A stretch of DNA of 64,000 nucleotides from Escherichia coli (lineage in GTDB: Bacteria > Pseudomonadota > Gammaproteobacteria > Enterobacterales > Enterobacteriaceae): the NCBI RefSeq assembly GCF_013315695.1, contig NZ_CP054353.1. One strand, 5' to 3'. The notes below the pieces were generated by a model. That model saw only the letters and a list, made by a program, of their open reading frames with translations. It did no database searches and was not told the DNA's origin. This document shows, piece by piece, positions 1-64,000 of this stretch. How positions within the stretch are numbered: position 1 is the first letter of the stretch; each line of letters starts with the position of its first letter. The position numbers were made by a program, and so were the translations under genes.

Positions 1-218
1 ACCAATGCCTGCATTTGTGATCCTGCGCGTGTTAATCCGCTTATGTAAACAATCTTTGGTTTGTGAAATCCGTCGAAACAATTCTTATGGTCAGGCTGGC
101 GAACTAAGCGCCTTGCTATGGGTCACAATGGGCGGTTTCATTTGGCTGACGCTTTGTAGCGGTCATGCGGTTAATACACAGCAGTTGTTAAAACGATAAG
201 AAGTTAGCAGGAGTGCAT

Positions 219-1439
219 ATGTTTAAGTCTTTTTTCCCAAAGCCGGGAACGTTTTTTCTCTCGGCCTTTGTTTGGGCATTGATTGCCGTTATCTTCTGGC
301 AAGCCGGTGGGGGTGACTGGGTGGCGCGTATCACCGGCGCTTCCGGGCAGATCCCGATTAGCGCCGCGCGTTTCTGGTCGTTGGATTTCCTGATTTTTTA
401 CGCTTACTACATTGTTTGCGTAGGACTTTTTGCATTGTTCTGGTTTATCTACAGCCCGCACCGTTGGCAATACTGGTCAATACTCGGTACTGCACTGATC
501 ATCTTCGTCACCTGGTTTTTGGTGGAAGTCGGGGTCGCCGTCAACGCCTGGTATGCGCCGTTCTATGATCTGATTCAAACCGCGCTAAGTTCGCCGCATA
601 AAGTCACCATCGAACAATTTTACCGCGAAGTGGGCGTCTTTCTGGGGATTGCGCTGATCGCGGTAGTGATCAGTGTGCTGAACAACTTCTTTGTCAGTCA
701 CTACGTGTTCCGCTGGCGTACAGCGATGAACGAATATTACATGGCGAACTGGCAACAACTGCGTCATATCGAAGGTGCCGCCCAACGTGTGCAGGAAGAC
801 ACCATGCGTTTTGCTTCAACGCTGGAGAATATGGGCGTCAGCTTTATCAACGCTATCATGACGTTGATCGCCTTCCTGCCGGTGCTGGTAACGCTCTCCG
901 CACATGTGCCGGAGCTGCCGATTGTCGGGCACATTCCGTATGGTCTGGTGATTGCCGCTATCGTCTGGTCGCTGATGGGGACCGGATTACTGGCAGTGGT
1001 AGGGATCAAACTGCCGGGGCTGGAGTTTAAAAACCAGCGTGTAGAGGCTGCCTACCGTAAAGAGCTGGTTTATGGTGAAGACGATGCCACGCGCGCGACG
1101 CCGCCTACGGTACGCGAGCTTTTTAGCGCCGTACGGAAAAACTATTTCCGCCTCTATTTTCACTATATGTATTTCAATATCGCCCGCATTCTCTATTTGC
1201 AGGTCGATAACGTTTTCGGTTTGTTCTTGCTGTTTCCGTCAATTGTTGCCGGTACGATTACGCTCGGCCTGATGACGCAGATTACCAACGTTTTTGGTCA
1301 GGTTCGCGGAGCTTTCCAGTACCTGATTAACTCATGGACCACACTGGTTGAGTTGATGTCTATCTACAAACGTCTGCGCAGCTTTGAACATGAGCTGGAT
1401 GGTGACAAAATTCAGGAAGTAACCCATACCTTGAGCTAA
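219..1439 (+). CDS. sbmA: SbmA peptide antibiotic/microcin transporter (inner membrane)
   Basis: ORF 213..1439; translation from second Met ([17 protein letters not shown]...) matches remembered SbmA, 406 aa. Confidence 0.9.
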
Positions 1440-1451
1440 AAAGGAGAAGTA

Positions 1452-2546
1452 ATGTCGCGCGTCAATCATCTATCTTCGCTGTCATTGTTGGCGGTTCTGG
1501 TTTTAGCGGGGTGTAGTAGTCAGGCTCCGCAACCGTTGAAAAAGGGCGAAAAAGCGATAGATGTGGCGAGCGTCGTGCGGCAGAAGATGCCTGCGAGCGT
1601 GAAAGACCGCGATGCCTGGGCGAAAGATCTCGCCACCACGTTTGAAAGTCAGGGGCTGGCACCGACGCTGGAAAACGTCTGCTCGGTGCTGGCGGTGGCG
1701 CAGCAGGAGTCAAATTATCAGGCAGATCCGGCTGTTCCGGGCTTAAGCAAGATCGCCTGGCAAGAGATTGACCGTCGTGCTGAACGGATGCACATTCCTG
1801 CTTTTCTGGTGCATACCGCGCTAAAAATCAAATCGCCAAACGGCAAAAGCTATAGCGAACGGTTAGATTCGGTGCGTACTGAAAAGCAATTGAGCGCGAT
1901 TTTTGACGATCTGATCAGCATGGTGCCAATGGGGCAGACGTTGTTTGGTTCGCTTAATCCGGTGCGCACCGGTGGGCCGATGCAGGTCAGCATTGCCTTT
2001 GCCGAACAGCATACCAAAGGGTATCCGTGGAAAATGGACGGTACAGTCCGTCAGGAAGTCTTCAGTCGTCGCGGCGGGTTGTGGTTTGGTACTTACCATT
2101 TACTGAATTATCCCGCCAGCTATAGCGCGCCGATATACCGTTTTGCTGATTTTAACGCTGGCTGGTACGCCAGCCGTAATGCCGCGTTTCAGAACGCGGT
2201 CAGTAAGGTCAGCGGCGTGAAGCTGGCACTGGACGGTGATTTAATTCGTTACGACAGTAAAGAGCCCGGGAAAACCGAACTGGCAACGCGCAAACTGGCG
2301 GGAAAACTGGGGATGAGCGACAGTGAAATTCGCCGCCAGTTAGAGAAAGGGGACAGCTTCTCTTTTGAGGAGACGGCGCTGTACAAGAAAGTTTATCAAC
2401 TTGCCGAAGCGAAAACGGGTAAATCACTACCCCGCGAAATGTTGCCTGGCATTCAACTGGAAAGCCCGAAAATCACCCGCAACCTGACTACGGCCTGGTT
2501 TGCGAAGCGCGTAGACGAACGGCGGGCGCGTTGTATGAAACAGTGA
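1452..2546 (+). CDS. yaiW: YaiW lipoprotein
   Basis: 364-aa ORF with lipoprotein signal (LLAVLVLAGCSSQ); position after sbmA as in K-12. Confidence 0.85.
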   Translation: MSRVNHLSSLSLLAVLVLAGCSSQAPQPLKKGEKAIDVASVVRQKMPASVKDRDAWAKDLATTFESQGLAPTLENVCSVLAVAQQESNYQADPAVPGLSKIAWQEIDRRAERMHIPAFLVHTALKIKSPNGKSYSERLDSVRTEKQLSAIFDDLISMVPMGQTLFGSLNPVRTGGPMQVSIAFAEQHTKGYPWKMDGTVRQEVFSRRGGLWFGTYHLLNYPASYSAPIYRFADFNAGWYASRNAAFQNAVSKVSGVKLALDGDLIRYDSKEPGKTELATRKLAGKLGMSDSEIRRQLEKGDSFSFEETALYKKVYQLAEAKTGKSLPREMLPGIQLESPKITRNLTTAWFAKRVDERRARCMKQ

Positions 2547-2603
2547 TCAAACAGGAATGTCATGCCAGATAAAGCGTTTTAGGTCCTATCTGGCAAGTAA
2601 ATC

Positions 2604-2912
2604 TTACTGGCGGCGATGTCGCCAGTGCAGCCATAGCGCCACTACTGCAAAAATGAGGCAGCCAACTAAAAACGGGATCAGCCCGAAAATGGTGCCGACA
2701 CCTAAACCAATTTCCACCCGTGGGCGACCTGTTTCCTGGACCTGCATTAAACGCTCATAGACGCCGGGCGCATGCACTAGCAGGTTCAGCAATTGCGCCC
2801 CAGCCCAAAAGCAAAACAGCACAAACAACGCATAGGCAATATTGCCAGGCGTTGAAGAGGCATTGCGATATTTTCCGCTAAACAGCGATTTTGACAGGGT
2901 GAAATCAGCCAT
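2604..2912 (-). CDS. yaiY: YaiY inner membrane protein (DUF2755)
   Basis: 102-aa hydrophobic ORF, conserved position. Confidence 0.8.
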
Positions 2913-3171
2913 AAAAACCTCCGGAAGTCATCTGCTTCTCTTCTGGTGTGATACCAGCGGCTTATGGCAAGTCTGACAGGTCATTAAGATTGTCAATATC
3001 AGAATCATGGTAAATTGATGTTGGGAATATTCCCGAAGCGTGAATCTTCGTTGTGAGTCACAAAATGGCAACCTTAAGTTAAATTTATTAACAAATGCGA
3101 AAGTGTTGTCTACCCCACAGACAGTTGTTACAGAATATGCAAGGATGTTGTTTTTCGTTAACGGAGCTGCC

Positions 3172-3384
3172 ATGAACTTGCCTGTAAAAATCCGCCGTGA
3201 CTGGCACTACTATGCGTTCGCCATTGGCCTTATATTCATTCTTAATGGCGTGGTGGGGTTACTGGGATTTGAAGCAAAAGGTTGGCAGACCTATGCCGTC
3301 GGTCTGGTGACGTGGGTGATTAGTTTCTGGCTGGCGGGGTTGATTATTCGTCGTCGCGATGAAGAAACTGAAAACGCCCAATAA
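3172..3384 (+). CDS. yaiZ: YaiZ small membrane protein (DUF2754)
   Basis: Internal Met MNLPVKIRRDWHYYAF... gives a 70-aa hydrophobic protein; the longer 114-aa ORF from 3040 is probably an over-extension. Confidence 0.6.
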   Translation: MNLPVKIRRDWHYYAFAIGLIFILNGVVGLLGFEAKGWQTYAVGLVTWVISFWLAGLIIRRRDEETENAQ

Positions 3385-3407
3385 GAATATTACCGGGCGT
3401 TTGAATA

Positions 3408-4502
3408 TTACATTGTGGTTTTCAGTGCGTTATCTGCAGCGTGACGCTCCAGCGCCAGCTCAATCAAACGCGTGATCAGATCGGTGTAACCCAGACCGCT
3501 GGCTTGCCACAACTTCGGATACATACTGATGTTGGTGAAGCCAGGCAGGGTGTTGATCTCGTTGATCACCACTTCGTTCTCTGGGGTTAAAAACACGTCT
3601 ACACGCGCCATGCCTGCGCATCCCAACGTTTGATAGGCCTGAACGGCAATCGCCCGGATCTTATCGTTGATTTCTGGCGCAATGGCTGCCGGAACAACCA
3701 CTTTCGCGCCATCTTCGTCAATGTACTTGGTGTCGTAGGCATAAAAATCGCTGGTTAGTACGATCTCGCCACAGGTGCTGGCTTGCGGATTGTCGTTGCC
3801 CAGAACTGCGCATTCGATCTCACGACCTTTGATCCCTTGCTCAACGATCACTTTATGGTCGAACTCGAACGCCAGATCGACGGCAATTGCGTACTGTTCT
3901 TCACTGGTTACTTTGCTGACACCAACAGAAGAGCCCTGATTAGCCGGTTTTACAAACAGCGGTAACCCCAGTTTAGACTCCACTTCGGCAAAACTGATGT
4001 TGTGACGATTAGCGCGCGTCAGGGTAATAAATGGCGCAATGTTCAGCCCGGCATCGCGCAGCAGACGTTTGGTGACATCTTTATCCATACAGGCCGCTGA
4101 AGCCAGAACATCAGAACCTACAAACGGTAAATTGGCGACCCGCAGCATTCCCTGCAAGGAACCATCTTCGCCCAGCGTACCGTGGACAATCGGGAAAATG
4201 ACATCCACCGTCGGCAACGGCTGACCGTTTTGCGCGTCGATAAGCTGATGTTCATGTTTACCAGGCACCTGCGCAAGGCTGGTCGCCGAAGGGCGCAACG
4301 CAATATGGGCAGGATCGTCTGCATTTAGCAGATAATTGCTGGCATCGCTGACGTGCCATTGCCCTTGTTTATCAATGCCCAGCAGCACAACGTCGAAGCG
4401 ACTTTTATCAATGGCATCGACAATGTTTTTTGCCGATTGCAGAGACACTTCATGTTCCGCTGATTTACCACCAAAAACGATTCCTACCCGCAGTTTTTCC
4501 AT
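3408..4502 (-). CDS. ddlA: D-alanine--D-alanine ligase A
   Basis: 364-aa [27 protein letters not shown]..., ATP-grasp Ddl family. Confidence 0.95.
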
Positions 4503-4964
4503 CTTAAAAACCTATCCCGTCTAACACAAAGTGCATACATTACCACGACAAAACGGGGGATTCGCGGCCTTCTGACAGAATGTTGCAATCTTCTGCTGAC
4601 AAAGCGTGCAACGTACTGGTGAAGAAAGTGCGTTATCTCAATGATGTGCGCAAGATCACAAAAATGATGAACGGGAAGCTAATTTATTCCTGGCTTGTAT
4701 GGCCATGCAGTGAGTTTTTTTCTCTTAATTATAAGTTAACGAAGAGAATATATTTCATAACTTTTATTTATAATAAAGGTTGATAATTAAAAGCCTATAT
4801 TTTGTGTGGGTAATTATTTAAATAAGAGAAACGTTTCGCTGGTAATCAAACAAAAAATATTTGCGCAAAGTATTTCCTTTGTCATAAAAATAATACTTCC
4901 AGACACTATGAAGTTGTGAAACATAATGTTAACTTCTCCATACTTTGGATAAGGAAATACAGAC

Positions 4965-5225
4965 ATGAAAAATCTCATTGCTGAGTTGTTATTTAAGCTT
5001 GCCCAAAAAGAAGAAGAGTCGAAAGAACTGTGCGCGCAGGTAGAAGCTTTGGAGATTATCGTCACGGCAATGCTTCGCAATATGGCGCAAAATGATCAAC
5101 AGCGGTTGATTGATCAGGTAGAGGGGGCGCTGTACGAGGTAAAGCCCGATGCCAGCATTCCTGACGACGATACGGAGCTGCTGCGCGATTACGTAAAGAA
5201 GTTATTGAGGCATCCTCGTCAGTAA
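4965..5225 (+). CDS. iraP: IraP anti-adaptor protein (RpoS stabiliser under phosphate starvation)
   Basis: 86-aa [25 protein letters not shown]..., adjacent to phoA. Confidence 0.9.
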
Positions 5226-5245
5226 AAAGTTAATCTTTTCAACAG

Positions 5246-5263
5246 CTGTCATAAAGTTGTCAC
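5246..5263 (+). promoter_or_regulatory. Pho box (PhoB binding site) of phoA promoter
   Basis: CTGTCATAAAGTTGTCAC about 65 bp upstream of the phoA GTG start; matches the classical phoA Pho box. Confidence 0.8.
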
Positions 5264-5325
5264 GGCCAAGACTTATAGTCGCTTTGTTTTTATTTTTTAA
5301 TGTATTTGTACATGGAGAAAATAAA

Positions 5326-6741
5326 GTGAAACAAAGCACTATTGCACTGGCACTCTTACCGTTACTGTTTTCCCCTGTGACAAAAGCCCGGACACCAGAA
5401 ATGCCTGTTCTGGAAAACCGGGCTGCTCAGGGCGATATTACTGCACCCGGCGGTGCTCGCCGTTTAACGGGGGATCAGACCGCCGCTCTGCGTGATTCTC
5501 TTAGCGATAAACCTGCAAAAAATATTATTTTGCTGATTGGCGATGGGATGGGGGACTCGGAAATTACTGCTGCACGCAATTATGCCGAAGGTGCGGGCGG
5601 CTTTTTTAAAGGTATCGATGCCTTACCGCTTACCGGACAATACACACACTATGCGCTGAATAAAAAAACCGGCAAACCGGACTACGTCACCGACTCGGCT
5701 GCATCAGCAACCGCCTGGTCAACTGGTGTCAAAACCTATAACGGCGCGCTGGGCGTCGATATTCACGAAAAAGATCACCCAACGATTCTGGAAATGGCAA
5801 AAGCCGCAGGTCTGGCGACCGGTAACGTTTCTACCGCAGAGTTGCAGGATGCTACGCCCGCTGCGCTGGTGGCGCATGTGACCTCGCGCAAATGCTACGG
5901 TCCGAGCGCGACCAGTGAAAAATGTCCGGGTAACGCTCTGGAAAAAGGCGGAAAAGGATCGATTACCGAACAGCTGCTTAACGCCCGTGCCGATGTTACG
6001 CTTGGCGGCGGCGCAAAAACCTTTGCTGAAACGGCAACCGCCGGTGAATGGCAGGGAAAAACGCTGCGTGAACAGGCACAGGCGCGTGGTTATCAGTTGG
6101 TGAGTGATGCTGCCTCACTGAATTCGGTGACGGAAGCGAATCAGCAAAAACCCCTATTAGGACTGTTTGCTGACGGCAATATGCCAGTGCGCTGGCTAGG
6201 ACCGAAAGCAACGTACCACGGCAATATCGACAAGCCCGCAGTTACCTGTACGCCTAATCCGCAACGTAATGACAGCGTACCGACCCTGGCGCAGATGACC
6301 GACAAAGCCATTGAATTGTTGAGTAAAAATGAGAAAGGCTTTTTCCTGCAAGTTGAAGGTGCATCAATCGATAAACAGGATCACGCTGCGAATCCTTGTG
6401 GGCAAATTGGCGAGACGGTCGATCTCGATGAAGCCGTACAACGTGCGCTGGAATTCGCTAAAAAGGATGGCAACACGCTGGTCATAGTCACCGCTGATCA
6501 CGCCCACGCCAGCCAGATTGTCGCGCCGGACACCAAAGCGCCGGGCCTCACCCAGGCGCTAAATACCAAAGATGGCGCAGTGATGGTGATGAGTTACGGG
6601 AACTCCGAAGAGGATTCACAAGAACATACCGGCAGTCAGTTGCGTATTGCAGCGTATGGCCCACATGCCGCCAATGTCGTTGGACTGACCGACCAGACCG
6701 ATCTCTTCTACACCATGAAAGCCGCCCTGGGGCTGAAATAA
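5326..6741 (+). CDS. phoA: Alkaline phosphatase
   Basis: GTG start giving [15 protein letters not shown](S)PVTKA signal peptide, 471 aa; ORF 5257..6741 is N-terminally over-extended. Confidence 0.95.
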
Positions 6742-6859
6742 AACCGCGCCCGGCGGTGAATTTTTGCTGTCGGGTGGTTTTTTTGCTGTTAGCAACCAGA
6801 CTTAATGGCAGATCACGGGCGCAAACGCTCATGGTTAAAACATGAAGAGGGATGGTGCT

Positions 6860-7180
6860 ATGAAAATAACATTACTGGTTACCTTGCTTTTCGGACTGGT
6901 TTTTTTAACCACCGTCGGCGCTGCCGAGAGAACCTTAACCCCGCAACAACAGCGTATGACCTCCTGTAATCAGCAGGCGACGGCGCAGGCGTTGAAAGGG
7001 GATGCTCGTAAGACCTACATGAGTGATTGCCTGAAGAACAGCAAGTCTGCGCCTGGTGAAAAAAGTTTGACGCCACAGCAGCAAAAGATGCGCGAATGTA
7101 ATAATCAAGCAACGCAACAATCTCTGAAAGGGGATGGTCGTAATAAGTTTATGAGCGCCTGCCTCAAGAAAGCCGCCTGA
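6860..7180 (+). CDS. psiF: Phosphate starvation-inducible protein PsiF
   Basis: 106-aa protein MKITLLVTLLFGLVF... with duplicated LTPQQQ..CN(Q)QAT motif. Confidence 0.85.
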   Translation: MKITLLVTLLFGLVFLTTVGAAERTLTPQQQRMTSCNQQATAQALKGDARKTYMSDCLKNSKSAPGEKSLTPQQQKMRECNNQATQQSLKGDGRNKFMSACLKKAA

Positions 7181-7281
7181 TACCTGATAGTGCTAACGGG
7201 TGAGCTACGAAAATGGCTCACCCGAAATTTCATACTTCTGCCTTTAGCCCCGTCTCTATAATTTGGGAAAATTGTTTCTGA

Positions 7282-8397
7282 ATGTTCCCAAAAATAATGA
7301 ATGATGAAAACTTTTTCAAAAAAGCGGCGGCGCATGGGGAGGAACCTCCTTTAACTCCTCAAAACGAACATCAGCGATCCGGGCTGCGCTTCGCCCGTCG
7401 CGTCAGACTACCCCGCGCGGTTGGCCTGGCTGGCATGTTCTTACCGATTGCTTCAACGCTGGTTTCGCACCCGCCGCCGGGCTGGTGGTGGCTGGTGTTG
7501 GTCGGCTGGGCGTTCGTCTGGCCGCATTTAGCCTGGCAGATAGCGAGCAGGGCCGTCGATCCGCTTAGCCGGGAAATTTACAACTTAAAAACCGATGCAG
7601 TATTAGCGGGAATGTGGGTAGGCGTAATGGGCGTAAACGTGCTGCCTTCCACCGCGATGTTGATGATTGTGTGTCTGAATTTGATGGGGGCAGGCGGCCC
7701 CCGTCTGTTTGTCGCGGGTCTGGTGTTGATGGTGGTTTCCTGCCTTGTCACCCTCGAACTGACGGGCATCACCGTGTCGTTCAATAGTGCGCCGCTGGAA
7801 TGGTGGCTCTCACTTCCCATTATCGTCATTTATCCTCTGCTGTTTGGCTGGGTCAGCTACCAGACGGCGACTAAACTGGCGGAACATAAACGCAGGTTGC
7901 AGGTCATGAGTACCCGCGACGGTATGACGGGCGTGTATAACCGACGTCATTGGGAAACTATGTTACGCAATGAATTTGATAACTGTCGGCGGCATAACCG
8001 CGATGCGACATTACTGATTATCGATATCGACCATTTCAAGAGCATCAACGATACCTGGGGCCATGATGTGGGCGATGAAGCGATTGTGGCGCTTACCCGA
8101 CAGTTACAAATAACCCTGCGCGGTAGCGATGTGATTGGTCGGTTTGGCGGCGATGAGTTTGCGGTAATCATGTCCGGTACGCCAGCTGAGAGCGCCATTA
8201 CCGCCATGTTACGAGTGCATGAAGGGCTAAATACATTACGTCTGCCGAATACGCCACAGGTAACTTTACGGATTAGTGTTGGGGTTGCGCCGCTGAACCC
8301 ACAAATGAGTCACTATCGTGAGTGGTTGAAATCGGCAGATTTGGCGCTTTACAAAGCAAAGAAAGCCGGACGTAACCGCACCGAAGTGGCGGCCTGA
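7282..8397 (+). CDS. dgcC: Diguanylate cyclase DgcC (AdrA/YaiC), MASE2-GGDEF
   Basis: 371-aa ORF with membrane N-terminus and C-terminal GGDEF motif (RFGGDEFAVI). Confidence 0.9.
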   Translation: MFPKIMNDENFFKKAAAHGEEPPLTPQNEHQRSGLRFARRVRLPRAVGLAGMFLPIASTLVSHPPPGWWWLVLVGWAFVWPHLAWQIASRAVDPLSREIYNLKTDAVLAGMWVGVMGVNVLPSTAMLMIVCLNLMGAGGPRLFVAGLVLMVVSCLVTLELTGITVSFNSAPLEWWLSLPIIVIYPLLFGWVSYQTATKLAEHKRRLQVMSTRDGMTGVYNRRHWETMLRNEFDNCRRHNRDATLLIIDIDHFKSINDTWGHDVGDEAIVALTRQLQITLRGSDVIGRFGGDEFAVIMSGTPAESAITAMLRVHEGLNTLRLPNTPQVTLRISVGVAPLNPQMSHYREWLKSADLALYKAKKAGRNRTEVAA

Positions 8398-8413
8398 CGT
8401 CCGGCAAAAGTCA

Positions 8414-9223
8414 TCAGGATTTACTGAGTTTTTCTGATTTTTCCATACACTTCGTCATCGCTTCGATCACTGCGGCACGGAAGCCTTTCTCTTCCAGTAC
8501 GCGTACCGCCTCAATGGTGGTGCCTCCCGGTGAGCAGACCATATCTTTCAGTGCCCCTGGATGTTCTCCCGTTTCCAGCACCATTTTTGCGGAACCCATT
8601 ACCGCCTGAGCGGCAAATTTATACGCCTGGGCGCGTGGCATCCCGCCCAGCACGGCGGCGTCGGCCATCGCTTCGATAAACATAAAGACGTAGGCTGGCG
8701 AAGAACCGCTCACACCGACCACCGGGTGGATCATCGGCTCGGCAATTACTTCCGCTTCGCCAAAGCAGCGGAAAATATTCAGCACATCAGCGGTATCTTC
8801 TGGGGTTACCAGCGCGTTTGGCGTTACGGAGGTCATCCCGGCATTAACCAGCGCGGGAGTGTTCGGCATGGCGCGGATAATTTTCCGGTCATGGCCCAGC
8901 GCGCGGGCAAGCTGGTCGAGTGTGATACCTGCAGCAATAGAAACGACCAGAGAGTCTTTATTCAGGCTGGAGGTGATTTCGCTAAGCACTTTAATCATGA
9001 TGCCAGGTTTAACGGCGGCAAAAATGATGTCGGCGATTTGCGCTACTTCTTGCGCCGATTCTGCGGCGTTGATGCCGAACTGGTCATGCAGGGCGGTGAC
9101 TTTATCCGGGGAGGGGGTATATACCCAGATTTGCCCTGGAAGCACCTGACCGCTGGCAATCAGACCGCCGAGAATGGCTTTTCCCATATTGCCGCAGCCA
9201 ATAAAACCGATTTTCTTTTCCAT
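8414..9223 (-). CDS. proC: Pyrroline-5-carboxylate reductase
   Basis: 269-aa protein from [20 protein letters not shown]...; ORF track extends 36 codons further upstream. Confidence 0.95.
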
Positions 9224-9342
9224 TGCCTCACTCCTGCCGTGAAATTCATTGTTTTGATAATCGCTGGCAGAAGCATAAACAGAACTATGCCGGAAGGCAA
9301 AAGCGCGACACAATAGAGGATTACCCAACAAAGGATGACTTT

Positions 9343-9801
9343 ATGACAATTTGGGTGGATGCCGACGCGTGTCCCAATGTAATTAAAGAGATTTTGTATC
9401 GCGCGGCGGAACGTATGCAGATGCCGCTGGTACTGGTAGCAAACCAGAGTTTACGCGTGCCGCCATCGCGATTTATTCGTACGCTGCGCGTCGCGGCAGG
9501 TTTCGACGTTGCCGATAACGAAATTGTCCGGCAGTGTGAAGCGGGCGATTTGGTGATCACCGCAGATATACCTCTGGCTGCTGAAGCCATCGAGAAAGGC
9601 GCGGCGGCGCTTAATCCTCGCGGCGAACGTTACACGCCAGCGACCATTCGTGAGCGCCTGACGATGCGCGATTTTATGGATACCTTACGTGCCAGTGGGA
9701 TCCAGACCGGAGGACCAGATAGTCTTTCACAACGTGACCGCCAGGCCTTTGCTGCGGAGCTGGAGAAGTGGTGGCTGGAAGTGCAACGTAGTCGTGGCTG
9801 A
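9343..9801 (+). CDS. yaiI: YaiI (UPF0178 family)
   Basis: 152-aa protein from [23 protein letters not shown]... Confidence 0.85.
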
Positions 9802-9802
9802 A

Positions 9803-9820
9803 TGTAATTTATTATTTACA
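9803..9820 (+). promoter_or_regulatory. TyrR box in aroL promoter region
   Basis: TGTAATTTATTATTTACA fits TGTAAA-N6-TTTACA TyrR consensus, immediately upstream of aroL. Confidence 0.6.
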
Positions 9821-9983
9821 CTTCATTCTTGAATATTTATTGGTATAGTAAGGGATGTATTGAGATTTTCACTTTAAGTGGAATTTTTTCTTTACAATCG
9901 AAATTGTACTAGTTTGATGGTATGATCGCTATTCTCATGATATCGGCTTTCGCCGCATTGCGACCTATTGGGGAAAACCCACG

Positions 9984-10508
9984 ATGACACAACCTCTTTT
10001 TCTGATCGGGCCTCGGGGCTGTGGTAAAACAACGGTCGGAATGGCCCTTGCCGATTCGCTTAACCGTCGGTTTGTCGATACCGACCAGTGGTTGCAATCA
10101 CAGCTCAATATGACGGTCGCGGAGATCGTCGAAAGGGAAGAGTGGGCGGGATTCCGCGCCAGAGAAACGGCGGCGCTGGAAGCGGTAACTGCGCCATCCA
10201 CCGTTATCGCTACAGGCGGCGGCATTATTCTGACGGAATTTAATCGTCACTTCATGCAAAATAACGGGATCGTGGTTTATTTGTGTGCGCCAGTATCAGT
10301 CCTGGTTAACCGACTGCAAGCTGCACCGGAAGAAGATTTACGGCCAACCTTAACGGGAAAACCGCTGAGCGAAGAAGTTCAGGAAGTGCTGGAAGAACGC
10401 GATGTGCTATATCGCGAAGTTGCGCATATTATTATCGACGCAACAAACGAACCCAGCCAGGTGATTTCTGAAATTCGCAGTGCCCTGGCACAGACGATCA
10501 ATTGTTGA
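9984..10508 (+). CDS. aroL: Shikimate kinase II
   Basis: 174-aa [22 protein letters not shown]... with P-loop. Confidence 0.95.
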
Positions 10509-10548
10509 TTTTCGAGCGCCTATACTTAACGTTCATCCCGTGAAATAA

Positions 10549-10749
<201 letters not shown>

Positions 10750-11006
10750 CCGCATCAGACTGCTCGGAAGGGATTCTGAGTACCACCACAAGGGATCTGC
10801 GTCACATTTTTCACAATTCATGTTTTTCAAATAATTAGAATATTAAACAATAACAATCCATTACTGGAATCATTTGGAATCTTTACATTATGCCGTGCAG
10901 GTCTGCTGCTACGCTTTTTGTCATTTGTAGCACAGGTAAGTGTCAGCAGTGGTGCTTAGCGCTTGCCCGGTAATTAACGACGAAATAAAAGTAAGGTGGA
11001 AGAACA

Positions 11007-11684
11007 ATGAGTGCGTCGTTGGCGATCCTGACCATCGGCATTGTACCTATGCAGGAAGTTTTGCCGCTCCTGACAGAATACATTGACGAAGATAATATTT
11101 CCCATCATAGCCTGCTGGGGAAGTTAAGCCGCGAAGAAGTGATGGCGGAGTACGCGCCAGAAGCAGGTGAAGACACAATTCTCACATTATTAAATGACAA
11201 CCAGCTGGCCCATGTTTCGCGTCGCAAAGTGGAACGAGACCTGCAAGGTGTGGTTGAAGTGCTCGATAATCAGGGTTATGACGTCATTTTATTAATGAGT
11301 ACAGCAAACATTAGTAGTATGACTGCGCGTAATACGATCTTTCTTGAGCCGTCGCGAATATTGCCTCCGCTGGTTTCCTCTATTGTTGAAGATCATCAGG
11401 TGGGGGTTATCGTACCGGTTGAGGAGTTGCTGACCGTTCAGGCGCAAAAATGGCAAATTTTGCAGAAACCGCCAGTATTTTCATTGGGTAACCCCATTCA
11501 TGATTCGGAACAAAAAATCATTGATGCCGGGAAAGAATTACTGGCAAAAGGTGCAGATGTCATCATGCTGGATTGTTTGGGATTTAACCAGCGTCATCGC
11601 GATTTACTGCAAAAACAGCTCGATGTTCCTGTCTTGCTCTCTAACGTATTGATTGCACGGCTGGCTGCGGAATTACTGGTGTAA
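11007..11684 (+). CDS. aroM: AroM protein
   Basis: 225-aa [25 protein letters not shown]... Confidence 0.9.
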
Positions 11685-11755
11685 TTTTGCGTGACAGCCA
11701 GCGCCTCTGGCCCCTATAGTGAAGTAGATGTTCAACTACCAGACAGGGCCAGTTT

Positions 11756-12040
11756 ATGCTTCAAAGTAATGAGTACTTTTCCGGCAAAGTGAAATCGATC
11801 GGCTTTTCCAGCAGCAGCACTGGTCGCGCCAGCGTGGGTGTTATGGTTGAAGGCGAATACACCTTCAGCACCGCTGAGCCTGAAGAGATGACGGTAATCA
11901 GTGGCGCGCTGAATGTGTTACTGCCTGACGCGACCGACTGGCAAGTGTATGAAGCCGGTTCGGTGTTTAATGTTCCCGGTCACAGCGAGTTTCATCTGCA
12001 AGTTGCCGAACCCACCTCTTATCTGTGCCGCTATCTGTAA
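11756..12040 (+). CDS. ppnP: Pyrimidine/purine nucleoside phosphorylase PpnP (YaiE)
   Basis: 94-aa [20 protein letters not shown]... Confidence 0.9.
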
Positions 12041-12247
12041 TTTCTCGCCTTCCCCTTGAACGGGAGGGCATTTTTCTGAAATGTCCTCTCTTTAACCCAT
12101 AATAATATTTCCTTTGCTAGGATTTTTTCGATTTCCGATATATTCATAATTCATCAAGGTTGATATAAATATCAGCGAAGATCTCCAGATATTGTTGCGG
12201 AACTGGCGACGATAAAAGATAAATCAGATGATGAATGGTGGCGTGCA

Positions 12248-12526
12248 TTGCTGCAAAGTCGCAATGATCATTTGCGCCAAACGGCATTGCGCAACGCACA
12301 TACCCCGGTGTTGTTAACGACATTGACTGAGTCTCAGGATCGGTCGCTGGATATTAATAATCCACAGCTGGCTGCCGATGTGAAAACGGTGTGGCTAAAA
12401 GAGGAGCCATCATTACTTTTATTTGTCGATCAACCCGCTCTTTCGCAGTTACGGGATTTAGTGAAAACCGGGGCAACGCGGAAAATTCGCAGTGAAGCGC
12501 GTCACCGGCTTGAGGAAAAACAATGA
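12248..12526 (+). CDS. Small hypothetical protein in the position of K-12 ykiA (non-ATG start in ORF track)
   Basis: 92-aa ORF between ppnP and rdgC; no recognisable domain; start codon uncertain. Confidence 0.35.
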   Translation: MLQSRNDHLRQTALRNAHTPVLLTTLTESQDRSLDINNPQLAADVKTVWLKEEPSLLLFVDQPALSQLRDLVKTGATRKIRSEARHRLEEKQ

Positions 12527-12683
12527 CACAACGCCCCTGGAGCAAGTTACAGCGTAAAACGCATAATATTGCTGCGCTAAAAATTATTGCCCGCCGTAGC
12601 GAATAATTATATGCCTGGTGTGGCTTTGTACGCCGGATAAGACGCGGCAGGCGTCGCATCCGGCATTAAAGGAAAATCAGCAA

Positions 12684-13595
12684 TTAACGTTGTGCTTCGC
12701 CACCTAATCCTTCAATCAGGTTTTGAATTAACGCTGCCAGTTCACCAGTCATCAGGATGAAATCGGCATCAAAACGCTGGGCGAAATCTTCACGGTCGAT
12801 ATCTTCGTTTTGATCGCGCAGCTCGTCGCAGAACTTCAGACGCTTGAGCGAACCATCGTCGCACATCACAAACTGAATGCGTTGCTGCCAGTCGAGCGCC
12901 AGTTTAGTCACCACTTTTCCGGCTTCGATGTGGTTGGTGATCTCTTCGCTGGTCAGATCTTGTTTCTTCGCGCGGATCACGCCGCCATCTTCCAGCAGTG
13001 ATTTCAGCTCGGCTTCATCAAGCAGCTGGAAGCCCTGTGCTGCGCTGCCGGAGCGTACCCATTCGGTCAACGTCAGTTCAATCGGGTTTTCCATGCTTAA
13101 TGGTACAACCGGTAACGACCCCAGGCTTTTACGCAGTAATGCCAGCGTGTCTTCCGCTTTTTTGGCACTGGCGCAGTCCACCATAATCAAACCGTTAACC
13201 GTGTCGATCCACATCATTGTCTGGCTAAAACGGCTGAAAGCACGCGGCAGCAGAGAATGCAGCACTTCGTCTTTCAGCGAATCTTTTTCGGTTTTCTTCA
13301 GCTTACGCGCCTGTTCCGCTTCCAGTTTGGCGATTTTCGCTTCCAGCGCCTGTTTAATCACCGGAGACGGGAGGATTTTTTCTTCTTTGCGCGCGCAGAT
13401 AACAATTTGACCATTGGCAACGTGCGTTAACGCATCGCTGTGCGATCCCATCGGAGGAACCCAGCCCATCTTCGCCATGTCCTGGCTGCCGCATGGGGTA
13501 AATGCCATCGAGGCTAGCTGTTTTTCCATCTCTTCTGCACGCAGCGAAATCTCGCGGCTAAGACGGTAAACCATTAAATTTTTGAACCACAGCAT
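12684..13595 (-). CDS. rdgC: Recombination-associated protein RdgC
   Basis: 303-aa protein from [18 protein letters not shown]...; ORF track over-extended by 24 codons. Confidence 0.95.
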
Positions 13596-13719
13596 GATAA
13601 TTTCCACGGCCTTGTCGTTAAATTTAGCGGGCATGATAACGAATTGTCGGCGGGCTTGCATTGCCAATCCGGTTGTCCGTCTCTACGCTATTGATATTGA
13701 AAAAAATAAGGAGAGTACC

Positions 13720-14628
13720 GTGCGTATAGGTATCGATTTAGGCGGCACCAAAACTGAAGTGATTGCACTGGGCGATGCAGGGGAGCAGTTGTACCGCCAT
13801 CGTCTGCCCACGCCGCGTGATGATTACCGGCAGACTATTGAAACGATCGCCACGTTGGTTGATATGGCGGAGCAGGCGACAGGGCAGCGCGGAACGGTAG
13901 GTATGGGCATTCCTGGCTCAATTTCGCCTTACACCGGCGTGGTGAAGAATGCCAATTCAACCTGGCTCAACGGTCAGCCATTCGATAAAGACTTAAGCGC
14001 GAGGTTGCAGCGGGAAGTGCGGCTGGCAAATGACGCCAACTGTCTGGCGGTTTCTGAAGCAGTAGATGGCGCGGCAGCGGGAGCGCAGACGGTATTTGCC
14101 GTGATTATCGGCACGGGATGCGGCGCGGGCGTGGCATTCAATGGGCGGGCGCATATCGGCGGCAATGGCACGGCAGGCGAGTGGGGGCACAATCCGCTAC
14201 CGTGGATGGACGAAGACGAACTGCGTTATCGCGAGGAAGTCCCTTGTTATTGCGGTAAACAAGGTTGTATTGAAACCTTTATTTCGGGCACGGGATTCGC
14301 GACGGATTATCGTCGTTTGAGCGGACATGCGCTGAAAGGCAGTGAAATTATCCGCCTGGTTGAAGAAAGCGATCCGGTAGCGGAACTGGCATTGCGTCGC
14401 TACGAGCTGCGGCTGGCAAAATCGCTGGCACATGTCGTGAATATTCTCGATCCGGATGTGATTGTCCTGGGGGGCGGGATGAGCAATGTCGACCGTTTAT
14501 ATCAAACGGTTCCGCAGTTGATTAAACAATTTGTCTTCGGCGGCGAATGTGAAACGCCGGTGCGTAAGGCGAAGCACGGTGATTCCAGCGGCGTACGCGG
14601 CGCTGCGTGGTTATGGCCACAAGAGTAA
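13720..14628 (+). CDS. mak: Fructokinase / manno(fructo)kinase Mak (ROK family)
   Basis: GTG start, [14 protein letters not shown]... ROK sugar kinase, 302 aa. Confidence 0.9.
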
Positions 14629-14640
14629 AAAACCCAGGCA

Positions 14641-14730
14641 ATTGGCGCATCATGCCTGATGCGACGCTTGCCGCGTCTTATCAGGCCTGCAAAATGTGCC
14701 GGAACCGCAGGCCGATAACGCGTTCATGCC
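14641..14730. repeat. REP (repetitive extragenic palindromic) elements
   Basis: GCCTGATGCGACGCTTGCCGCGTCTTATCAGGCCTGC and GCCGCATCCGGCA-type palindromes between convergent mak and araJ. Confidence 0.55.
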
Positions 14731-14767
14731 GCATCCGGCAATAAGCAACGCGCAACGTGACTGCAAT

Positions 14768-15209
14768 CTACCCCAGTGGTTTCGCCAGCACCGGACTATC
14801 CGCCGCTTGCTGGCGCTTATAGCGACCATACAGCAGCAACGACGACATCGCAGCAAACGAAAGCAGGGCGGCAGGCAGCGCCACGTAATTATATGCCATC
14901 CCCAGCGTCAGCATCATACCACCGCAATATGCGCCGACGGCGCTACCGAGGTTAAACGCTATTTGCCCACCTGCGGCACCTAATAACTCTCCGCCTTTTG
15001 CGTTTTGCAGTAACAATATTTGCAGAGGTGCTGAAAGGGCAAATAATCCCGCGCAACAAATAAAAGCAAAAATAAGCGACGTTATTTTCATGCCGCCGAA
15101 GAAAAAGAGCATCAACAGTGCCAGTACAATGATAAAGTCAGTCACTGCTGCAATGCGCAGTGGTGAATAACGTCCTGAAATCCGGCCACTTAGCACATTC
15201 CCCAGCACC
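14768..15209 (-). pseudogene. araJ: araJ, C-terminal portion (gene split by IS1)
   Basis: Encodes ...VLGNVLSGRISGRYSPLRIAAVTDF... to the AraJ C-terminus; the ORF reads into the IS1 end. Confidence 0.85.
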
Positions 15210-15264
15210 GGTGATGCTGCCAACTTACTGATTTAGTGTATGATGGTGTTTTTGAGGTGCTCCA

Positions 15265-15540
15265 GTGGCTTCTGTTTCTATCAGCTGTCCCTCCTGTTCA
15301 GCTACTGACGGGGTGGTGCGTAACGGCAAAAGCACCGCCGGACATCAGCGCTATCTCTGCTCTCACTGCCGTAAAACATGGCAACTGCAGTTCACTTACA
15401 CCGCTTCTCAACCCGGTACGCACCAGAAAATCATTGATATGGCCATGAATGGCGTTGGATGCCGGGCAACAGCCCGCATTATGGGCGTTGGCCTCAACAC
15501 GATTTTACGTCACTTAAAAAACTCAGGCCGCAGTCGGTAA
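15265..15540 (+). CDS. insA: IS1 InsA
   Basis: 91-aa [43 protein letters not shown]... Confidence 0.95.
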
Positions 15541-15962
15541 CCTCGCGCATACAGCCGGGCAGTGACGTCATCGTCTGCGCGGAAATGGACGAACAGTGGG
15601 GCTATGTCGGGGCTAAATCGCGCCAGCGCTGGCTGTTTTACGCGTATGACAGGCTCCGGAAGACGGTTGTTGCGCACGTATTCGGTGAACGCACTATGGC
15701 GACGCTGGGGCGTCTTATGAGCCTGCTGTCACCCTTTGACGTGGTGATATGGATGACGGATGGCTGGCCGCTGTATGAATCCCGCCTGAAGGGAAAGCTG
15801 CACGTAATCAGCAAGCGATATACGCAGCGAATTGAGCGGCATAACCTGAATCTGAGGCAGCACCTGGCACGGCTGGGACGGAAGTCGCTGTCGTTCTCAA
15901 AATCGGTGGAGCTGCATGACAAAGTCATCGGGCATTATCTGAACATAAAACACTATCAATAA
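15459..15962 (+). CDS. insB: IS1 InsB (expressed as InsAB' by -1 frameshift at the A6C motif)
   Basis: 167-aa ORF overlapping the insA 3' end; TTAAAAAAC slippery run at the overlap. Confidence 0.95.
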
Positions 15963-15977
15963 GTTGGAGTCATTACC

Positions 15978-16729
15978 CCCAGCACCATCCCTAGCCCCAC
16001 TAACATCATAATAAAGGTCATCGCCGTTTCCGAAAAACCGGAAATAAACATCATGTATGGCTTTACGTAGCTGAACCAGGCAAACACACCTGCGTTGCCA
16101 AACATCGTAGCGGCGAAAATTAACCACGGGGCAGGGCTGCGTAAAAAGTGAAATTGTTCGCGTAGTTTTCCTTTCGCCTCGTCGCGAATATCCGGCACCC
16201 AAAAATAGACCGATGCCATCACCGCAATATTAAAAACAGCGATCAACAAAAAGGTGTAGCGCCAGCTAAATTCCTGACTTAAATACGTTCCCAGTGGAAT
16301 GCCCAGCAAATTGGCGACTGTCATCCCGGAAACCATCCCTGCCACGGCGGCGGTGACTTTGCCGGGTTTGATAATTTTTGATAACACGATCGCTCCGACG
16401 CCAAAAAATGCGCCATGCGGAAAGCCGGATACCAGCCGACCAATGGCGAGCATCAGGTAAGACGAAGAGAGCGTGAACATGGCGTTGCCAATGACGCACA
16501 ACGCCACCAGAAACAATAAGATATGTTTGAGTGAGTAGCGACTGGAAAAAAGCGCGATGATTGGCGCACCGACCACCACCCCCAGCGCATAATACGAGAT
16601 CATATGCCCGGCGGCAGGAATCGAAATTCCTACGTTATGCGCCAGCTCCGTGAGCACGCCCATAATGCCAAATTCGGCCATCCCCAAACCAAACGTGCCC
16701 AGAGCCAAAGATAAAATGACTTTTTTCAT
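15978..16729 (-). pseudogene. araJ: araJ, N-terminal portion (gene split by IS1)
   Basis: Starts MKKVILSLALGTFGLGMAEFGIMGVL... (MFS transporter); with the C-terminal portion and minus the 9-bp duplication it reconstitutes 1185 bp (394 aa). Confidence 0.85.
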
Positions 16730-16854
16730 ACCACCATCACAACCACCAGAACGGCTACTAATCACCGTAGCCAATAAAGTGATAGCTTGCAGGATAACGA
16801 CCAGCGAGGCCAAGAGATAATTCGCCCCTCTGTATTCATTATCCTGCTGAATAG

Positions 16855-19800
16855 TTATTTCACTGCAAACGCACTTTCCAGTTTGCTGTAGCCCAGTCCA
16901 TTGATCTTTTTCACTTTGATCTGCACCGGAATACGCTCTTTCATCGCTTCAACGTGGCTAATCACACCGATGGTTTTGCCACTGGCATTCAGGGCATCCA
17001 GCGCATCAAGGGCGGTATCCAGCGTTTCGCTATCCAGCGTGCCAAAACCTTCATCAAGGAACAGCGAGTCAATACGCGTTTTATGGCTGACCAGATCCGA
17101 AAGCGCCAGCGCCAGCGCCAGACTGACGAGGAAACTTTCGCCGCCGGAAAGGGTACGGGTATCGCGTACCGCATCTGCCTGCCAGGTATCAACAACCTCG
17201 ACTTCCAGCGCCTCGCTGGCTTTGCGCTGTAACAGATAGCGCCCGTGCAGCCGGGTAAGTTGCTGATTAGCGAGATGGACTAAATTATCCAGCGTCAGCC
17301 CCTGGGCAAACTTGCGGAATTTATCGCCCTCTTTGGAACCTATTAGCGAATTCAGATATCCCCAGTCCTCAACCTGCTGCGTCATTTGAGCAATTTGCTG
17401 CATTAAGGTTTGTTGTTGCTGACGGTTGTCTGCATCCTGCTTCAGCTGCTGGCGAATCTCGCCCTGACTGGTGGTATTTTCACGCAACTTTTGCTGAGTT
17501 TGCGCTAACTCTTGCTGAATCTGCTCCACCGTCACACTGAGATCCAGGCCGTCAGGTCGGTGTTGCTGATGCTGTGCCAGCGCTTCTGCTGTCTGAGTGA
17601 CCAGCGTTTGCGCCTGACGGCGCTGGTTTTCCAGATTCTGCTTGAGCTGTTCCAGTTGCGTTAGTGTTTGTTCATCCATTAGCGCCGCAAGGAACGCCTG
17701 CTGATCGTCAAAGACGCTGGCCTGTAGCGCGGTGTCAAACTGCGCCTGGGCTTTTTGCAGACTTTGCGCCGCCAGAATGTCCTGTTGCTGTAACGTCTGC
17801 TGCTGGCTGTGTAATGCGAGACATTGTTCATGAACCTGCCGCCAGTTTTCCAGCACCACAGTTTCTTCGCTGTGCGGGAGTTCATCACTTTGCGGCAACG
17901 TTTCCAGAATCGGCGTCAGTTGCTGAATACGGTTTTGCAGCGCGGTTAATTCGTTCTGGCGTTGCTGCCAGCGCTGCGCTTCTTGCTGACGCGCCGCCAG
18001 CCAGCTCTCTTCTTCATCTTCCTGTGGCAATGTCAGTGCATAACCCGCCAATGCCGTTAAGAGCTGCTGCTGGCGTTGTTCAATTTGCTGTTGATACTGG
18101 ATAATTTGCTGATTATGCGCGGCAATCTGCCCTTGTAATTCATGCCGTTGGCTGAGTAACCGCAGCTGGCGTTCGTGCTCATCTTGTGCATCCAGCCACG
18201 GTTGAATATCGTCCTGTGGCTGCAAGGTGATATTGAGGCTGGCCATGACGGCTTGCCATTGTTGAGTAAGTGCTTGCTCATCTTGTCGGAGGCTTTGCGC
18301 TTCGTTTTCATCACGCTGAAGTTGCTTTGTTAAGGCGTCCAGTTGCCCACGTAGCGTCGCACCTTCTTCACCGAGCTTTTTAACTTCGTTTTCCAGCGCC
18401 AGTAATCGAGACTGATTAACGCCAGGCTCCAGCGCCTGATACGCCTCGACCGCCGGGTGGCTGGTGGAACCACAAAGTGGACAAGGCTGACCCGCCTGTA
18501 ACTGCGCGCGCTGGGCTTCCAGCGTTTTGATGCGTGCTTCCTGCTCGCAAATGGTTTTGACATCGGCAAGTTGCTGCATCTTTTCTTTATAACGCTGGCG
18601 CATTTCGTTAAGTGCGGCGTTACGTTGCGTCTGTTCCAGAGTGACATTCTGGATAGCGACCTGTAACTGCGCCAGACGTTTTTGTTGGGGAACAATCTGT
18701 CCATGCAGCGCGACCAGGCGCTGACGCAGTGGGCGTTGCTCGGCATGTTGCGCCAGGGCGGTAGCAACTTCATCGGTGGTTAACGTCAACGTAATCGCCG
18801 CAAGCGCATTAAGTTTTTGCTCTGCATGGGTTAACTGTTGCTGCCATTGCCGCAGATGCTCGCGATCGCTGGTTTGTTGGGAGAACTGCGCACGCCAACC
18901 CGCCAGTTCGTTGTTCCACTGACGGAAGCGGTCGTGTTCCTGTAGCCAGGCATTCAGACTTTGTTGCTGCTGCTGTAATTCTGCTGACTGCTTCGCCGCG
19001 TGGTGGCGAATGCTCGCGCGAAGCGCCATTGTGCTCTGTAAGCGAGTATTTACTTCTTCAATCTGCTGGCGAGTATGCGCCAGCGCCGCGCTGTGTTCTG
19101 CGATGCGTTCCCAGTGCGGACGAAGATTTCGTGCCGGTTGTGCCAGACTGAGCGCCGCAAGTTGAGGTTGCGCTTTTTCTTCTTCGGCTAACGCCTGTTG
19201 CAATGCCTGTTGACGGCAGCTGGCTTCTTGCTGCAATTCGTCCAGACGCGTTAACCAGTTTAGTGATTGTTGTTCTTGCTGCTGCGCGGTAAGTAACTGT
19301 TTTTCTTCGTCAGTAAGTACCTGCAAACTCGCTGTCAGCGATTGCACTTGTTCTGGCGTGAGCAACGCGACGCCGCTGGCCTGCGCTTGCAGCTTCTCCA
19401 GCTCTGTGCGGGCCGATTTGTGCTGCTCAAAAACCATCGACGAGATTTGCCCGTAGATTTCAGTGCCAGTTAACTCCTCGAGCAATTCCGCGCGTTCTTT
19501 GGGTTTGGCATTCAGGAAGGCAGCAAATTGCCCCTGCGAAAGCAGCATCGAACGGGTGAAGCGCCCGTAATCCAGTCCGGTTAACGTCGCCGTCAGTTCC
19601 AGCTTATCTTTCACTTTGTCGGCGAGAATTTTGCCGTCTGCGCAGCGCGCCAGCTCTACGCGTGGCACCTGCAAATTACCGTCCGGCTGGTTACGCGCCC
19701 GATTCTGGCTCCAGAACGTGCGATACGCTTCACCTTTGACTTCAAACTCCACTTCCGCCAGACATTCGGCGGTATCGCGAGTCATGAGATCATTTTGCGA

Positions 19801-19998
19801 TTGTGAAACGTTAGAGAGGCGCGGGGTTTCGTGATACAGCGCCAGACAAATGGCGTCCAGCAGGGTGGTTTTCCCCGCACCGGTTGGGCCGGTAATAGCA
19901 AACAGCCCGTTGCTGGCGAACGGCTCGCGGGTGAAATCAATCTTCCATTCGCCTTTTAATGAGTTCAGGTTTTTCAGGCGCAGGCTGAGAATTTTCAT
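16855..19998 (-). CDS. sbcC: SbcC exonuclease subunit (SMC-like ATPase)
   Basis: 1047-aa ORF with Walker A ([13 protein letters not shown]), long Q-rich coiled coil, CPLC zinc hook. Confidence 0.95.
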
Positions 19999-21197
19999 GC
20001 TTCGTGTTCTCCGGCGAGGCTATGCAATGTCGTGGCGAAAAGATGCTGCAGACGTTGCTGCTGCGATTCATCCAGTTCTTCCAGTGCCAGACGGCGATTG
20101 AACACCTCTTCGACGCTGAGTTCGCTGAGGGTTTCACGCTGTTGGCTGGCTAACACACGCTCGCGCTGTTCACGACTCCGGCGTACCAGCAATACTTCAA
20201 CGGGCAATGATTCGGTTAATGCCTGGATTTTGCGCTGAATATCATGCAGATACTCATCAGTAGTGATTTCGATATCCAGCCAGACAGGTGGCTCCTGTGA
20301 TACATCGCGCCACTGTTCCAGCTGTGCGGTAATCGACGCCAGATCGCCTTTCAGCACCGCCATGGGTTGCGTTACCGGTACGTTCAGGTTTTCCACGTTC
20401 TCTAATTTGCCGTTTGAAAATGTCACCAGATGGACATATTTACTCTTACCGCATTCATCAAAACTCAGTGGTATGGGGGAACCGCAATAGCGAACATGTT
20501 CCATGCCGCCAATAATCTGCGCGCGGTGAATATGCCCGAGCGCGATGTAGTCGGCTGGTGGAAAGTTTTGTGCCGGAAACGCGTCCAGCGTGCCAATATA
20601 AATGTCACGCACGGCGTCACTTTTACTGGCACCCACGGTCGTTAAATGTCCCGTGGCGATGATGGGCAGAGGCTGATCGCCGCGCAGTTTGCAGGCATCG
20701 GCATAATGTTGTTGATAATAATCAGTAATAGCCGCCAGCAAATGCTGCTGTTTTTCAATACCGTTAAGCCCCGCCTGGCTGGTAATAATGTCACGCGGGC
20801 GTAAAAAAGGTATGGGACACAGCACTGCGCCTGGCGTCCCGTCGCGACGAGGCAAGATTTGCGGCGCATGTCCGGCGCTGGCGACCACGGTAGTATTGAG
20901 GAACGCCATGATATCGCGCGATTCATTCAGCGTGGCGACCGAGTCATGGTTTCCTGCCAGTACCACCAGATGACAGCCAGTTTGCTGTAAATTGACAACA
21001 AAACGGTTGTATAACGTGCGGGCGTAACTGGGCGGCGAGCCGGTATCGAAAACATCACCGGCAACAATAATCGCATCCACCTGATGGGCTTGTGCTGTCT
21101 CCAGCAGCCAGTCAAGAAAAGCCTGATGTTCGGCTTCGCGGCTCTTACTGTAGAAGTTCTGGCCGAGATGCCAGTCTGAGGTGTGAAGGATGCGCAT
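19995..21197 (-). CDS. sbcD: SbcD nuclease subunit (Mre11-like phosphoesterase)
   Basis: 400-aa protein from [16 protein letters not shown]...; 4-bp overlap with sbcC. Confidence 0.95.
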
Positions 21198-21304
21198 AAC
21201 GGTTCCCTGGCGAAAAAGCATGGGCGCGATTATACCCAAACAGATGTGCCATTTGCTTTTTTCTGCGCCACGGAAATCAATAACCTGAAGATATGTGCGA
21301 CGAG

Positions 21305-21346
21305 CTTTTCATAAATCTGTCATAAATCTGACGCATAATGACGTCG
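21305..21346 (+). promoter_or_regulatory. Pho boxes of the phoBR promoter
   Basis: TTTTCATAAATCTGTCATAAATCTGACGCATAATGACGTCGC, tandem CTGTCAT-like repeats about 50 bp upstream of phoB. Confidence 0.75.
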
Positions 21347-21386
21347 CATTAATGATCGCAACCTATTTATTACAACAGGGCAAATC

Positions 21387-22076
21387 ATGGCGAGACGTAT
21401 TCTGGTCGTAGAAGATGAAGCTCCAATTCGCGAAATGGTCTGCTTCGTGCTCGAACAAAATGGCTTTCAGCCGGTCGAAGCGGAAGATTATGACAGTGCT
21501 GTGAATCAACTGAATGAACCCTGGCCGGATTTAATTCTCCTTGACTGGATGTTACCTGGCGGCTCCGGTATCCAGTTCATCAAACACCTCAAGCGCGAGT
21601 CGATGACCCGGGATATTCCAGTGGTGATGTTGACCGCCAGAGGGGAAGAAGAAGATCGCGTGCGCGGCCTTGAAACCGGTGCGGATGACTATATCACCAA
21701 GCCGTTTTCGCCGAAGGAGCTGGTGGCGCGAATCAAAGCGGTAATGCGCCGTATTTCGCCGATGGCGGTGGAAGAGGTGATTGAGATGCAGGGGCTCAGT
21801 CTCGACCCGACATCTCACCGGGTGATGGCGGGCGAAGAACCGCTGGAGATGGGGCCGACAGAATTTAAACTGCTGCACTTTTTTATGACGCATCCTGAGC
21901 GCGTGTACAGCCGCGAGCAGCTGTTAAACCACGTCTGGGGAACCAACGTGTATGTGGAAGATCGTACAGTCGATGTCCACATTCGTCGCCTGCGTAAAGC
22001 ACTGGAGCCCGGCGGGCATGACCGCATGGTGCAGACCGTGCGCGGTACAGGATATCGTTTTTCAACCCGCTTTTAA
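21387..22076 (+). CDS. phoB: Phosphate regulon response regulator PhoB
   Basis: 229-aa [21 protein letters not shown]... Confidence 0.95.
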
Positions 22077-22133
22077 CGCCTTGCTCATCGGACGCAGAGC
22101 AGGGCTTATGAATTCTTAACTGGAGTATCTTAC

Positions 22134-23429
22134 GTGCTGGAGCGGCTGTCGTGGAAAAGGCTGGTGCTGGAGCTGCTACTTTGCTGCCTCCCGGCTTTCA
22201 TCCTGGGTGCATTTTTTGGTTACCTGCCCTGGTTTTTGCTGGCATCGGTAACGGGACTGCTTATCTGGCATTTCTGGAATTTATTGCGCCTTTCATGGTG
22301 GCTGTGGGTGGATCGTAGTATGACCCCGCCACCGGGGCGTGGTAGCTGGGAACCGCTGCTATACGGATTACACCAGATGCAGTTGCGAAATAAAAAACGC
22401 CGCCGCGAACTGGGCAATCTGATTAAACGCTTTCGTAGCGGCGCGGAGTCGCTGCCTGATGCGGTGGTGCTGACCACGGAAGAGGGCGGTATTTTCTGGT
22501 GTAATGGTCTGGCGCAACAAATTCTTGGTTTGCGCTGGCCGGAAGATAACGGGCAGAACATCCTTAATCTGCTTCGTTATCCGGAGTTTACGCAATATCT
22601 GAAAACGCGTGATTTTTCTCGCCCGCTCAATCTGGTGCTCAATACCGGGCGGCATCTGGAAATTCGCGTCATGCCTTATACCCACAAACAGTTGCTGATG
22701 GTGGCGCGTGATGTGACGCAAATGCATCAACTGGAAGGGGCGCGGCGTAACTTTTTTGCCAACGTGAGCCATGAGTTACGTACGCCATTGACCGTGTTAC
22801 AGGGTTACCTGGAGATGATGGATGAGCAACCGCTGGAAGGCGCGGTACGTGAAAAAGCGTTGCACACCATGCGCGAGCAGACACAGCGGATGGAAGGGCT
22901 GGTGAAGCAATTGCTGACGCTGTCGAAAATAGAAGCCGCACCGACGCAGTTGCTCAATGAAAAGGTTGATGTGCCGATGATGCTGCGCGTTGTTGAGCGC
23001 GAGGCTCAGACTCTGAGTCAGAAAAAACAGACATTTACCTTTGAGATAGATAACGGCCTCAAGGTGTCAGGCAACGAAGATCAGCTACGCAGTGCGATTT
23101 CGAACCTGGTCTATAACGCCGTGAATCATACGCCGGAAGGCACGCATATCACCGTACGCTGGCAGCGAGTGCCGCATGGTGCCGAATTTAGCGTTGAAGA
23201 TAACGGACCGGGCATTGCACCGGAGCATATTCCGCGCCTGACCGAGCGTTTTTATCGCGTTGATAAAGCGCGTTCCCGGCAAACCGGTGGTAGCGGATTA
23301 GGGTTAGCGATCGTGAAACATGCGGTGAATCATCACGAAAGTCGCCTGAATATTGAGAGTACAGTAGGAAAAGGTACACGTTTCAGTTTTGTTATCCCGG
23401 AACGTTTAATTGCCAAAAACAGCGATTAA
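22134..23429 (+). CDS. phoR: Phosphate regulon sensor histidine kinase PhoR
   Basis: 431-aa ORF with H-box ([11 protein letters not shown]) and ATPase domain. Confidence 0.95.
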
Positions 23430-23456
23430 TTCGCCTTTGTCATCTTTTATTGCCAT

Positions 23457-23485
23457 AAGCCAGCCGATGCTGGCTTATTTTCTTT
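23457..23485 (+). terminator. Rho-independent terminator after phoR
   Basis: AAGCCAGCCGATGCTGGCTT hairpin followed by a T-rich run. Confidence 0.6.
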
Positions 23486-23835
23486 GCAGTCGAAATACGG
23501 GCGTTAGATTTTACAATGGTTGGTGATTTTTTGTTCGCATGATTAGCCATGTCTTTTTCATTGAAATAGTGTTTTATACTGGTTGGTGATTTCTTATCGC
23601 TATATACCTCTGGTTTTTAGATCCCTTCTTGCTTTAAAACGTTATAAGCGTTTAAATTGCGCTTCAGGTGCTGTCATACTGACTGCATTTACGCGGTAAA
23701 TCGAAAAACTATTCTTCGCCGCGCCTGGTTGGGAGTATTTCCCGCTAAAATTGTTTAAATATACCGCTGTATCATCCCCAGGGATTGGCACAAAAATTTA
23801 ACGTTACAACACCACATCCACAGGCAGTATGATTT

Positions 23836-25155
23836 ATGACCCATCAATTAAGATTGCGCGATATCATCGCTCTGGGCTTTATGACATTTGCGTTGTTCGT
23901 CGGCGCAGGTAACATTATTTTCCCTCCAATGGTCGGTTTGCAGGCAGGCGAACACGTCTGGACTGCGGCATTCGGCTTCCTCATTACTGCCGTCGGTCTG
24001 CCGGTATTAACGGTGGTGGCGCTGGCGAAAGTTGGCGGCGGTGTTGACAGCCTCAGCACGCCAATCGGTAAAGTCGCTGGCGTACTGCTGGCAACGGTGT
24101 GTTACCTGGCGGTGGGGCCGCTTTTCGCTACGCCGCGTACAGCTACCGTTTCTTTTGAAGTGGGCATTGCGCCGCTGACGGGTGATTCCGCGCTGCCGCT
24201 GTTTATCTACAGCTTGGTTTATTTCGCTATCGTTATTCTGGTTTCGCTCTATCCGGGCAAGCTGCTGGATACCGTGGGCAACTTCCTTGCACCGTTGAAA
24301 ATTATCGCGCTGGTCATCCTGTCTGTTGCCGCAATTATCTGGCCGGCGGGTTCTATCAGCACGGCGACTGAGGCTTATCAAAACGCTGCGTTTTCTAACG
24401 GCTTCGTTAACGGCTATCTGACCATGGATACGCTGGGCGCGATGGTGTTTGGTATCGTTATTGTTAACGCGGCGCGTTCTCGTGGCGTTACTGAAGCGCG
24501 TCTGCTGACCCGTTATACCGTCTGGGCTGGCCTGATGGCGGGTGTTGGTCTGACTCTGCTGTACCTGGCGCTGTTCCGTCTGGGTTCAGACAGCGCGTCG
24601 CTGGTCGATCAGTCTGCAAACGGCGCTGCTATTCTGCATGCTTACGTTCAGCACACCTTTGGCGGCGGCGGTAGCTTCCTGCTGGCGGCGTTAATCTTCA
24701 TCGCCTGCCTGGTCACGGCAGTTGGCCTGACCTGTGCTTGTGCAGAATTCTTTGCCCAGTACGTACCGCTCTCTTATCGTACGCTGGTGTTTATCCTCGG
24801 CGGCTTCTCGATGGTGGTGTCTAACCTCGGTTTGAGCCAGCTGATTCAGATCTCCGTACCGGTGCTGACCGCTATTTATCCGCCGTGTATCGCACTGGTT
24901 GTATTAAGTTTTACACGCTCATGGTGGCATAATTCGTCCCGCGTGATTGCTCCGCCGATGTTTATCAGCCTGCTTTTTGGTATTCTCGACGGGATCAAAG
25001 CATCTGCATTCAGCGATATCTTACCGTCCTGGGCGCAGCGTTTACCGCTGGCCGAACAAGGTCTGGCGTGGTTAATGCCAACAGTGGTGATGGTGGTTCT
25101 GGCCATTATCTGGGATCGCGCGGCAGGTCGTCAGGTGACCTCCAGCGCTCACTAA
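23836..25155 (+). CDS. brnQ: Branched-chain amino acid transporter BrnQ
   Basis: 439-aa membrane [34 protein letters not shown]... Confidence 0.95.
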
Positions 25156-25176
25156 ATCACTGAACATTTGTTTTAA

Positions 25177-25207
25177 CCACGGGGCTGCGATGCCCCGTGG
25201 TTTTTTA
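25177..25207 (+). terminator. Rho-independent terminator after brnQ
   Basis: CCACGGGGCTGCGATGCCCCGTGG hairpin followed by TTTTTTATT. Confidence 0.75.
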
Positions 25208-25230
25208 TTGTGTTGATGGGTTAGGAATTG

Positions 25231-26604
25231 ATGGAAAGTAAGAACAAGCTAAAGCGTGGGCTAAGTACCCGCCACATACGCTTTATGGCACTGGGTTCAG
25301 CAATTGGCACCGGGTTGTTTTACGGTTCGGCAGACGCCATCAAAATGGCCGGTCCAAGCGTGTTGTTGGCCTATATTATCGGTGGTATCGCGGCGTATAT
25401 CATTATGCGCGCGCTGGGGGAAATGTCGGTACATAACCCGGCCGCCAGCTCTTTCTCGCGTTATGCGCAGGAAAACCTCGGACCGCTGGCAGGTTACATT
25501 ACCGGCTGGACCTACTGCTTTGAAATCCTAATTGTCGCCATCGCCGATGTGACCGCTTTTGGTATCTATATGGGTGTCTGGTTCCCGACGGTGCCGCACT
25601 GGATTTGGGTACTGAGCGTGGTGCTGATCATTTGCGCCGTAAACCTGATGAGCGTGAAGGTATTCGGTGAGCTGGAGTTCTGGTTCTCGTTCTTTAAAGT
25701 CGCCACCATCATCATCATGATTGTCGCCGGTTTCGGCATCATCATCTGGGGGATTGGCAACGGCGGGCAACCGACCGGTATTCATAACCTGTGGAGCAAC
25801 GGCGGCTTCTTCAGTAACGGCTGGCTTGGTATGGTGATGTCGTTGCAAATGGTGATGTTTGCTTACGGTGGGATCGAAATTATCGGGATTACCGCCGGTG
25901 AAGCGAAAGATCCTGAGAAATCGATTCCGCGTGCGATTAACTCCGTGCCGATGCGTATTCTGGTGTTCTACGTCGGTACGCTGTTCGTCATAATGTCTAT
26001 CTACCCGTGGAATCAGGTTGGCACTGCCGGTAGCCCGTTCGTGCTGACGTTCCAGCATATGGGCATTACCTTTGCCGCCAGCATTCTTAACTTTGTTGTG
26101 CTGACCGCTTCGCTGTCGGCAATTAACAGTGACGTATTTGGCGTAGGCCGTATGCTCCACGGTATGGCAGAGCAGGGCAGCGCGCCAAAAATTTTCAGCA
26201 AAACCTCGCGTCGCGGTATTCCGTGGGTTACGGTGCTGGTGATGACTACCGCGCTGCTGTTTGCGGTGTATCTGAACTACATCATGCCGGAAAACGTCTT
26301 CCTGGTGATCGCTTCGCTGGCAACCTTCGCCACGGTGTGGGTGTGGATTATGATCCTGCTGTCGCAAATCGCCTTCCGTCGCCGTTTGCCGCCAGAAGAA
26401 GTTAAGGCGCTGAAATTTAAAGTGCCGGGTGGGGTCGCAACCACCATCTGCGGTTTGATTTTCCTGCTCTTTATTATCGGGTTGATTGGTTATCACCCGG
26501 ATACGCGTATCTCGCTGTATGTCGGTTTCGCGTGGATTGTTGTGCTGTTGATTGGCTGGATGTTTAAGCGCCGCCACGATCGTCAGCTGGCTGAAAACCA
26601 CTAA
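25231..26604 (+). CDS. proY: Proline-specific permease ProY (APC family)
   Basis: 457-aa protein from [30 protein letters not shown]... Confidence 0.9.
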
Positions 26605-26762
26605 TCCTTGCGTTCTGTAAGCCGGTTCAGGAGGAAATCCTGATCCGGCTATTCCGAAAGTTATCCGCCCCCGTCCTCCTCCCCCAAATATCCTTCAGAT
26701 GATGAGTGATCCTGCATTAGGCTATGGCAAGGTGATCAGATTTTCATCACAGGGGAATTATG

Positions 26763-28577
26763 ATGTTAAATGCATGGCACCTGCCGGTGCCCCCATTTGT
26801 TAAACAAAGCAAAGATCAACTGCTCATTACGCTGTGGCTGACGGGCGAAGACCCACCGCAGCGCATTATGCTGCGTACAGAACACGACAACGAAGAAACG
26901 TCAGTAGCGATGCATAAGCAGCGCAGTCAGCCGCAGCCTGGCGTTACCGCATGGCGGGCGGCGATCGATCTCTCCAGCGGGCAACCTCGGCGGCGTTATA
27001 GTTTCAAATTACTGTGGCACGATCGCCAGCGTTGGTTTACACCGCAGGGCTTCAGCCGAATGCCGCCAGCACGACTGGAGCAGTTTGCTGTCGATGTCCC
27101 GGATATCGGCCCACAATGGGCTGCGGATCAGATTTTTTATCAGATCTTCCCTGATCGTTTCGCCCGTAGTCTTCCTCGTGAAGCTGAACAGGATCATGTT
27201 TATTACCATCACGCAGCCGGACAAGAGATCATATTGCGTGACTGGGATGAACCGGTCACGGCGCAGGCGGGCGGATCAACGTTCTATGGCGGCGATCTGG
27301 ACGGTATCAGCGAAAAACTGCCGTATCTGAAAAAGCTCGGCGTGACGGCGCTGTATCTTAACCCGGTGTTTAAAGCCCCCAGCGTACATAAATACGATAC
27401 AGAGGATTATCGCCACGTCGATCCGCAGTTTGGCGGCGACGGAGCGTTGCTGCGTTTGCGACACCATACGCAGCAGCTGGGAATGCGGCTGGTGCTGGAT
27501 GGCGTGTTTAACCACAGTGGCGATTCCCATGCCTGGTTTGACAGGCACAATCGTGGCACGGGTGGTGCTTGTCACAACCCCGAATCGCCCTGGCGCGACT
27601 GGTACTCGTTTAGTGACGATGGCACGGCGCTCGACTGGCTGGGCTATGCCAGCTTGCCGAAACTGGATTATCAGTCGGAAAGTCTGGTGAATGAAATTTA
27701 TCGCGGGGAAGACAGTATTGTCCGCCACTGGCTGAAAGCGCCGTGGAATATGGACGGCTGGCGGCTGGATGTGGTGCATATGCTGGGGGAAGCGGGTGGG
27801 GCGCGCAATAATTTGCAGCACGTTGCCGGGATCACCGAAGCGGCGAAAGAAACCCAGCCGGAAGCGTATATCGTTGGAGAGCATTTTGGCGATGCACGGC
27901 AATGGTTACAGGCCGATGTGGAAGATGCCGCCATGAACTATCGCGGCTTCACATTCCCGTTGTGGGGATTTCTTGCCAATACCGACATCTCTTATGATCC
28001 GCAGCAAATTGACGCCCAAACCTGTATGGCCTGGATGGATAATTACCGCGCCGGACTTTCTCATCAACAGCAACTGCGTATGTTTAATCAGCTCGATAGC
28101 CACGATACTGCGCGATTTAAAACGCTGCTCGGTCGGGATATTGCGCGCCTGCCGCTGGCGGTGGTCTGGTTGTTCACCTGGCCTGGTGTACCATGCATTT
28201 ATTACGGTGATGAAGTGGGGCTGGATGGTAAAAACGATCCGTTTTGCCGTAAACCGTTCCCCTGGCAGGTGGAAAAGCAGGATACGGCGTTATTCGCGCT
28301 GTACCAGCGAATGATTGCGCTGCGTAAGAAAAGTCAGGCGCTGCGTCGTGGCGGCTGTCAGGTGCTGTATGCGGAAGATAACGTGGTGGTATTTGGCCGC
28401 GTGCTGAATCAGCAGCGTGTACTGGTGGCAATCAACCGTGGAGAAGCCTGTGAAGTGGTGCTACCCGCGTCACCGTTGCTTAATGTTGCGCAATGGCAAC
28501 GCAAAGAAGGCCATGGGCAACTGACAGACGGGATTCTGGCTTTGCCTGCCATTTCGGCTACGGTGTGGATCAACTAA
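26763..28577 (+). CDS. malZ: Maltodextrin glucosidase
   Basis: 604-aa GH13 [18 protein letters not shown]... Confidence 0.95.
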
Positions 28578-28763
28578 AGCATCTGTTTTATTTATTACGT
28601 CGTAGTCACCAGCCCTGACACTACGCAGCGCAAAAAAGCTGCTCAATGTCAGGGCTGAGTTTGTTAAATATTTGTCCCGTTCGATATGAGCGATTTTTGG
28701 TATTCTTTGCCCATGAGGTTATGTACAACATGCTCCAGGATAACCCTGTAGTGGAGCAAAGAT

Positions 28764-30209
28764 ATGACAATTTCAAATTCGAATTTATTGAAACCGTTTA
28801 TTCCTGGTACTGAGTTGCCACCTTTTAAAGAGGATGTTTTTTCTAAAACAGAAGAACAATTTAAAAAAAGCCCCCATGGCAAATTGCTTTTCATTTCCGG
28901 AAATGAAAACTTAGTAAACATTTCAGCGGAAAAAATCGATGAAATAAAAAATAGCAAAGATTTCTTTTCAAATATTGTAAATATAATAATTTTAATCATT
29001 AAGCATCCTGATAAAATTCTGCCCATTCTTCATGGTTGTCCTGCAGAGTCCATCGAACTCATTAAGAATGCGAAACGAACGGGGCAATGGTCATATGAGA
29101 TGACTGATAAGAACGGGCAGAATATTGAAGTGTCCTATATTTTCACTGATACCATAGATGATAAATCTGATGGAAAATTATGCTTAAAAATCTGTAACTC
29201 TTGCAACCAAAATGATTCTAGTACACATGAATATAAAATAGATCATCAACAGTTGAAAAATCACATAAGGCAACTTGAGGAGTGGGCCCTTCTTGAAAAG
29301 TTTTATGATAACAACGCTTATTATTCTAAACGTACAAAACAATTAGAGAAGAAAATTGCCGATGCGGGGTTTATAACAGGGAAGGTTAATGCCGATAACT
29401 TTAATGTAAAAGAGTTTAAAGACGATATAGCCTCGATGCTTTGTGAACAGCCCCCCATGCGTACACACCAGATTTCTTCATCCGGATACTTATCTGCCGA
29501 TAAAGTGCCTGATCTCTATAAGACAAATTTGAAAGACGCGCAGAGAGATCTGAAAACAACACCGGTTGACATCGATGGTGTTAGTCTAAAATCAAAAACT
29601 CGGGAAAAAATTGCGGAAAAAATTGCGAAAAAAACTGAGGAAAAAATTGCGAAACAAAATGCGAAGACCATTGAGGAGAAGAATAGTGAAAAAAACAAGA
29701 AAGAAACAAATCCTGAGGATAATTTTGTCTTAAAATTCTCACCGGACGAAATCAATGAGATGCTCCTGGATTACAGCGATGAAGAACAAAAAAAATTAAG
29801 ACCTTTTTTCACTAGTGATCACATCTATTGTTTGTTTGATGCTTTTAGTCAGGGTTTGCATAATGTTGCTCGTAATGGCAGTCCACGGTATGCAGGTTTA
29901 CTACATCAAATAGCATCCAACTCTGAGATATTACAAGATTTTGATCAACAATTGTTCTGGCGCACGTTTTCAGGAGGAGTCTTCCATCGACGTATCTCTG
30001 TGAACAGCGAGCCAGAAAAGACAGATGTATGGCGATTCAGTACACAATTTGATTTTCCACATATAAATGACAACGGGGAGTTGTCCAGAACGGTACTCAT
30101 GTTCGAGGGGGTTGCTGAAAGCAACTTTAAAGATATCGCCAATCATTCCAGCGAATGTTTTTCTTACAGTTGTTATGCCGCTCCGCTGGATGCGAATGCT
30201 AAAAAATAG
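28764..30209 (+). CDS. Hypothetical 481-aa protein in an AT-rich islet; internal Lys/Glu-rich repeat; C-terminal region with a candidate papain-like (OTU-like) cysteine peptidase Cys motif
   Basis: Long uninterrupted ORF with GGAG 8 bp upstream of the ATG; visibly AT-rich codon usage unlike flanking genes; not part of the K-12 malZ-acpH junction as I recall it; motif SDHIYCLFDAFSQGL (Cys356) and downstream FPHIND (His433); function is inference only. Confidence 0.7.
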   Translation: MTISNSNLLKPFIPGTELPPFKEDVFSKTEEQFKKSPHGKLLFISGNENLVNISAEKIDEIKNSKDFFSNIVNIIILIIKHPDKILPILHGCPAESIELIKNAKRTGQWSYEMTDKNGQNIEVSYIFTDTIDDKSDGKLCLKICNSCNQNDSSTHEYKIDHQQLKNHIRQLEEWALLEKFYDNNAYYSKRTKQLEKKIADAGFITGKVNADNFNVKEFKDDIASMLCEQPPMRTHQISSSGYLSADKVPDLYKTNLKDAQRDLKTTPVDIDGVSLKSKTREKIAEKIAKKTEEKIAKQNAKTIEEKNSEKNKKETNPEDNFVLKFSPDEINEMLLDYSDEEQKKLRPFFTSDHIYCLFDAFSQGLHNVARNGSPRYAGLLHQIASNSEILQDFDQQLFWRTFSGGVFHRRISVNSEPEKTDVWRFSTQFDFPHINDNGELSRTVLMFEGVAESNFKDIANHSSECFSYSCYAAPLDANAKK

Positions 30210-30229
30210 TGACGCCGGAGCTTGAAGTT

Positions 30230-30811
30230 TCAGAGCGCCTTGCGTGACGCCTGCGCCATCATCCGCGGATAAAACTGCCAGAAGCGGGTTTCGAGGGCGG
30301 CATAATGTGCGTTTAAATCGTACCAGGAGTCACGCAGGGCATCCAGACGTGGGCGACGGCTTGCCATGCCGTTTAACACGTTCTGGATGAAATCCATATC
30401 GCGATAGCGCACCAGCCACTGCTCTGACCACAAGTAATTGTTCAGATTGATAAAACGTGGCGGTGAGTCCGGCAAAATCGTCATCACTTGCTCGCGGGCA
30501 TAACAGACAAATTCCTGTAGCGGAAAGTCCGGCGACAGCTGCGACCAGTGGCGGGAAAGAAAGTGATCCCACATGACATCCAGCGTAATAGGCGCAACGC
30601 GGCGCGTTTCACTACGAAACCATTCCCGTGCTTCGCGGACTTCCGGCAGATTGTCGGTTAGTACATCAATGCGCCGATGCATATGAATGCCAGCCACGAC
30701 GTCGGGCGGAAAACTTTCTTCAGGATTTCCGCGTACGAAATCAGCCAGTAAATTGCCGGAAAGCGAGCTTTCCGCGAGATGGGCTAAATGCAGGTGAGCT
30801 AAAAAATTCAT
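30230..30811 (-). CDS. acpH: Acyl carrier protein phosphodiesterase AcpH (YajB)
   Basis: 193-aa [28 protein letters not shown]... Confidence 0.9.
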
Positions 30812-30903
30812 CGATTATATTCTATCCAAAGGGGGGTAAAGGTTGCAGGGAGAGCGCCCCGGCACTAGACTACCCGCCTCTTATTTTAGTCTGAGTCAGT
30901 GTC

Positions 30904-31974
30904 ATGCGCGTTACCGATTTCTCCTTTGAATTGCCCGAATCCCTGATTGCCCACTATCCCATGCCTGAACGCAGTAGCTGTCGTTTACTGTCGCTGGACG
31001 GGCCGACGGGCGCGCTGACGCACGGTACTTTCACCGATTTACTCGATAAGCTCAACCCCGGCGATCTTCTGGTTTTTAATAATACCCGTGTGATCCCGGC
31101 GCGCCTGTTTGGGCGTAAAGCCAGCGGCGGCAAGATTGAAGTGCTGGTTGAGCGTATGCTCGACGACAAACGCATTCTTGCGCATATTCGCGCCTCGAAA
31201 GCGACAAAACCTGGCGCAGAACTGTTGCTGGGCGATGACGAAAGTATTAACGCAACAATGACCGCGCGCCACGGCGCACTGTTTGAAGTCGAATTTAATG
31301 ATGATCGTTCGGTACTGGATATCCTCAACAGCATCGGCCATATGCCGCTGCCGCCGTATATCGACCGTCCGGACGAAGACGCTGACCGCGAACTTTATCA
31401 AACCGTTTATAGCGAAAAACCGGGCGCGGTTGCAGCCCCGACCGCTGGTCTGCATTTTGACGAACCTTTGCTGGAAAAATTACGCGCCAAAGGCGTGGAG
31501 ATGGCGTTTGTCACCCTGCACGTTGGTGCGGGCACCTTCCAGCCGGTGCGCGTCGACACCATTGAAGATCACATCATGCACTCAGAATACGCTGAAGTGC
31601 CGCAGGATGTGGTTGACGCAGTGCTGGCTGCGAAAGCGCGTGGAAATCGGGTGATTGCGGTTGGCACCACCTCTGTTCGCTCGCTTGAGAGCGCGGCCCA
31701 GGCGGCGAAAAACGATCTCATCGAACCGTTCTTTGACGATACCCAAATCTTTATCTATCCCGGCTTCCAGTACAAAGTGGTCGATGCGCTGGTGACTAAC
31801 TTCCACCTGCCGGAATCGACGTTGATTATGCTGGTTTCGGCCTTTGCCGGTTACCAACACACCATGAATGCCTATAAAGCAGCAGTAGAAGAGAAATATC
31901 GCTTTTTTAGTTACGGTGATGCGATGTTTATCACGTACAATCCGCAGGCAATTAATGAGCGCGTCGGGGAGTAA
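30904..31974 (+). CDS. queA: S-adenosylmethionine:tRNA ribosyltransferase-isomerase
   Basis: 356-aa [22 protein letters not shown]... Confidence 0.95.
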
Positions 31975-32014
31975 TTCCGCGGCGCTGGTTTAAAACGTTG
32001 GACTGTTTTTCTGA

Positions 32015-33157
<1,143 letters not shown>

Positions 33158-33179
33158 TATTAATAATGAGGGAAATTTA

Positions 33180-33512
33180 ATGAGCTTTTTTATTTCTGAT
33201 GCGGTAGCGGCAACGGGTGCACCGGCGCAAGGTAGCCCGATGTCTTTGATTTTGATGCTGGTGGTATTCGGTCTGATTTTCTATTTCATGATCCTGCGTC
33301 CACAGCAGAAGCGCACCAAAGAACACAAAAAGCTGATGGACTCCATTGCCAAAGGTGATGAAGTTCTGACGAACGGTGGCCTGGTTGGTCGCGTAACCAA
33401 AGTAGCGGAAAACGGCTACATTGCTATCGCGCTGAATGACACCACTGAAGTAGTTATTAAACGTGACTTCGTAGCTGCCGTCCTGCCGAAAGGCACCATG
33501 AAGGCGCTGTAA
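33180..33512 (+). CDS. yajC: Sec translocon accessory subunit YajC
   Basis: 110-aa protein from MSFFISDAVAATGAPAQGSPMSLILMLVVFGLIFYFMILRPQQKR... Confidence 0.9.
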   Translation: MSFFISDAVAATGAPAQGSPMSLILMLVVFGLIFYFMILRPQQKRTKEHKKLMDSIAKGDEVLTNGGLVGRVTKVAENGYIAIALNDTTEVVIKRDFVAAVLPKGTMKAL

Positions 33513-33539
33513 TTAAAATTTTTCCCTAAGGGAATTGCC

Positions 33540-35387
33540 GTGTTAAACCGTTATCCTTTGTGGAAGTACGTCATGCTGATCGTGGTGATTGTCATCGGTC
33601 TGCTGTATGCGCTTCCCAACCTGTTTGGTGAGGATCCGGCTGTTCAGATCACTGGTGCGCGCGGAGTCGCCGCCAGTGAGCAAACGCTGATCCAGGTCCA
33701 GAAAACGTTACAAGAAGAAAAAATAACTGCTAAGTCTGTGGCACTGGAAGAGGGCGCTATTCTTGCGCGCTTCGACTCCACTGACACCCAGCTGCGCGCT
33801 CGTGAAGCATTAATGGGCGTTATGGGTGACAAATACGTCGTGGCGCTTAACCTTGCCCCGGCAACGCCGCGCTGGCTGGCAGCTATTCACGCTGAGCCGA
33901 TGAAGCTCGGCCTTGACCTGCGTGGCGGCGTTCACTTCCTGATGGAAGTGGATATGGACACCGCGCTTGGCAAACTCCAGGAACAAAATATCGATAGCCT
34001 GCGCAGCGACCTGCGTGAAAAGGGCATCCCGTATACCACCGTTCGTAAAGAAAACAACTACGGCCTGAGCATCACTTTCCGCGATGCTAAAGCTCGTGAT
34101 GAAGCCATTGCGTATCTGAGCAAGCGCCATCCGGACCTGGTGATTAGCAGCCAGGGCAGCAACCAGCTGCGTGCGGTAATGAGCGATGCTCGTCTGAGTG
34201 AAGCGCGTGAATATGCGGTGCAGCAGAACATTAATATCCTGCGTAACCGTGTAAACCAACTTGGCGTGGCGGAGCCGGTGGTTCAGCGTCAGGGTGCTGA
34301 CCGTATCGTTGTTGAACTGCCAGGTATTCAGGACACCGCGCGTGCGAAAGAGATTCTGGGTGCGACGGCAACGCTGGAATTCCGTCTGGTAAACACCAAC
34401 GTTGATCAGGCCGCTGCGGCATCCGGCCGCGTACCGGGCGACTCTGAAGTGAAACAGACCCGCGAAGGTCAGCCGGTTGTGCTGTACAAACGCGTAATTC
34501 TGACCGGTGACCATATCACCGACTCCACTTCCAGCCAGGACGAATACAACCAGCCGCAGGTTAACATTTCGCTCGACAGCGCAGGTGGCAACATTATGTC
34601 TAACTTCACCAAGGACAACATCGGCAAACCGATGGCGACCCTGTTTGTGGAGTACAAAGACAGCGGCAAGAAAGATGCTAACGGTCGTGCGGTTCTGGTG
34701 AAACAGGAAGAGGTGATTAACATCGCTAACATCCAGTCTCGTCTGGGTAACAGCTTCCGTATCACCGGTATTAACAACCCGAACGAAGCCCGTCAGCTTT
34801 CACTTTTGCTGCGTGCCGGTGCGTTGATCGCGCCAATTCAGATTGTTGAAGAACGTACCATTGGCCCGACTCTGGGTATGCAGAACATTGAACAGGGGCT
34901 GGAGGCTTGCCTTGCCGGTCTGCTGGTTTCTATTCTGTTTATGATCATCTTCTATAAGAAGTTTGGTCTGATTGCGACCAGTGCTTTGATTGCCAACTTG
35001 ATCTTGATCGTCGGCATTATGTCGCTGTTGCCAGGCGCAACGCTGAGTATGCCAGGTATCGCGGGTATCGTCTTAACCCTTGCGGTAGCGGTCGACGCGA
35101 ACGTACTGATCAACGAACGTATTAAAGAAGAGTTGAGCAACGGACGTACTGTTCAACAGGCAATTGATGAAGGTTATCGTGGCGCATTCAGTTCCATCTT
35201 CGATGCGAACATCACCACGCTGATTAAAGTCATCATCCTGTACGCAGTGGGTACCGGGGCAATTAAAGGGTTCGCGATTACTACCGGTATCGGTGTGGCG
35301 ACGTCGATGTTTACCGCGATTGTCGGTACGCGTGCCATCGTAAACCTGCTATATGGCGGCAAGCGCGTCAAGAAGCTGTCAATCTGA
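33540..35387 (+). CDS. secD: Protein translocase subunit SecD
   Basis: 615-aa [34 protein letters not shown]... Confidence 0.95.
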
Positions 35388-35397
35388 GGAGTGCGAT

Positions 35398-36369
35398 GTG
35401 GCACAGGAATATACTGTTGAACAACTAAACCACGGCCGTAAAGTCTATGACTTTATGCGCTGGGACTACTGGGCTTTCGGCATCTCTGGTCTGCTGTTAA
35501 TCGCCGCTATCGTTATTATGGGCGTGCGCGGCTTTAACTGGGGGCTGGATTTCACCGGTGGTACGGTTATTGAAATTACGCTCGAAAAACCGGCTGAAAT
35601 TGACGTAATGCGTGATGCATTGCAAAAAGCCGGTTTTGAAGAGCCGATGCTGCAAAACTTTGGTAGCAGCCACGACATCATGGTCCGTATGCCGCCTGCT
35701 GAAGGCGAAACCGGCGGTCAGGTGCTGGGCAGCCAGGTTCTGAAGGTGATTAACGAATCCACCAATCAGAATGCGGCAGTGAAGCGTATTGAGTTCGTCG
35801 GTCCGAGCGTGGGGGCAGACCTTGCGCAAACCGGTGCGATGGCGTTGATGGCGGCGCTGCTGTCTATCCTCGTGTACGTAGGTTTCCGCTTTGAGTGGCG
35901 ACTGGCGGCAGGGGTTGTTATTGCGCTGGCGCACGACGTTATCATTACGCTGGGTATTTTGTCGTTATTCCATATCGAGATTGACCTGACCATTGTGGCA
36001 TCGTTGATGTCAGTTATCGGTTACTCGCTTAACGACAGTATCGTGGTATCGGACCGTATTCGTGAAAACTTCCGCAAGATCCGTCGCGGTACGCCTTACG
36101 AAATCTTTAACGTGTCCTTGACCCAGACGCTGCACCGCACCTTGATCACATCCGGTACTACCTTGATGGTTATCCTGATGCTGTACCTCTTCGGTGGTCC
36201 GGTACTGGAAGGCTTCTCGCTGACCATGCTTATCGGTGTTTCCATCGGTACTGCATCTTCCATCTACGTAGCATCGGCGCTGGCTCTGAAACTGGGTATG
36301 AAGCGCGAACACATGCTGCAGCAGAAAGTGGAAAAAGAAGGGGCGGATCAGCCGTCAATTCTGCCTTAA
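35398..36369 (+). CDS. secF: Protein translocase subunit SecF
   Basis: GTG start, (M)[18 protein letters not shown]..., 323 aa. Confidence 0.9.
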
Positions 36370-36398
36370 GGGTGTTTTAAATCCGTTCATTTAAAAAA

Positions 36399-36428
36399 CC
36401 GTGGCGTATTTGCGCTGCGGTTTTTTTT
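36399..36428 (+). terminator. Rho-independent terminator after secF
   Basis: CCGTGGCGTATTTGCGCTGCGG hairpin followed by TTTTTTTT. Confidence 0.7.
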
Positions 36429-36489
36429 CGATTGTTGATTATTTTACTGAATACAGCTTTGGTTGTAGAAAGAGTTCTGACATATACTT

Positions 36490-36508
36490 TGTATTAATAG
36501 TTAATACA
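36490..36508 (+). promoter_or_regulatory. Palindromic candidate operator upstream of the parD-like antitoxin
   Basis: TGTATTAATAGTTAATACA (perfect 8-bp arms, 3-bp spacer) ending 2 bp before the GGAG RBS of the antitoxin. Confidence 0.45.
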
Positions 36509-36520
36509 TGGAGATCGCTT

Positions 36521-36763
36521 ATGCGCAAAATTACCTCAGTAAGCGTTGGCGAACAATTAGATAGTTTTATTACCCGGATGGTCCAGTCTGGTCGTTATGG
36601 CTCGGCCAGTGAAGTGATGCGTTCAGCGCTTCGTCTATTGGAACAACAAGAATCCCGGGATGAAGCTGTCAGAAATGCAGTTATTGAAGGTCTTGAGAGC
36701 GGTGAAAGTTCGATGACGCTTCGTGATATCGCAGCAGAAAGGAAGCAAAAACATCGTGTATAA
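36521..36763 (+). CDS. ParD-like (RHH/CopG family) type II antitoxin
   Basis: 80-aa protein MRKITSVSVGEQLDSFITRMVQSGRYGSASEVMRSALRLLEQQE...; RBS GGAG upstream; ORF track start at 36401 would run through the secF terminator. Confidence 0.75.
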   Translation: MRKITSVSVGEQLDSFITRMVQSGRYGSASEVMRSALRLLEQQESRDEAVRNAVIEGLESGESSMTLRDIAAERKQKHRV

Positions 36764-37037
36764 GCTTAGCGGAAAAGCTGTTGAAGATTTCAGAGGGATC
36801 TATGACTACACGCTGGGAAAGTTTGGTGAGGAGCAGGCGGATCGCTATACCGACTCTCTCGGCATTTTTTTGGATACACTCTCTCAAATGCCCGAGATTG
36901 GTCAAGACTATGATGCGATTCCAGAGGTAAAGAAGATCGCATTTAGGTTTCACACTGTTTATTACGTTATAAGAGTCGATGACATTCTCATTGCGCGCAT
37001 TCTTCATCAGCTGATGGAACCTCGCCGTCACTGGTAA
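36753..37037 (+). CDS. ParE/RelE-superfamily type II toxin
   Basis: About 94 aa from GTG 36753 ((M)YKLSGKAVEDFRGIYDYTL...FHTVYYVIRVDDILIARILHQLMEP); overlaps the antitoxin stop; start codon uncertain (36723 or 36753). Confidence 0.7.
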   Translation: MVYKLSGKAVEDFRGIYDYTLGKFGEEQADRYTDSLGIFLDTLSQMPEIGQDYDAIPEVKKIAFRFHTVYYVIRVDDILIARILHQLMEPRRHW

Positions 37038-37124
37038 TGTGAGAATTTCTTGACTCAGGATTGCGAAAATCCCCGCATCTTGGGAAACTGCGCGTAACCC
37101 TACATTTCATCCAGGTAACTTTTC

Positions 37125-37472
37125 ATGGCTATAATCCCAAAAAACTATGCGCGGTTAGAAAGCGGTTATCGCGAAAAAGCATTAAAAATCTATCCGTGGG
37201 TCTGCGGTCGCTGTTCTCGCGAGTTTGTTTATTCCAACCTGCGTGAACTTACCGTTCACCACATTGATCACGACCATACCAATAACCCGGAAGACGGCAG
37301 TAACTGGGAGTTATTGTGTCTTTATTGCCACGATCACGAGCATTCAAAATATACCGAAGCAGATCAGTATGGTACGACCGTTATCGCAGGGGAAGATGCG
37401 CAGAAAGATGTCGGTGAAGCGAAGTACAACCCATTCGCTGACCTGAAAGCGATGATGAACAAGAAGAAGTGA
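37125..37472 (+). CDS. yajD: YajD, HNH endonuclease-family protein
   Basis: 115-aa ORF with HHIDHDHTNNP...CLYCHDHEH motif. Confidence 0.9.
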   Translation: MAIIPKNYARLESGYREKALKIYPWVCGRCSREFVYSNLRELTVHHIDHDHTNNPEDGSNWELLCLYCHDHEHSKYTEADQYGTTVIAGEDAQKDVGEAKYNPFADLKAMMNKKK

Positions 37473-37477
37473 TAAAA

Positions 37478-37502
37478 AATGCCGGATATGAAATCCGGCA
37501 TT
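37478..37502. terminator. Bidirectional rho-independent terminator between yajD and tsx
   Basis: AATGCCGGATATGAAATCCGGCATT perfect hairpin with A-run on one side and T-rich on the other. Confidence 0.7.
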
Positions 37503-37509
37503 CTCACAA

Positions 37510-38394
37510 TTAGAAGTTGTAACCTACTACCAGGTAACCACCCCAGCCGGTAGAGCGAACGTTGAAGTTGCCGTTGCCGAAGTTCAGTTCTGCATCGTCG
37601 TTCCACTGACCACCGTCGTGCCAGTAACGAGCTACGACAGAGTAGTGCCAATGATCGTAGTTCAGAGCCAGAATATGGCTGGAAGCGATAGAGTTATTAG
37701 TACGGGTCTTAATACCGTTGATTGCGTTACCGCTGTCATCCCCTAAATCGGAACCCCAGTCGAAGTTGGTGAAGCCGATGTAGCTCAGCTGACCGCCCCA
37801 CAGATCGGTAATCGGCACAAAGTATTTAATTTTGAAACGGTAACCGTCCCACTCGTTTTCGTTCGCTGCGCCATAGTTCTGCCACTGGTATTTCGCATAG
37901 ACGTTCATGGACAGGCTCATCGGCAGGCCAGTATCGATATCGGTACCCAGACCCATGTACCAGGTGCTCTGGCGACCATCTTTATTACGACCCATGTCGT
38001 AAATGTAGTTGTTCGCGAAGTACCACTCTTTGAACGGACCAAAGCTAAGGTCAGTATTGGTCAGCTTGTCGATGGAGAAACGTGGTTCGATTTCCATAAA
38101 CAGCGGAGAACCGTGGTTCCAGATACCTTTTGCATCGGAGTTACCGCCGAAGAATACCGGCGCATCCGCATAACCATAGAAGTCGAACCAGTCTTTTTTA
38201 GCGAATGCTTCGTACTCAAGGTAGGTATCGTTGCGGATCTGCGGTCCGAAACGGGTGTGATAGCTTCCGACAACGTTAACGCTCTGGTGCCACCAGTCGG
38301 AAAGATACTGCGGTTTGTCGTTTTCAGCTGCGTTGACAGTAAAAGACGAAGAGAGCGCCAGTACCGCACCGGCTGCCAGTAATGTTTTTTTCAT
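37510..38394 (-). CDS. tsx: Nucleoside-specific outer membrane channel Tsx
   Basis: 294-aa protein from [22 protein letters not shown]...; ends ...GYLVVGYNF. Confidence 0.95.
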
Positions 38395-38692
38395 ATGTAT
38401 GCCACTGTTTGAAAATCCCTTGCGGGAGTGAAAAAGGCGCAAATTGCGTTTCTAAATATTTCGTATACAGAGGAGCCTATTATAAAAATCATTGCTCACA
38501 AAAATATGTTTCGTTTCACAGTTCTATCATTTACGTAATCGATTGCGTTCACGTTTACACACATTCGGGCGGGGATTGTACTGACTTTCACCCTTGTTGC
38601 AAACTTTTACTATCAATCCAGGTGATGTAAGCGGAGTAACAAAATGACGGGAAAAGATGTTGCGGGACGCACAAAATCGCCCCGCTATACGT

Positions 38693-39103
38693 TTACTGCA
38701 TAACAGGTTGAATGTCGTGGATACGTACAAAGTCTAACTGTTCTACAGAAATCCCCTTTAACTGTAACGGAATATCAACATCGCTGGGGACGAGGACGCT
38801 GGCAGGGGCATTAATCAATTGATTCTGCAAATTGATTTCCTGAAAGTTGTCTATTGTTCCCTGAATTTGCCCATATTCAACAGTTCCGCTGAATGCGGGC
38901 AAGGGGTCATTCGACTCGCCCTGAATACGTAGCGTCAGGGTGGTGCCATCTGTATCATGCGTAATATTCACTAGCGACATACGTAAAGTACCGATCTGGC
39001 TTTCCAGTCTTGCCGGTGTTTTCGCTCCAGGCAGAAGGTAAACCCCACTGCTGGATTTTGCATTCAGCCTGTTTTGCTGAGTGATTTTGACGGTTTCTTT
39101 ATC
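38693..39103 (-). pseudogene. yajI: yajI lipoprotein gene, C-terminal portion (split by IS200/IS605-family insertion)
   Basis: Frame encodes ...DKETVKITQQNRLNAKSSSGVYLLPGAKTPARLESQIGTLRMSLVNITHDTDG...VMQ; boundary placed so that both parts sum to 179 aa, the YajI length as I remember it. Confidence 0.7.
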
Positions 39104-39582
39104 CGGTGCGCCGTAAAACCCCGTCCTTCAGGGCGGGGATATAAGGCGCGGTTTTCCACCTGACCAGGTGTTTGCTGTTGTTCAATGTATTGGCGGATGA
39201 CGGATATTGGCGCACCTCCGCAGCTACTGGCAAAATAGCCAGGACTCCACAAAACGCCTTTGTAGTAATACCTGACTGCAATATCTGGTCGATCTCGTCG
39301 CAGTCACCTACCCGATACGCCTTTGAGGCTGTTTACCAGACTGGATATCGCCAGTTTGGGAGGATAGTTAATTAACAAATGGACGTGATCTGGTTCGCCA
39401 TCCATTTCAACCAGTTCAGCTTCAAAATCAGCACATACATTTGAATAGTAAGTGCGTAGTTTTTCTGTCGCGTCATGGTCAAAAATCTGGCGTCGGTATT
39501 TGGGACAAAGACCAGGTGAACATGCATCAGGAAAACACAATGCCTTCCACGCCGGATATCGGTTTCTTTTTTCACAGACCAA
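39064..39582 (-). pseudogene. tnpA: IS200-type tnpA (HuH transposase), apparently frameshifted
   Basis: N-terminal ORF 39304..39582 has CPKYRRQIF and the HuH motif DHVHLLINYPP, then stops; the C-terminal part (WSPGYFASSCGGAPISVIRQYIEQQ) continues in another frame (39064..39252). Confidence 0.6.
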
Positions 39583-40850
39583 AGTATCATTTGACCTGTG
39601 AAACGATTACAGGCATTTAAATTCCAGTTAAGACCAGGTGGTCAACAGGAGTGTGAAATGAGGCGCTTCGCAGGCGCATGTCGTTTCGTTTTCAATCGTG
39701 CTCTGGCGCTTCAGAATGAGAATCATGAGGCCGGTAATAAATACATCCCTTACGGGAAAATGGCTTCCTGGCTGGTTGAGTGGAAAAACGCCACTGAAAT
39801 GCAATGGCTTAAAGATTCGCCCTCACAGCCATTGCAACAGTCACTGAAAGACCTTGAGCGGGCTTACAAAAACTTCTTCCAGAAGCGGGCTGCTTTTCCC
39901 CGATTCAAAAAGCGGGGACAGAATGATGCATTCCGCTACCCGCAGGGCGTTAAGCTCGATCAGGAAAACAGCCGTATTTTTCTGCCGAAACTTGGCTGGA
40001 TGCGCTACCGGAACAGCCGTCAGGTCACGGGTGTTGTGAAAAATGTCACTGTCAGCCAGTCCTGCGGTAAGTGGTACATCAGTATTCAGACAGAAAGTGA
40101 AGTATCCACTCCGGTTCACCCTTCAGCATCAATGGTCGGGCTGGATGCTGGCGTGGCTAAACTCGCCACGCTGTCAGATGGCACAGTCTTTGAGCCTGTA
40201 AACAGTTTTCAGAAAAACCAGAAGACGCTGGCGAGACTTCAGCGACAGTTAAGCCGCAAGGTCGAATTCAGCAATAACTGGCAGAAGCAGAAACGCAAAA
40301 TACAGCGACTGCATTCCCGTATCGCAAATATCCGCAGGGACTACCTTCACAAAGTCACAACGACCGTCAGCAAAAACCACGCAATGATAGTCATTGAGGA
40401 TTTGAAGGTCAGCAACATGTCAAAGTCAGCAGCGGGTACGGTCAGCCAGCCGGGGCGCAATGTCCGGGCAAAATCAGGTTTAAACCGTTCGATACTGGAT
40501 CAGGGCTGGTATGAAATGCGCCGCCAGCTTGAGTACAAGCAGCTCTGGCGTGGCGGTCAGGTGCTTGCTGTTCCGCCAGCGTACACAAGCCAGCGTTGCG
40601 CGTGCTGTGGTCATACAGCGAAAGAAAATCGCCTGTCACAAAGTAAATTCAGATGCCAGGCATGTGGATATACAGCGAACGCTGATGTAAATGGCGCTCG
40701 TAACATTTTAGCGGCGGGGCACGCCGTTCTTGCCTGTGGAGGGATGGTGCAGTCAGGCCGCCCGTTGAAGCAGGAACCCACCGAAATGATTCAGGCGACA
40801 GCCTGAACGTAGCAGGGATCCACGTCCTTCAGGGCGTGGAGGATGTCAAT
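39104..40850 (+). mobile_element. IS200/IS605-family insertion sequence (IS609-like), about 1.75 kb
   Basis: Divergent tnpA (HuH Y1 transposase, degraded) and tnpB; near-identical subterminal imperfect hairpins at both ends; interrupts yajI; no terminal inverted repeats, as expected for this family; boundaries inferred. Confidence 0.75.
39598..40806 (+). CDS. tnpB: TnpB (IS605 OrfB family RNA-guided endonuclease; InsQ-like)
   Basis: 402-aa [20 protein letters not shown]... with RuvC-like motifs ([24 protein letters not shown]) and CxxC...CxxC zinc finger. Confidence 0.9.
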
Positions 40851-40979
40851 GAGTTGCGTCATCTCCTGGTTCAGTGTGCTGACGCTGTGTTTCATCTGCC
40901 GCACTTCGCTTTGCTGCACACAGGCGCTAAGGCTGAACAGGCTTCCCAGCAGGAGCAGTCGAAAAACGTTAGTATTCAT
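40851..40979 (-). pseudogene. yajI: yajI lipoprotein gene, N-terminal portion
   Basis: MNTNVFRLLLLGSLFSLSACVQQSEVRQMKHSVSTLNQEMTQL (lipoprotein signal peptide with lipobox LSAC), then the frame runs into the IS right end. Confidence 0.7.
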
Positions 40980-41093
40980 AGGTCGTCCCTTTCTCGTCGC
41001 AATTAGCCTAATGGTAGAGGGTAAAAGCAGTGAAAGCATCGATCCTTTATCTCAAAAGCGTTGCGCCTTTGTTGTATCGTCAGTTCAGGGTAA

Positions 41094-41579
<486 letters not shown>

Positions 41580-41582
41580 GCC

Positions 41583-42686
41583 GTGCAGGACGAGTATTAC
41601 ATGGCGCGGGCGCTAAAGCTGGCGCAACGAGGACGTTTTACCACGCATCCCAACCCGAATGTCGGGTGCGTCATTGTCAAAGATGGCGAAACTGTCGGTG
41701 AAGGTTACCATCAACGAGCGGGTGAACCGCATGCCGAGGTACACGCGTTGCGCATGGCCGGCGAAAAAGCCAAAGGCGCAACGGCGTATGTCACACTCGA
41801 ACCCTGTAGCCATCATGGTCGTACGCCACCGTGTTGTGATGCATTAATTGCTGCGGGCGTGGCGCGCGTGGTTGCTGCAATGCAAGACCCCAATCCGCAG
41901 GTCGCTGGGCGTGGACTTTACCGTCTACAACAGGCTGGTATTGACGTCAGCCACGGGTTGATGATGAGTGAAGCCGAGCAATTGAATAAAGGCTTTCTCA
42001 AGCGGATGCGCACCGGCTTTCCTTATATTCAGTTAAAACTTGGCGCATCGCTTGATGGCCGCACGGCGATGGCGAGCGGCGAAAGCCAGTGGATCACTTC
42101 GCCTCAGGCGCGGCGCGACGTACAACGACTGCGCGCACAAAGTCATGCCATTTTAACCAGCAGCGCCACGGTGCTGGCGGATGATCCAGCCTTAACAGTG
42201 CGTTGGTCTGAACTGGATGAACAAACTCAGGCGCTCTATCCGCAACAAAATCTCCGTCAGCCGATACGTATTGTGATTGATAGCCAAAATCGCGTGACGC
42301 CGGAACATCGCATTGTGCAGCAGCCCGGCGAAACTTGGTTCGCGCGTACTCAGGATGATTCTCGTGAGTGGCCGGAAACGGTGCGTACCTTGCTGATTCC
42401 AGAGCATAAAGGTCATCTGGATCTGGTTGTACTGATGATGCAACTGGGTAAACAGCAAATTAACAGCATCTGGGTGGAAGCGGGGCCAACGCTCGCTGGC
42501 GCATTGCTACAGGCGGGGTTAGTCGATGAGCTGATTGTCTATATCGCACCTAAACTATTAGGCAGCGACGCCCGTGGATTATGCTCGCTGCCAGGGCTTG
42601 AGAAATTAGCCGACGCCCCCCAATTTAAATTCAAAGAGATACGTCATGTAGGCCCGGATGTTTGCCTGCATTTAGTGGGTGCATGA
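41583..42686 (+). CDS. ribD: Riboflavin biosynthesis bifunctional deaminase/reductase
   Basis: 367-aa ORF with CMP/dCMP deaminase motif (HAEVHAL...[11 protein letters not shown]). Confidence 0.95.
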
Positions 42687-42774
42687 TCTCCCGGCTCGAA
42701 AGGGAAGCAGAGCACGAAATATTATGCTAAAATCCGCCCCCCTGCGGGGCCATACTCGAACCCGAAGGAAGAAA

Positions 42775-43245
42775 ATGAACATTATTGAAGCTAACGTTGC
42801 TACCCCGGACGCTCGCGTCGCCATCACCATCGCGCGTTTCAACAACTTTATCAATGACAGCCTGCTGGAAGGTGCAATTGACGCACTGAAACGTATCGGT
42901 CAGGTAAAAGATGAAAACATTACCGTTGTTTGGGTGCCTGGTGCCTATGAGCTGCCGCTGGCGGCGGGTGCACTGGCTAAAACCGGTAAATACGACGCGG
43001 TGATTGCGCTGGGTACGGTTATTCGTGGTGGCACTGCCCACTTTGAATATGTCGCTGGTGGTGCAAGCAACGGCCTGGCGCATGTTGCCCAGGACAGCGA
43101 AATTCCGGTTGCTTTTGGTGTTCTGACCACTGAAAGCATTGAACAAGCGATCGAACGTGCTGGCACCAAAGCTGGCAACAAAGGTGCAGAAGCTGCACTG
43201 ACCGCGCTTGAAATGATTAATGTATTGAAAGCCATCAAGGCCTGA
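42775..43245 (+). CDS. ribE: 6,7-dimethyl-8-ribityllumazine synthase (RibE, also called RibH)
   Basis: 156-aa protein from [26 protein letters not shown]... Confidence 0.95.
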
Positions 43246-43264
43246 AATTAGTAAGGGGAAATCC

Positions 43265-43684
43265 GTGAAACCTGCTGCTCGTCGCCGCGCTCGTGAGTGT
43301 GCCGTCCAGGCGCTCTACTCCTGGCAGTTGTCCCAGAACGACATCGCTGATGTTGAATACCAGTTCCTGGCTGAACAGGATGTAAAAGACGTTGACGTCC
43401 TGTACTTCCGTGAGCTGCTGGCCGGGGTGGCGACTAACACCGCATACCTCGACGGACTGATGAAGCCATACCTGTCCCGCCTGCTGGAAGAACTGGGCCA
43501 GGTAGAAAAAGCAGTACTGCGCATTGCGCTGTACGAGCTGTCTAAACGTAGCGATGTGCCATACAAAGTGGCCATTAACGAAGCGATCGAACTGGCGAAA
43601 TCGTTCGGCGCAGAAGACAGCCATAAGTTCGTCAACGGCGTACTCGATAAAGCAGCACCTGTGATTCGCCCTAACAAAAAGTGA
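43265..43684 (+). CDS. nusB: Transcription antitermination factor NusB
   Basis: 139-aa [29 protein letters not shown]... Confidence 0.95.
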
Positions 43685-43690
43685 TATCCA

Positions 43691-43742
43691 GGCCGGTAGA
43701 TTCACGGAAGACCGTTCCGCGATCGCCGGCCTTTTCTTTTTT
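43691..43742 (+). terminator. Rho-independent terminator after nusB
   Basis: Long GC-rich hairpin (GGCCGG...CCGGCC) followed by TTTTCTTTTTT. Confidence 0.55.
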
Positions 43743-43761
43743 ACCTGCTGAGGCATAACGT

Positions 43762-44739
43762 ATGGCATGTGGCGAGTTCTCCCTGATTGCCCGTTATTTT
43801 GACCGTGTAAGAAGTTCTCGTCTTGATGTCGAACTGGGCATCGGCGACGATTGCGCACTTCTCAATATCCCCGAGAAGCAGACCCTGGCGATCAGCACTG
43901 ATACGCTGGTGGCGGGCAACCACTTCCTCCCTGATATCGATCCTGCTGATCTGGCGTATAAAGCACTGGCGGTGAACCTAAGCGATCTGGCAGCGATGGG
44001 GGCCGATCCAGCCTGGCTGACGCTGGCATTAACCTTACCGGACGTCGACGAAGCGTGGCTTGAGTCCTTCAGCGACAGTTTGTTTGATCTTCTCAATTAT
44101 TACGATATGCAACTCATTGGCGGCGATACCACGCGTGGGCCATTATCAATGACGCTGGGTATCCACGGCTTTGTTCCGATGGGACGAGCCTTAACGCGCG
44201 CTGGGGCGAAACCGGGTGACTGGATCTATGTGACCGGTACACCGGGCGATAGCGCCGCCGGGCTGGCGATTTTGCAAAACCGTTTGCAGGTTGCCGATGC
44301 TAAAGATGCGGACTACTTGATCAAACGTCATCTCCGTCCATCGCCGCGTATTTTACAGGGGCAGGCACTGCGTGATCTGGCAAATTCAGCTATCGATCTC
44401 TCTGACGGTCTGATTTCCGATCTCGGGCATATCGTGAAAGCCAGCGACTGCGGCGCACGTATTGACCTGGCATTGCTGCCGTTTTCTGATGCGCTTTCTC
44501 GCCATGTTGAACCTGAACAGGCGTTGCGCTGGGCGCTCTCTGGCGGTGAAGATTACGAGTTGTGTTTCACTGTGCCGGAACTGAACCGTGGCGCGCTGGA
44601 TGTGGCTCTCGGACACCTGGGCGTACCGTTTACCTGTATCGGGCAAATGACCGCCGATATCGAAGGGCTTTGTTTTATTCGTGACGGCGAACCTGTCACG
44701 TTAGACTGGAAAGGATATGACCATTTTGCCACGCCATAA
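43762..44739 (+). CDS. thiL: Thiamine-monophosphate kinase
   Basis: 325-aa [37 protein letters not shown]... Confidence 0.95.
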
Positions 44740-45235
44740 AGATGTCGCGAAAAGTCGCCTGAAGATGAGTAATCCGTGGCATCTGCTTGCTGTCGGATTC
44801 GGAAGTGGATTAAGCCCAATCGTTCCTGGCACGATGGGATCGCTGGCAGCGATTCCGTTCTGGTATCTGATGACTTTTTTGCCCTGGCAGCTCTATTCGC
44901 TGGTGGTGATGCTGGGGATCTGTATCGGCGTGTATCTTTGTCATCAAACGGCGAAAGACATGGGTGTGCACGATCACGGCAGCATTGTCTGGGACGAATT
45001 TATCGGTATGTGGATCACGCTCATGGCGCTGCCGACCAATGACTGGCAGTGGGTTGCCGCCGGGTTTGTGATTTTCCGTATTCTGGATATGTGGAAGCCG
45101 TGGCCGATCCGTTGGTTTGATCGCAATGTACATGGCGGCATGGGGATCATGATTGACGATATTGTCGCCGGGGTGATTTCCGCAGGCATCCTGTACTTTA
45201 TTGGACATCACTGGCCGCTGGGTATTCTGTCGTAG
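44717..45235 (+). CDS. pgpA: Phosphatidylglycerophosphatase A
   Basis: 172-aa ORF, overlaps the thiL 3' end by 23 bp. Confidence 0.95.
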
Positions 45236-45242
45236 TTGTGCA

Positions 45243-45285
45243 CCGATGCCTGATGTGACGCTTGTCACGTCTCATCAGGCCTGCA
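45243..45285. repeat. REP-like palindromic element
   Basis: GATGCCTGATGTGACGCTTGTCACGTCTCATCAGGCCTGC between convergent pgpA and yajO. Confidence 0.45.
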
Positions 45286-45288
45286 TAC

Positions 45289-46263
45289 CTATTTAAATCC
45301 TACGACCGGATGCGGTTTATACGGCGTTTCCAGTTCAGCAATCTGTTCCGGCTTCAAGGTGATATCCACCGCGTTCAGCAATTCATCAAGTTGTTCTTCC
45401 CGCGAAGTACCAATAATCGGCGCGGCAATGCCAGGTTTGCTCAACAACCATGCCAGCGCGACTTGTGCTCGCGTTGCCCCCAGTTCTTCACTGACGTCCG
45501 TTAAGCGTTCTGCAATCTGCGCGTCATTTTCATCGCTTTCTTGGTAGAGATTTTTCCCCACTTCATCCGACACCAGCCGCGCGGTGGTTTCTCCCCACGG
45601 ACGCGTCAGACGTCCCCGCGCCAGCGGGCTCCACGGAATCACCGCTACGCCTTCCTGATAACACAGCGGCAGCATCTCGCGCTCTTCTTCACGATAAATC
45701 AGATTGTAGTGATCCTGCATACTGACAAACTGCGCCCAGCCGTGCTGTTTTTGTAGTTCCAGTGCTTGAGCAAACTGCGAAGCGTGCATGGATGACGCGC
45801 CGATATAACGCGCTTTCCCGGCTTTTACCACGTCGTTGAGGGCTTCCAGCGTCTCTTCGATCGGCGTGTTGTAATCCCAGCGATGAATTTGCAGGATATC
45901 GACATAATCCATGCCGAGACGGCGCAGGCTGTCGTCGATAGAGCGCAAAATTTGTGCACGGGATAATCCTTCCGGTAAATCACCAACGCGATGGAACACT
46001 TTGGTCGCAACGACCACGTCTTCACGACGGGCGAAATCCCGCAGTGCGCGACCGACGATCTCTTCGCTGCTGCCATCGGAATAGCTATTGGCGGTATCAA
46101 AGAAATTTATGCCGCCTTCCAGCGCACGTTTAATAATGGGACGGCTGCTCTCTTCCGGCAGTGTCCATGCGTGATTACCGCGATCTGGCTCGCCAAAGGT
46201 CATACAGCCGAGGCAAAGTCGGGAAACGCGAAGGTCGGTTTTTCCTAAGGGCTTGTATTGCAT
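45289..46263 (-). CDS. yajO: Aldo-keto reductase YajO
   Basis: 324-aa ORF MQYKPLGKTDLRVSRLCLGCMTFG... Confidence 0.9.
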   Translation of the reverse strand: MQYKPLGKTDLRVSRLCLGCMTFGEPDRGNHAWTLPEESSRPIIKRALEGGINFFDTANSYSDGSSEEIVGRALRDFARREDVVVATKVFHRVGDLPEGLSRAQILRSIDDSLRRLGMDYVDILQIHRWDYNTPIEETLEALNDVVKAGKARYIGASSMHASQFAQALELQKQHGWAQFVSMQDHYNLIYREEEREMLPLCYQEGVAVIPWSPLARGRLTRPWGETTARLVSDEVGKNLYQESDENDAQIAERLTDVSEELGATRAQVALAWLLSKPGIAAPIIGTSREEQLDELLNAVDITLKPEQIAELETPYKPHPVVGFK

Positions 46264-46317
46264 GCTGCCACTCCTACCATGAATAATTTCTTAAGCATAG
46301 CAGGAGTGGAGTAGGGA

Positions 46318-48180
<1,863 letters not shown>

Positions 48181-48204
48181 CAGGGGCCTATTAATACTTA
48201 TTGT

Positions 48205-49104
48205 TTATTTATTACGCTGGATGATGTAGTCCGCTAGCGCTTCCAGTGCCGAGGTATCGAGTGACTGTTCAGTCAGTTGTTTCAGCGACTGACGGGCATC
48301 GTCGATCAGATCCCGGGCTTTCTTCCGGGCTTGCTCAAGACCCAGAAGTGCAGGGTAGGTACTTTTACCAAGTTGCTGGTCGGCACCCTGGCGTTTTCCC
48401 AACGTTGCAGTATCTCCCACCACATCCAGGATGTCATCCTGAACCTGGAAGGCAAGGCCGATGCTCTCTGCGTACTTGTCGAGTACAGGCAGAGCACGAC
48501 GTCCTTTATCTCCGGCGCTTAATGCACCAAGGCGAACGGCGGCGCGAATCAATGCGCCGGTTTTATGACGATGAATACGCTCAAGCGCCTCCAGAGGTAC
48601 GTGTTTGCCTTCCGCGTCTAAATCTAATGCCTGACCACCGCACATTCCGGCAATACCGCTGGCGCTCGCCAGTTCAGAAATCATCGAAATTCTGTCGCGA
48701 TCCGACACTTCCGGCATATCAGCATCGCTTAAAATCGAGAACGCCAGCGTTTGTAAAGCGTCACCAGCGAGAATCGCGTTCGCTTCGCCAAACTTCACAT
48801 GGCAGGTCGGCAAACCGCGACGCAGATCGTCATCATCCATCGCCGGTAAATCATCATGAATTAATGAGTAAGCGTGGATACACTCAACGGCGGCAGCGGG
48901 TGCGTCCAGCGTGTTTGTGCTAACGCCGAACATATGACCGGTGGCATAAACCAGGAAAGGTCGCAGGCGCTTACCACCTAATAATGCGCCATACTGCATG
49001 GTTTCGACCACGGGAGTGTTCTGAAAGGGCAGTGGGGCGATAAAACGGCTCAGCGCCTGGTTGGCCTGCTTAACGCAGGCTTCGAGTTGCTGCGGAAAGT
49101 CCAT
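48205..49104 (-). CDS. ispA: Farnesyl diphosphate synthase
   Basis: 299-aa ORF with DDLPAMDDDDLRRG (FARM) motif. Confidence 0.95.
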   Translation of the reverse strand: MDFPQQLEACVKQANQALSRFIAPLPFQNTPVVETMQYGALLGGKRLRPFLVYATGHMFGVSTNTLDAPAAAVECIHAYSLIHDDLPAMDDDDLRRGLPTCHVKFGEANAILAGDALQTLAFSILSDADMPEVSDRDRISMISELASASGIAGMCGGQALDLDAEGKHVPLEALERIHRHKTGALIRAAVRLGALSAGDKGRRALPVLDKYAESIGLAFQVQDDILDVVGDTATLGKRQGADQQLGKSTYPALLGLEQARKKARDLIDDARQSLKQLTEQSLDTSALEALADYIIQRNK

Positions 49105-49346
49105 TACTCATTGTCCGGTGTAAAAGGGGTTAGAGAGGCGTCTTCATTGTCAGACAGCAGAATTTGCACGCGCTGTTCGGCTTGTTGTAATTTGGCCTGC
49201 CCCTGACGTGCCAGTTGCACGCCGCGTTCGAACTCGTTCAGCGCCTCTTCCAGCGGCAGGTCGCCACTTTCCAGACGGGTTACAATCTGTTCCAGCTCGC
49301 TCAGCGCCTTTTCAAAGCTGGCGGGCGCCTCATTTTTCTTCGGCAT
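49104..49346 (-). CDS. xseB: Exodeoxyribonuclease VII small subunit
   Basis: 80-aa [39 protein letters not shown]... Confidence 0.95.
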
Positions 49347-49551
49347 AATGAATGTCTGACTCTCAATATTTTTCGCCCCGTCATGGTAACGGACTCAGGG
49401 CAAATAGCAAATAACGCGCAATGGTAAGGTGATGTGCGCAGCAAAGCGATGTTAGTGGTATACTTCCGCGCCTGGATGCAGCCGCAGGTGTGGGCTGCTG
49501 TATTTTTCCCTATACAAGTCGCTTAAGGCTTGCCAACGAACCATTGCCGCC

Positions 49552-51000
49552 ATGAAGTTTATCATTAAATTGTTCCCGGAAATCACCATCAAAAGCCAAT
49601 CTGTGCGCTTGCGCTTTATAAAAATCCTTACCGGGAACATTCGTAACGTTTTAAAGCACTATGATGAGACGCTCGCTGTCGTCCGCCACTGGGATAACAT
49701 CGAAGTTCGCGCAAAAGATGAAAACCAGCGTCTGGCCATTCGCGACGCCCTGACCCGTATTCCGGGTATCCACCATATTCTCGAAGTCGAAGACGTGCCG
49801 TTTACCGACATGCACGATATTTTCGAGAAAGCGTTGGTTCAGTATCGCGATCAGCTGGAAGGCAAAACCTTCTGCGTGCGCGTGAAGCGCCGTGGCAAAC
49901 ATGATTTTAGCTCGATTGATGTGGAACGTTACGTCGGCGGCGGTTTAAATCAGCATATTGAGTCCGCGCGCGTGAAGCTGACCAATCCGGATGTGACTGT
50001 CCATCTGGAAGTGGAAGACGATCGCCTCCTGCTAATTAAAGGCCGCTACGAAGGTATTGGCGGTTTCCCGATCGGCACCCAGGAAGATGTGTTGTCGCTC
50101 ATTTCCGGTGGTTTCGACTCCGGTGTTTCCAGTTATATGTTGATGCGTCGCGGCTGCCGCGTGCATTACTGCTTCTTTAACCTCGGCGGCGCGGCGCATG
50201 AAATTGGCGTGCGTCAGGTGGCGCATTATCTGTGGAACCGCTTTGGCAGCTCCCACCGCGTGCGTTTTGTCGCTATTAATTTCGAACCTGTCGTCGGGGA
50301 AATTCTCGAGAAAATCGACGACGGTCAGATGGGCGTTATCCTCAAACGTATGATGGTGCGTGCCGCGTCCAAAGTGGCAGAACGTTACGGCGTACAGGCG
50401 CTGGTTACCGGTGAAGCACTCGGCCAGGTGTCCAGCCAGACGCTGACCAACCTGCGCCTGATTGATAACGTCTCCGATACGCTGATCCTGCGTCCGCTGA
50501 TCTCTTACGACAAAGAGCACATCATCAACCTGGCTCGCCAGATTGGCACCGAAGACTTTGCCCGCACGATGCCGGAATATTGCGGCGTGATTTCCAAAAG
50601 CCCGACGGTGAAAGCGGTTAAATCGAAGATTGAAGCGGAAGAAGAGAAGTTCGACTTCAGCATTCTCGATAAAGTGGTTGAGGAAGCGAATAACGTTGAT
50701 ATCCGCGAAATCGCCCAGCAGACCGAGCAGGAAGTGGTGGAAGTGGAAACCGTCAATGGCTTCGGCCCGAACGACGTGATCCTCGATATCCGTTCTATCG
50801 ATGAACAGGAAGATAAGCCACTGAAAGTCGAAGGGATTGATGTGGTTTCTCTGCCGTTCTATAAACTGAGCACCAAATTTGGCGATCTCGACCAGAACAG
50901 AACCTGGCTACTGTGGTGTGAGCGCGGGGTGATGAGCCGTCTGCAGGCGCTCTATCTGCGCGAGCAGGGCTTTAACAATGTGAAGGTGTATCGCCCGTAA
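49552..51000 (+). CDS. thiI: tRNA sulfurtransferase ThiI (s4U synthesis / thiamine)
   Basis: 482-aa [29 protein letters not shown]... with PP-loop (SGGFDS) and C-terminal rhodanese domain. Confidence 0.95.
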
Positions 51001-51053
51001 TATGTGGTTGTAACGTCGCATCTGGTCAGATGCGACGTTTGCCGCATCCGACA

Positions 51054-52518
<1,465 letters not shown>

Positions 52519-52685
52519 TGTTCCTCCTCACCCGCAACCACTCCGGGTGTTCAATAAGGCTATCCCTTAATTGTGCATGCTGTTGCGACTATGCACAATT
52601 AAGGGATACGTCCTGGTGCAGGACTGTTGGTTATTTAACTTTGCAGGTATTATGCTTCGCATCAAAAATGAAGGTAGAGGAAAAG

Positions 52686-53177
52686 ATGCCATCTTTCGAT
52701 ATTGTCTCTGAAGTTGATCTTCAGGAAGCACGTAACGCGGTCGATAACGCGAGCCGCGAAGTGGAGTCCCGTTTTGACTTCCGTAATGTTGAAGCCTCAT
52801 TTGAGCTGAACGACGCCAGCAAAACCATCAAAGTGTTGAGCGAGTCCGATTTCCAGGTCAATCAGTTGCTGGATATTCTGCGTGCCAAGCTGCTGAAGCG
52901 CGGCATTGAAGGCAGTTCACTGGATGTACCGGAAAATATCGTTCATAGCGGTAAAACCTGGTTTGTGGAAGCGAAACTGAAACAGGGCATTGAGAGCGCG
53001 ACCCAGAAGAAAATCGTCAAGATGATTAAAGACAGCAAACTGAAAGTGCAGGCGCAAATTCAGGGCGATGAGATCCGTGTAACGGGTAAATCTCGTGATG
53101 ATTTGCAGGCTGTCATGGCGATGGTACGTGGGGGCGATCTCGGTCAGCCGTTCCAGTTCAAAAACTTCCGCGATTAA
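52686..53177 (+). CDS. yajQ: YajQ nucleotide-binding protein (UPF0234)
   Basis: 163-aa protein from [26 protein letters not shown]...; ORF track over-extended. Confidence 0.9.
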
Positions 53178-53199
53178 TCGCGACAACCTGCGCTTTGTT

Positions 53200-53320
53200 C
53201 ATGTCAGATGCGGCATGAACGCCTGATTTGGCCTACAAAGGTTTATAACTCAGGAACTTTGTAGGCCTGGTAAGCGTAGCGCAGCAGGCAATTTCGCCTC
53301 GCTTTTATGCCTGGCGAATT
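53200..53320. repeat. Palindromic extragenic repeats (REP/IRU-like)
   Basis: GCCTACAAAGGTTTATAACTCAGGAACTTTGTAGGC palindrome plus flanking GC-rich palindromes between yajQ and yajR. Confidence 0.4.
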
Positions 53321-54669
53321 GCCTGTTCAACCTCAAAGCGATTCGTCACTTTGCTGTCGATTTTCACATACGCTGAATGTTCTTCTTCTGCAATCAACAC
53401 TTCTTTGACGCCTTCAGTTTCCAGCAAACGTACTTTTAACGCTTCGTTTGCGGCAATGTCCGCCGGGATTTCAATGCGCAAGCTGCTGACATACGGCGGT
53501 TCTTTCATGGTACTGGCGACTGCCAGCCACACTGCGGCCAGCATTGCGCCAGCGAGAAATACGCCCTGACCGTCAAACATGCCGTCAATCCAGCCGCCCA
53601 GCGAACCGCCAATCGCCACGCCAAGAAACTGGCTGGTGGAGTAAACACCCATCGCCGTACCTTTGTAACCTGCTGGCGATTCTTTACTGATAAGTGAAGG
53701 CAGAAGGGCTTCCATCAAATTAAACGCCACAAAGAAAAGCTGCACGCCGACCACCAGTTGCCAGAACTGCGTTTGTGCGTTCCACAACACAATTTCCGCA
53801 ACCACGATCAACCCGACGCAAAAGACAAAGACTTGCTTCATTTTGCGCTTAACTTCAGCGTAGATAATGAAAGGCACGACCGAGCCAAAGGCGATTAACA
53901 TCGTTGCCAGGTAGACCTTCCAGTGTTCAGCCGCCGGGAACCCCGCATCAGCCATCTGTCCGGGCAGGGCAACAAAGGTCGACATCAGCAAAATATGCAG
54001 ACACATAATGCCAAAGTTGAGTTTCAGCAGCCGCGGTTCCGCCAGCACTTTACTGAAACTGCCTTTCACCATTCCGGACTCACGATTAAGTACGTGAGTG
54101 CTACTGTTGGGCACAACCCAAATGGTCAACGCAATGCCGGTTGTTGCCAGAATAGCGATCATCCAGAACAGCGCGTGCAGCCCAAGTTTGTGAGTGATGA
54201 TCGGGCCAAGTACCATCGCAATGGCAAAGGTAATGCCAAAGCTCACGCCGATAAACGCCATCGCTTTGGTGCGGTTTTGTTCGCGCGTAAGATCGGAAAG
54301 CAGCGCCATAACGGCAGCGGCAATCGCACCGGAGCCTTGTAGCGCCCGGCCCAGAATAATTCCCCAGATGGAGTCAGAGAGCGCAGCGATAACGCTACCG
54401 GCGGCAAACACCGCCAGCCCACCGACAATTAATGGTTTGCGACCAATGCGGTCTGAAAGCAGGCCAAACGGAATCTGAAAAACGGCCTGCGTCAGACCAT
54501 AAATACCAATGGCAATACCGATTAATGCTTCGCTGGCACCTTGCAGAGCCATGCCGTACGTGGTCAGAACCGGCAGAACCATAAACATGCCCAGCATGCG
54601 CAACGAGAATACGGTGCCTAAACCCCAGGTCGCGCGCCGCTCACCTGGCGTCATTTTATAATCGTTCAT
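53305..54669 (-). CDS. yajR: YajR, MFS transporter with C-terminal YAM domain
   Basis: 454-aa protein from MNDYKMTPGERRATWGLGTVFSLRMLG... Confidence 0.9.
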   Translation of the reverse strand: MNDYKMTPGERRATWGLGTVFSLRMLGMFMVLPVLTTYGMALQGASEALIGIAIGIYGLTQAVFQIPFGLLSDRIGRKPLIVGGLAVFAAGSVIAALSDSIWGIILGRALQGSGAIAAAVMALLSDLTREQNRTKAMAFIGVSFGITFAIAMVLGPIITHKLGLHALFWMIAILATTGIALTIWVVPNSSTHVLNRESGMVKGSFSKVLAEPRLLKLNFGIMCLHILLMSTFVALPGQMADAGFPAAEHWKVYLATMLIAFGSVVPFIIYAEVKRKMKQVFVFCVGLIVVAEIVLWNAQTQFWQLVVGVQLFFVAFNLMEALLPSLISKESPAGYKGTAMGVYSTSQFLGVAIGGSLGGWIDGMFDGQGVFLAGAMLAAVWLAVASTMKEPPYVSSLRIEIPADIAANEALKVRLLETEGVKEVLIAEEEHSAYVKIDSKVTNRFEVEQAIRQA

Positions 54670-55075
54670 TACCACCTCTTAAAAAAATGCCCACATAGTG
54701 TAGTGCGGAGCGCATGTTGGGTAAACAGAGTGTTAATGAGAAAATATTACAGAGGAGAATAGTTTGTGTGTCAGGTATGTTTATTTTGCATTCATAAAAT
54801 GAATGCTCTATATGTTGAAAAAATTATTCTTAAAGCTAAATAGTTTTACATCAAAAGTAATAATATTATTTCTTGATTGCTATGTGCATTTTTTATCTTG
54901 CGAACATGCTATTTTTATCTCACTAAATAAACGATTTGGTGACATCGATGATAATGTTTCAGGTTAAATGTGTGCTTATTACTTGGGCCTTTATTGTACT
55001 GTATTTATTCATTAAATGGATGTTTGGTGGTTAATTATCATGGAAATATATGACAGAGAGAGCATAAAGGTATAC

Positions 55076-56011
55076 ATGTTAACTAAAAGAATATTATTTT
55101 CTTTAATGCTAATAGTTTCACCATGCGTGGTGGCAAGCGAGAAAGCGCATGAATTGTATGACAGCATATACGGTGGTCAACCTGCGCCCGATGTTATAAA
55201 TAGACTGCATAAAATGGCTGAATTGGGAGATGTCGACGCGCAGAGCCTGTTAGGCTGGGAATATTATCAGCCTCGCTTTGATACCAAACCTGATGTTCAG
55301 GAAGCGATTAAATGGTTTGAGTTAGCCGCTAAACACGGTGATAGAGAAGCTCCGTTAGCGCTGGGGAGTATCTACTACGACGGTGAGCTGGTGCGGGTGG
55401 ATTATGCCAAAGCGTATGCACTATTTAATCAGGCCGCGCAATACGGTGTGAATTTAGCATGGTCCAGGTTGGGCATGATGTACGCCAATGGTCAGTATGT
55501 TGAGGTCGATTGTAAGAAAGCGAAGGAATATCTTGATAAAGGTGTCCACATTTATGGTGGTCCGGAAGACTTTCTGGCTACATGTCGAAAAGACATGATT
55601 GACAGAAAAATGGTTGACGATACGTTACCCGTGATCACGGTTACCCGTTCTGGGATGCGGGATAATTTTTTAGATAAAGGTTTTTCCTGCATGGATAGCC
55701 TCTTCGCCACCACCAATAAATTAGGCGAAGTGGCCAATCTTCGCGTGACATTCAGCATTCGTAGCCCATCCGGTAAGGAGATTAACCAAACGGTTGGCTT
55801 CGCGCCTTTCGGTTTAAACCGGCTGAATATTAGCTTTACTGATTACATATTTGATTCATTTACCAGTAATTCGTCTCTAATTCTTTATAAACCGGAATTT
55901 GAGCGAAAATCTTGTGCAACTGTAAGGACCACAATCGTTGCCGCAACGGCAACCATTAACGGCAAGGATGTGGAGTTGCTGAAAGCGGGGGCAATTGAAC
56001 AAAAGTGGTAA
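55076..56011 (+). CDS. Secreted Sel1-repeat (SLR/TPR-like) protein with an uncharacterised C-terminal domain
   Basis: RBS AAAGG 6 bp upstream of ATG 55076; signal peptide MLTKRILFSLMLIVSPCVVA; repeated ...A..W...AA..G...A...LG..YY.G... Sel1 motifs; not part of the K-12 yajR-cyoE junction as I recall it. Confidence 0.7.
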   Translation: MLTKRILFSLMLIVSPCVVASEKAHELYDSIYGGQPAPDVINRLHKMAELGDVDAQSLLGWEYYQPRFDTKPDVQEAIKWFELAAKHGDREAPLALGSIYYDGELVRVDYAKAYALFNQAAQYGVNLAWSRLGMMYANGQYVEVDCKKAKEYLDKGVHIYGGPEDFLATCRKDMIDRKMVDDTLPVITVTRSGMRDNFLDKGFSCMDSLFATTNKLGEVANLRVTFSIRSPSGKEINQTVGFAPFGLNRLNISFTDYIFDSFTSNSSLILYKPEFERKSCATVRTTIVAATATINGKDVELLKAGAIEQKW

Positions 56012-56066
56012 CGCTGCTCAGTCCCCGGCTGAGGCAAAACTAGCCCTGGCCGGAGGCGATAATAAT

Positions 56067-56609
56067 CTAAGCCGCGAGAATATGCTGAATCGCTAAAAAC
56101 ATCGGTACAGCACCGAAAACATTGGGCCTCGCTGAAAGCTGAACAAAGCCGAGGCGAGTATAAAAGTTAATGGCGGCAGGGTCAGCATCAAGATAAACCC
56201 CTTTAATTGGTAATGCACGGTGAATTATTTTTACATGTTCAAAAAAATCACATAGTAGGTCCTGACCAAAGCCCCGCTTTTGATATTTCCGCGCTACCCC
56301 TAACATGACTAATCTGACAACACCAATCTCTGAAGGTTGTGAACCCTGAAGGACGCCAGAAACGCGTTGTTTTTCCAGCGAATATGCCGTAAAAGTACAG
56401 ATGCCAATCAGTTCACCACTTTGTCTGTCAATAAGAGCTTTAGCAGCACAGTCGCTATTACGCACACTTTTCTTTAGCGATGCGCGTACAAATTTATCGA
56501 TAACAGGGTTACCGCAATCAAACTGTTTTTGCCCAGGATAAGTAATATCAGACTGATAATTACAGGAGAGGACTATGGGCAGAGTAATCTCTTCATGCTT
56601 GTCGACCAT
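56067..56609 (-). CDS. GNAT-family acetyltransferase toxin (TacT/AtaT/ItaT-like type II toxin)
   Basis: 180-aa ORF with N-terminal FDCG motif (QKQFDCGNPVIDKF), cf. QRFDCGEEALN remembered from AtaT; GNAT acetyl-CoA signature (RGFGQDLLCDFFE); immediately downstream of and overlapping a DUF1778-type antitoxin. Confidence 0.75.
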   Translation of the reverse strand: MVDKHEEITLPIVLSCNYQSDITYPGQKQFDCGNPVIDKFVRASLKKSVRNSDCAAKALIDRQSGELIGICTFTAYSLEKQRVSGVLQGSQPSEIGVVRLVMLGVARKYQKRGFGQDLLCDFFEHVKIIHRALPIKGVYLDADPAAINFYTRLGFVQLSARPNVFGAVPMFLAIQHILAA

Positions 56610-56904
56610 CGCTGTTTTTCCTTTTCATTAACGCCTTGAGGGCGAGCGTCGGTTGAGCAGGTTCAGCGATGAGTTGGTTCATCAGTTCCCAGCTTTGATT
56701 CGAAAGCTCACGGCGACGTTGGTTATCAAGCACACTTTCGGCGCGTTCCATAGCTGCGCTCAAAATAAAAGCGCTTAAATCTACCCCAACGGCTTGCGCA
56801 GCTTCACGAAGTTTGTTTTTGGCGTCGGGACTGGTTTTGAGTTCAACCCGCGCATTTTTCAGCGTTTTATCGATATCGGGTAGAGCGACTGTTTTTCCAG
56901 GCAT
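56593..56904 (-). CDS. DUF1778 (RHH) antitoxin partner of the GNAT toxin (TacA/AtaR-like)
   Basis: 103-aa protein from MPGKTVALPDIDKTLKNARVELKTSPDAKNKLREAAQAVGVDLSAFILSAAMERAE...; RBS AGAGG upstream of ATG at 56904; ORF track start at 56970 is probably over-extended. Confidence 0.7.
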   Translation of the reverse strand: MPGKTVALPDIDKTLKNARVELKTSPDAKNKLREAAQAVGVDLSAFILSAAMERAESVLDNQRRRELSNQSWELMNQLIAEPAQPTLALKALMKRKNSDGRQA

Positions 56905-57052
56905 TATGACCTCTTTGATTAACTGAATGAAATCGTAGGGAGTCGATCTCATGCATAATACGGCTATCAACCGTGTGATTAATTTATGTGCATATGCTCA
57001 CTCTGTCAAGAGATACGGTTATTAGCCGTATCTCTGATCTCAGACAATAAAA

Positions 57053-57075
57053 AAGGTGCCGTAGCACCTTTTTTA
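57053..57075 (-). terminator. Rho-independent terminator of the cyoABCDE operon
   Basis: AAGGTGCCGTAGCACCTT hairpin flanked by A-run and T-run (reads as a terminator on both strands). Confidence 0.75.
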
Positions 57076-57088
57076 TAGAGAGGTTGTA

Positions 57089-57979
57089 TTACCACACAGC
57101 AGCCAGCAGCGTATGCGAGTTCGGCACCATAAAATCAACGGACATCATCACCGAGAGGGCAGTGATGGCGATGATAGAGAAGCCGAACAGCTTGCGCGCC
57201 CAGATTCGATCATCAGCAACTTTATAGCCGCGCAGAGCCATGCCTAACCACCAGACGCTCACCGCAGCGGCGACCACCAGATATTTATACCCAGCGTAGC
57301 CGCCAAGAGAGAGCATCAGCGTGGCAACGGCAAAGGCGATGATATACAGCGTGATGTGATTCTTCGCCACCGAAATGCCTTTCACCACCGGCAGTACCGG
57401 AATGTTTGCCGCCTGATAATCCTTAAAGCGGAAAATGGCGATGGCATAAGAATGAGGCATCTGCCACAGGCTGAAGATAGCCAGCAGGATCGCTGCGCCG
57501 CTATCGAACTCGCCGGTTACCGCACAGTAACCGATCACCGGAGGCGCAGCGCCGGAGAGCGAACCAATCAATGTGCCGTAGACAGAATGACGTTTCATGT
57601 ACAGGCTATAAACGCCGACATAAACCACAAAGCCCATCACCCCCAGCCAGCAGGCCAGCGGATTCGCGCCAAACCACAGCAGCATAAAGCCAGCAAAGCC
57701 TAGCAAGGTGGCGTACACCAGCGAGACAGCAGGAGAGATCAGGCCTTTAACCAGCACCCGATTCTTCGTCCTTTCCATCTTTCTGTCGATATCCCTGTCG
57801 ATGTAGTTGTTAAACACACAACCCGACGCCACAACCAGTGACACCCCAACCAGCGTGTAGATAAACAGGGGATAATCAATGCTGCCCTTTGAGGCCAGCA
57901 GGAATCCCCCAATCACCGAGATCAGGTTGCCAAAGATGATGCCTGGTTTCGTTACTTGCAGGTATTGCTTAAACATCAT
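57089..57979 (-). CDS. cyoE: Heme O synthase (protoheme IX farnesyltransferase)
   Basis: 296-aa protein from [25 protein letters not shown]... Confidence 0.95.
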
Positions 57980-57990
57980 AACCGCCGCTC

Positions 57991-60927
<2,937 letters not shown>

Positions 60928-60936
60928 TCAACCCCT

Positions 60937-61884
<948 letters not shown>

Positions 61885-62343
61885 TTAACGACCTCAATTC
61901 CACGGGATCTGGTGGCGTTTAAAGTGTGTGGGCATTTTACGGGAAGGTTACATTACTGTAAACATGATTAAATTCCTGTTACTTGGATTTGGCTTCCAGG
62001 TCACATATGTTGCAAAACATATCGGATTGATTTTAAGAAGCTGTTGCAAAAGGGCGTTATAACAAAAGGGGAGTGCAGAAGGAGTCTGGGCGGGCAATTG
62101 GTATAACCAATGCGAAATAAAACAATTATTTAACAAATAATTATCATTAAAGTGACAACTTGGTAGTGAGAAAATAAAGCTTCATTAGCTGAATCGTGTA
62201 AGAAAAATAGAATTCATAAATGGCGTCAATAATTTCCAAACGCTAAGCCGCACAAAAGAACAAATATTAATAAGCGATGCTGATGTTTATTTAGCCGTAA
62301 TAATTACGGCGAGTGATTACTACAGCTAAATAATATTTACAGA

Positions 62344-63819
62344 TTACGTCAGATGTGTTTTTCGTAGCGCCAGATAATCCAGTAAACCACCAAGCACGAC
62401 GCCAGAAAGGGCGACTAAAACCCCGACTTCCAGCAGAGCAGGCAGGAAAGAGAAGTGCGTCAAATCCAGCGCGTCCATCGTCAACAGCAGTAACCACACG
62501 GCCAACAGGCTGACGCCCGCCGCCAGTGTCCACATGGCAAAGGCATAACCTGCCGGATATTCGGTACGGGAGATAAAGTTGTCATTTACTCGTGTATATT
62601 CAAGCGTCTGGCGACAAATCAGCAGTAAAATAAGCCCTGGTACGGCAGCGGCGACGGAGAACAGATAGAATGTCGACCAGCCGTGTGCTTCAACAAACCA
62701 ACCCGCCACGGGGCCGACATAAACTCGCCCTACAGCAGAAAGCGCTGAGAGCAGGGCAAATTGAGTAGCGGAAAATGACTTATTACACAGCGTCATTAAC
62801 AGCGCGACAAAGGCTGATGTACCCATCCCGCCACAGAGGTTTTCGAAAAAGACGGCTGCACCCATGCTGTAGAGATGCTTATCAGTAATCGACAGCAGCC
62901 AGTAACCGGCGTTAGATGCACCTTGTAAAATGCCGAAAATCAGCAGTGCACGGAACAGCGACAGGCGCTGCATCAAAATCCCACCGTACAATGCGCCAAC
63001 AATGGTCGCCAGTAAGCCAAGCGTTTTGTTAACCACGCCTACTTCACCCGCATCAAACCCGACGCCGCGAATCAAAAACGTGGTTGTCAGGCTCATAGCG
63101 AATGCGTCGCCCAGCTTATACAGCACGATAAGAAGCAAAATAAGCCAGGCATTATTGCGACCAAAGAAATCGCGCAGAGGTGCAACAACCGCTTGTTCCA
63201 GCGTTTTGGGCACAGGAATGGTGTCGGTGGGTTCTGGTGCAAGCAACGTCGCGATAATACAGGGGATCAACAGCGCCGCCATCAACCAGTACATGCCCTG
63301 CCAGCCCAGCCATTTATCTGCCAGCCACAGGGCTAAGCCGCCGGAAACCAGCATCCCTAAACGGTAACCCAGCACGCTGATTGCCGCGCCCGCACCACGT
63401 TCTTCTGCCGGGAGCACATCGGTTTTCCACGCATCGAAGACAATATCCTGGGAGGCAGAGCAAAAAGCGATCACCACCGCCAGTGCCGCCATCCAGCGGA
63501 GCTGGGTGCCTGGTTCGAGAAAACCCATCGCCGCAATGGCGACTAATAACAGAATTTGCGTGGCGAGCAGCCAACCGCGCCGCCGCCCGAAAAATGGGGG
63601 CGTGTAGCGGTCCATCAGTGGTGACCAGAGGAATTTAAAAACGTAAGCCTGGCCTACCAGAGAGAAGAAACCAATGGTTTTGAGATCGATATTCTCGACC
63701 GTCATCCAGGCCTGTAAGGTGCCGGACGTCAGGGCGAGCGGTAGCCCGGAAGCAAAACCCAGAATCAGCAATATGGCTGAACGTGGCTGTTGAAAAATAC
63801 GTAAATATTGACTGGACAT
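62344..63819 (-). CDS. ampG: Muropeptide (anhydromuropeptide) permease AmpG
   Basis: 491-aa MFS ORF MSSQYLRIFQQPRSAILLILGFASGLPLALTSGTLQAWMT... Confidence 0.95.
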   Translation of the reverse strand: MSSQYLRIFQQPRSAILLILGFASGLPLALTSGTLQAWMTVENIDLKTIGFFSLVGQAYVFKFLWSPLMDRYTPPFFGRRRGWLLATQILLLVAIAAMGFLEPGTQLRWMAALAVVIAFCSASQDIVFDAWKTDVLPAEERGAGAAISVLGYRLGMLVSGGLALWLADKWLGWQGMYWLMAALLIPCIIATLLAPEPTDTIPVPKTLEQAVVAPLRDFFGRNNAWLILLLIVLYKLGDAFAMSLTTTFLIRGVGFDAGEVGVVNKTLGLLATIVGALYGGILMQRLSLFRALLIFGILQGASNAGYWLLSITDKHLYSMGAAVFFENLCGGMGTSAFVALLMTLCNKSFSATQFALLSALSAVGRVYVGPVAGWFVEAHGWSTFYLFSVAAAVPGLILLLICRQTLEYTRVNDNFISRTEYPAGYAFAMWTLAAGVSLLAVWLLLLTMDALDLTHFSFLPALLEVGVLVALSGVVLGGLLDYLALRKTHLT

Positions 63820-63862
63820 GGGCGTCTACAGGCCCGGCTTGCACCGGGCCAGAGGGCAGAAA

Positions 63863-64000
63863 TTAACGCGCGTTCTGCTTGATGAATTCGTGGATGCTGG
63901 TGTCCTGAGACATATCAGCGATGGTATCGGTCAGCACACTGTTAACCGCATCGGCGATATTTTTGTTGGAGGCCTGGAACGCACCTTCAACGTTGTAGCT
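63863..64000 (-). CDS. yajG: YajG lipoprotein, 3' end only (gene continues beyond the window)
   Basis: Reverse-strand frame open to the window edge, ending ...SIHEFIKQNAR-stop; position after ampG as in K-12; identity by synteny, the C-terminal sequence is not independently remembered. Confidence 0.6.
   Translation of the reverse strand, partial: SYNVEGAFQASNKNIADAVNSVLTDTIADMSQDTSIHEFIKQNAR

Follow-up and report, generated by a model that had tools for sequence, protein, structure and literature searches.

Interruption of araJ by an IS1A-type element, most likely a near-neutral lineage marker of a small Escherichia coli clone

In the window, the 64-kb stretch of Escherichia coli DNA analysed here, the gene for the MFS transporter AraJ lies in two pieces on either side of an IS1 element. 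How did the gene come to be broken, at what point in the history of this lineage did the break arise, and what would the bacterium have lost by it? The first-pass annotation had described a complete 768-bp IS1 enclosed by a perfect 9-bp target site duplication, and had called the event recent and simple. Our favoured reading, to which we give a probability of about 95%, is that an IS1A-type element transposed into araJ in the ancestor of a small clone and disrupted AraJ, leaving what is most likely a near-neutral lineage marker. This is an ordinary IS1 insertion and known in kind; the allele is already present in public genomes and has been annotated by RefSeq.

The hallmarks of IS1 are a length of 768 bp, imperfect inverted repeats, the insA and insB' genes, a -1 frameshift at an A6C motif, and a target duplication of 8 or 9 bp (PMC12428005). 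All of these are found in the element within araJ (Table 1), together with near-identity to IS1A. The two inverted repeat arms are placed by the repeat finder at the exact ends of the element and are 78% complementary over 23 nt. The insA product matches the Pfam families Zn_ribbon_InsA (1.3e-21, 76.4 bits) and HTH_Tnp_IS1 (4.7e-31, 106.6 bits), both above their cut-offs, and the insB' frame matches Pfam DDE_Tnp_IS1 (2.3e-78, 261 bits) and NCBIfam transpos_IS1 (145.6 bits, cut-off 100). The InsAB' transposase is produced by a programmed -1 frameshift at the A6C motif (PMC12428005), and the PGAP annotation of AF3, a genome with the same insertion, contains a joined CDS labelled 'programmed frameshift' with the same coordinates as in the window, 15265..15962.

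Table 1. Features of the interrupted araJ locus, with positions in the window.
Feature	Position	Strand	Remarks
araJ 3' fragment	14768..15209	-	coding nt 744-1185, stop codon 14770-14768; cut off from promoter and start
target site duplication, left copy, CCCAGCACC, 9 bp	15201..15209	.	araJ coding nt 744-752, on the other strand
complete IS1, IS1A type, 768 bp	15210..15977	+	transposase genes run opposite to araJ
IS1 left inverted repeat (IRL)	15210..15232	+	23-nt arm, starts GGTGATGCTGCCAACTTACTGAT
insA, 91 aa, GTG start	15265..15540	+	IS1 repressor / DNA-binding part
insB' reading frame, 167 codons	15459..15962	+	DDE catalytic part of the transposase
A6C slippery motif, AAAAAAC	15516..15522	+	within the insA/insB' overlap; TTAAAAAACTC located at 15514
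IS1 right inverted repeat (IRR)	15955..15977	+	ends ATCAATAAGTTGGAGTCATTACC
target site duplication, right copy, CCCAGCACC, 9 bp	15978..15986	.	exact match to the left copy
araJ 5' fragment	15978..16729	-	start codon 16729-16727, codons 1-250 plus 2 nt

Comparison with IS1A of K-12 (NC_000913.3 19796-20563) places the element firmly within this type. The two share the same inverted repeats, the same internal positions of insA and insB', the A6C motif and a 9-bp target duplication, and 767 of their 768 bases are identical. The one difference lies at IS position 444, where the window has G and K-12 has T, giving R for S in the InsB' part. The locations differ, the K-12 copy sitting downstream of nhaR and the window copy in araJ. 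In length, ends, coding content and likeness to IS1A, the element is thus the complete IS1 that had been described. Many other E. coli genomes have the same transposase protein, WP_103215986.1, in their annotation, and the element is the only IS1 copy in the 64-kb window. A weak IS1 promoter partly overlapping IRL has been described (PMC12428005), with which a promoter-like consensus match at 15217-15244 is consistent because it overlaps IRL; a promoter and terminator scan of the locus returned match counts no higher than those in shuffled sequence. Elements of the IS1A/IS1E 'consensus' type accounted for >99.9% of IS1 transposition in strain BW25113 (PMC12428005). The intact parts of the window copy and its one-base distance from the IS1A/IS1E type suggest that it would be competent to transpose.

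The element is flanked by exact copies of CCCAGCACC, as the first-pass annotation had stated, and the probability that nine bases at fixed positions match by chance is 4^-9, or ~4e-6. The repeat finder reports a 10-bp duplication, CCCCAGCACC, at 15200-15209 and 15977-15986. We rejected this longer repeat: the last base of IS1, C15977, equals C15200 by coincidence, and the true duplication is 9 bp. On established IS1 biology, an IS1A-type element would have entered araJ at codons 248-251 in the common ancestor of the window strain and the two other carriers, AF3 and MSB1_4I; the InsAB' transposase would have made staggered cuts in the target 9 bp apart, and repair of the resulting gaps would have left CCCAGCACC duplicated on either side of the element.

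Removal of the element and one repeat restores the gene. Deletion of 15210..15986 in silico yields a single uninterrupted 394-aa frame that begins MKKVILSL, and the fragment lengths add up accordingly: 752 nt for the 5' piece with its repeat and 442 nt for the 3' piece, less 9, give 1185 nt, the length of araJ in K-12. The restored protein matches the NCBIfam equivalog NF007498 with 761.4 bits (cut-off 499) over positions 1-390 of 390, and it comprises a single domain, Pfam MFS_1 (2.4e-42), at residues 8-329. Against the AraJ proteins of AF14 and AF10, two relatives in which the site is empty, it shows 0 differences. An alignment against reference araJ, proposed in the first-pass annotation, gives 388/394 residues identical to K-12 AraJ, with 6 that differ. 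The statement that K-12 carries araJ intact also proved correct: in MG1655 the gene (b0396) spans 1185 bp between mak and sbcC. The gene order mak(+) / araJ(-) / sbcC(-) is the same in the window, the sister genomes and MG1655, and the flanks of the insertion are collinear with those of relatives, with no deletion or rearrangement; the event is as simple as it had been taken to be. That the flanking sequence agrees with the clone's own relatives speaks against an allele acquired through recombination with another lineage.

A search for the occupied junction among 5,426 complete E. coli genomes, also proposed at the outset, found it in two: AF3 (NZ_OZ547117.1), a blood-culture isolate from the UK, and MSB1_4I (NZ_LR898874.1), a rectal-swab isolate from Australia. 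Both have the same insertion point, orientation and duplication as the window, and their IS1 copies show 0 mismatches to the window copy. In the RefSeq (PGAP) annotation of both, araJ appears as pseudogene pieces 'missing C-terminus' and 'missing N-terminus' around an IS1A-family transposase. For the empty site, a 196-bp query across the restored sequence matched 5,424 complete E. coli genomes, and in 5,419 of these (>99.8%) the site is uninterrupted, with CCCAGCACC present there in single copy.

These junctions also bear on whether the assembler might have misplaced an IS1 repeat in a gene that is really intact. Misassembly typically arises at multicopy repeats, and IS1 is found at at least 40 pieces in the sister chromosomes. 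However, misplacing a repeat would leave no exact 9-bp duplication of the target, and the same junctions recur in two complete genomes sequenced independently in different countries. An artefact of this kind is therefore effectively refuted, and we regard it as extremely improbable. As an observation in its own right, the number of IS1 pieces in each sister chromosome (at least 40 in both NZ_LR898874.1 and NZ_OZ547117.1) compares with a median of ~11 places per genome, and the clone appears IS1-rich.

The surrounding 64 kb is collinear among the three carriers, with scattered differences from the window numbering 4 in MSB1_4I and 10 in AF3. Two private nonsynonymous SNPs fall in the 5' fragment of araJ, V170M in MSB1_4I (16222) and G106S in AF3 (16414). 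At both positions the window keeps the base of the empty-site relatives; it therefore represents a third member of the clone and is neither the AF3 nor the MSB1_4I record. Among genomes in which araJ is intact, AF14 and AF10 (11 differences in 18 kb) and MS 21-1 are the nearest. This distribution places the insertion after the split from AF14, AF10 and MS 21-1 and before the three carriers diverged. Since the junction is shared by isolates from different continents, the insertion arose before the window isolate did and has become fixed within a small clone. The description of the event as 'recent' thus holds in part: the IS1 and its repeats are undecayed, but the junction is older than this isolate. 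With 4-10 SNPs per 64 kb, an absolute date for the insertion would be too imprecise, and we give only the relative order of events. The junction itself, …CACATTCCCCAGCACC joined to GGTGATGCTGCC…, offers a specific PCR or k-mer marker for the clone (2/5,426 genomes). The 5' fragment of araJ carries 2 of 12 scattered SNPs in ~1.9% of the sequence, an excess that is weakly suggestive of relaxed constraint following inactivation.

What remains of AraJ can be read from the two fragments. No intact, expressible araJ frame is present in this genome, the gene being interrupted after codon 250, and araJ in the window is a pseudogene. The frame of the 5' fragment continues into IS1 to give 257 aa, residues 1-250 followed by 7 that are IS1-derived. 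The break falls inside the MFS_1 domain, at the GNVLSGRISGR loop, and removes 144 of the 394 residues. The product of the promoter-proximal piece would accordingly be expected to lack the C-terminal transmembrane helices, and the distal piece has neither a promoter nor a start codon of its own. Because the break lies within the single MFS_1 domain, we infer a loss of function; to judge from the truncation, AraJ is almost certainly non-functional.

Could the 257-aa product retain activity, or could the two halves do so when expressed as separate proteins? The N-terminal piece does keep its native promoter and start codon, and a TTG-start ORF inside IRL (14768..15223, 151 aa) spans the C-terminal piece. 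This ORF is however a mechanical call, without evidence of a promoter or ribosome-binding site, the break with its loss of residues lies inside a domain that extends over residues 8-329, and the V170M and G106S changes in the sister genomes are consistent with relaxed constraint. The strong polarity that is classically seen with IS1 also counts against expression of the C-terminal piece. We consider retained function very unlikely, and disruption of AraJ remains the reading that we follow. The wording of the first-pass annotation, an arabinose-inducible MFS transporter, describes the gene, and its further statement that AraJ is inactivated is a deduction from the truncation, with a consequence that is probably small.

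No polar effect on the neighbouring genes is expected, because nothing lies downstream on the araJ strand before the convergent mak gene; araJ is monocistronic, and the consequences of polarity would extend to no other gene.

Several published observations indicate how little the loss may cost. AraJ belongs to the arabinose regulon, and in K-12 its induction depends on AraC and arabinose (PMC3935871). AraJ has no established substrate or role, and strains that lack it show no clear phenotype with arabinose (PMC3935871, PMC8363721); the ara system is shut off at the same speed in a ΔaraJ strain and its parent (Fritz et al., PMC3935871). The title of Reeder and Schleif (1991), as cited in PMC3935871 and PMC8363721, speaks of an 'apparent lack of function'. 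Since AraJ has no known phenotype under K-12 laboratory conditions, the mutation most likely has little or no effect on fitness, and it would have spread by clonal descent. The biological weight of the insertion is correspondingly small; few kinds of mutation in E. coli are commoner than the knock-out of a dispensable gene by IS1. The locus does add a natural example in support of the expendability of araJ. A literature search on araJ and IS1 found no account of this insertion and one relevant paper (PMC5419217), in which an evolved B strain carries an [araJ]-[brnQ] deletion, a different event.

The focal insertion is not the only one of its kind. At least six independent IS1 events fall within araJ nt 470-966, across 8/5,426 genomes, and the other carriers have their IS1 in the same half of the gene as the window. 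Two of them, in HS1496 at araJ nt 683 and in EC488 at nt 839, have the same orientation as the focal insertion and their own exact 9-bp duplications. LR-29-1 and AVS0193 both carry IS1 at nt 966 (L004:3003-3770 and L006:3003-3770), in one orientation and at one 9-bp target, CTCTCCGCC (araJ nt 958-966), again each with its own exact duplication. The IS1 copies of these four strains show 0, 1 or 51 mismatches, and the strain backgrounds differ. Between LR-29-1 and AVS0193 there are 51 differences spread along the element, and their flanks differ from 16 bp outward on the right and from 75 bp outward on the left. Different IS1 variants together with differing flanks therefore identify these as two independent insertions into an identical target, in unrelated araJ alleles.

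The first junction query joins pieces on the same strand and so sees insertions of the same orientation, and a query with the IS flipped was added. An apparent same-orientation bias among the four extra araJ insertions was rejected as an artefact of the first query, the flipped query having returned two inverted cases. These are JCC-EE 7 and FELIX_MS533, in which an inverted IS1 has its junction 5 bp from the focal site (L014:6206-6973 and L015:6206-6973). The element has 11 mismatches to the window copy and lacks a target duplication, and the 268 bp beside it, araJ nt 471-738, are missing. The arrangement resembles an adjacent deletion mediated by IS1.

For comparison we placed IS1 in silico in the middle of five control genes with 200-bp flanks: mak, sbcC, proY, malZ and yajR (centres 14170, 18400, 25917, 27668 and 53987, respectively). 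Among the 5,426 complete E. coli genomes, 0 true IS1 insertions were found in these five regions. Four apparent matches in mak were rejected: they are the araJ insertions, which the search had linked over the short gap between mak and araJ. With the focal event excluded, four same-orientation events in araJ stand against 0 in the five controls, an outcome with a probability of ~(1/6)^4 under equal rates, although araJ and the control regions are not equivalent and differ in GC and in tolerance of disruption. The araJ target region has a GC content of 46.5%, compared with 51.5-58.8% for the controls. IS1 has a regional preference for AT-rich DNA, and this preference combined with the dispensability of araJ is the economical explanation of the recurrence. 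It is also possible, though we hold this only tentatively, that IS1 has a true hot spot in the middle of araJ, where a local DNA feature attracts the transpososome, perhaps with dispensability or a mildly favoured loss contributing. The recurrent events may also be of use, as a small set of natural cases, for studying how IS1 chooses its targets.

The same recurrence could be read as convergent inactivation, with loss of AraJ beneficial in some niche and the focal insertion one instance of it; the repeated independent hits in araJ, with none in the five matched controls, speak for it. Against this, the doubling time of a ΔaraJ strain is slightly longer (Fritz et al., PMC3935871), a difference in the opposite direction. 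Each event is confined to one or two genomes with no sign of a sweep, and the site is uninterrupted in more than 99.8% of genomes. Moreover, the arrival of two IS1 variants at one 9-bp target, both in one orientation, points to target preference and not to selection, and the lower GC of the target region fits the AT-rich preference of IS1. We regard selection for loss of AraJ as improbable, and a near-neutral insertion inherited by descent remains our preferred account of the focal event.

Several other features of the window lie outside araJ. A SadB/YajI (DUF3251) lipoprotein gene at 38693-40979 is likewise disrupted, in this case by an element of the IS200/IS605 family. The element encodes an intact TnpB at 39598-40806, with OrfB_IS605 and Cas12f1-like TNB domains; its tnpA, at 39166-39590, is degenerate. 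Clustered within it (39319-40683) are a further 15-17 differences between the window and the sister genomes, a clustering that points either to gene conversion among IS copies or to differences in assembly or polishing. A 481-aa ORF between malZ and acpH (28764-30209), annotated as hypothetical protein WP_001571017.1, is frameshifted in MS 21-1 and matches no Pfam family at E<=0.01. Small accessory insertions interrupt the core backbone at 36521-37037 and 55076-56904: secF and yajD have a ParD/ParE toxin-antitoxin pair between them, and yajR and cyoE a TacA-family antitoxin paired with a GNAT acetyltransferase toxin, along with a TPR protein. In phoB, MSB1_4I has a private base change at 21746 where the window has the common base, and its PhoB accession is WP_097501980.1 compared with WP_000113933.1 in AF3 and relatives. 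Finally, the DUF2773 gene ykiA (12188-12526) is an N-terminally truncated pseudogene in the window, in all relatives examined and in K-12; unlike that of araJ, its decay is old and shared.

Follow-up and report, generated by a model that had tools for sequence, protein, structure and literature searches.

A long orphan gene on an AT-rich islet between malZ and acpH in Escherichia coli

The ORFans of Escherichia coli share, as a class, an AT-rich composition, a narrow distribution and a high non-synonymous diversity, yet still behave as coding sequences (Yu & Stoltzfus 2012, PMC3514957), their mean length is about 200 codons (PMC3514957), and they have been reviewed by uz-Zaman & Ochman 2025 (PMC12315717). 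The gene considered here, known in O157:H7 Sakai as ECs_0454, shows the features by which such genes are recognised: no detectable homologue outside the taxon, an AT-rich sequence in which the first and third codon positions are poor in GC, and high non-synonymous diversity, with dN far above that of core genes, combined with a conserved coding capacity and a maintained frame. As in other ORFans, its distribution among strains is patchy. It differs from them in its length (481 codons, where ORFans average about 200), in being carried by about one-fifth of strains from several deep lineages and not by one genome, and in standing alone between two core genes and not within a prophage or a large island. 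At 481 residues, the protein has over twice the average length of E. coli ORFans, which is easier to reconcile with a diverged gene that came from an unsampled source than with a young gene.

Two further kinds of DNA are useful for comparison. The “O-islands”, reportedly described by Perna et al. in 2001, are strain-specific insertions of O157:H7 relative to K-12; the islet that carries the present gene is likewise AT-rich DNA absent from K-12 and found at a conserved backbone position in O157:H7, but it occurs in many other lineages, so that it is not specific to O157, and it bears no phage, IS or integrase signature. In enterobacteria, moreover, H-NS silences AT-rich xenogeneic DNA, and the islet resembles such DNA in having about 36% GC in a genome of 51% GC and in the lack of a strong σ70 consensus promoter upstream of its open reading frame (ORF). 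Since AT-rich xenogeneic DNA in E. coli generally behaves in this way, the islet is probably silenced by H-NS as well, in which case the ORF would be expressed only under particular conditions, from a weak promoter of its own lying behind a terminator-like hairpin.

Our main reading, to which we assign a probability of roughly 70%, is that the islet is an ORFan protein-coding gene on a small, compositionally foreign block of DNA that represents one of two states of the malZ-acpH junction. Taken by itself, this is one more uncharacterised E. coli ORFan and matters little. It is, however, a convenient case in which to ask how bacterial orphan genes originate and why they are retained: the gene is long and single-copy, its site between core genes has two clean states, about 1,100 complete genomes carry it, its deficit of truncations can be measured despite near-neutral amino-acid change, and sister genera have a peroxiredoxin gene at the same site. 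Should a function be found, notably one linked to pathogenic lineages or to phage resistance, the gene would stand for a new protein family.

The malZ-acpH junction and its two states

In MG1655 (K-12), malZ and acpH are convergent and separated by 4 bp, in agreement with the gap of a few bp given in an earlier note on this DNA, which was made from the sequence alone. In the window (the whole 64-kb stretch of DNA analysed here), the same junction is filled by a 1,652-bp AT-rich stretch (28578..30229, given without strand), which comprises all the DNA between the last base of the malZ stop codon at 28577 and the acpH stop codon, beginning at 30230 on the minus strand; empty-site E. coli have only CGTT or CGTC there. 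The insertion thus lies exactly between the two stop codons, as the earlier note had described for its approximately 1.65 kb. Its GC content of 31–41% (0.31–0.41 in 300-bp windows over 28750–30099) compares with 0.51–0.59 in the flanks, and it includes the lowest-GC kilobase within the window, whose overall GC is 51%. The contrast with malZ, which had been proposed as a check, is equally plain: the ORF has 36.5% GC and a GC3 of 34%, malZ 55% and 59%.

The islet holds a single long ORF (28764..30209, plus strand) that starts with ATG, encodes 481 residues and is annotated “hypothetical protein”; as already noticed, it has a good ribosome-binding site, GGAG at 28753..28756 (plus strand), 7 nt 5′ of the ATG and kept in all six alleles aligned. 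Upstream lies a single-copy, islet-specific 5′ spacer of 186 bp (28578..28763, plus strand; 43% GC), whose mean pairwise divergence of 2.3% makes it better conserved than the synonymous sites of the ORF. Within this spacer, an imperfect hairpin (28610..28657, plus strand) with 20-nt arms that are 85% complementary and an 8-nt loop is followed by AGTTTGTT; the fold of 28570–28770 reaches -62.7 kcal/mol (z = -4.0), and the stem is kept in six alleles. Judged by its sequence, this hairpin probably acts as a terminator and keeps transcription of malZ from running on into the ORF. The 3′ spacer between the stop codons of the ORF and acpH is only 20 bp long (30210..30229, given without strand) and contains no terminator-like hairpin, and no Rfam family matches at the islet. 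On the other side of this spacer, the last codon and stop of acpH (30230..30235, minus strand) are haplotype-specific, reading CTC TGA in every islet allele, TTA TAA in every empty allele, and CTG TGA in Salmonella and Enterobacter.

None of the classical marks of a genomic island or integrative element is found at the islet, neither an integrase or transposase nor terminal inverted repeats, a target-site duplication, flanking direct repeats, or a tRNA or att site, and the remark that no mobility gene accompanies the ORF therefore holds. A foreign origin is suggested by two lines of evidence, composition and distribution. The islet DNA would have come from an unsampled donor and, given the lack of integrase, repeats and tRNA, would have been captured by illegitimate recombination; since then it may have been inherited vertically and reshuffled by homologous recombination acting through the core genes on either side.

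With regard to distribution, 1,127 of 5,426 complete E. coli genomes (21%) carry the islet and 4,295 have a contiguous empty junction, so that the islet does not have the universal presence in the species that would have undercut a horizontal origin. Besides O157:H7 Sakai, in which the gene is again listed as a “hypothetical protein”, carriers include O55:H7 and Shigella dysenteriae, and islet strains come from sources as varied as human stool, clinical samples, dog and chicken. Islet alleles differ by up to about 10% and their tree roughly follows that of the flanks, which together indicate that the islet is old within E. coli; islet and empty site are two long-standing alternative states of the junction. 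The proposal of a horizontally acquired islet is thus borne out in its foreign composition and in its restriction to a fifth of complete E. coli genomes, with no detection in representative genomes of other species (two narrow pattern scans), in phages or in real plasmids, but the acquisition has to be regarded as old rather than recent.

The locus has been remodelled in related genera too, since a peroxiredoxin gene occupies the same position in Salmonella, Enterobacter and Klebsiella. In Salmonella it lies between acpH and malZ, and the order across the three genera is acpH, peroxiredoxin and then convergent malZ or other genes. Like the islet, the peroxiredoxin gene adjoins the acpH stop codon; unlike the islet ORF, it is on the opposite strand, unrelated in sequence, normal in GC and conserved across genera. 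It has been lost from this site in both E. coli haplotypes, and neither tblastn nor blastn finds a remnant of it within the islet. Two apparent peculiarities of the junction were set aside. A “third allele” of 1.1 kb in strain HS-02, which contains no gene, arose from faulty assembly or base calling and consists of poly-A sequence with 12% GC whose first 51 nt are the left end of the islet with bases dropped. The malZ gene of islet strains differs in length by one codon from that of K-12, but independently of the islet, as empty-site strains are also annotated with 605 aa.

Selection on the reading frame

A stop-free run of 481 codons would arise at random with a probability of about 1e-16, estimated by us from a stop-codon frequency of about 7.5% at the same base composition. 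The ORF is intact at 17 of the 20 loci examined; of the other three, one has a frameshift, one an IS1 insertion (H12) and one a deletion that extends into malZ. Among 13 unique alleles, which segregate 46 synonymous and 110 non-synonymous mutations, not a single nonsense mutation is seen where 6–11 are expected under neutrality. All indels are multiples of 12 nt and keep the frame, only one frameshift occurs despite many A-runs, and the frame stays open in diverged alleles. Residue types, furthermore, are ranked as in a folded protein, with W, Y, C, L and F most conserved and D, A, T and P least, and the eight cysteines are essentially all invariant among 143 unique full-length variants. Taken together, the proportion of intact loci, the missing nonsense mutations, the 12-nt indels and the ranking of residues show that the ORF is a real gene kept open by selection, and the conservation of its aromatic and hydrophobic residues and of all eight cysteines shows that its product behaves like a folded protein.

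Selection on the amino-acid sequence is, in contrast, weak. The dN/dS of the ORF is about 0.6–0.9 (pairwise range 0.3–1.7) and similar in every domain, against 0.02–0.08 for malZ and 0–0.06 for acpH in the same strains, and dN reaches 0.01–0.05 compared with 0.001–0.009 in the flanks, so that the protein evolves about ten times faster than its neighbours. Synonymous divergence, on the other hand, is lower in the islet (0.02–0.08) than in the flanks (0.08–0.24), a difference that weighs against our main reading. With a dN/dS so near to 1, much of the protein could be neutral, and one may ask whether the gene is a functionless passenger, once active in its donor and by now on its way to becoming a pseudogene in E. 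coli through drift. The evenness of dN/dS along the gene is what such drift would leave, non-synonymous divergence (about 2.7%) is roughly equal to that of the non-coding 5′ spacer (2.3%), disrupted copies exist, and 79% of genomes do without the islet with no obvious consequence. Drift does not, however, account for the deficit of nonsense mutations and frameshifts, for length changes that are in frame without exception, for a conservation ranking typical of a folded protein, or for an ORF that is still intact in lineages whose flanks have diverged to a dS of 0.1–0.2. We therefore regard the passenger as unlikely and retain the reading of a maintained ORFan gene.

Variation within the protein is greatest (pN/pS 1.7) where it is encoded by a 12-nt in-frame tandem repeat (29594..29677, plus strand) that specifies EKIA, KKTE and EKTA units; its copy number differs among strains, which gives proteins of 469–493 aa in steps of 4 aa. 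Selection against truncation, high non-synonymous diversity and this charged linker of variable length together lead us to guess that an accessory protein engaged with a changing partner, be it phage, competitor or host, suits the data better than a housekeeping enzyme.

The protein and its candidate relatives

Searches with the protein return little beyond itself. Among 1.84 billion representative proteins there is one full-length cluster, entirely from E. coli and Shigella, whose named members are all “hypothetical protein [Escherichia coli / Shigella]”, and other matches are fragments of that cluster. No relative was found in other species among 100,044 species-representative genomes, scanned narrowly with two peptide patterns and one degenerate DNA pattern, nor in phages and IMG/VR viral contigs; among plasmids there is no true match, the sole two “plasmid” matches being 4.9-Mb chromosomes. 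Pfam, NCBIfam, PHROGs and PDB sequences offer no family for it, and PADLOC no defence-system model, with a single match to Cas7e (E 0.14) falling on the low-complexity K/E region. By these comparisons, the product has no detectable relative outside E. coli and Shigella, and no domain in it can be recognised as that of a peptidase, an OTU protein, a toxin, a defence system or a phage. The sole distant match, a 947-aa protein with PKD-like repeats (P0139), aligns with residues 101–158 at about 31% identity over 58 aa, with an E of 6e-7 that is summed over three near-identical repeats; we treat this relationship as unconfirmed, since Pfam reports no PKD match.

Low-confidence predictions suggest a rough layout of a helical N-terminal part, a beta-rich region at about 105–157, helices at 161–265, a variable charged helix at 277–311 and a C-terminal alpha/beta part at 321–481. 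This modular build, together with a polar N-terminus that, as read from the sequence, has no acidic residue among its first 16 positions, would suit a secreted or injected effector, of type III or another kind, that is not a clan CA peptidase, and so would the fast evolution of the ORF and its place on an AT-rich single-gene islet in O157:H7 and O55:H7. Several observations nevertheless make such an effector very unlikely: the carriers come from varied sources, the ORF is not part of a prophage or of a known effector locus and has no chaperone gene nearby, none of the known effector families shows similarity among the 1.84 billion representative proteins, and there are eight conserved cysteines.

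The earlier note had gone further and read the C-terminal part as an OTU-like cysteine peptidase, or one of another clan CA type, in which the nucleophile Cys356 would be joined in the active site by His433 with Asn435 or Asp436, and thus as a possible delivered effector or toxin. The motifs it quoted, SDHIYCLFDAFSQGL with Cys356, FPHIND with His433 and REKIAEKIAKKTEEKIAKQNAK, are all present in the protein. In OTU peptidases the Cys loop follows D-G-x-C-[LF]-[FY]-x-[AS], in which the Asp precedes the Cys by three positions, and the catalytic His lies in an invariant H-[YF]-[DN] motif. The ORF has Cys-L-F-x-A-x-S and a downstream H-x-N in common with OTU and other clan CA peptidases (YopT/C58, Cif and others): CLFDAFS, starting at Cys356, resembles CLF[RH]A[LI]S of the OTU loop, and His433-Ile-Asn resembles the His motif. 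Cys356 and Asn435 are invariant in the 143 variants, and in low-confidence secondary structure a helix begins close to Cys356 and a beta-strand ends at His433, an arrangement that may be compatible with a papain-like fold.

Other observations speak against a peptidase. In S-D-H-I-Y-C-L-F-D-A-F-S, the D-G-N expected before the Cys is replaced by H-I-Y, the Asp sits four residues before Cys356 instead of three, and the 77 aa between Cys356 and His433 are fewer than in OTU domains. His433 is Tyr in 4 of the 143 unique full-length variants (P0023, P0144, P0146 and P0151, on at least 11 contigs), including intact alleles, and Asp436 is freely D or E (74/69). Conservation covers all cysteines and does not single out Cys356 as a nucleophile, and the C-terminal domain, with a pN/pS of 0.44–0.73, shows no stronger constraint than the other regions. 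The profile search that had been suggested, for OTU (PF02338) and clan CA models, gives no peptidase at E≤10 in Pfam with either the full protein or the C-terminal 162 aa, and residues 320–481 match no family at all (hmmscan); PDB sequences (phmmer, E≤10) and NCBIfam contain no cysteine peptidase match either. AlphaFold2 gives a pLDDT of 35 for the full protein, run with 18 near-identical homologues, and 48 for residues 320–481, values at which the models do not allow the adjacency of Cys356 and His433 to be judged, and the best Foldseek match of this poor C-terminal model in the PDB (E 0.18, TM 0.25) is not to a peptidase. No secretion system, chaperone or partner gene adjoins the ORF. The peptidase is thus highly improbable, and this functional interpretation of the earlier note is not upheld; at the low pLDDT of the models, some remote homology below HMMER’s reach may exist.

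A further weak resemblance concerns residues 402–445, which might be taken for a degenerate UBC/E2-variant-like module without the catalytic cysteine. In the PDB, phmmer aligns FSGGVFHRRISV..PEKTDVWRFSTQFDFPHINDNGELS to the E2 core YEGGxF...YP..PPK..F.T.I.HPN...G.VC (5knl_C), and a small E2 HMM scores 9.6 bits, as high as none of 1,000 shuffles, in a comparison for which the family was chosen before shuffling and which is uncorrected for that choice. The database-wide E of 0.89 (PDB phmmer) is nevertheless at chance level, the hhalign probability is 2.4%, and Pfam UQ_con (PF00179) is absent even at E≤10. Within the alignment, HPN becomes FPH, the cysteine position is taken by Ser441, and nothing aligns with the elements that should precede beta-3 of the E2 fold; a PR/SET-domain match that is just as weak covers the same residues, as happens with chance matches. 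Both matches are at chance level given the number of families searched, which makes the odds of an E2-like module extremely remote.

Coming back to the maintained ORFan gene, a more specific and rather unlikely version would have the ECs_0454 protein found a new family whose fold is either new or too diverged to be recognised from sequence. Its conserved Cys and His residues would act, by thiol- or metal-dependent chemistry, on a target from host, phage or competitor, while selection keeps the gene intact, the surface diversifies and the charged linker varies in length. Such a family could, as a special case, conceal a papain-like or UBC-like core. As for the conserved Cys and His residues themselves (H90/C92, C140/C144/C147, H353/C356 and H461/C465/C470), our guess is that a role as metal or structural ligands is no less likely for them than one in a Cys-His catalytic dyad.

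The malZ-acpH junction and its two states

In the window, malZ (26760-28577, + strand) and acpH (30230-30811, - strand) can be read from the sequence as ORFs whose stop codons are separated by 1,652 bp, and this space, the islet (28578-30229), consists of AT-rich DNA with one long ORF (28764-30209, + strand, 481 aa), preceded by a ribosome-binding site, GGAG, 7 nt 5' of its ATG. GC across this orphan ORF drops to 0.31-0.41, both flanks lying at 0.51-0.59, and the islet is the kilobase of lowest GC in the entire 64-kb window; compared with malZ, as the earlier note had proposed, the ORF has a GC content of 36.5% versus 55% (GC3 34% versus 59%). The two convergent genes lie 4 bp apart in K-12 MG1655, where that note had given a gap of only a few bp, and its observation, including the exact fit of the AT-rich DNA between the stop codons, the good ribosome-binding site and the quoted motifs with Cys356 and His433, is confirmed in every detail.

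Among 5,426 complete E. coli genomes, megablast found the islet in 1,127, at 90-100% identity and always chromosomal and single-copy, and the reciprocal search found the contiguous K-12 empty junction in 4,295. The site is therefore essentially two-state (~21% islet, ~79% empty), and the islet is not universal in the species. Carriers include O157:H7, O55:H7, O169:H41 and many human and animal isolates; the Sakai (O157:H7) annotation of the ORF is ECs_0454, "hypothetical protein", and some protein records of the family carry a Shigella dysenteriae label. An apparent third state in strain HS-02 (NZ_CP172818.1; fetched locus L010, 2501-3612), 1.1 kb long, poly-A-rich and with 12% GC, was rejected as an artefact: its first 51 nt are the left end of the islet with bases dropped, acpH is annotated there with a 15-aa extension, and the sequence seems to reflect faulty base calling or assembly across the islet rather than real variation.

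The 5' spacer (28578-28763, 186 bp), islet-specific and single-copy, holds a conserved hairpin (20-nt arms) with T-rich sequence on its 3' side, plausibly a malZ terminator. No consensus sigma-70 promoter was found upstream of the ORF, and neither terminal repeats nor a target-site duplication nor RNA families were found at the islet. A 13-nt direct repeat, GTGACGCCGGAGC at 30209-30221 just past the ORF stop and GTGACGCCTGCGC at 30244-30256 within the 3' end of acpH, may be left over from the joining event or may have arisen by chance. The islet DNA was probably acquired through illegitimate recombination, its donor being unsampled, and its gene would be silenced by H-NS and expressed from its own promoter behind the terminator-like hairpin.

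A fast-evolving gene restricted to E. coli

The ORF is intact at 17 of the 20 loci examined; the others carry a frameshift, an IS1 insertion (strain WCHEC96200, NZ_CP022229.3 3312676-3315114, islet search match H12) and a deletion fusing malZ to the ORF 3' end. The deletion, in O55:H7 USDA5905 (locus L002, 2594-4334), removed the malZ 3' end and the first ~three quarters of the ORF, leaving both as pseudogenes fused head to tail. Among 14 intact alleles (13 unique), 46 synonymous and 110 non-synonymous mutations segregate, and no nonsense mutation was seen versus 6-11 expected under neutrality, an expectation calibrated on the synonymous count. Protein length ranges from 469 to 493 aa, all of this variation coming from in-frame 12-nt repeat units in a K/E-rich segment. 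Among 143 unique full-length variants, conservation by residue type is highest for W, Y, C, L and F and lowest for D, A, T and P, the signature of a folded protein. Given intact frames, the nonsense deficit, in-frame length changes and this conservation ranking, the ORF is a real gene selected against truncation, with most side chains weakly constrained. Its omega, from the segregating mutations, is ~0.6-0.9, depending on the assumed transition bias, and pairwise dN/dS in the same strains is 0.3-1.7, versus 0.02-0.08 for malZ and 0-0.06 for acpH; relaxed constraint is spread across all regions, with a maximum in the repeat segment (pN/pS 1.7).

A HMMER search of 1.84 billion representative proteins returned one full-length cluster and fragments of the same protein, all named members being labelled "hypothetical protein" and assigned to E. 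coli, Shigella or Escherichia sp. The sole distant match is a metagenomic PKD-repeat protein of 947 aa (P0139), three near-identical PKD-like repeats of which align to the beta-rich residues 101-158 (29064-29237) at ~31% identity over 58 aa, with a whole-protein E-value of 6e-7; no PKD domain is listed by Pfam. Pfam, NCBIfam, PADLOC, PHROGs and PDB sequences gave no meaningful match, nor did phage genomes or IMG/VR, and two "plasmid" matches turned out to be 4.9-Mb chromosomes. Two pattern scans of 100,044 species-representative genomes also gave no match; they used only a few peptide or DNA patterns and are narrower than the protein search.

Together, these data show that the gene is real, confined to E. 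coli and fast-evolving, that it lies on DNA of foreign composition and that its product contains no recognisable domain. Such an evolutionary profile has been reported for E. coli ORFans (lineage-restricted genes without homologues outside their taxon) as a class (PMC3514957), and the islet gene is an ordinary member of it, although the average ORFan there is less than half as long. It is of value mainly as a clean case in which to study ORFan biology; an accessory role in some interaction where amino-acid change is tolerated or favoured is our guess.

The C-terminal region and the peptidase reading

The earlier note had read the C-terminal part as an OTU/papain-like (clan CA) cysteine peptidase with Cys356 as nucleophile, prompted by a short CLFxAxS motif, which we take to agree with OTU Cys loops and which is the only point in favour of this reading. 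The D-G-N found ahead of the cysteine in OTU proteins is missing before Cys356, four full-length variants, present on at least 11 contigs, have Tyr in place of His433, and D and E are about equally frequent at position 436 among the 143 variants. Neither the suggested profile searches (Pfam, full protein, E<=10) nor PDB sequence searches (E<=10) returned OTU or any other peptidase, and Pfam gave no family whatsoever for the C-terminal 162 residues alone. The AlphaFold2 models (full-length, pLDDT 35; C-terminal domain, pLDDT 48) are too poor to place Cys356 relative to His433, and Foldseek run on the latter model yielded noise. Conservation does not single out Cys356, since six of the eight cysteines are invariant and the other two vary in single sequences only, which fits a shared structural or metal-binding function at least as well as the presence of a single nucleophile. 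On this sequence evidence an OTU/papain-like peptidase is very improbable and the functional label is unsupported; metal or structural ligands would be our guess for the conserved Cys and His residues.

The E2 ubiquitin-conjugating core (GGxF...F.T...P....NGE) gives a weak alignment with residues 402-458 (29967-30137), in which Ser441 takes the place of the catalytic Cys, and a small E2 HMM scores 9.6 bits, exceeding 1,000 shuffles. This E2-like identity was rejected, given a PDB-wide E-value of 0.89, an hhalign probability of 2.4%, no report of Pfam UQ_con and an equally weak PR/SET domain match over the same residues; the resemblance is regarded as chance.

History of the locus and neighbouring accessory DNA

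All empty alleles read TAA-CGT[TC]-TTATAA, acpH ending in Leu TTA and stop TAA, whereas all islet alleles end in GAAGTT-TCAGAG, acpH ending in CTC TGA: three differences in 6 nt (30230-30235 in the window, 3838-3843 in locus L003), with no fixed difference in the next 30 nt. The outgroup ends, CTG TGA in Salmonella and Enterobacter and CTG TAA in Klebsiella, resemble the islet haplotype more than the empty one, which, as far as these termini tell, argues against a simple recent insertion into a K-12-like site. In these genera, whose loci are chromosome fragments mislabelled as plasmids, a 200-aa peroxiredoxin gene lies directly downstream of acpH (Salmonella, L032 4292-4894, between acpH and malZ; Enterobacter, L033 4210-4812, and Klebsiella, L034 4210-4812, next to acpH). 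It is missing from this site in both E. coli haplotypes, with no trace within the islet, and the junction is therefore a remodelled locus. Taken together, the E. coli lineage lost the peroxiredoxin gene from this site, two alternative junctions have long coexisted, and homologous recombination through malZ and acpH can carry either state between strains.

Islet and flank trees are broadly congruent: islet-bearing lineages form several deep clades, A/B1-like empty strains are nested among them, and a more divergent empty strain labelled ST80, presumably B2-like, branches outside most islet clades. Total nucleotide diversity is similar in islet and flanks (~3%, 15 loci); synonymous divergence in malZ and acpH is 2-4 times that of the islet, a gap to which a younger islet, mutation biased towards AT and the history of recombination could each contribute.

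Another small accessory islet, 6 kb downstream between secF and yajD (36521-37037), holds a ParD/ParE-like antitoxin-toxin pair, equivalent to Sakai ECs_0461/ECs_0462; at ten E. coli loci (L022-L031) the pair is absent and only ~130 bp lie there. The acpH-queA intergenic region (30812-30903) is 92 bp long both in the window and in K-12 but reaches 218-295 bp in several strains (e.g. L007 4761-4978, L009 4736-5030), and a nucleotide-diversity spike at 30751-30908 arises because this length varies; the extra length is probably an inserted repeat element.

Follow-up and report, generated by a model that had tools for sequence, protein, structure and literature searches.

The malZ-acpH junction and its islet

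In the window analysed here, the whole of a 64-kb stretch of Escherichia coli DNA, the gene malZ (26760-28577, plus strand) ends in the TAA stop codon at 28575-28577 and converges with acpH (30230-30811, minus strand). The coordinates of malZ and its stop are those of the ORF list and of the RefSeq annotation of the identical record NZ_OZ547117.1. The two stop codons are separated by an islet of 1,652 bp (28578-30229) with a low GC content of 28-40% and a single ORF, an orphan gene of 481 aa on the plus strand (28764-30209) that is preceded by the ribosome-binding site GGAG at 28753-28756.

The orphan protein belongs to no family in Pfam, NCBIfam or PADLOC, and makes up one full-length cluster among 1.84 billion representatives at 50% identity. 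No full-length relative is less than 89% identical to it, and every one for which a source is named comes from Escherichia or Shigella. Distant homologues of the protein, which would have allowed covariation in the neighboring hairpin to be followed, were sought among the same 1.84 billion representatives and none was found. Inside the orphan gene, at 29594-29677, lies a 12-nt (four-codon) tandem repeat resembling AAAAAYTGNGRA and encoding repeats of the EKIA/KKTE type, the copy number of which probably explains the lengths of 469-493 aa seen for orphan alleles in other strains.

The left end of the islet carries a palindrome on the coding strand of malZ, which forms a hairpin of 48 nt beginning 32 nt past the malZ stop, after an AT-rich spacer at 28578-28609. 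The outer arms, CAGCCCTGACA at 28610-28620 and TGTCAGGGCTG at 28647-28657, pair perfectly over 11 bp with seven G-C pairs. Nested between them is an inner hairpin (28625-28642) with a 5-bp stem, GCAGC/GCTGC (28625-28629 and 28638-28642), closed by the 8-nt apical loop GCAAAAAA at 28630-28637, and the two stems are separated by a 4x4 internal loop in which CTAC (28621-28624) faces TCAA (28643-28646). Directly downstream is the T-rich but interrupted tail AGTTTGTTAAATATTTGT (28658-28675), with a G/A polymorphism at 28659. The arm positions and sequences and the nested stem given in the initial annotation proved exact when the letters were read again, and its description of a long nested stem-loop just 3' of malZ is borne out by coordinates, sequence and folding alike.

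Stability of the hairpin

Folding of the region 28578-28700 as plus-strand RNA gives -37.9 kcal/mol (z = -3.6 against shuffled sequences), and as minus-strand RNA -38.5 kcal/mol (z = -4.8), while single-stranded DNA from 28600 to 28670 folds with -17.3 kcal/mol (z = -4.9). The 48-nt hairpin alone accounts for -29.9 kcal/mol as plus-strand RNA. On the minus strand the hairpin is more stable, at -37.0 against -29.9 to -31.4 kcal/mol, with a lower stem of 14 bp, since the internal loop is closed there by G.U pairs. Hence the sequence itself gives no preference to the strand of malZ.

A perfect 11-bp inverted repeat alone is not rare by chance. Dinucleotide shuffles of the 64-kb window contain on average 0.7 such repeats with a loop of at most 40 nt, and 42% of shuffles have at least one. 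The composite two-tier structure is well beyond chance.

Several other perfect hairpins occur in the window. That at 25175-25202 is a textbook terminator, with a perfect stem of at least 11 bp and the tail TTTTATTG. At 57047-57076 the A-run and T-run (ATAAAAAAGGTGC/GCACCTTTTTTAT) lie within the stem itself, and the perfect hairpins of at least 11 bp at 51012-51039 and 53230-53267 have no T-tails. A longer perfect palindrome is found at 52561-52608, with 18-bp arms TATCCCTTAATTGTGCAT/ATGCACAATTAAGGGATA, a 12-nt spacer, a folding energy of -26.9 kcal/mol and a T-tail on neither side.

Origin of the islet

A 2-kb junction query matched 5,424 of 5,426 complete E. coli genomes, at full length in only 1,126, which places carriage of the islet at about 21% of complete genomes, O157:H7 included. 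The 186-bp region between malZ and the orphan gene, used as a query on its own, was found in 1,127 genomes, in one copy each and always on the chromosome at this same locus, and was absent from all the remaining genomes of the set. In K-12 and strain Ec1119 (RefSeq annotation) the malZ and acpH stop codons are only 4 bp apart, with the junction AACTAA-CGTT-TTATAA. The palindrome is present in none of the approximately 4,300 islet-free E. coli genomes, these two strains included, nor in four other Escherichia lineages with the same 4-bp junction, which comprise three species representatives, E. albertii among them, and one divergent record labelled E. coli. The initial annotation had proposed comparison with islet-free malZ-acpH junctions as the way to tell backbone from islet DNA, and since the stops lie 4 bp apart in such genomes and the palindrome is missing there, it is islet DNA. 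The empty sites, each a 4-bp junction, exclude a backbone origin.

The one partial match, HS-02 (NZ_CP172818.1), was considered as a remnant or intermediate state and rejected, as the 1.1 kb of near-pure A/T sequence between its malZ and acpH is an assembly artefact. This stretch, at positions 1500-2620 of the locus, looks like the islet after a faulty long-read assembly rather than like a biological variant, and acpH is annotated there as an extended ORF.

The ancestral state was examined by retrieving AcpH from one genome per species, which returned 80 loci, and the orphan gene is in none of them. A compact junction occurs also in Siccibacter, where the stop codons overlap, and in Pseudenterobacter, where the gap is 10 bp. 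Together with the compact junctions of the other Escherichia lineages, this indicates that the compact state is ancestral and that the islet is therefore an insertion in part of E. coli; an ancestral islet that was deleted in K-12 is ruled out by the same junctions in E. albertii, the three other Escherichia lineages, Siccibacter and Pseudenterobacter. The AcpH loci of 76 other Enterobacteriaceae also show that the malZ-acpH junction is a family-wide hot spot at which genes are inserted; the gap measures 0.8-1.6 kb in Salmonella arizonae, Leclercia, Citrobacter and Enterobacter. At most loci of Citrobacter, Enterobacter and Kosakonia, malZ does not lie within about 4 kb downstream of acpH.

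The right junction of the islet and a recoding of acpH are common to all 20 islet-bearing alleles examined. The last two codons of acpH (30230-30235) read CTC TGA in 20 of 20 islet alleles, as opposed to TTA TAA or TTG TAA in islet-free E. coli and other Escherichia, so that three substitutions fall within six bases exactly at the insertion junction and leave the protein unchanged (Leu-stop). The common right junction and recoding point to a single origin, and the locus is best read as the product of one insertion that took place within E. coli and parted the convergent stops of malZ and acpH at their 4-bp gap.

Variation among islet alleles

Otherwise the islet alleles have diverged, with identities as low as 89% for the orphan protein and 95% for the intergenic region. 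Across seven diverse intact alleles the arms of the hairpin are unchanged, while the A-run of the loop varies from five to seven and 11 other intergenic positions are variable. The 22 bases of the outer arms are identical in all nine other intact alleles that were read, including two records from the lowest identity bands among the approximately 1,126 genomes, and short queries centered on the left and right arms match 1,125 and 1,126 genomes, respectively. Changes in the lowest-band records comprise C28609T, T28643A, a shorter loop, T28640G and G28659A, with none in the outer arms; T28640G, found in one genome, breaks the inner stem. The spacer at 28578-28609 also varies, with A/G at 28594, T/A at 28596 and a T indel after 28602.

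Among the seven alleles, no change was found in 32 stem bases where about 2.5 would be predicted from the flanking rate, giving P ~0.08 by our own estimate. This invariance is only weakly significant, and fits constraint on the stem without proving it. Since the stem does not vary, it shows no covariation.

A second, weak hairpin, CGTTCGATATGAGCG at 28678-28692 followed by ATTTTTGG up to 28700, is called terminator-like on the plus strand. Position 28681 is A rather than T in five of seven aligned intact alleles and in four of four further alleles, which removes a pair, and this second hairpin (28678-28700) is probably not conserved as a structure.

Comparison with intrinsic terminators

Like the intrinsic terminators of E. 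coli, the malZ hairpin is a stable, GC-rich stem on the transcribed strand soon after a stop codon, accompanied by a T-rich stretch and with ample stability (-30 kcal/mol). It differs from them in its length of 48 nt, its 4x4 internal loop, its 8-nt apical loop and its interrupted tail. That tail, AGUUUGUU, follows the stem directly and has five U/T among its first eight bases, although it opens with A and G. Scored with our own script in the style of d'Aubenton-Carafa, the T-tail reaches 1.2 when counted from 28658, or 2.75 from 28661 if a bulged 2-bp extension to 28660 pairs, against 4.14 for the reference terminator at 25175-25202. A terminator consensus scan of 28300-31000 did not report the hairpin and called only the weak one at 28678-28692; the scan requires a compact hairpin with a loop of 3-8 nt and an uninterrupted stem, which the malZ hairpin does not have.

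These scores agree with the judgement of the initial annotation that the element is not a canonical intrinsic terminator. Its statement that a trailing U-tract is lacking went too far, since the tail AGUUUGUUAAAUAUUUGU is T-rich, although the run is indeed interrupted.

In Salmonella, Citrobacter, Leclercia and Enterobacter with other genes between malZ and acpH, malZ is followed by compact terminators of the form AAAAAGGCCCGC...GCGGGCCTTTT. The islet hairpin occupies the same site, just past malZ, as these bidirectional terminators. They are, however, short GC stems set between an A-tract and a T-tract, whereas the islet hairpin has neither tract and no sequence in common with them.

A proposed role at the 3' end of the malZ mRNA

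The stem-loop is real, non-canonical and present in single copy, and as a gene-end element it is of an ordinary kind. We propose that at the 3' end of the malZ mRNA it has two effects, weak termination of a non-canonical type and protection from 3' exonucleases, a reading to which we give an even chance, and in which we infer every step at the RNA 3' end. Transcription of malZ would cross the palindrome and yield an RNA that, 32 nt beyond the stop, folds into a two-tier hairpin of approximately -30 kcal/mol. This may act as a weak and leaky intrinsic terminator through the imperfect UUUGUU tract but, more importantly, would block exonucleases that proceed from 3' to 5', such that transcripts ending farther downstream, through Rho or read-through, could be trimmed back to the stem. 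The hairpin might also partly insulate the AT-rich orphan gene from malZ transcription.

Position and strand fit such a role, with the hairpin placed 32 nt past the malZ stop and then followed by its T-rich tail, and a second palindrome nested in the first suggests folding more than a protein operator with two half-sites. The role is favored as well by a stability far above that of shuffled sequences and by outer arms that are unchanged where flanks and loop vary. Where other genes part malZ from acpH in relatives, a hairpin does directly follow malZ. In K-12, malZ and acpH are reported to form a convergent excludon with overlapping transcripts (PMC12288877). The 4-bp gap of islet-free K-12 leaves no room for a terminator, and it is with the separation of malZ and acpH by the islet that a 3'-end element after malZ would have become relevant. 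No sigma-70-like promoter was found between the hairpin and the ATG of the orphan gene, so this gene may depend on read-through, which would fit a leaky element. Weighing against a gene-end role are the poor performance of the hairpin by the usual measures of a terminator, the different make-up of the terminators that follow malZ in relatives, and the greater stability of the minus-strand RNA. The weak statistics of stem invariance and the lack of covariation count against it too.

The REP hairpins found between malE and malF are 3' stem-loops that stabilize mRNA, and transcripts terminated by Rho are trimmed back to hairpins of this kind. The islet hairpin resembles those of malE-malF in being stable, intergenic, devoid of a proper U-tract and located 3' of a gene of the mal regulon. 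As with mRNA-stabilizing 3' stem-loops, it is placed where it could block 3' exonucleases and uncouple the upstream from the downstream message. Unlike REP elements, it is present in one copy per genome and has no similarity to repeated families. Among the possibilities raised in the initial annotation, an RNA stability element appears the most reasonable reading. A search of the literature for the locus tags and for malZ 3'-end data returned nothing usable, although studies employing Term-seq in EHEC have been published.

Searches for related elements

With one copy in each of 1,127 genomes, the palindrome is not a REP/BIME or ERIC element or another repeated palindrome or MITE, and within the 64-kb window the arm sequence is found only here. 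A search of 28400-30400 against Rfam 15 gave three matches at chance level (17-23 bits where the gathering thresholds are 70-90; E of at least 1.4) and no family. Phages contain no match to the islet, and a plasmid origin was rejected, the two matches to "plasmids" being 4.9-Mb, chromosome-sized records that are presumably chromosomes filed as plasmids.

The gapped palindrome pattern matched no viral contig and 49 metagenome contigs, of which 29 are the same E. coli locus and 20 are unrelated. The latter were rejected as homologues, as only the 11-mer arms are common while loops and flanks differ, and several are ordinary terminators. Some metagenome contigs (Ga0307968 and others) carry an unrelated element with the same 11-mer arms and another loop, in two copies 169 bp apart, apparently within a longer tandem array with further AGTCAGGGCTT motifs.

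Alternative explanations

The chief alternative is that the hairpin is a neutral passenger. It may have come along with the foreign DNA, perhaps as a terminator or 3' hairpin belonging to a gene that preceded the orphan gene in the donor, without being selected for any role in E. coli, and its invariance would then reflect a young, single origin. We consider this a possible but rather unlikely account. It is consistent with the single origin of the islet, all alleles of which have the same junctions and the same recoded end of acpH, with the weak statistics of stem invariance, with a structure that is not terminator-like by standard measures, and with the tolerance of a broken inner stem in one genome. 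The alleles are, however, fairly diverged (protein to 89%, intergenic region to 95%), and yet the 22 outer-arm bases show no change; nor did protein representatives, viral and metagenome contigs, phages or plasmids yield a donor sequence.

The greater stability of the minus-strand hairpin (-37.0 kcal/mol, with a 14-bp lower stem and z = -4.8) would suit a role on that strand, where an RNA hairpin might stop or stabilize antisense transcripts and so shield malZ from antisense transcription. Such transcripts could be due to read-through of acpH or start at spurious promoters within the AT-rich islet. A 120-codon minus-strand ORF at 28664-29026 ends 7 nt before the hairpin and might be taken as its user. 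The minus-strand tail GUGACUACGACGUAAUAAAU has no U-tract, however, and the ORF lies opposite the 5' part of the conserved 481-aa gene, with a low-complexity translation of the kind that an antisense frame would give. It is open in most alleles but broken in O157:H7 EDL933 and two metagenome alleles, and was rejected as the gene served by the hairpin; it is probably not a gene. We regard a minus-strand role as quite improbable.

Slightly less probable still is that, in line with the protein binding site suggested in the initial annotation, the palindrome works as DNA, as a putative operator for a regulator of the orphan gene approximately 107 bp upstream of its ATG. The idea draws on a perfect 11-bp dyad upstream of a gene with no recognizable promoter, the arms being invariant across the alleles inspected. 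The half-sites are nevertheless 37 bp apart from center to center, with a second palindrome nested between them, and wide spacing around a nested palindrome is what a folded structure, and not a dimer operator, typically shows. Against it as well, the islet encodes no regulator, and neither the rest of the window nor the E. coli genomes contain the motif a second time, which leaves no visible regulon.

The initial annotation had also suggested a footprint of the insertion event, which here would mean the structured end of a mobile cassette, similar to integron attC, IS200/IS605 or MITE elements, that delivered the orphan gene. The hairpin lies 32 nt from the left islet junction, and GTTAAAT at 28663-28669 fits the attC core consensus GTTRRRY; as in attC and IS200/IS605 hairpins, an imperfect nested palindrome stands near the edge of an inserted single-gene unit with a GTTRRRY-like heptamer nearby. 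The resemblance goes no further, for the islet has no inverse core site, second structured end, recombinase, target duplication or other copies. An integron attC site was rejected, as the complementary RYYYAAC is missing on the other, left side of the stem and the hairpin lies upstream of the ORF rather than downstream, and no attC-like site was found at the right end of the islet. An IS200/IS605-type or MITE-like element was rejected likewise, given the lack of structured or inverted-repeat ends on both sides, the single copy and an ORF belonging to no transposase family; the islet encodes neither a transposase nor an integrase. At the right end of the islet nothing comparable to the hairpin exists, and when the two ends were compared, neither terminal inverted repeats (P = 0.67 against shuffles) nor direct repeats (P = 0.93) emerged. 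Local alignments of the left and right islet ends with the 3' end of acpH were no better than shuffles (P = 0.38 and 0.11), so that a target-site duplication or a decayed acpH 3' end was rejected. By eye, GTTTTAT can be seen at the left edge and GTGACGCC at the right. The element is single in every genome that carries it, with no second copy in the 5,426 genomes, none on genuine plasmids or phages and no homologous copy in viral or metagenome contigs outside the malZ-acpH locus, and the empty site has no hairpin that could have been the target. This reading is already largely refuted and we hold it to be highly improbable. That the hairpin is the surviving end of an undescribed mechanism for single-gene cassettes, in which a hairpin guides single-strand integration between convergent stops and the Leu-stop of AcpH is kept by recoding, seems more improbable again.

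Significance for the malZ-acpH locus

For the annotation of E. coli genomes, the present analysis means that about 21% of them have an islet-borne stem-loop after malZ, at the position where malZ of K-12 abuts acpH. The transcriptional overlap of malZ and acpH described for K-12 may consequently not apply to strains that bear the islet. Should the hairpin indeed set the 3' end of malZ, the locus would provide a small case of horizontally acquired DNA that brings its own transcript-end signal, and this acquired signal would rewire the convergent gene pair malZ and acpH.

What the first reader, a model, noticed from the sequence alone, without database searches (positions are those of the whole stretch)
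29604..29663. Five tandem 12-bp repeats inside the 481-aa ORF
GAAAAAATTGCG / GAAAAAATTGCG / AAAAAAACTGAG / GAAAAAATTGCG / AAACAAAATGCG are in-frame 12-bp units encoding (EKIA)(EKIA)(KKTE)(EKIA)(KQNA). Short in-frame tandem repeats are prone to slipped-strand copy-number change, so they may form a variable-length linker between the N-terminal and C-terminal regions.
Basis: seen in the sequence. Interest (0 to 1): 0.35.

Follow-up and report, generated by a model that had tools for sequence, protein, structure and literature searches.

The report
Variable 12-bp repeat in orphan gene
A short in-frame 12-base repeat inside an uncharacterised, E. coli-only gene really does change copy number between strains (2 to 8 copies), lengthening or shortening a charged helical spacer by four amino acids at a time; this is an ordinary kind of coding-repeat polymorphism in a gene of unknown role.

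Summary
Window 29604-29663 holds five head-to-tail 12-bp units, in frame at residues 281-300 of the 481-aa ORF 28764-30209. Lag-12 self-match is 39/48, the single highest value in the 64-kb window, and no shuffle reached it.

- Among close homologues the array has 2 to 8 units (proteins of 469 to 493 aa in steps of 4).
- All length differences between intact alleles map to the array.
- Several allele pairs are identical outside it but differ by one or two units.
- A natural control, the repeat-less 461-aa allele class, shows no length change at this site in 118 of 118 proteins.
- Copy number is stable within a clone (16 of 16 O157:H7 genomes have 5 units). This is a slow VNTR, not a phase-variation switch.

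The host gene lies in a 1.65-kb AT-rich islet between malZ and acpH. It is present in 1127 of 5426 complete E. coli genomes and absent from K-12. It has no detectable relatives or domains outside Escherichia/Shigella. Amino-acid constraint is weak (pN/pS 0.6-0.9), yet the frame is kept open.

The repeat is predicted to be an α-helix followed by a low-confidence tract. The most likely mechanism is slippage or unequal recombination producing a tolerated spacer-length polymorphism. Interest is low.

The parts
29604..29663 (+). Core array: five in-frame 12-bp units (EKIA, EKIA, KKTE, EKIA, KQNA; residues 281-300). This is the only part whose copy number varies between strains.
   Evidence: for the sequence and statistics; for copy-number variation of 2-8 units.
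29592..29711 (+). Extended K/E-rich tract with 4-residue periodicity. The core array sits among older, degenerate units (SKTR before it; KTIE, EKNS, EKNK, KETN after it).
   Evidence: TRF period-36 row at 29594-29695; the repeat finder family D1; unit-to-consensus scores of 5-8/12 against a background of 3.7.
28764..30209 (+). 481-aa ORF of unknown function that carries the array. It has a GGAG ribosome-binding site 7 nt upstream of the ATG and is annotated 'hypothetical protein' in RefSeq (e.g. WP_000155946.1 in O157:H7).
   Evidence: No family hits. Orphan status. Zero nonsense changes against 6-10 expected.
28578..30229 (.). AT-rich islet (31-43% GC; flanks 50-58%) lying exactly between the malZ stop and the acpH stop. 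K-12 has only 4 bp at this position.
   Evidence: Present in 1127 of 5426 complete E. coli genomes, always chromosomal.
29689..29695 (+). A7 homopolymer 26 nt downstream of the array. It is A8 in O145 strains and A6 in one other strain, and both versions give frameshifted pseudogenes.
29788..29795 (+). A8 homopolymer. It is A7 in strain M00057, which is annotated as frameshifted.
28610..28657 (+). Strong 20-nt-arm hairpin just after the malZ stop and inside the islet. It may be the malZ terminator in islet-bearing strains.
   Evidence: Inverted repeat I2. The 123-nt stretch 28578-28700 containing the hairpin folds at -37.9 kcal/mol, z = -3.6.

Best explanation
The site is a coding VNTR (minisatellite): an array of imperfect 12-bp units. 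During replication or recombination the units occasionally misalign, by slipped-strand mispairing or unequal exchange between identical units 12, 24 or 36 bp apart. Whole units are then gained or lost.

Because 12 is a multiple of 3, every event keeps the reading frame. Each event adds or removes four residues of the type (E/K)(K/E)(I/T)(A/E) in a highly charged, predicted α-helical segment. That segment joins the first ~270 residues to the last ~150 residues of an Escherichia-restricted accessory protein.

If the segment is helical, each unit changes its length by about 6 Å and its phase by about 40° (4 residues × 100° − 360°).

The variation is most likely tolerated, near-neutral spacer-length polymorphism in a weakly constrained protein, not a regulated switch.

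What is shown: the repeat itself, its copy-number variation in whole units, the confinement of all length change to the array, and its stability within a clone.

What is inferred: the slippage mechanism, the helical-spacer role and the near-neutrality.
For: - Repeat statistics.
- The array interval is 15, 19, 23, 27, 31, 35 or 39 aa in 118 homologues.
- In a 60-genome spread sample, 28 genomes have 5 units, 20 have 6, 10 have 7 and 2 carry the repeat-less allele. A 3-unit allele is L003.
- All gaps between intact alleles lie in the array.
- L004 and L011 have zero substitutions between them and differ by one 12-bp unit.
- The common 7-unit allele has at least three different one-unit deletions (P0058, P0061, P0071) and two different one-unit gains (P0060, P0092). 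Each is identical outside the array to some 7-unit allele.
- Among the clusters listed for that lineage, such derived alleles account for about 17 of about 713 contigs, roughly 2% (counted from the table).
- P0002, three residues from the window allele, lacks the 36 bp between identical units 1 and 4.
- Control: the repeat-less allele class has a fixed 52-aa interval in 118 of 118 proteins.
- AF2 with the family alignment predicts helix 277-300 at pLDDT 60-75 and gives residues 301-321 below 50.
- The charged-residue fraction peaks at 0.47-0.53 in this region.
- Constraint is weak: pN/pS is 0.70 (N-terminal part), 0.89 (central part) and 0.57 (C-terminal part).
Against: - No slippage event was observed directly. 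Allelic recombination also shuffles this gene (mosaic allele L009) and could spread copy-number variants.
- The structure models are poor overall (mean pLDDT 36 and 41), so 'helical spacer between two domains' rests on weak prediction.
- The central region has the highest amino-acid diversity (pN 0.049, pN/pS 0.89). That is equally compatible with some diversifying selection, so neutrality is not demonstrated.
- The function of the protein is unknown, so no phenotype can be tied to spacer length.
Confidence: 0.78

Rival explanations
1. Adaptive length and sequence tuning. The array and the surrounding central cassette are under diversifying selection because the protein meets a variable partner such as a phage, a host factor or a competitor. 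Copy number then sets a functional spacing or epitope.
For: - The central region has the highest diversity (π up to 0.07 against ~0.02 elsewhere; pN 0.049, pN/pS 0.89).
- Some whole-gene pairwise dN/dS values exceed 1, e.g. L001 versus L003, L004 and L011 at 1.65-1.71.
- Two very different central cassettes coexist in the species.
- The gene is an AT-rich accessory islet, a common setting for conflict genes.
Against: - No pN/pS above 1 was found for any region in aggregate.
- Copy number is fixed within O157:H7.
- Derived copy numbers are rare singletons.
- No signal peptide, defence-system, phage or effector family hit was found.
- Pseudogenised alleles persist in lineages such as O145.
Confidence: 0.12
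2. DNA-level element. The phased A6-7 tracts (one per 12 bp) form a curved or H-NS-binding AT-rich patch that helps silence the islet, and the protein periodicity is a by-product.
For: The islet has 31-43% GC against 50-58% in the flanks. Each unit carries an A-tract. No sigma-70-like promoter was found upstream of the ORF.
Against: - The 12-bp spacing is out of phase with the ~10.5-bp helical repeat, so bends would not add up in one plane (established DNA-curvature knowledge).
- The array lies 840 nt inside the ORF, not at a promoter.
- Variation is always in whole codon-compatible units.
- The ORF is kept open, with 0 nonsense changes against 6-10 expected.
- A repeat-less allele is common.
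Confidence: 0.04
3. Artefact. The length differences are assembly or sequencing errors in a low-complexity A-rich stretch.
For: Single-base differences in the nearby A7 and A8 runs occur in lone genomes (L014, L015) and could be homopolymer errors.
Against: - The array differences are exact multiples of 12.
- They are shared by many independent complete genomes and hundreds of contigs. For example, the 7-unit protein P0089 is on 375 contigs and the 6-unit cluster P0054 has 264 members.
- They correlate with allele background.
Confidence: 0.01
4. Phase-variation (contingency) locus that switches the gene on and off at high frequency.
For: A6, A7 and A8 variants of the run at 29689-29695, and A7/A8 variants of the run at 29788-29795, give frameshifted alleles in 4 of 60 sampled genomes.
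Against: The 12-bp array itself cannot change frame. The A8 state is a fixed lineage trait in O145 strains, not a mixed state. O157:H7 is uniform.
Confidence: 0.05

Closest known systems
Coding VNTR / minisatellite loci of E. coli used in MLVA typing (my recollection of the field: Lindstedt's generic CVN loci and the O157-xx loci, many of them in-frame repeats in hypothetical ORFs; Vogler et al. 2006, J Bacteriol, on copy-number dependence of mutation rate)
   Same: A head-to-tail short repeat inside an ORF, with unit length a multiple of 3. Copy number differs between strains in whole units. The presumed mechanism is slipped-strand mispairing.
   Different: There are few units (2-8) and they are imperfect. 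Copy number is invariant within O157:H7, so the locus is far less mutable than the 6-bp MLVA loci. Text searches for the locus, the unit sequence or malZ together with VNTR found no prior description.
Repeat-built length-setting proteins (from memory): the YscP needle-length ruler of the Yersinia injectisome (Journet et al. 2003), the helical K/E/A-rich domain II of TolA, and Lpp length variants that set periplasm width
   Same: A charged, helical, repeat-built segment whose residue number sets the distance between two end regions. Adding or deleting repeats changes the length without destroying the protein.
   Different: No evidence exists that this protein measures or spans anything. It shows no sequence or domain similarity to these families, and its location and partners are unknown. 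This is an analogy of principle only.
Single α-helix (SAH) E/K-rich domains
   Same: The segment is highly charged, rich in Lys and Glu, and predicted helical.
   Different: The defining i→i+4 Glu/Lys salt-bridge pattern is absent. At i+4 there are 8 like-charge pairs against 4 opposite-charge pairs, a direct consequence of the 4-residue period. Ile and Ala occupy a regular stripe, with the hydrophobic moment peaking at 90°.
Simple-sequence contingency loci (phase variation by frame-shifting repeats, as in Haemophilus or Neisseria)
   Same: Repeat-mediated mutability inside a coding region. The neighbouring A7 and A8 runs do yield frameshifted alleles.
   Different: The 12-bp unit preserves the frame, and there is no on/off switching and no within-clone heterogeneity.

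Membership tests
VNTR (variable-number tandem repeat) locus | Head-to-tail tandem copies of a short unit | tested here: met
   TRF reports period 12 and 5.1 copies with no indels. Lag-12 self-match is 39/48 and unique in the window.
VNTR (variable-number tandem repeat) locus | Copy number differs among strains, in whole units | tested here: met
   There are 2-8 units among homologues and 3, 5, 6 and 7 units in complete genomes. All differences are multiples of 12 nt.
VNTR (variable-number tandem repeat) locus | Changes arise locally and recurrently, not only by inheritance of old alleles | tested here: met
   Alleles identical outside the array differ by 1-2 units. There are at least 5 distinct events on the 7-unit background. 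L004 and L011 have 0 substitutions between them. The repeat-less control is invariant in 118 of 118 proteins.
Phase-variable contingency locus | Repeat change shifts the reading frame or promoter spacing to switch expression | tested here: not met
   The unit is 12 nt, so the frame is always preserved. The array lies 840 nt inside the ORF.
Phase-variable contingency locus | High-frequency variation within a clone | tested here: not met
   All 16 sampled O157:H7 genomes have the same 5-unit length.
Single α-helix (SAH) domain | Dense i→i+4 (and i+3) opposite-charge E/K pairs along a long helix | tested here: not met
   At i+4 there are 4 favourable against 8 repulsive pairs; at i+3 there are 7 against 2.
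Canonical coiled coil | Heptad (3-4) spacing of hydrophobic residues over several heptads | tested here: inconclusive
   Ile and Ala recur every 4 residues, and the hydrophobic moment peaks at 90° rather than ~100-103°. No dedicated coiled-coil predictor was available.
PKD / Ig-like domain (residues ~101-158 of the ORF, outside the repeat) | Significant profile match to PKD-domain sequences | tested here: inconclusive
   phmmer hit to a PKD-repeat protein, P0139, at E 5.9e-7 with 3 stretches. hhalign probability is only 30% and there is no Pfam hit. AF2 places β-strands at 104-160 but at low confidence.

The most novel reading that the evidence does not exclude
The malZ-acpH islet may encode a fast-evolving, Escherichia-specific protein engaged in a molecular conflict, for example as a single-gene anti-phage or inter-bacterial factor or a non-Sec-secreted effector. 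Its central cassette would determine specificity. That cassette exists in a repeat-bearing form with 2-8 units and in a repeat-less form. On this reading the VNTR is an evolvability device that tunes the spacing between a sensing module and an effector module.
Probability: 0.08. Interest if true: 0.55.

Novelty: new member of a known kind. Interest (0 to 1): 0.22.

Why it matters
The finding has limited but real value in three ways.

1. It gives a clean, internally controlled example of a short coding repeat as the sole source of protein-length polymorphism. Repeat-bearing alleles vary in length, while a co-circulating repeat-less allele never does.

2. It flags an unstudied accessory gene carried by about a fifth of complete E. 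coli genomes, including O157:H7. The gene has no homologues elsewhere and unusually weak amino-acid constraint.

3. The locus could serve as a slow, lineage-level typing marker, with 5, 6 and 7 units as the common states.

It does not open a new mechanism or resolve an open question.

Tried and rejected
**Searches for a function of the ORF, all empty or insignificant**
- Pfam, NCBIfam, PADLOC and PHROGs.
- PDB by sequence and by profile.
- phmmer against 1.84 billion representative proteins. This returned only the gene's own 50% cluster, fragments of it, and one weak PKD-repeat hit.
- AF2 from the single sequence (mean pLDDT 36) and with a 52-sequence family alignment (mean pLDDT 41). Both are too poor for fold comparison.
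- Foldseek against the PDB gave nothing with E ≤ 0.001, as expected for such a model.
- The PKD-like lead was tested by hhalign and gave only 30% probability, so it remains unresolved.

**Searches for relatives elsewhere**
- Two wobble-tolerant conserved DNA patterns found nothing in 100,044 species-representative genomes.
- tblastn found nothing in phages.
- tblastn against plasmids hit only two records, both mislabelled 4.9-Mb chromosomes.

**Other checks**
- Rfam on both strands of 28300-30500: no RNA family.
- The antisense ORFs across the array (79 aa and 53 aa) were rejected as by-products of the Lys/Glu codons.
- Four literature searches (locus tags, malZ/acpH islet, unit sequence, malZ with VNTR) found nothing on this locus.
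- SAH-domain and contingency-locus readings were tested and rejected.

Full report
**1. The observation**

Window 29604-29663 reads GAAAAAATTGCG / GAAAAAATTGCG / AAAAAAACTGAG / GAAAAAATTGCG / AAACAAAATGCG. The units are in frame with the 481-aa ORF 28764..30209(+), at residues 281-300, and encode EKIA-EKIA-KKTE-EKIA-KQNA.

Tandem Repeats Finder reports period 12 with 5.1 copies, 81% matches and no indels. It also reports higher-order periods of 24 and 36.

The periodicity is not a by-product of A-richness:
- Lag-12 self-identity is 39/48, against 13.2 ± 3.3 for all 60-nt windows of the 64-kb sequence. No other site reaches this value.
- None of 100,000 shuffles of the 60-mer match it.
- None of 20,000 codon shuffles of the surrounding K/E-rich 40 codons match it.

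Degenerate units flank the core: SKTR before it, and KTIE, EKNS, EKNK and KETN after it. They score 5-8/12 to the consensus, against an ORF background of 3.7 ± 1.9. The young core therefore sits inside an older 4-residue-periodic tract at about 29592-29711.

**2. Setting**

The ORF lies in a 1.65-kb AT-rich islet (31-43% GC; flanks 50-58%). The islet sits exactly between the stop codon of malZ (26760-28577) and the stop codon of the convergent acpH (30230-30811, minus strand). queA and tgt lie downstream.
- E. coli K-12 has only 4 bp between malZ and acpH.
- The islet occurs in 1127 of 5426 complete E. coli genomes, always on the chromosome. It lies between malZ and acpH in every islet-bearing locus fetched with flanks. 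Carriers include O157:H7, where the ORF is the hypothetical protein WP_000155946.1.
- A GGAG ribosome-binding site precedes the ATG.
- A strong hairpin at 28610-28657 follows malZ.
- No sigma-70-like promoter was found upstream of the ORF.
- No Rfam family matches on either strand.

**3. Does the copy number vary?**

Yes.
- Annotated intact CDSs in complete genomes are 1422, 1446, 1458 and 1470 nt long.
- In a DNA alignment, every gap between intact repeat-bearing alleles falls inside the array, giving 3, 5, 6 and 7 units.
- Among 118 close homologue proteins, the interval between conserved anchors is 15, 19, 23, 27, 31, 35 or 39 aa. That is 2 to 8 units, with total lengths of 469 to 493 aa.
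- A sample of 60 genomes taken at even steps down the ranking gives 5 units in 28, 6 units in 20, 7 units in 10, and the repeat-less allele in 2.

**4. Are the changes local and recurrent?**

Yes.
- L004 (7 units) and L011 (6 units) have zero substitutions over the whole CDS and differ only by one 12-bp unit.
- On the common 7-unit background there are three different one-unit deletions (P0058, P0061, P0071) and two different one-unit gains (P0060, P0092). Each is identical outside the array to some 7-unit allele.
- The closest relative of the window's own allele, P0002, differs by 3 residues outside the array. It lacks exactly the 36 bp between identical units 1 and 4. This matches the 36-bp higher-order period found by TRF.
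- A natural control exists. A second allele class of 461 aa (L009; P0141 alone is on 730 contigs) carries a divergent, non-repetitive sequence at this position. Its interval is 52 aa in 118 of 118 proteins.

Length polymorphism therefore tracks the presence of the repeat.

**5. How fast?**

Slowly.
- All 16 O157:H7 genomes in the sample have 5 units.
- Within the 7-unit allele lineage, derived 6- or 8-unit proteins account for about 17 of about 713 contigs among the listed clusters, roughly 2% (counted from the table).
- The array cannot shift the reading frame.

It is therefore a low-rate coding VNTR, not a contingency switch.

Two homopolymers just downstream behave differently. The A7 run at 29689-29695 is A8 in O145 strains and A6 in one strain. 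The A8 run at 29788-29795 is A7 in one strain. All four cases are annotated as frameshifted pseudogenes.

**6. What is the protein?**

It is unknown, and it is an orphan.
- Pfam, NCBIfam, PADLOC, PHROGs and PDB sequence or profile searches give nothing significant.
- phmmer over 1.84 billion representative proteins finds only the protein's own 50% cluster, fragments of it, and one weak hit. That hit aligns residues 101-158 to PKD repeats (E 5.9e-7), and hhalign supports it at only 30% probability.
- Two wobble-tolerant conserved patterns hit none of 100,044 species-representative genomes.
- There is no phage match, and the only two 'plasmid' matches are mislabelled chromosomes.
- The source names given for the homologues are E. 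coli and Shigella dysenteriae, plus Escherichia sp. HH26CH and an unnamed Enterobacteriaceae isolate.

The ORF is nevertheless a real gene. None of the 129-207 substitutions among intact alleles creates a stop codon, where 6-10 would be expected if changes were unconstrained (Poisson P ≈ 0.002). One caveat is that these alleles were chosen as intact.

Amino-acid constraint is weak. pN/pS is 0.70 for residues 1-270, 0.89 for residues 271-330 and 0.57 for residues 331-481. Synonymous divergence of 0.036-0.055 is of the same order as the total nucleotide divergence of the flanking genes (0.023-0.026).

**7. Structure of the repeat region**

AF2 models are poor overall, with mean pLDDT of 36 from the single sequence and 41 with the family alignment. 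In both models the array is helical. With the alignment, residues 277-300 form a helix at pLDDT 60-75. Residues 301-321 fall below 50. A confident short helical region follows at 321-350 (pLDDT 74-89).

The charged-residue fraction peaks here at 0.47-0.53. The segment is not a classical SAH domain, because like charges face each other at i+4 (8 like pairs against 4 opposite pairs). Its 4-residue hydrophobic stripe, with the moment maximal at 90°, is not a heptad pattern.

If the segment is helical, each unit adds about 6 Å and about 40° of twist. This follows from standard α-helix geometry and is an inference.

**8. Explanation adopted**

The array is a coding VNTR generated and resized by slipped-strand mispairing or unequal exchange between identical 12-bp units. 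It produces a tolerated, probably near-neutral length polymorphism of a charged helical spacer in a weakly constrained, Escherichia-specific accessory protein.

Rivals, with my confidence in each:
- Adaptive tuning or diversifying selection of the central cassette, 0.12. The elevated central diversity, some pairwise dN/dS values above 1 and the coexistence of two cassettes keep this alive.
- A phase-variation role, 0.05.
- A DNA-level H-NS or curvature element, 0.04.
- Sequencing artefact, 0.01.

**9. Comparison with known systems**

The locus meets all three tested criteria of a VNTR. It fails the criteria for a contingency locus and for an SAH domain. It resembles repeat-built length-setting proteins (YscP, TolA domain II, Lpp variants; recalled from memory) only in principle.

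Four literature searches found no description of this locus or repeat.

**10. Verdict**

This is a new member of a well-known kind of feature, in a gene whose function remains unknown. Interest is low (0.22). The mildly interesting residue is the orphan gene itself and its two coexisting central cassettes.

Noticed in passing
window 29689-29695 and 29788-29795; loci L005, L008, L014, L015: Two poly-A runs just downstream of the array are recurrent frameshift sites. The A7 run is A8 in O145 strains (shared by several independent assemblies, so probably real) and A6 in strain 19KM1776. The A8 run is A7 in strain M00057. All are annotated as frameshifted pseudogenes, and they make up 4 of 60 sampled genomes.
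   Followed up: partly
L009:388-1773 (aligned to window ~29540-29960): A second allele class of 461 aa (P0141 is on 730 contigs) is a mosaic. A central cassette of about 400 nt is only 35-88% identical to the window and lacks the repeat and the NFVLKFSP segment. Its flanks are 93-100% identical to other alleles. The donor of this cassette is unknown, since no relative was found outside E. coli.
   Followed up: partly
L013 (E. coli O55:H7 USDA5905), locus 94-1834: A deletion joins a C-terminally truncated malZ directly to the last 336 nt of the ORF. Both are annotated as partial pseudogenes, so the islet can also decay by deletion.
   Followed up: no
window 28610-28657: A strong hairpin with 20-nt arms (85% complementary, 8-nt loop) lies immediately after the malZ stop, inside the islet. 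The 123-nt stretch 28578-28700 containing it folds at -37.9 kcal/mol (z = -3.6). It may be the malZ terminator in islet-bearing strains; K-12 has no such spacer.
   Followed up: partly
window 29064-29237 (ORF residues 101-158): There is weak similarity to PKD-domain repeats of a 947-aa metagenomic protein, P0139 (phmmer E 5.9e-7, three stretches). AF2 places β-strands there, but hhalign probability is only 30% and Pfam gives no hit.
   Followed up: yes
window 28764-30209 (whole ORF): Amino-acid constraint is unusually weak for an intact E. coli gene. Regional pN/pS is 0.57-0.89, and some allele pairs have dN/dS above 1.6. Yet there are no nonsense changes, against 6-10 expected.
   Followed up: partly
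window 30209-30230: The ORF stop and the stop of the convergent acpH are only 20 nt apart, with no terminator-like structure between them. Transcripts of the two genes would therefore overlap.
   Followed up: no
window 28926-28947: A 22-nt stretch in the N-terminal part of the ORF (GCGGAAAAAATCGATGAAATAA, encoding AEKIDEIK) is 73-77% identical to the array units (repeat finder family D2). It could be the source of the unit, or the match could be chance.
   Followed up: no
PLSDB records NZ_CP134663.1 and NZ_CP141089.1: Two entries in the plasmid collection that carry the gene are 4.9-Mb E. coli chromosomes, apparently misfiled as plasmids.
   Followed up: no

Follow-up and report, generated by a model that had tools for sequence, protein, structure and literature searches.

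A probable chromosomal toxin-antitoxin operon of the ParD/ParE family between secF and yajD of Escherichia coli

The 64,000-nucleotide stretch of Escherichia coli DNA analyzed here (the window) very probably carries a chromosomal ParD/ParE operon, a type II toxin-antitoxin system, between secF and yajD. As a ParDE module, the cassette is standard and probably functional and autoregulated. Its annotation already exists in public genomes, and hence it is not a new find: RefSeq lists it as ParD/ParE in 424 complete genomes, O157:H7 Sakai among them, and specialists in toxin-antitoxin systems are unlikely to find anything here surprising. Three features are of more general use. The cassette is a clean example of a segment that is present in some strains and absent in others at one fixed position of the core genome. 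It draws attention to a toxin of the ParE type, presumably directed at gyrase, in major pathogens. Finally, the comparison of homologues precisely delimits a 19-bp putative operator and reveals a natural co-variation of antitoxin ribbon and half-site (Lys3-Ile4 with A, Arg3-Thr4 with G).

Organization of the locus

The cassette-specific segment (36370..37058, 689 bp), the limits of which follow from aligning the locus with K-12 and NRZ14408 and reading the junctions, stands in place of 62 bp of the spacer between secF and yajD in K-12. The replaced 62 bp are the site of K-12's own secF terminator. The G+C content of the segment is 42.8%, compared to 51% for the window. In K-12, secF is followed directly by yajD and the cassette is absent, as the initial annotation had stated. 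Only two genes are located between secF and yajD, parD (36521..36763) and parE (36756..37037), both on the plus strand, as are the hairpin, the promoter hexamers, and the ribosome-binding sites given below. The genes overlap by 8 nt (GTGTATAA), and the same two genes are called by PGAP. An antisense ORF (36681..37031, 116 aa) was taken as spurious, since it has no PADLOC match and is unannotated in RefSeq. At E <= 0.01, no PADLOC-DB 2.0 defence HMM matched ParD, ParE, or this ORF.

The ends of the segment (36370/37058) carry no terminal repeats, inverted or direct, and no target-site duplication was found. A transposon-like insertion was rejected because there are no terminal repeats and because the 62-bp K-12 spacer is replaced, not interrupted.

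A terminator-like hairpin revealed by RNA folding after secF (36393..36426) has a stem of 15 bp, with an A-run on one side and a T-run on the other. Its free energy is -22.8 kcal/mol (z = -3.45), and an equally stable structure was seen in 0 of 200 shuffles. The hairpin is specific to the cassette allele, and its sequence differs from the K-12 secF terminator. Thus, the earlier placement of the cassette between the secF terminator and yajD holds for the position and for a hairpin following secF, but this hairpin is not the terminator of K-12. As a predicted intrinsic terminator, it should insulate parDE from secDF transcription. Consensus scans called no terminator and no plus-strand promoter; the hairpin was missed by the terminator rule because its T-run belongs to the stem.

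The antitoxin ParD

ParD is an 80-aa ribbon-helix-helix (RHH) antitoxin (RefSeq WP_001226938.1), encoded from an ATG start to a TAA stop. It matches PF03693 with E = 1.7e-22 and 80 bits (curated cut-off 21) and TIGR02606, the "antidote_CC2985" family, with E = 1.2e-27 and 95.7 bits (curated cut-off 46.2), in agreement with the RHH antitoxin proposed initially at this position. A weak RHH_1 match covers residues 5-40. The assignment to the ParD family is based on the HMM matches, on the combination of an RHH domain with a C-terminal toxin-binding region, and on parE adjoining downstream. The closest solved ParD is V. cholerae ParD2 (7b22), with E = 2.9e-19 over residues 1-69, and Caulobacter ParD1 is alignable with residues 3-62. 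The N-terminal beta-ribbon, MRKITSVSV, contains Lys3, Thr5, and Ser6.

The Shine-Dalgarno sequence GGAG (36510..36513) is recognizable 7 nt before the ATG, and purine-rich motifs occupy the equivalent position in homologues. As judged from the homologous solved complexes 7R5A, 3KXE, and 8C24, ParD would neutralize ParE by direct binding, with its C-terminal half wrapping the toxin.

The toxin ParE

The downstream gene encodes a 93-aa ParE-type toxin (RefSeq WP_000277485.1) with a GTG start (36756..36758). It matches PF05016 with E = 4.9e-14 and 53.1 bits (cut-off 23) over profile positions 1-88 of 89, and no NCBIfam model at E <= 0.01. The HMM search that had been proposed for the two proteins thus yielded scores above the Pfam cut-offs for both. 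Since these families were matched and K-12 lacks the cassette, neither of the two outcomes that the initial annotation had named as speaking against it (no ParE/ParD family hits, or presence of the cassette in K-12 at this locus) applies.

The suggested ParE/RelE-fold toxin ending at 37037 is therefore retained on the basis of the PF05016 match, but its start is corrected. Position 36753, one of the two starts between which the initial annotation had left the choice open, was rejected because the codon there is ATC, the GTG being at 36756. The other, a GTG at 36723, was rejected as well, since it has no Shine-Dalgarno sequence and the Pfam profile begins at Lys3 of the 93-aa form. PGAP and all homologues have the start equivalent to 36756, with an ATG at this position in Photorhabdus; together with the Pfam profile, they settle the question. 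The sequence AGGAAG (36740..36745), in the 3' end of parD and 10 nt before the GTG, is the likely parE ribosome-binding site, its conservation being confounded by the parD coding sequence.

The ParE fold and superfamily are common to gyrase poisons and to RelE-like ribosome-dependent mRNA endonucleases. PF05016 covers both branches, and neither this profile nor the PGAP name "RelE/ParE" separates the two. Several lines of evidence make it highly improbable that the toxin is an mRNA endonuclease rather than a gyrase poison. A PDB sequence search at E up to 1 matched four ParE toxins (E from 8e-8 to 5e-4) and no RelE, YoeB, YafQ, or HigB chain. With the AlphaFold model of the toxin (pLDDT 78, fold order b-a-a-b-b-b, in line with the N-terminal helical hairpin and three-stranded sheet of ParE toxins), Foldseek ranks 1-22 are all occupied by ParE-family chains with TM scores of 0.75-0.86, including 0.82-0.86 for PrpT, M. 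tuberculosis ParE1, Caulobacter crescentus ParE1, and V. cholerae ParE2, whereas the RNase-type toxins RelE, YoeB, YafQ, and HigB yield TM scores of about 0.6 or less, within an overall range of 0.45-0.65. In addition, the antitoxin is of the ParD type and not of the RelB, YefM, DinJ, or HigA type.

The assignment to ParE is also consistent with the C-terminal segment R81-I-L-H-Q-x-M87 and H92, which are invariant across 38 homologues. The former aligns with RVLHQSM / RVLHQRM of Caulobacter ParE1, PrpT, and M. tuberculosis ParE1. The C-terminal segment is required for toxicity in characterized ParE toxins, and all family-invariant ParE residues are kept in this protein. By analogy with the characterized RK2 ParE, V. 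cholerae ParE2, M. tuberculosis ParE1, and Pa ParE, we infer that the toxin would poison DNA gyrase. To our knowledge, gyrase poisoning is neither universal nor proven for every toxin of the ParE family, and E. coli O157 ParE2 reportedly does not induce SOS.

Palindrome and promoter

A perfect 8-3-8 palindrome, TGTATTAA-TAG-TTAATACA (36490..36508, with arms at 36490-36497 and 36501-36508), is situated over the expected transcription start and ends 1 nt upstream of the GGAG of parD, just upstream of the ribosome-binding site as observed earlier. We consider it a putative ParD operator, a reading already offered by the initial annotation, and one that has gained real support from the comparison of homologues. 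The window contains 20 repeats of this kind, perfect and inverted with arms of 8 nt and at most 6 nt between them (0.31 per kb). Such repeats arise in 296 of 20,000 shuffles of the AT-rich 151-nt region upstream of parD (1.5%), and in 53 of 20,000 if the repeat must also end no more than 25 nt from the ATG. The 19-mer is present once in the window, with no second copy there at up to 3 mismatches.

The promoter elements assigned by likeness to homologues are a -35 hexamer TTGGTT (36459..36464) and a -10 hexamer TATACT (36483..36488), separated by 18 nt, the latter ending 1 nt before the palindrome. This candidate promoter is weak by consensus and falls under the 9-of-12 threshold of the scan. 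At the equivalent position, Photorhabdus has TTGGTA-18-[CT]A[TC]ACT and small Salmonella plasmids have TTGGCA-17-TACCAT. The rep_cluster_1304 plasmid clade has a near-consensus promoter, TTGACA-17-TATCAT. In most homologous loci, a -10-like hexamer is found 0-3 nt from the palindrome, and it precedes the left arm in every clade.

The same palindrome family occurs 9-12 nt before the parD ATG in 30 of 31 homologous loci, and the upstream DNA around it is not alignable between clades. The outlier, Salmonella pLG26p2, has a different 8-3-8 palindrome, GTTAATAA-CTA-TTATTAAT (7/8 symmetric, 18 nt from the ATG), and a KITT ribbon. Arm cells are symmetric in 95.8% of cases, versus 27-49% with partners slid by 1-3 columns. 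At arm position 4, eight distinct sequences have A:T and seven have G:C, and mixed pairs never occur. Where one arm has TGTG instead of TGTA, the other has CACA instead of TACA, and these changes parallel those in the N-terminal strand of ParD. Thus, the ribbon MRKIT[ST] is associated with TGTAT and M[AS]RTTS with TGTGT, a correlation that comes from only two or three clades and therefore may reflect a single evolutionary event. The two types (Lys3-Ile4 with TGTAT, Arg3-Thr4 with TGTGT) would constitute a ready-made RHH specificity switch. The symmetric A-to-G / T-to-C version of the putative operator is TGTGTTAA-TAG-TTAACACA. In the O157:H7 allele, the outermost pair of the palindrome is lost (A36508G).

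Another explanation is that the palindrome is not an operator but a chance repeat in an AT-rich spacer, as the shuffles allow, or an RNA hairpin of the parD leader affecting translation or stability. An RNA stem would be kept equally well by symmetric A:T to G:C changes, and several of the arm deviations are G-T, compatible with wobble pairing in RNA. We regard both versions as quite improbable. Chance cannot account for an element that recurs, equally far from the ATG, in about 30 loci with non-aligning flanks. For an RNA hairpin, complementarity alone would suffice, whereas the arm sequence itself is kept across homologues; moreover, other deviations (C-A, T-T, T-C, G-A) would break the stem, and a start about 7 nt downstream of the -10 hexamer, predicted near 36495, would fall inside the left arm, so that the full hairpin would not be transcribed. 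The co-variation of arm type with the ParD ribbon also argues for recognition of the element by the antitoxin.

Proposed regulation

Under the operator reading, the operon would be transcribed from the weak sigma-70 promoter TTGGTT-18-TATACT. ParD dimers would insert the N-terminal beta-ribbon into the half-sites TGTAT.../...ATACA; occupancy of these half-sites would block the -10/+1 region, and the operon would therefore repress itself. By homology to V. cholerae parDE2, repression by the ParD-ParE complex is probably stronger than by ParD alone. The 8-nt overlap may couple parE translation to that of parD. As in characterized family members, depletion of ParD would leave free ParE to poison DNA gyrase, and replication and growth would halt.

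Comparison with known systems

A template for this regulation is provided by ParD2-ParE2 of V. cholerae (PDB 7B22, 7R5A), which has the same parD-parE order and an RHH ribbon with conserved Lys, Thr, and Ser. Through these residues, the ribbon recognizes GTA[C/T] motifs located between -21 and +13, and the operator, with its GTA[C/T] cores, overlaps -10/+1 (PMC10776004). In the V. cholerae operator, a 6:2 complex binds three GGTA boxes; the cassette has a single 8-3-8 palindrome instead. The toxin match is weak (E = 5e-4), and the V. cholerae system is located in the superintegron rather than at secF-yajD. Experiments have shown V. cholerae ParE2 to be a gyrase poison (PMC3001019).

Closer in toxin sequence are Caulobacter crescentus ParD1-ParE1 (PDB 3KXE) and M. 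tuberculosis ParDE1 (PDB 8C24), with E = 9e-8 and 3e-7, respectively, and TM = 0.83. Both toxins share the RVLHQxM C-terminal motif with the cassette ParE, but they are only about 31-32% identical to it and come from other hosts with other operators. The top toxin match is PrpT of the PrpA-PrpT system from Pseudoalteromonas rubra (PDB 7YCS; E = 8e-8, TM = 0.86), which, unlike the cassette, is plasmid-borne. PrpA also binds replication iterons and thereby controls plasmid copy number; nothing suggests such a role for the cassette.

The prototype RK2/RP4 ParDE and the Yersinia pYV ParDE (PMC10203498) belong to the same family and have the same proposed mechanism, in which a gyrase-poisoning ParE held by an RHH ParD stabilizes the plasmid, but they are distant. 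RK2 ParE is absent among the plasmid matches listed. ParE proteins annotated on Yersinia plasmids of 66-73 kb, which we take to be pYV/pCD1, are 35-36% identical to the toxin. The ParE fold is also found in PaaR2-PaaA2-ParE2 of E. coli O157:H7 (PDB 5CW7, 5CZF), with TM = 0.76 and an identity of 18-20%. The latter is a prophage-borne, three-component system that includes a PaaA antitoxin and the regulator PaaR (PMC7167474); between secF and yajD, neither a PaaA-type antitoxin nor a third, PaaR gene is present.

Distribution and selection

The comparison of secF-yajD junctions across strains that had been suggested shows the cassette in 424 of 5,426 complete E. coli genomes (7.8%), always at secF-yajD. 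The carriers include CE10, IAI39, 042, and O157:H7 (ECs_0461/ECs_0462), and the cassette presumably marks lineages of phylogroups D, E, and F, O157:H7 included. Literature searches by locus tags yielded no paper naming ECs0461/ECs0462 or Z0509/Z0510, and those combining yajD/secF with toxin-antitoxin systems yielded nothing relevant; no paper reporting an experimental test of the cassette was found.

The ParD protein is identical in the compared CE10, 042, and O157:H7 alleles. Between-allele changes comprise five synonymous and no non-synonymous ones in parD, and four synonymous and two non-synonymous ones in parE; the synonymous share (9 of 11) gives a binomial p = 1.3e-4 against a rough expectation of 25%. 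Judged from these substitutions, both genes are under purifying selection.

Chromosomal toxin-antitoxin modules often decay, and the cassette might be a decayed or domesticated remnant in which the genes are intact and the toxin is no longer toxic or expressed. An example of such decay is ccdO157, cited in PMC7167474. The weak promoter would fit this scenario, as would the O157 allele, in which the slightly degraded palindrome is accompanied by the ParE substitutions E25D and I37T. An IS3 insertion in strain E105 cuts parD short and parts it from an intact parE; the strain is viable, and therefore the toxin need not be expressed after its uncoupling from the promoter. Still, the purifying selection, with no change in ParD, and the retention of all family-invariant ParE residues point the other way. 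Furthermore, coverage is at least 80% in 424 of the 426 genomes with any cassette DNA, and both genes are annotated in every record listed. We therefore consider a remnant improbable and retain the reading of a functional module.

Plasmid relatives and possible role

The toxin has its nearest relatives, without exception, in a plasmid setting beside repA or Rep_1. They are the ParDE systems of the rep_cluster_1304 plasmids, beside repA in Yersinia ruckeri, Serratia, Rouxiella, Pectobacterium, and Citrobacter, and of small Salmonella Rep_1 plasmids, with ParD 75-88% and ParE 56-66% identical to the cassette proteins. Gene lengths, the 8-nt overlap, and the family and position of the palindrome are the same as in the cassette. 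The rep_cluster_1304 clade differs by TGTGT half-sites, a MARTTS ribbon, a near-consensus promoter, and its location on plasmids beside replication genes. In the small Salmonella Rep_1 plasmids, the 19-mer and the ParD ribbon are identical to those of the cassette and ParD is identical in 70 of 80 positions, whereas identity in the toxin reaches only 65-66% and the upstream DNA outside the 19-mer is not alignable. We found no characterization of the ParDE of either plasmid group. A scan of genome contigs with the single toxin sequence found nothing, and a rescan with an alignment recovered 41 loci, none closer than 60%.

These similarities raise the question of another selected role with the same mechanism. 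Because the ribbon and the 19-bp operator are identical to those of the Salmonella Rep_1 plasmids, ParD could repress and neutralize an incoming parDE. The cassette might then serve as an anti-addiction or cross-regulation module, in which the chromosomal ParD neutralizes and co-represses plasmid ParDE and frees the host from post-segregational killing. Chromosomal ccd and ataRT provide a precedent (PMC7167474). This role is a minor possibility, given that the toxins are only 56-66% identical and that the best E. coli plasmid match to the toxin is 56.5%, with none at high identity. The cassette is probably a self-stabilizing, horizontally acquired module, as suggested by its 42.8% G+C content and by the occurrence of its nearest relatives on plasmids beside replication genes. 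An effect on a neighboring gene is conceivable, since there is no terminator between parE and yajD, and the HNH nuclease gene yajD may therefore be partly under ParD control.

Gene layout and family assignment

The secF gene ends at 36369 and is followed by parD (ATG 36521 to TAA 36763, 80 codons), parE in a different frame (end at 37037), yajD (start at 37125) and, on the opposite strand, tsx. Sequence readout shows the two-ORF layout and the perfect palindrome upstream of parD to be present as described in the initial annotation. The toxin start had been placed at a GTG at 36753; this position reads ATC, and the GTG is at 36756-36758. Five lines of evidence support the latter as the parE start: (i) PGAP selects the equivalent position in CE10, 042, and O157:H7; (ii) the Pfam profile begins at Lys3, residue 3 of the resulting 93-aa form; (iii) MYKL are the first residues from the equivalent codon in all plasmid and chromosomal homologues; (iv) this codon is ATG in the Photorhabdus homologues; and (v) AGGAAG lies 10 nt upstream of the GTG. 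The other previously suggested start, 36723, was rejected, as neither PGAP, the profile start nor homologues favor it. The parD and parE genes overlap by 8 nt (GTGTATAA), an arrangement usual for translational coupling.

The family assignments were borne out by HMM searches, all above the cut-offs: ParD scores 80 bits against PF03693 (cut-off 21) and 95.7 bits against TIGR02606 (cut-off 46.2), and ParE 53.1 bits against PF05016 (cut-off 23). Sequence matches in PDB are V. cholerae ParD2 (E 2.9e-19), Caulobacter ParD1, and M. tuberculosis ParD1 for ParD, and 7YCS, M. tuberculosis ParE1, Caulobacter ParE1, and V. cholerae ParE2 for ParE; the latter matches include no RelE-type toxin even at E <=1. 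ParE was modelled with AlphaFold from 38 homologues (pLDDT 78); the model runs strand, two helices, three strands. In a Foldseek search of PDB its best 22 matches are all ParE-family chains (TM 0.75-0.86), compared with TM 0.45-0.65 for RelE, YoeB, and YafQ. The C-terminal motif R-I-L-H-Q-x-M is invariant in homologues and common to solved ParE toxins. Because of the PDB sequence, Foldseek, and C-terminal motif evidence, the predicted toxin is assigned to the ParE branch and not to the RNase branch; by analogy with characterised relatives, it would act by gyrase poisoning. A PaaR-PaaA-ParE system is ruled out, because the third gene is absent, and a PADLOC search of the cassette gave zero matches. 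The cassette is a textbook example of a known family.

In hundreds of genomes, RefSeq already labels the two genes as a type II pair, ParD/ParE. TAfinder predictions for EDL933, a phylogroup E strain, are tabulated in a 2020 review that stars unvalidated systems (PMC7167474), and a review from 2025 covering the type II systems of E. coli gives ParDE only as plasmid-borne (PMC11869752). The cassette is thus annotated, but our literature search turned up neither a mention of its locus tags or of the secF-yajD site nor any experimental characterisation. Only the comparative definition of a putative operator and its pairing with the ParD ribbon are mildly new.

Putative operator and promoter

The palindrome consists of TGTATTAA (36490-36497), TAG, and TTAATACA (36501-36508), followed by GGAG (36510-36513), which precedes the parD ATG by 7 nt. 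The window contains 20 perfect 8-nt inverted repeats, and shuffling the 151-nt region upstream of parD yields one in 1.5% of cases; such a repeat alone is not rare in an AT-rich spacer, and the weight rests on comparative evidence. The nearest toxin relatives (56-66% identical) are encoded beside repA on rep_cluster_1304 plasmids of Yersinia ruckeri, Serratia, Rouxiella, Pectobacterium, and Klebsiella, on small Salmonella Rep_1 plasmids, and in genome assemblies of Photorhabdus, Enterobacter cancerogenus, Pantoea rodasii, and others. All of the Salmonella Rep_1 plasmids (L053-L060) also carry a conserved 63-aa ORF directly 3' of parE and upstream of the Rep_1 gene, with zero Pfam matches and no counterpart in the window.

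In 30 of 31 loci examined, the parD ATG is preceded at 9-12 nt by a palindrome of the same 8-3-8 family, mostly with a -10-like hexamer 0-3 nt upstream of the palindrome, and the remaining upstream DNA is unalignable between clades. The 19-mer of the small Salmonella plasmids is identical to that of the window; in the rep_cluster_1304 clade it is TGTGTTAA-TAG-TTAACACA, with the fourth base of both arms changed; in O157:H7 the outermost pair is lost. Among 15 distinct operator sequences, the arms are symmetric at 95.8% of positions, versus 27-49% with partners slid by 1-3 columns, and at the fourth arm position eight have A:T, seven have G:C, and none has a mixed pair. The half-site tracks the N-terminal strand of ParD (the ribbon), MRKIT[ST] occurring with TGTAT and M[AS]RTTS with TGTGT, although, the clades being few, one or two events could account for this co-variation. 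In V. cholerae ParD2, the closest solved ParD, conserved Lys, Thr, and Ser of the ribbon recognise GTA[C/T] motifs over -21 to +13 (PMC10776004); the window ParD has Lys3, Thr5, and Ser6. The one locus outside the palindrome family, on Salmonella plasmid pLG26p2, combines a KITT strand with an 8-3-8 palindrome of another kind at a distance of 18 nt from the parD ATG.

A consensus scan found no promoter on the + strand. Alignment with Photorhabdus and the small Salmonella plasmids points to TTGGTT (36459-64, +) and TATACT (36483-88, +), separated by 18 nt, as the likely -35 and -10 elements of the cassette promoter. The equivalents are TTGGTA-18-[CT]A[TC]ACT in Photorhabdus, TTGGCA-17-TACCAT in the small Salmonella plasmids, and TTGACA-17-TATCAT in the plasmid clade. 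Transcription would then start within the left palindrome arm, which fits repression by occlusion and speaks against the alternative that the palindrome acts as an RNA hairpin. The stretch between parE and yajD showed neither a terminator nor significant structure, so read-through into yajD may occur.

Distribution and evolution of the cassette

As stated in the initial annotation, in K-12 secF is directly followed by yajD (128-bp spacer in MG1655). Relative to K-12, 36370..37058 (689 bp; G+C 42.8% versus 51% for the window) stands in place of 62 bp, among them the secF terminator of K-12 itself; homology ends precisely at the secF stop codon and returns at GATTGCGAAAATCCCC, and no terminal repeats were found at the ends of the segment. 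The cassette allele has its own strong hairpin after secF (36393..36426, dG -22.8 kcal/mol, z -3.45). Upstream of its foot, and overlapping it, a second perfect 8-nt inverted repeat, TTTTAAAT-CCGTTC-ATTTAAAA (36375..36396), directly follows the secF stop codon and forms only a short stem in the MFE fold.

The cassette is present in 424 of 5,426 complete E. coli genomes, always as one unbroken secF-parD-parE-yajD stretch, and at >=80% coverage these genomes contain no copies elsewhere or on a plasmid. Carriers include CE10 and IAI39 (phylogroup F), 042 (phylogroup D), and O157:H7 (phylogroup E); in Sakai the pair is ECs_0461 and ECs_0462, annotated as 'transcriptional regulator' and 'plasmid stabilization system protein', respectively. 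NRZ14408 has flanks closer to the window (99.2% identity in secF, 98.6% in yajD) than those of O157, yet its spacer is of the K-12 type; hence the cassette and the K-12-type spacer look like alternative alleles swapped by recombination in the flanks. Over 36370..37124, CE10 and the window share 99.9-100% identity, but over yajD (37125..37472) only 96.6%, less than cassette-free NRZ14408 shares with the window there. This pattern, not following the cassette, suggests a recombination breakpoint near the yajD start.

Across the window, CE10, 042, and two O157:H7 strains, parD shows five substitutions, all synonymous (identical protein, WP_001226938.1), and parE six, four of them synonymous, with E25D and I37T distinguishing the O157 ParE. 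The excess of synonymous changes (9 of 11, where neutrality would give roughly 25%; p = 1.3e-4) speaks against a remnant in decay. The 042 allele is a mosaic, matching O157:H7 at 36388-36457, including a hypervariable patch (36429-36445), and the window in the coding part (compared over 36473..37037), which suggests recombination within the cassette. In E. coli E105 (NZ_CP071375.1, 1464..3294), an IS3-family insertion at the parD 3' end leaves a 76-aa ParD and an intact parE ~1.3 kb away; this strain is viable though its toxin gene is uncoupled from its promoter.

The neighboring region also varies. The yajD-tsx spacer (37473..37509) is 37 bp in the window and CE10 versus 176 bp in K-12, 042, and O157:H7, where the extra ~139 bp have a REP/BIME-type palindromic look (GCCTGATGCGCTACGCTTATCAGGCC ... 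GCCGGA.AA.GCGTTTACGCCGCATCCGGC). Downstream of tsx (~38690..39600 and beyond), yajI (DUF3251) is truncated and adjoins an IS200/IS605 tnpA fragment; CE10 (99.9% identical to the window over the 755-bp cassette query) is annotated there with a yajI pseudogene, a frameshifted tnpA, and an InsQ/TnpB gene, and yajI is intact in K-12, 042, and O157:H7.

Follow-up and report, generated by a model that had tools for sequence, protein, structure and literature searches.

IS609 inserted in yajI of Escherichia coli: a non-autonomous copy with a degenerate tnpA and an intact tnpB predicted to encode an RNA-guided endonuclease

The window, a stretch of 64,000 nucleotides of Escherichia coli chromosome, extends from sbmA to past thiI and shows the lipoprotein gene yajI, located on the minus strand between tsx and nrdR, interrupted by an insertion sequence of the IS200/IS605 family (Table 1). 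This element shows 98.3% identity to the IS609/insQ copy found between ydcL and ydcO in the K-12 strain, with 30 substitutions and one single-base indel, and on its sequence it is IS609, a catalogued insertion sequence of E. coli. It contains a tnpA pseudogene, an intact tnpB gene and, overlapping the 3' end of tnpB and the right end of the element, a predicted guide-RNA (omega RNA) scaffold.

Table 1. Features of the IS609 copy and of the interrupted yajI gene; positions are counted from the first nucleotide of the window.
Feature	Position	Strand	Remarks
yajI 3' fragment	38693..39102	-	Codons 44-179 and stop; alignment to ETEC4075 yajI
TTTAT target/transposon-adjacent motif (TAM)	39098..39102	+	Directly 5' of the left end
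IS609 copy, IS200/IS605 family	39103..40849	+	No target-site duplication; limits from the intact allele and from the match limits of copies elsewhere
tnpA pseudogene, Y1 HUH transposase	39103..39590	-	ATG at 39590-39588; reads through the left end
Left-end subterminal hairpin CCCCGTCCTTCAGGGCGGGG	39119..39138	+	16 nt inside the left end; conserved in relatives
tnpB/insQ, RNA-guided endonuclease gene (predicted)	39598..40806	+	GTG start; uninterrupted ORF, 402 aa
Predicted guide-RNA (omega RNA) scaffold	40680..40849	+	RNAalifold, 28 relatives
Scaffold helices (predicted)	40680-40696; 40711-40727; 40733-40737/40770-40774; 40741-40748/40757-40763; 40802-40804/40814-40816; 40819-40828/40831-40840		
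Scaffold long-range pairing (predicted)	40703-40708/40841-40846		
Right-end subterminal hairpin CCACGTCCTTCAGGGCGTGG	40820..40839	+	Stops 10 nt short of the right end; compensatory changes in relatives
Right-end terminus GGAGGATGTCAA	40838..40849	+	Final TCAA is the cleavage-site tetranucleotide; once in the window
Predicted 16-nt guide segment TGAGTTGCGTCATCTC	40850..40865	+	yajI antisense; first base after the element per intact-allele alignment
yajI 5' fragment	40850..40979	-	Start codon, signal peptide and lipobox; codons 1-43 and 1 nt

The uninterrupted yajI of strain ETEC4075 (locus L003) aligns to the window in two blocks, 38901..39102 and 40850..41049. The junction in this intact allele is GTTTCTTTAT/TGAGTTGCGTC, and the sequence of the empty site is ...TTTAT/TGAGTTGCG... 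Since the blocks stop at 39102 and resume at 40850, the insert has 1747 bp, and the comparison of the intact TTTAT/TGAG with the occupied site shows that zero target bases were duplicated. An initial annotation made from the window alone had recognised an IS200/IS605 family element splitting yajI, which the alignment to the intact ETEC4075 allele bears out, and had proposed a comparison with intact alleles for the exact insertion point: yajI is indeed the target, but the insertion point shifts by one base, given that the 39104..40850 insert of that annotation has both ends one base too far to the right. Rejoined at 39102/40850, the two yajI halves form 540 nt, 179 codons and a stop, with Asn44 as in the intact allele, and the rejoined product is identical to the ETEC4075 allele at 174 of 180 positions, the stop counted. 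The sum of 179 amino acids on which the previous limits relied is correct, but the sum does not fix the junction, since 39104..40850 also leaves 540 nt, with Asp44 at this position. The ends match those of other IS609 copies, no intact yajI allele with a different junction was seen, and yajI stays as the target. The gene is inactivated by the insertion inside codon 44. In other genomes PGAP labels the equivalent 3' piece as a SadB/YajI or DUF3251 pseudogene and the 5' piece as a DUF3251 pseudogene.

Three independent E. coli loci, yajI, ydcL/ydcO and gltX/yfeD, show TTTAT adjacent to the left end of IS609, and the copies at these loci have the ...GTCAA terminus in common; relatives from other genera show TTAT or TTAC at the left flank. 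The right-end terminus is invariant in 28 of 28 aligned relatives from other Enterobacterales and the flanks beyond it are completely unrelated, so the right end at 40849 is fixed independently of the yajI alignment. The element shows subterminal palindromes instead of terminal inverted repeats: the two 20-nt end hairpins are direct repeats on one strand (repeat family D1), 90% identical, and they are kept in relatives with compensatory changes. In addition, at 13 of the 15 loci readable for both features, the last base of the TAM changes in step with the base adjoining the left-end hairpin on its 5' side, TTAT occurring with TAAAA and TTAC with TAAAG; the exceptions are loci L013 and L030. 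This pattern would be expected if the left end reads the target by base-pairing, which is established behaviour in IS608 of Helicobacter pylori. IS608 shares with the window element the subterminal hairpins, the TTAC/TTAT insertion without duplication, the TCAA end and a target choice that varies with a base 5' of the left-end hairpin. The tnpA and tnpB genes of IS608 are co-directional, whereas those of the window element are divergent as in IS605.

The tnpA pseudogene shows three lesions. In codon 30, one nucleotide is deleted between 39503 and 39504; in codon 96, which is a Leu codon in intact relatives, there is an in-frame TGA (39304-39306); and the native stop, which in intact relatives follows ...QQQTPG, is lost, so that the frame leaves the element unterminated at the left end. 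Once repaired, the translation reaches 146 bits with the NCBIfam model transpos_IS200 (cut-off 55), and its HVH motif and the Tyr of RQYIEQQ align with those of intact relatives. TnpA had been described as broken into at least two frames, a description that stands and to which the premature stop and the lost native stop are now added. The deletion and the TGA are also present in the complete assemblies of AF3, 2016C-3878, ECCNB12-2 and IAI39 and in the gltX/yfeD copy of MS 21-1, and PGAP flags tnpA in such assemblies as 'frameshifted; internal stop'. Because both lesions recur in independent complete assemblies, the case of an intact TnpA obscured by a sequencing frameshift, which the initial annotation had named as its own refutation, is excluded. 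Uninterrupted IS609 tnpA genes are found in other E. coli, such as the 204-aa gene of P0014, located beside a shortened tnpB between ytfB and yjfZ. The term immobilised, applied previously to the window element, is too strong: since both ends are intact (end hairpins, TTTAT and TCAA site), the copy is non-autonomous, and TnpA supplied in trans could move it.

The product of tnpB scores 391 bits against the NCBIfam model guided_TnpB, shows the Pfam domains HTH_OrfB_IS605, OrfB_IS605 and Cas12f1-like_TNB (E 2.7e-24), and aligns over its full length to ISDra2 TnpB (8bf8/8exa; E 1e-53). In this alignment, the RuvC residues D183, E267 and D363 correspond to D191, E278 and D361 of ISDra2, and the zinc ribbon CxxC...CxxC is made of C334/C337 and C353/C356. 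The earlier reading of a 402-aa TnpB with RuvC motifs and a zinc finger thus holds on the ORF, on Pfam and on the ISDra2 alignment. ISDra2 TnpB (8bf8, 8exa and 8h1j) has the RuvC D/E/D and the zinc finger in common with the window TnpB, which differs by a clearly divergent sequence and a 15-residue insertion after the RuvC glutamate; the TAM of ISDra2 is TTGAT, versus TTTAT in the window. The exact protein is on record as WP_174183207.1/QKM90123.1, 'RNA-guided endonuclease InsQ/TnpB family protein [Escherichia coli]', and is a singleton. Two of its substitutions are private, M68 and A355, and A355 falls between C353 and C356 of the zinc finger.

The 402-aa ORF is kept in the eight IS609 copies compared (8/8). 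Between diverged tnpB copies, pN/pS ranges from 0.2 to 0.6 and is below 1 in every informative pair, on small counts, which suggests some constraint on tnpB. Selection specifically on tnpB is not demonstrated by these values, because the counts are small and variability is no higher in the tnpA region (11 variable sites in 495 bp) than in tnpB (44 in 1209 bp). An argument that tnpB diverged under selection after the death of tnpA, built on the TGA common to the yajI, yfeD and ydcO copies, was considered unsafe and dropped, because sequence exchange between the copies is visible and the tnpA region shows no excess of variable sites over tnpB. Upstream of the gene, a -10-like box located 7 nt before the start reads TATCAT in the window versus TATAAT in most relatives, and the start codon is GTG versus ATG in relatives; the weakened box and the GTG start may imply low tnpB expression. 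A consensus promoter scan of the plus strand found no good sigma-70 consensus for tnpB or for the guide RNA. A literature search found nothing specific on E. coli insQ/ydcM as a nuclease; IS609 TnpB is among the nine orthologs purified in a diagnostics screen, and the available part of that source contains no IS609-specific result.

The last 200 nt of the element were aligned in 28 relatives, and the consensus fold obtained with RNAalifold shows 41 pairs in seven helices, nine of these pairs with compensatory changes. In this fold 97.8% of the cells are paired, versus 43-53% when the partners are slid by one to three columns, and 0 of 500 shuffles reached the observed covariation score. The helices are intact in the window copy. 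Those at 40711-40727 and 40741-40763 lie in the coding region of tnpB and covary, a pattern that protein coding by itself would hardly produce. Covariation in 28 relatives thus supports a putative guide-RNA scaffold over the tnpB 3' end. The scaffold of the ISDra2 omega RNA occupies the corresponding region, the 3' end of tnpB and the right end, and likewise has a long-range helix that involves the bases immediately preceding the guide. The terminal hairpin covaries too, and as it doubles as a DNA hairpin recognised by TnpA, it does not discriminate between the two roles. Rfam models, searched at the locus with a permissive E-value, gave only sub-threshold matches at the tnpB 3' end: HgcC (23.8 bits, cut-off 50), sot0042 (17.5, cut-off 88) and RAGATH-18 (28.1, cut-off 44.9). 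Nothing reached the gathering thresholds over the entire window. A curated Rfam match is not a defining feature of TnpB systems.

The predicted guide begins at the first base after the element. Its origin in the yajI flank at the right end, which the initial annotation had predicted, is as expected by the rule of the family, but its start is 40850 and not 40851; its length of 16 nt is taken by analogy from the ISDra2 and Gst TnpB and is provisional. The guide segment matches the window exactly only at its own site, and no other site in the window matches it with fewer than three mismatches, so nothing in the window points to a host-gene target or to self-targeting. Immunity of the occupied locus to its own guide is expected, because ...GTCAA, and not TTTAT, precedes the flank that matches it.

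The IS609 of K-12, whose insQ (b1432) is located beside a tnpA pseudogene, shows the same divergent tnpA/tnpB layout as the window element, the TTTAT flank, the hairpins, the ...GGATGTCAA end and an intact 402-aa insQ. It differs in the insertion site, in 11 amino acids of TnpB and, owing to its different right flank, in the predicted guide, and its tnpA shows the TGA at codon 96 and likewise lacks the native stop, with the 1-nt deletion absent. The published listing for MG1655 gives the K-12 element as a single-copy IS609 of the IS200/IS605 family, and mutation-accumulation lines showed zero new insertions of it (PMC5009759), a quiescence consistent with a dead tnpA. The yajI::IS609 copies of IAI39, 2016C-3878 and AF3 (TnpB WP_000826423.1) share with the window the insertion point and both the deletion and the TGA of tnpA; the yajI copies of other strains differ from that of the window at 15-19 positions, with seven amino-acid changes in TnpB.

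Among 5426 complete E. coli genomes, 4858 contain at least 80% of an IS609 copy, 3265 show the ydcO junction, and 340, including IAI39 and several unrelated-looking isolates, show the yajI right junction; IS609 occupies roughly 11,000 places in these genomes in all. In hundreds of genomes, the PGAP annotation of the yajI::IS609 locus consists of four features: yajI in two fragments, a pseudogene for tnpA and an intact InsQ/TnpB gene. The configuration of a dead tnpA and an intact tnpB, pointed out previously at this locus, is present but not peculiar to yajI, as K-12 insQ and most E. coli IS609 copies are alike. The yajI::IS609 arrangement is already known: it is the usual IS609 state in E. 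coli, publicly annotated at the same site.

The window and isolate AF3 are collinear base for base over the 50 kb compared, with 23 mismatches: 15 are inside the element and eight are in the 48 kb of flanks. At 11 of the 15 element differences the window has the nucleotide found in a sister strain's gltX/yfeD copy, at one it has that of the K-12 ydcO and 2012C-4221 yajI copies, and three are private. Alleles of the yajI type are kept at positions interleaved with those of the gltX/yfeD type. No element identical to that of the window was found among the 5426 complete genomes, the best match being 99.1%. The sequence pattern of patchwork alleles suggests gene conversion between IS609 copies as the simplest explanation. 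Whether conversion or a chimeric assembly caused the patchwork, the other conclusions are unaffected.

The locus very probably contains a non-autonomous IS609 copy in yajI, with a dead tnpA, intact ends and an intact tnpB whose product is predicted to be RuvC-competent and to use a guide derived from the flank. The evidence observed for this reading comprises the identity and boundaries of the element, the tnpA lesions, the catalytic residues of TnpB, the covariation of the scaffold and the frequency in the population. In the published model, excision by TnpA leaves no scar, the resulting donor joint, made of the TAM and the flank, is cut by TnpB with its guide, and recombination with a sister copy then restores the element (Meers et al., bioRxiv 10.1101/2023.03.14.532601). 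Applied to this locus, IS609 would have entered codon 44 of yajI, 3' of TTTAT, by single-strand 'peel and paste' transposition. If expressed, TnpB would associate with a guide RNA that is transcribed across the 3' end of tnpB and the right end and has TGAGTTGCGTCATCTC as its tail, and the complex would cut the empty site, TTTAT plus TGAGTTGCGTCATCTC, which is the intact yajI allele; recombination after the cut would restore the element. In the present state, with the resident tnpA dead, the cell forms no donor joint and has no empty site, so TnpB is predicted to be idle. A target would become available only through TnpA acting in trans or through the arrival of an intact yajI allele by gene transfer. 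A nearby tnpA is lacking for about 75% of tnpB genes (Meers et al., bioRxiv 10.1101/2023.03.14.532601).

It is possible, though rather doubtful, that the module formed by tnpB and the guide RNA is a relic, silent or no longer active, with an ORF intact through the short time elapsed or through refreshing by gene conversion. The patchwork alleles, with 15 of the 23 AF3 differences inside the element, indicate that conversion could keep ORFs without selection, and pN/pS values of up to 0.6 in some pairs, the weak -10 box, the GTG start, the lack of a promoter consensus in the scan and the private M68 and A355 point in the same direction, as does the plasmid interference assay in which the TnpB of H. 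pylori IS608, with a similar TTAC motif, showed no activity (Meers et al., bioRxiv 10.1101/2023.03.14.532601). However, all the catalytic and zinc-binding residues are retained, the scaffold helices are intact in the window, pN/pS stays below 1 in every informative pair, and the eight copies compared keep the 402-aa ORF while tnpA gained two or three lesions, which speaks against a relic. An assembly or sequencing artefact behind the tnpA damage or the odd allele pattern is unlikely. The exact TnpB is a singleton, the element has no identical counterpart among the 5426 genomes and a collapsed multi-copy repeat could yield a chimeric consensus; against this, the deletion and the TGA are found in at least five independent assemblies and in one copy located elsewhere, which establishes tnpA as a real pseudogene, and chimerism would bear on about 15 substitutions and on none of the conclusions. 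Domestication of TnpB, as a regulator directed by the guide RNA or through read-through from tnpB into the nrdR-ribD operon, is very improbable: the plus strand carries tnpB, the right end and also nrdR/ribD, with about 280 bp from the right end to the nrdR start, and in most E. coli IS609 copies tnpB has survived longer than tnpA, but the RuvC triad is intact, in contrast to exapted TnpBs of the nuclease-dead TldR type, the guide has no match in the window besides its own flank, and an insertion present in just 340 of 5426 genomes, with the other IS609 sites polymorphic too, does not indicate a fixed host function, while a terminator and promoter scan gave no evidence either way on read-through into nrdR-ribD.

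On the preferred reading of a non-autonomous IS609 with a predicted competent TnpB, the element might also act at the population level, as a homing or guard element that needs no TnpA of its own, although the probability of this role is low. As a guard, the resident TnpB and guide would cut an incoming intact yajI (TTTAT plus TGAGTTGCGTCATCTC) arriving by conjugation or transduction. In homing, an occupied allele entering a naive cell would cut the intact site of the recipient, and recombination would install or keep the insertion. Such a role, if true, would explain why tnpB ORFs outlive tnpA across the E. coli IS609 copies, and also the near-identical element and about 4 kb of flank found in the distant strains IAI39 and 2016C-3878. 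Sliding comparison of these two strains shows a divergence of 0-2 per kb at 37-41 kb versus 12-26 per kb just outside. A drive signature around the element was considered and rejected as not specific, since a 32-kb comparison of four strains shows comparable low-divergence patches elsewhere, and ordinary recombination explains the divergence pattern equally well. Beyond correct annotation the locus is of little consequence, and the practical value of the analysis lies in a precise description of it: the insert, the TAM, the predicted guide start, the three tnpA lesions and the break of yajI in codon 44. The locus would also offer a natural test case for the homing of orphan TnpBs in their native host, with about 6% of the sequenced E. 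coli occupied and the rest showing a perfect TAM and target as an empty site.

Over the 50 kb compared, the window differs from the near-clonal E. coli isolate AF3 at 23 positions, 15 of which lie inside the 1747-bp IS609 copy. The differing sites in this copy span 39319-40683 of the window, in comparison with the loci L006/L001 and L007. The majority of the window variant sites carry the alleles of the IS609 copy located at gltX/yfeD in a sister strain, and these are interspersed with yajI-type alleles. This patchwork suggests gene conversion among IS609 copies, or possibly a chimeric assembly of the repeat.

The divergent tnpA and tnpB start codons are separated by only 7 bp in the window, and a 14-nt inverted repeat spans both of them (Table). 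The tnpB of the relatives starts with ATG and shows a TATAAT 7 nt upstream, an arrangement that looks leaderless, whereas the window tnpB starts with GTG and shows TATCAT instead of TATAAT. In tnpA, other E. coli IS609 copies (protein ORFs P0001, P0010 and P0014) have a Leu codon at the position of the premature stop and an uninterrupted ORF. TGA followed by C is a leaky stop context in E. coli, but in tnpA of the window copy any low-level read-through would be blocked anyway by the frameshift upstream. The IS609 copy of locus L070 (E. coli GCA_020085235.1) shows the reverse state to that of the window: tnpA is an uninterrupted 204-aa ORF, which runs through the left end, and beside it the tnpB call is shortened to 348 aa.

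Features of the window and of the comparison loci
Feature	Coordinates	Location or detail
tnpA premature stop TGA, next base C	window 39304-39306	minus strand
Inverted repeat, 14 nt, TTTCACAGACCAAA / TTTGACCTGTGAAA	window 39570-39603	spans both start codons of tnpA and tnpB
IS609 copy	L070 1796-3615	between ytfB/fklB and yjfZ/rplI
parD/parE-type toxin-antitoxin pair	window 36521-37037	between secF and yajD
IS1A copy splitting araJ (MFS transporter gene)	window ~14768-16729	transposase ~15265-15962
481-aa ORF, sole annotation hypothetical protein	window 28764-30209	between malZ and acpH
Frameshifted pentapeptide-repeat gene	L012 (strain 2012C-4221) ~21308-22881	between pgpA and yajO

The parD/parE-type pair was found in AF3, IAI39 and 2016C-3878, and is not annotated in strain 2012C-4221; it is therefore an accessory islet near the IS609 site. 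The additional pentapeptide-repeat gene of 2012C-4221 is absent from the corresponding site of the window (~45250) and appears as a gap of ~2 kb in the flank comparison. The hypothetical ORF between malZ and acpH differs in length among strains (1446 nt versus 1458 nt in 2012C-4221). The placement of the IS1A copy in araJ is inferred from AF3, whose annotated sequence is collinear with that of the window.

Follow-up and report, generated by a model that had tools for sequence, protein, structure and literature searches.

Two short imperfect palindromes lie on the same strand of a 64,000-nucleotide stretch of Escherichia coli DNA (NZ_CP054353.1; hereafter the window), and almost certainly represent IP_L and IP_R, the subterminal palindromes of an IS609 copy that is inserted in yajI. 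This element belongs to the IS200/IS605 family and carries divergent tnpA and tnpB genes. The hairpin pair is therefore an already known feature of a named element. The literature found on IS609 consists only of resistome and mobilome surveys, and nothing was found there on its ends. The features of the element and its surroundings are displayed in Table 1.

Table 1. Features of the yajI::IS609 locus (positions in the window)
Feature	Position	Strand	Description
yajI, C-terminal part	38693-39102	-	split by the insertion; from the ORF list; in another strain, PGAP annotates this locus as 'SadB/YajI family lipoprotein, missing N-terminus'
TTAT	39099-39102	+	target and left cleavage site C_L, predicted TnpB TAM; flanking DNA, outside the element; present in uninterrupted yajI alleles and 5' of K-12 IS609
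IS609 (IS200/IS605 family)	39103-40849	+ (top strand)	1,747 bp; empty-site reconstruction, ends match K-12 IS609
Left-end linker	39103-39118	+	16 nt, CCGGTGCGCCGTAAAA; last four bases are the predicted G_L
IP_L, left-end imperfect palindrome	39119-39138	+	CCCCGTCCTTCAGGGCGGGG = CCCCGTCC-TTCA-GGGCGGGG; T·G at stem position 6/15
3' flank of IP_L	39139-39149	+	ATATAA, followed by GGCGC, complementary to GCGCC at 39108-39112 (possible outer helix)
Second small left-end hairpin	39157-39170	+	CACCTGACCAGGTG; overlaps the 3' end of tnpA
tnpA pseudogene, Y1 HuH transposase	39166-39590	-	premature stop at 39304-39306; frameshift near 39502
tnpB (insQ-like)	39598-40806	+	402 aa, intact RNA-guided endonuclease; Pfam and structure homology
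Predicted 3' part of TnpB guide RNA (ωRNA/reRNA) scaffold	40733-40849	+	contains IP_R; sub-threshold Rfam matches; conserved stem CCUGU...GCAGG in the alignment
Predicted right guide G_R	40816-40819	+	GGAT; adjoins the IP_R foot on its 5' side; GAAT in most relatives and in IS608
IP_R, right-end imperfect palindrome	40820-40839	+	CCACGTCCTTCAGGGCGTGG = CCACGTCC-TTCA-GGGCGTGG; T·G at stem position 6/15
Right-end tail	40840-40849	+	10 nt, AGGATGTCAA; terminal TCAA (40846-40849) closes the element and is its right cleavage site C_R
Predicted guide portion of ωRNA	40850-40865	+	TGAGTTGCGTCATCTC, 16 nt; equals the empty yajI site next to TTAT; by analogy with ISDra2
yajI, N-terminal part	40850-40979	-	lipoprotein signal peptide; from the ORF list; PGAP: 'DUF3251 domain-containing protein, missing C-terminus'

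Both 20-mers were found exactly at the positions and on the strand (+) given in the original prediction. When folded as single-stranded DNA, each of them forms an 8-bp stem closed by a 4-nt TTCA loop, with free energies of -6.5 kcal/mol (z = -2.9) for IP_L and -5.8 kcal/mol (z = -4.1) for IP_R, and in each case only one of 200 shuffled sequences was as stable. The single mismatch that had been noted in each stem is the T·G pair at position 6/15, which is the sole non-Watson-Crick pair in both. The two hairpins differ from each other only at stem position 3/18, where C-G on the left is replaced by A-T on the right, so this difference is compensatory. Furthermore, the core that they had been said to share on the same strand proved to be 14 nt long (CGTCCTTCAGGGCG), with exactly two copies in the 64 kb, both on the + strand.

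Allowing up to two mismatches, the core has three matches in the window versus 0.40 expected, and none of 100 shuffles reached three. The third and partial match (CGTCCTTCAGGGTT, 56342-56355, - strand) has neither a hairpin partner arm nor the flanking motifs of IS609 and was taken as a chance occurrence. A census of G+C-rich hairpins (8-bp stem, at most one G·T pair, loop of 3-6 nt, at least six G-C pairs) found six in the window versus 1.65 in shuffled sequences, IP_L and IP_R being two of these six. The hairpin pair is not due to chance.

Concerning the boundaries of the element, the original prediction had taken the hairpins as independent support for those inferred from the yajI reading frame. 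According to both the empty yajI alleles and the IS609 copy of K-12, the element begins at 39103 and finishes at 40849. In uninterrupted yajI alleles, TTTCTTTAT is followed directly by TGAGTTG, and five other E. coli strains with an uninterrupted gene carry GTTTCTTTAT joined to TGAGTTGCGTC, which is the window minus 39103-40849 exactly. This match indicates an element of 1,747 bp that ends in TCAA and was inserted 3' of TTAT without target duplication. K-12, whose yajI is intact, was also considered as the empty-site reference and gave an apparent mismatch at the junction (TTGAT versus TTTAT). Judging by the five other alleles, TTTAT is a common polymorphism; with them the reconstruction is exact. 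The span originally proposed, 39119-40839, is thus correct as the distance from hairpin to hairpin but not as the element, since IP_L lies 16 nt inside the left end and IP_R 10 nt inside the right end. The hairpins are therefore close to the true ends and not deep inside them.

The insertion lies in a neighbourhood formed by tsx, the split yajI, nrdR and ribD. Both yajI/IS609 junctions were found in 340 of 5,426 complete E. coli genomes, and the empty site in 5,084 genomes. The insertion appears to be a fixed, inherited lineage marker, which fits with its dead tnpA (see below). In addition, GC skew is positive on the + strand across the window, so the top strand of the element is the lagging-strand template, an orientation favoured by the IS200/IS605 family (PMC5027513).

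The assignment to IS609 rests on the comparison with the copy of K-12 MG1655 (1503161-1504908), which is located elsewhere, in the ydcL-ydcO spacer, and consists of the pseudogene yncK/tnpA and insQ/tnpB. The two copies are 98.2% identical over 1,747/1,748 bp, with one gap, and their ends coincide base for base. The K-12 element starts with CCGGTG, ends with GTCAA and is preceded by TTTAT like the yajI copy, and in both of them CCGGTGCGCCGTAAAA leads into the left hairpin and AGGATGTCAA comes after the right one. They also share a 402-aa TnpB and a premature stop in tnpA, whereas one extra tnpA frameshift is found in the yajI copy. On the other hand, the left hairpin is better preserved in yajI (CCCCGTCC) than in K-12 (CCCCATCC, with a second mismatch), which shows decay tolerated in immobile copies.

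The element also presents the hallmarks of its family. It has no terminal inverted repeats but carries an imperfect palindrome in subterminal position at each end, both on one strand, it contains a Y1_Tnp remnant and an intact TnpB, and it was inserted without duplication 3' of a fixed tetranucleotide. Pfam Y1_Tnp was detected on two frame fragments of tnpA (E = 1.9e-21 and 3.2e-6). This remnant keeps the HUH motif (HVHLL) and the catalytic tyrosine (RQYIEQQ) although the gene is a pseudogene here, annotated by PGAP as 'frameshifted; internal stop', and it is a homologue of TnpA from IS608 and ISDra2, for which structures have been solved (2a6m, 2vhg, 2xm3). A tblastn search with an intact relative confirmed that the stop is common to K-12 IS609 and that the frameshift is additional in the yajI copy. 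As the catalytic tyrosine is encoded downstream of the premature stop, this copy is unable to produce transposase. With tnpA inactivated, yajI::IS609 is unable to move by itself, and its hairpins are not used by an enzyme encoded in cis. The tnpB gene is intact, with matches to OrfB_IS605 (5e-34), Cas12f1-like_TNB (1.1e-24) and HTH_OrfB_IS605 (4e-13) in Pfam and to the ISDra2 TnpB structures 8bf8, 8exa and 8h1j (E = 1.1e-53).

The TnpA of IS608 binds to imperfect palindromes located subterminally on the top strand, and the left cleavage site C_L is a TTAC located in the flank, 19 nt 5' of the left hairpin foot (PMC3201880; PMC5934647). The cleavage sites are recognised not by the protein but by base pairing with the four bases 5' of each hairpin, G_L (AAAG) and G_R (GAAT) (PMC3201880; PMC5934647). 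In IS609, the predicted G_L is AAAA (39115-39118), which adjoins the foot of IP_L on its 5' side in the same position as the AAAG of IS608. The left-end motif GCCGTAAARNCCCGNCCTTCAGGG was scanned in one genome per species and gave 72 loci, spread over Gammaproteobacteria, Betaproteobacteria, Alphaproteobacteria, Desulfovibrio, Planctomycetota, Terriglobales and Veillonellaceae. These loci share no related DNA upstream of the linker and are consequently independent insertions. TTAT or TTAC is found 5' of 71 of these left ends, and the guide changes together with the flank: AAAA accompanies TTAT in 57 and AAAG accompanies TTAC in 14, with one exception (TCAT) and no crossed combination. Plasmid-borne relatives obey the same rule (TTAT/AAAA in Klebsiella, TTAC/AAAG in Xylella and in an enterobacterial isolate). 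As read from this comparison, the covariation is the guide/cleavage-site rule of IS608 in natural sequences, and, as comparative evidence, it supports recognition of the cleavage site by a guide tetranucleotide, a trait of the IS200/IS605 family. It is also the strongest evidence obtained here that the left hairpin region would be a working transposase substrate.

In some lineages, a bulged T in the 3' arm of the left hairpin takes the place of the mismatch (GGGCTGGGG). The irregularity of the stem thus persists with varying chemistry, which fits, by analogy with IS608, with discrimination between top and bottom strands. An outer helix enclosing IP_L is possible, but this is a weak observation. 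Among 36 sequences, one of its pairs appears as C-G in 24, T-A in seven, T·G in two and other combinations in three. Of its pairs, the inner five are mostly preserved, the outer five do not hold when the register is gapless, and the whole-structure shuffle control was not significant, since between 127 and 392 of 500 shuffles reached the observed values. A second small hairpin follows, and its conservation may stem from the coding sequence of tnpA. A hairpin in an analogous position has been described in IS608, ISDra2 and IS605 (PMC5934647).

At the right end, IP_R begins 13 nt past the tnpB stop codon, and relatives with a TnpB of 58-100% identity show hardly any variation in the tail. The RNAalifold analysis of 16 related right ends returned the IP_R stem as the consensus fold; three of its positions carry compensatory changes, and stem position 6/15 was repeatedly non-Watson-Crick (T·G, T·T, G·G or A·C). 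This region could also encode part of a TnpB guide RNA. No Rfam gathering threshold was reached at the right end, and three weak matches over 40679-40862 appeared only in E-value mode: HgcC (RF00062), sot0042 (RF02656) and RAGATH-18 (RF03064), with 23.8, 17.5 and 28.1 bits against gathering thresholds of 50, 88 and 44.9, respectively. These families are RNAs located at tnpB 3' ends or TnpB guide RNAs (PMC4615843, PMC11061315). The consensus of their 3' part aligns with the right-end hairpin and tail of IS609, in the case of HgcC CCccCGcccUUuAgggCGggGAGGAGGUCAG with CCACGUCCUUCAGGGCGUGGAGGAUGUCAA, all with scores below the gathering thresholds. This likeness supports a region that may work like these RNAs and serves as a lead; membership of HgcC, sot0042 or RAGATH-18 is not established by it.

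The layout of this predicted RNA resembles that of ISDra2, whose TnpB is homologous to that of IS609. The ISDra2 reRNA is built from the tnpB 3' end, the right end and some 16 nt of flanking DNA. Its TAM is identical to the target of the transposon, and TnpB therefore cuts the donor site once it has been emptied (PMC8612924). By analogy, the guide RNA of IS609 would end with TGAGTTGCGTCATCTC and would target empty yajI alleles flanked by TTAT. The target and TAM of ISDra2 is the pentanucleotide TTGAT, whereas that predicted for IS609 is TTAT or possibly TTTAT.

The comparison with IS608 extends to most of the geometry of the ends. Neither element duplicates its target; each inserts 3' of four bases that pair with the tetranucleotide adjoining the left hairpin on its 5' side, and both finish in TCAA, 10 nt after the right hairpin foot (PMC3201880). 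An AT comes after the left hairpin in the two elements, at the start of the ATATAA flank in IS609 and as the triplet-forming A+42 and T+43 in IS608, and both elements have the second small left hairpin (PMC5934647). Moreover, close relatives of the yajI copy use the same pairs as IS608 (TTAC/AAAG and GAAT/TCAA). The differences concern the target and guide (TTAT/AAAA), the linker, which is 16 nt long instead of 19, and G_R, which is GGAT instead of GAAT. In addition, tnpA is divergent from tnpB in IS609, the arrangement of IS605 and IS606, unlike IS608, and the match to the IS608 TnpA structure is distant (E = 4e-10). The stem irregularity also differs, being an extrahelical T in IS608 and a T·G mismatch in IS609.

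Taking this into account, a mechanism can be proposed for an IS609 copy provided with a functional transposase. The + (top) strand would become single-stranded on the lagging-strand template, and each palindrome would fold into its hairpin. A dimer of the Y1 HuH TnpA would bind both hairpins, with the irregularity at 6/15 marking the top versus the bottom strand. The cleavage sites would not be read by TnpA directly but through base pairing with the 4 nt 5' of each hairpin foot: AAAA (39115-39118) would pair with the flanking TTAT (39099-39102), 16 nt upstream, and GGAT (40816-40819) with TCAA (40846-40849), which ends 10 nt downstream. Cuts after TTAT and after TCAA would release a single-stranded circle and reseal the donor without a scar, and the circle could then re-insert 3' of another TTAT. 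In addition, transcription of IP_R and the tail would give the final portion of the TnpB guide RNA scaffold, and the next 16 nt (40850-40865) would direct TnpB to the emptied TTAT-TGAGTTGCGTCATCTC site. The original prediction had described the pair as left-end and right-end hairpins recognised by a HuH transposase on single-stranded DNA. The layout is supported by the ends, the IS608 geometry and the hallmarks of the family, while we infer the binding and cleavage by TnpA, as well as the production of the guide RNA, from homology with IS608 and ISDra2.

It could be argued that IP_R owes its conservation mostly to being a stem in the TnpB guide RNA (ωRNA/reRNA) and that IP_L is a mere relic, so that the function resides in an RNA and not in transposase recognition. 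The position of IP_R just past the tnpB stop codon and within the HgcC and sot0042 matches, families found at tnpB 3' ends, is consistent with this possibility, as are the T·G pair, which becomes a good and stable G·U pair in the RNA copy, the intact tnpB next to a dead tnpA, and three elements without tnpA (L009, L031 and L040) that keep the right-end region. Nevertheless, IP_L would remain unexplained: it lies outside any tnpB transcript, its motif is exact in 72 loci, and its guide covaries with the target. A guide-RNA role of IP_R is likely as an additional function compatible with that in transposition, but as the sole explanation for the pair it is very unlikely.

The hairpins could also be intrinsic terminators, IP_R for tnpB and IP_L, on the - strand, for tnpA, as each of the two divergent genes has one of these G+C-rich stem-loops just downstream, and TTTTAC follows IP_L on the - strand. 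This reading was rejected as even less probable because a terminator scan, which requires a T run of at least five of eight positions, flagged neither of them. IP_R is followed by AGGATGTCAATGAG, with no T run, and the run after IP_L is limited to four T's, which are complementary to AAAA, the guide that covaries with the target. A terminator at the right end would also block the read-through of the guide RNA into the flank. Finally, short G+C-rich palindromes are common in enterobacterial intergenic DNA, and on these grounds the pair might be considered an inverted repeat due to chance, or a REP-type repeat of the host with no relation to the IS. This explanation can hardly be credited, since the exact core occurs only twice in 64 kb, at the two ends of the element, and the hairpins travel with tnpB in relatives. 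It is refuted by the empty-site comparison and the K-12 copy: the hairpins are absent from empty yajI sites, and their offsets are equal in the K-12 IS609 at another locus. The subterminal palindromes of IS609 are thus the preferred interpretation of the pair.

Apart from the complete element, unannotated 'solo hairpin' derivatives of 46 nt were observed. They consist of the 16-nt left linker preceded by TTAT, one hairpin and AGGATGTCAA, so that a unit keeps both cleavage sites and the left guide. One solo unit in E. coli is chimeric, with a 5' arm of the left type (CCCC) and a 3' arm of the right type (GTGG), which is the product expected from a deletion between the direct 14-nt core repeats of the two hairpins. 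It is tempting, although doubtful, to propose that these direct repeats drive recurrent deletions of the interior and generate 46-nt units, perhaps mobilised in trans by TnpA, which would form an unannotated miniature family in E. coli and other Enterobacterales. These units may be transposing elements or mere scars. A count of solo units at '80% coverage' (3,048 genomes) was discarded as unreliable because the alignment of a normal left end, by itself, covers 36-37 of the 46 nt.

Regarding the significance of these results, the hairpins give base-exact ends for IS609 (39103-40849), a clean split of yajI at TTAT and the active strand of the element. A dead tnpA together with an intact tnpB points to a domesticated or stranded copy, and yajI::IS609 is usable as a lineage marker among complete E. 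coli genomes (340 of 5,426). Beyond this locus, the pairing rule of IS608 holds as natural covariation (TTAT/AAAA and TTAC/AAAG) across relatives from several phyla, and the four bases beside the left hairpin of an uncharacterised relative allow both its target and its TnpB TAM to be predicted.

Shortened relatives of IS609 were found, the shortest being units of 46 nt without annotation that lie next to TTAT and consist of the 16-nt left linker, a single hairpin and AGGATGTCAA. Such a solo unit is, in effect, IS609 minus the whole interior between its two hairpins. In one of the two units placed on an E. coli chromosome (L090), the hairpin is chimeric, with CCCC in the 5' arm and GTGG in the 3' arm, which is the product expected of a deletion between two direct-repeat cores.

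Longer elements were also found. Four miniature elements, which measure ~260-360 nt from the left hairpin to the ...GTCAA end, are missing both the transposase gene tnpA and the RNA-guided endonuclease gene tnpB, and those at L031 and L040 retain the conserved guide-RNA-like segment GAAGCAGGAACC. The Salmonella plasmid element is an IS609 derivative without tnpA; of the genes on either side of it, one carries the annotation lysozyme and the other head processing protein. Its left end, next to TTAT, consists of CCGGTGCGCCGTAAAA and a degenerate hairpin, with tnpB joined within ~50 nt, and on the right the hairpin forms a perfect palindrome around the loop GTCA.

Positions of IS609-related features in the window and at other loci
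Feature	Position	Host or strand
Solo 46-nt unit	L089:301-346	E. coli chromosome
Solo 46-nt unit, chimeric hairpin	L090:301-346	E. coli chromosome
Further solo units	L026, L049, L050, L053, L080, L088, L025	
Solo units with AGAAT(G/A)TCAA tail	L086, L087	
Miniature elements	L031, L040, L070, L078	Desulfovibrio, Anaerovibrio, Veillonellaceae genomes
IS609 derivative without tnpA	L009:815-2152	Salmonella IncY plasmid NZ_CP149165.1
Left hairpin of K-12 IS609	L003:4178-4197	E. coli K-12
Insertion point in K-12 yajI	L002:2717-2723 (window 39096-39102)	E. coli K-12
yajI::IS609 junctions	window 39063-39142, 40810-40889	
GCGCC, left linker	window 39108-39112	
GGCGC	window 39145-39149	
Third core match	window 56342-56355	- strand

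Concerning the hairpins themselves, the left hairpin of the K-12 IS609 reads CCCCATCC where the window copy has CCCCGTCC. An extra A·C mismatch adjoins the T·G in the K-12 stem, and therefore the K-12 reference copy is more decayed at this end than the window copy. A third match to the hairpin core, CGTCCTTCAGGGTT with 2 mismatches, was judged to be due to chance; it lacks both a matching 3' arm and any IS609 flanking motif.

The GCGCC of the left linker is able to pair with the GGCGC directly past the ATATAA flank. This pairing would put the hairpin and the guide in an internal loop, with the cleavage site near the guide. One pair of this outer helix covaries in 36 relatives (C-G in 24, T-A in 7); for the helix overall, the shuffle control in these 36 relatives was not significant.

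Each of the two yajI::IS609 junctions is present in exactly 340 of the 5,426 complete E. coli genomes. Over its full length the window matches this collection at 99.3% identity at best, and its own genome is therefore probably absent from it. The yajI alleles that match the occupied site carry TTTAT at the insertion point. In the yajI of K-12, B and O157:H7 this point reads TTGAT. The K-12-type allele is without the TTAT target and predicted TAM, and should therefore be a poor target both for IS609 insertion and for TnpB cleavage.

Scanning genome contigs with the left-end motif (24 nt with just three free positions) gave 72 loci, L017-L088, and the exact matches fall in at least six major lineages, covering Gamma-, Beta- and Alphaproteobacteria, Desulfovibrio, Planctomycetota, Terriglobales and Veillonellaceae. 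At least 10 copies, at different sites, lie in one Desulfovibrio genome bin alone. This breadth suggests a wide horizontal spread, a very strong constraint on the left end, or both.
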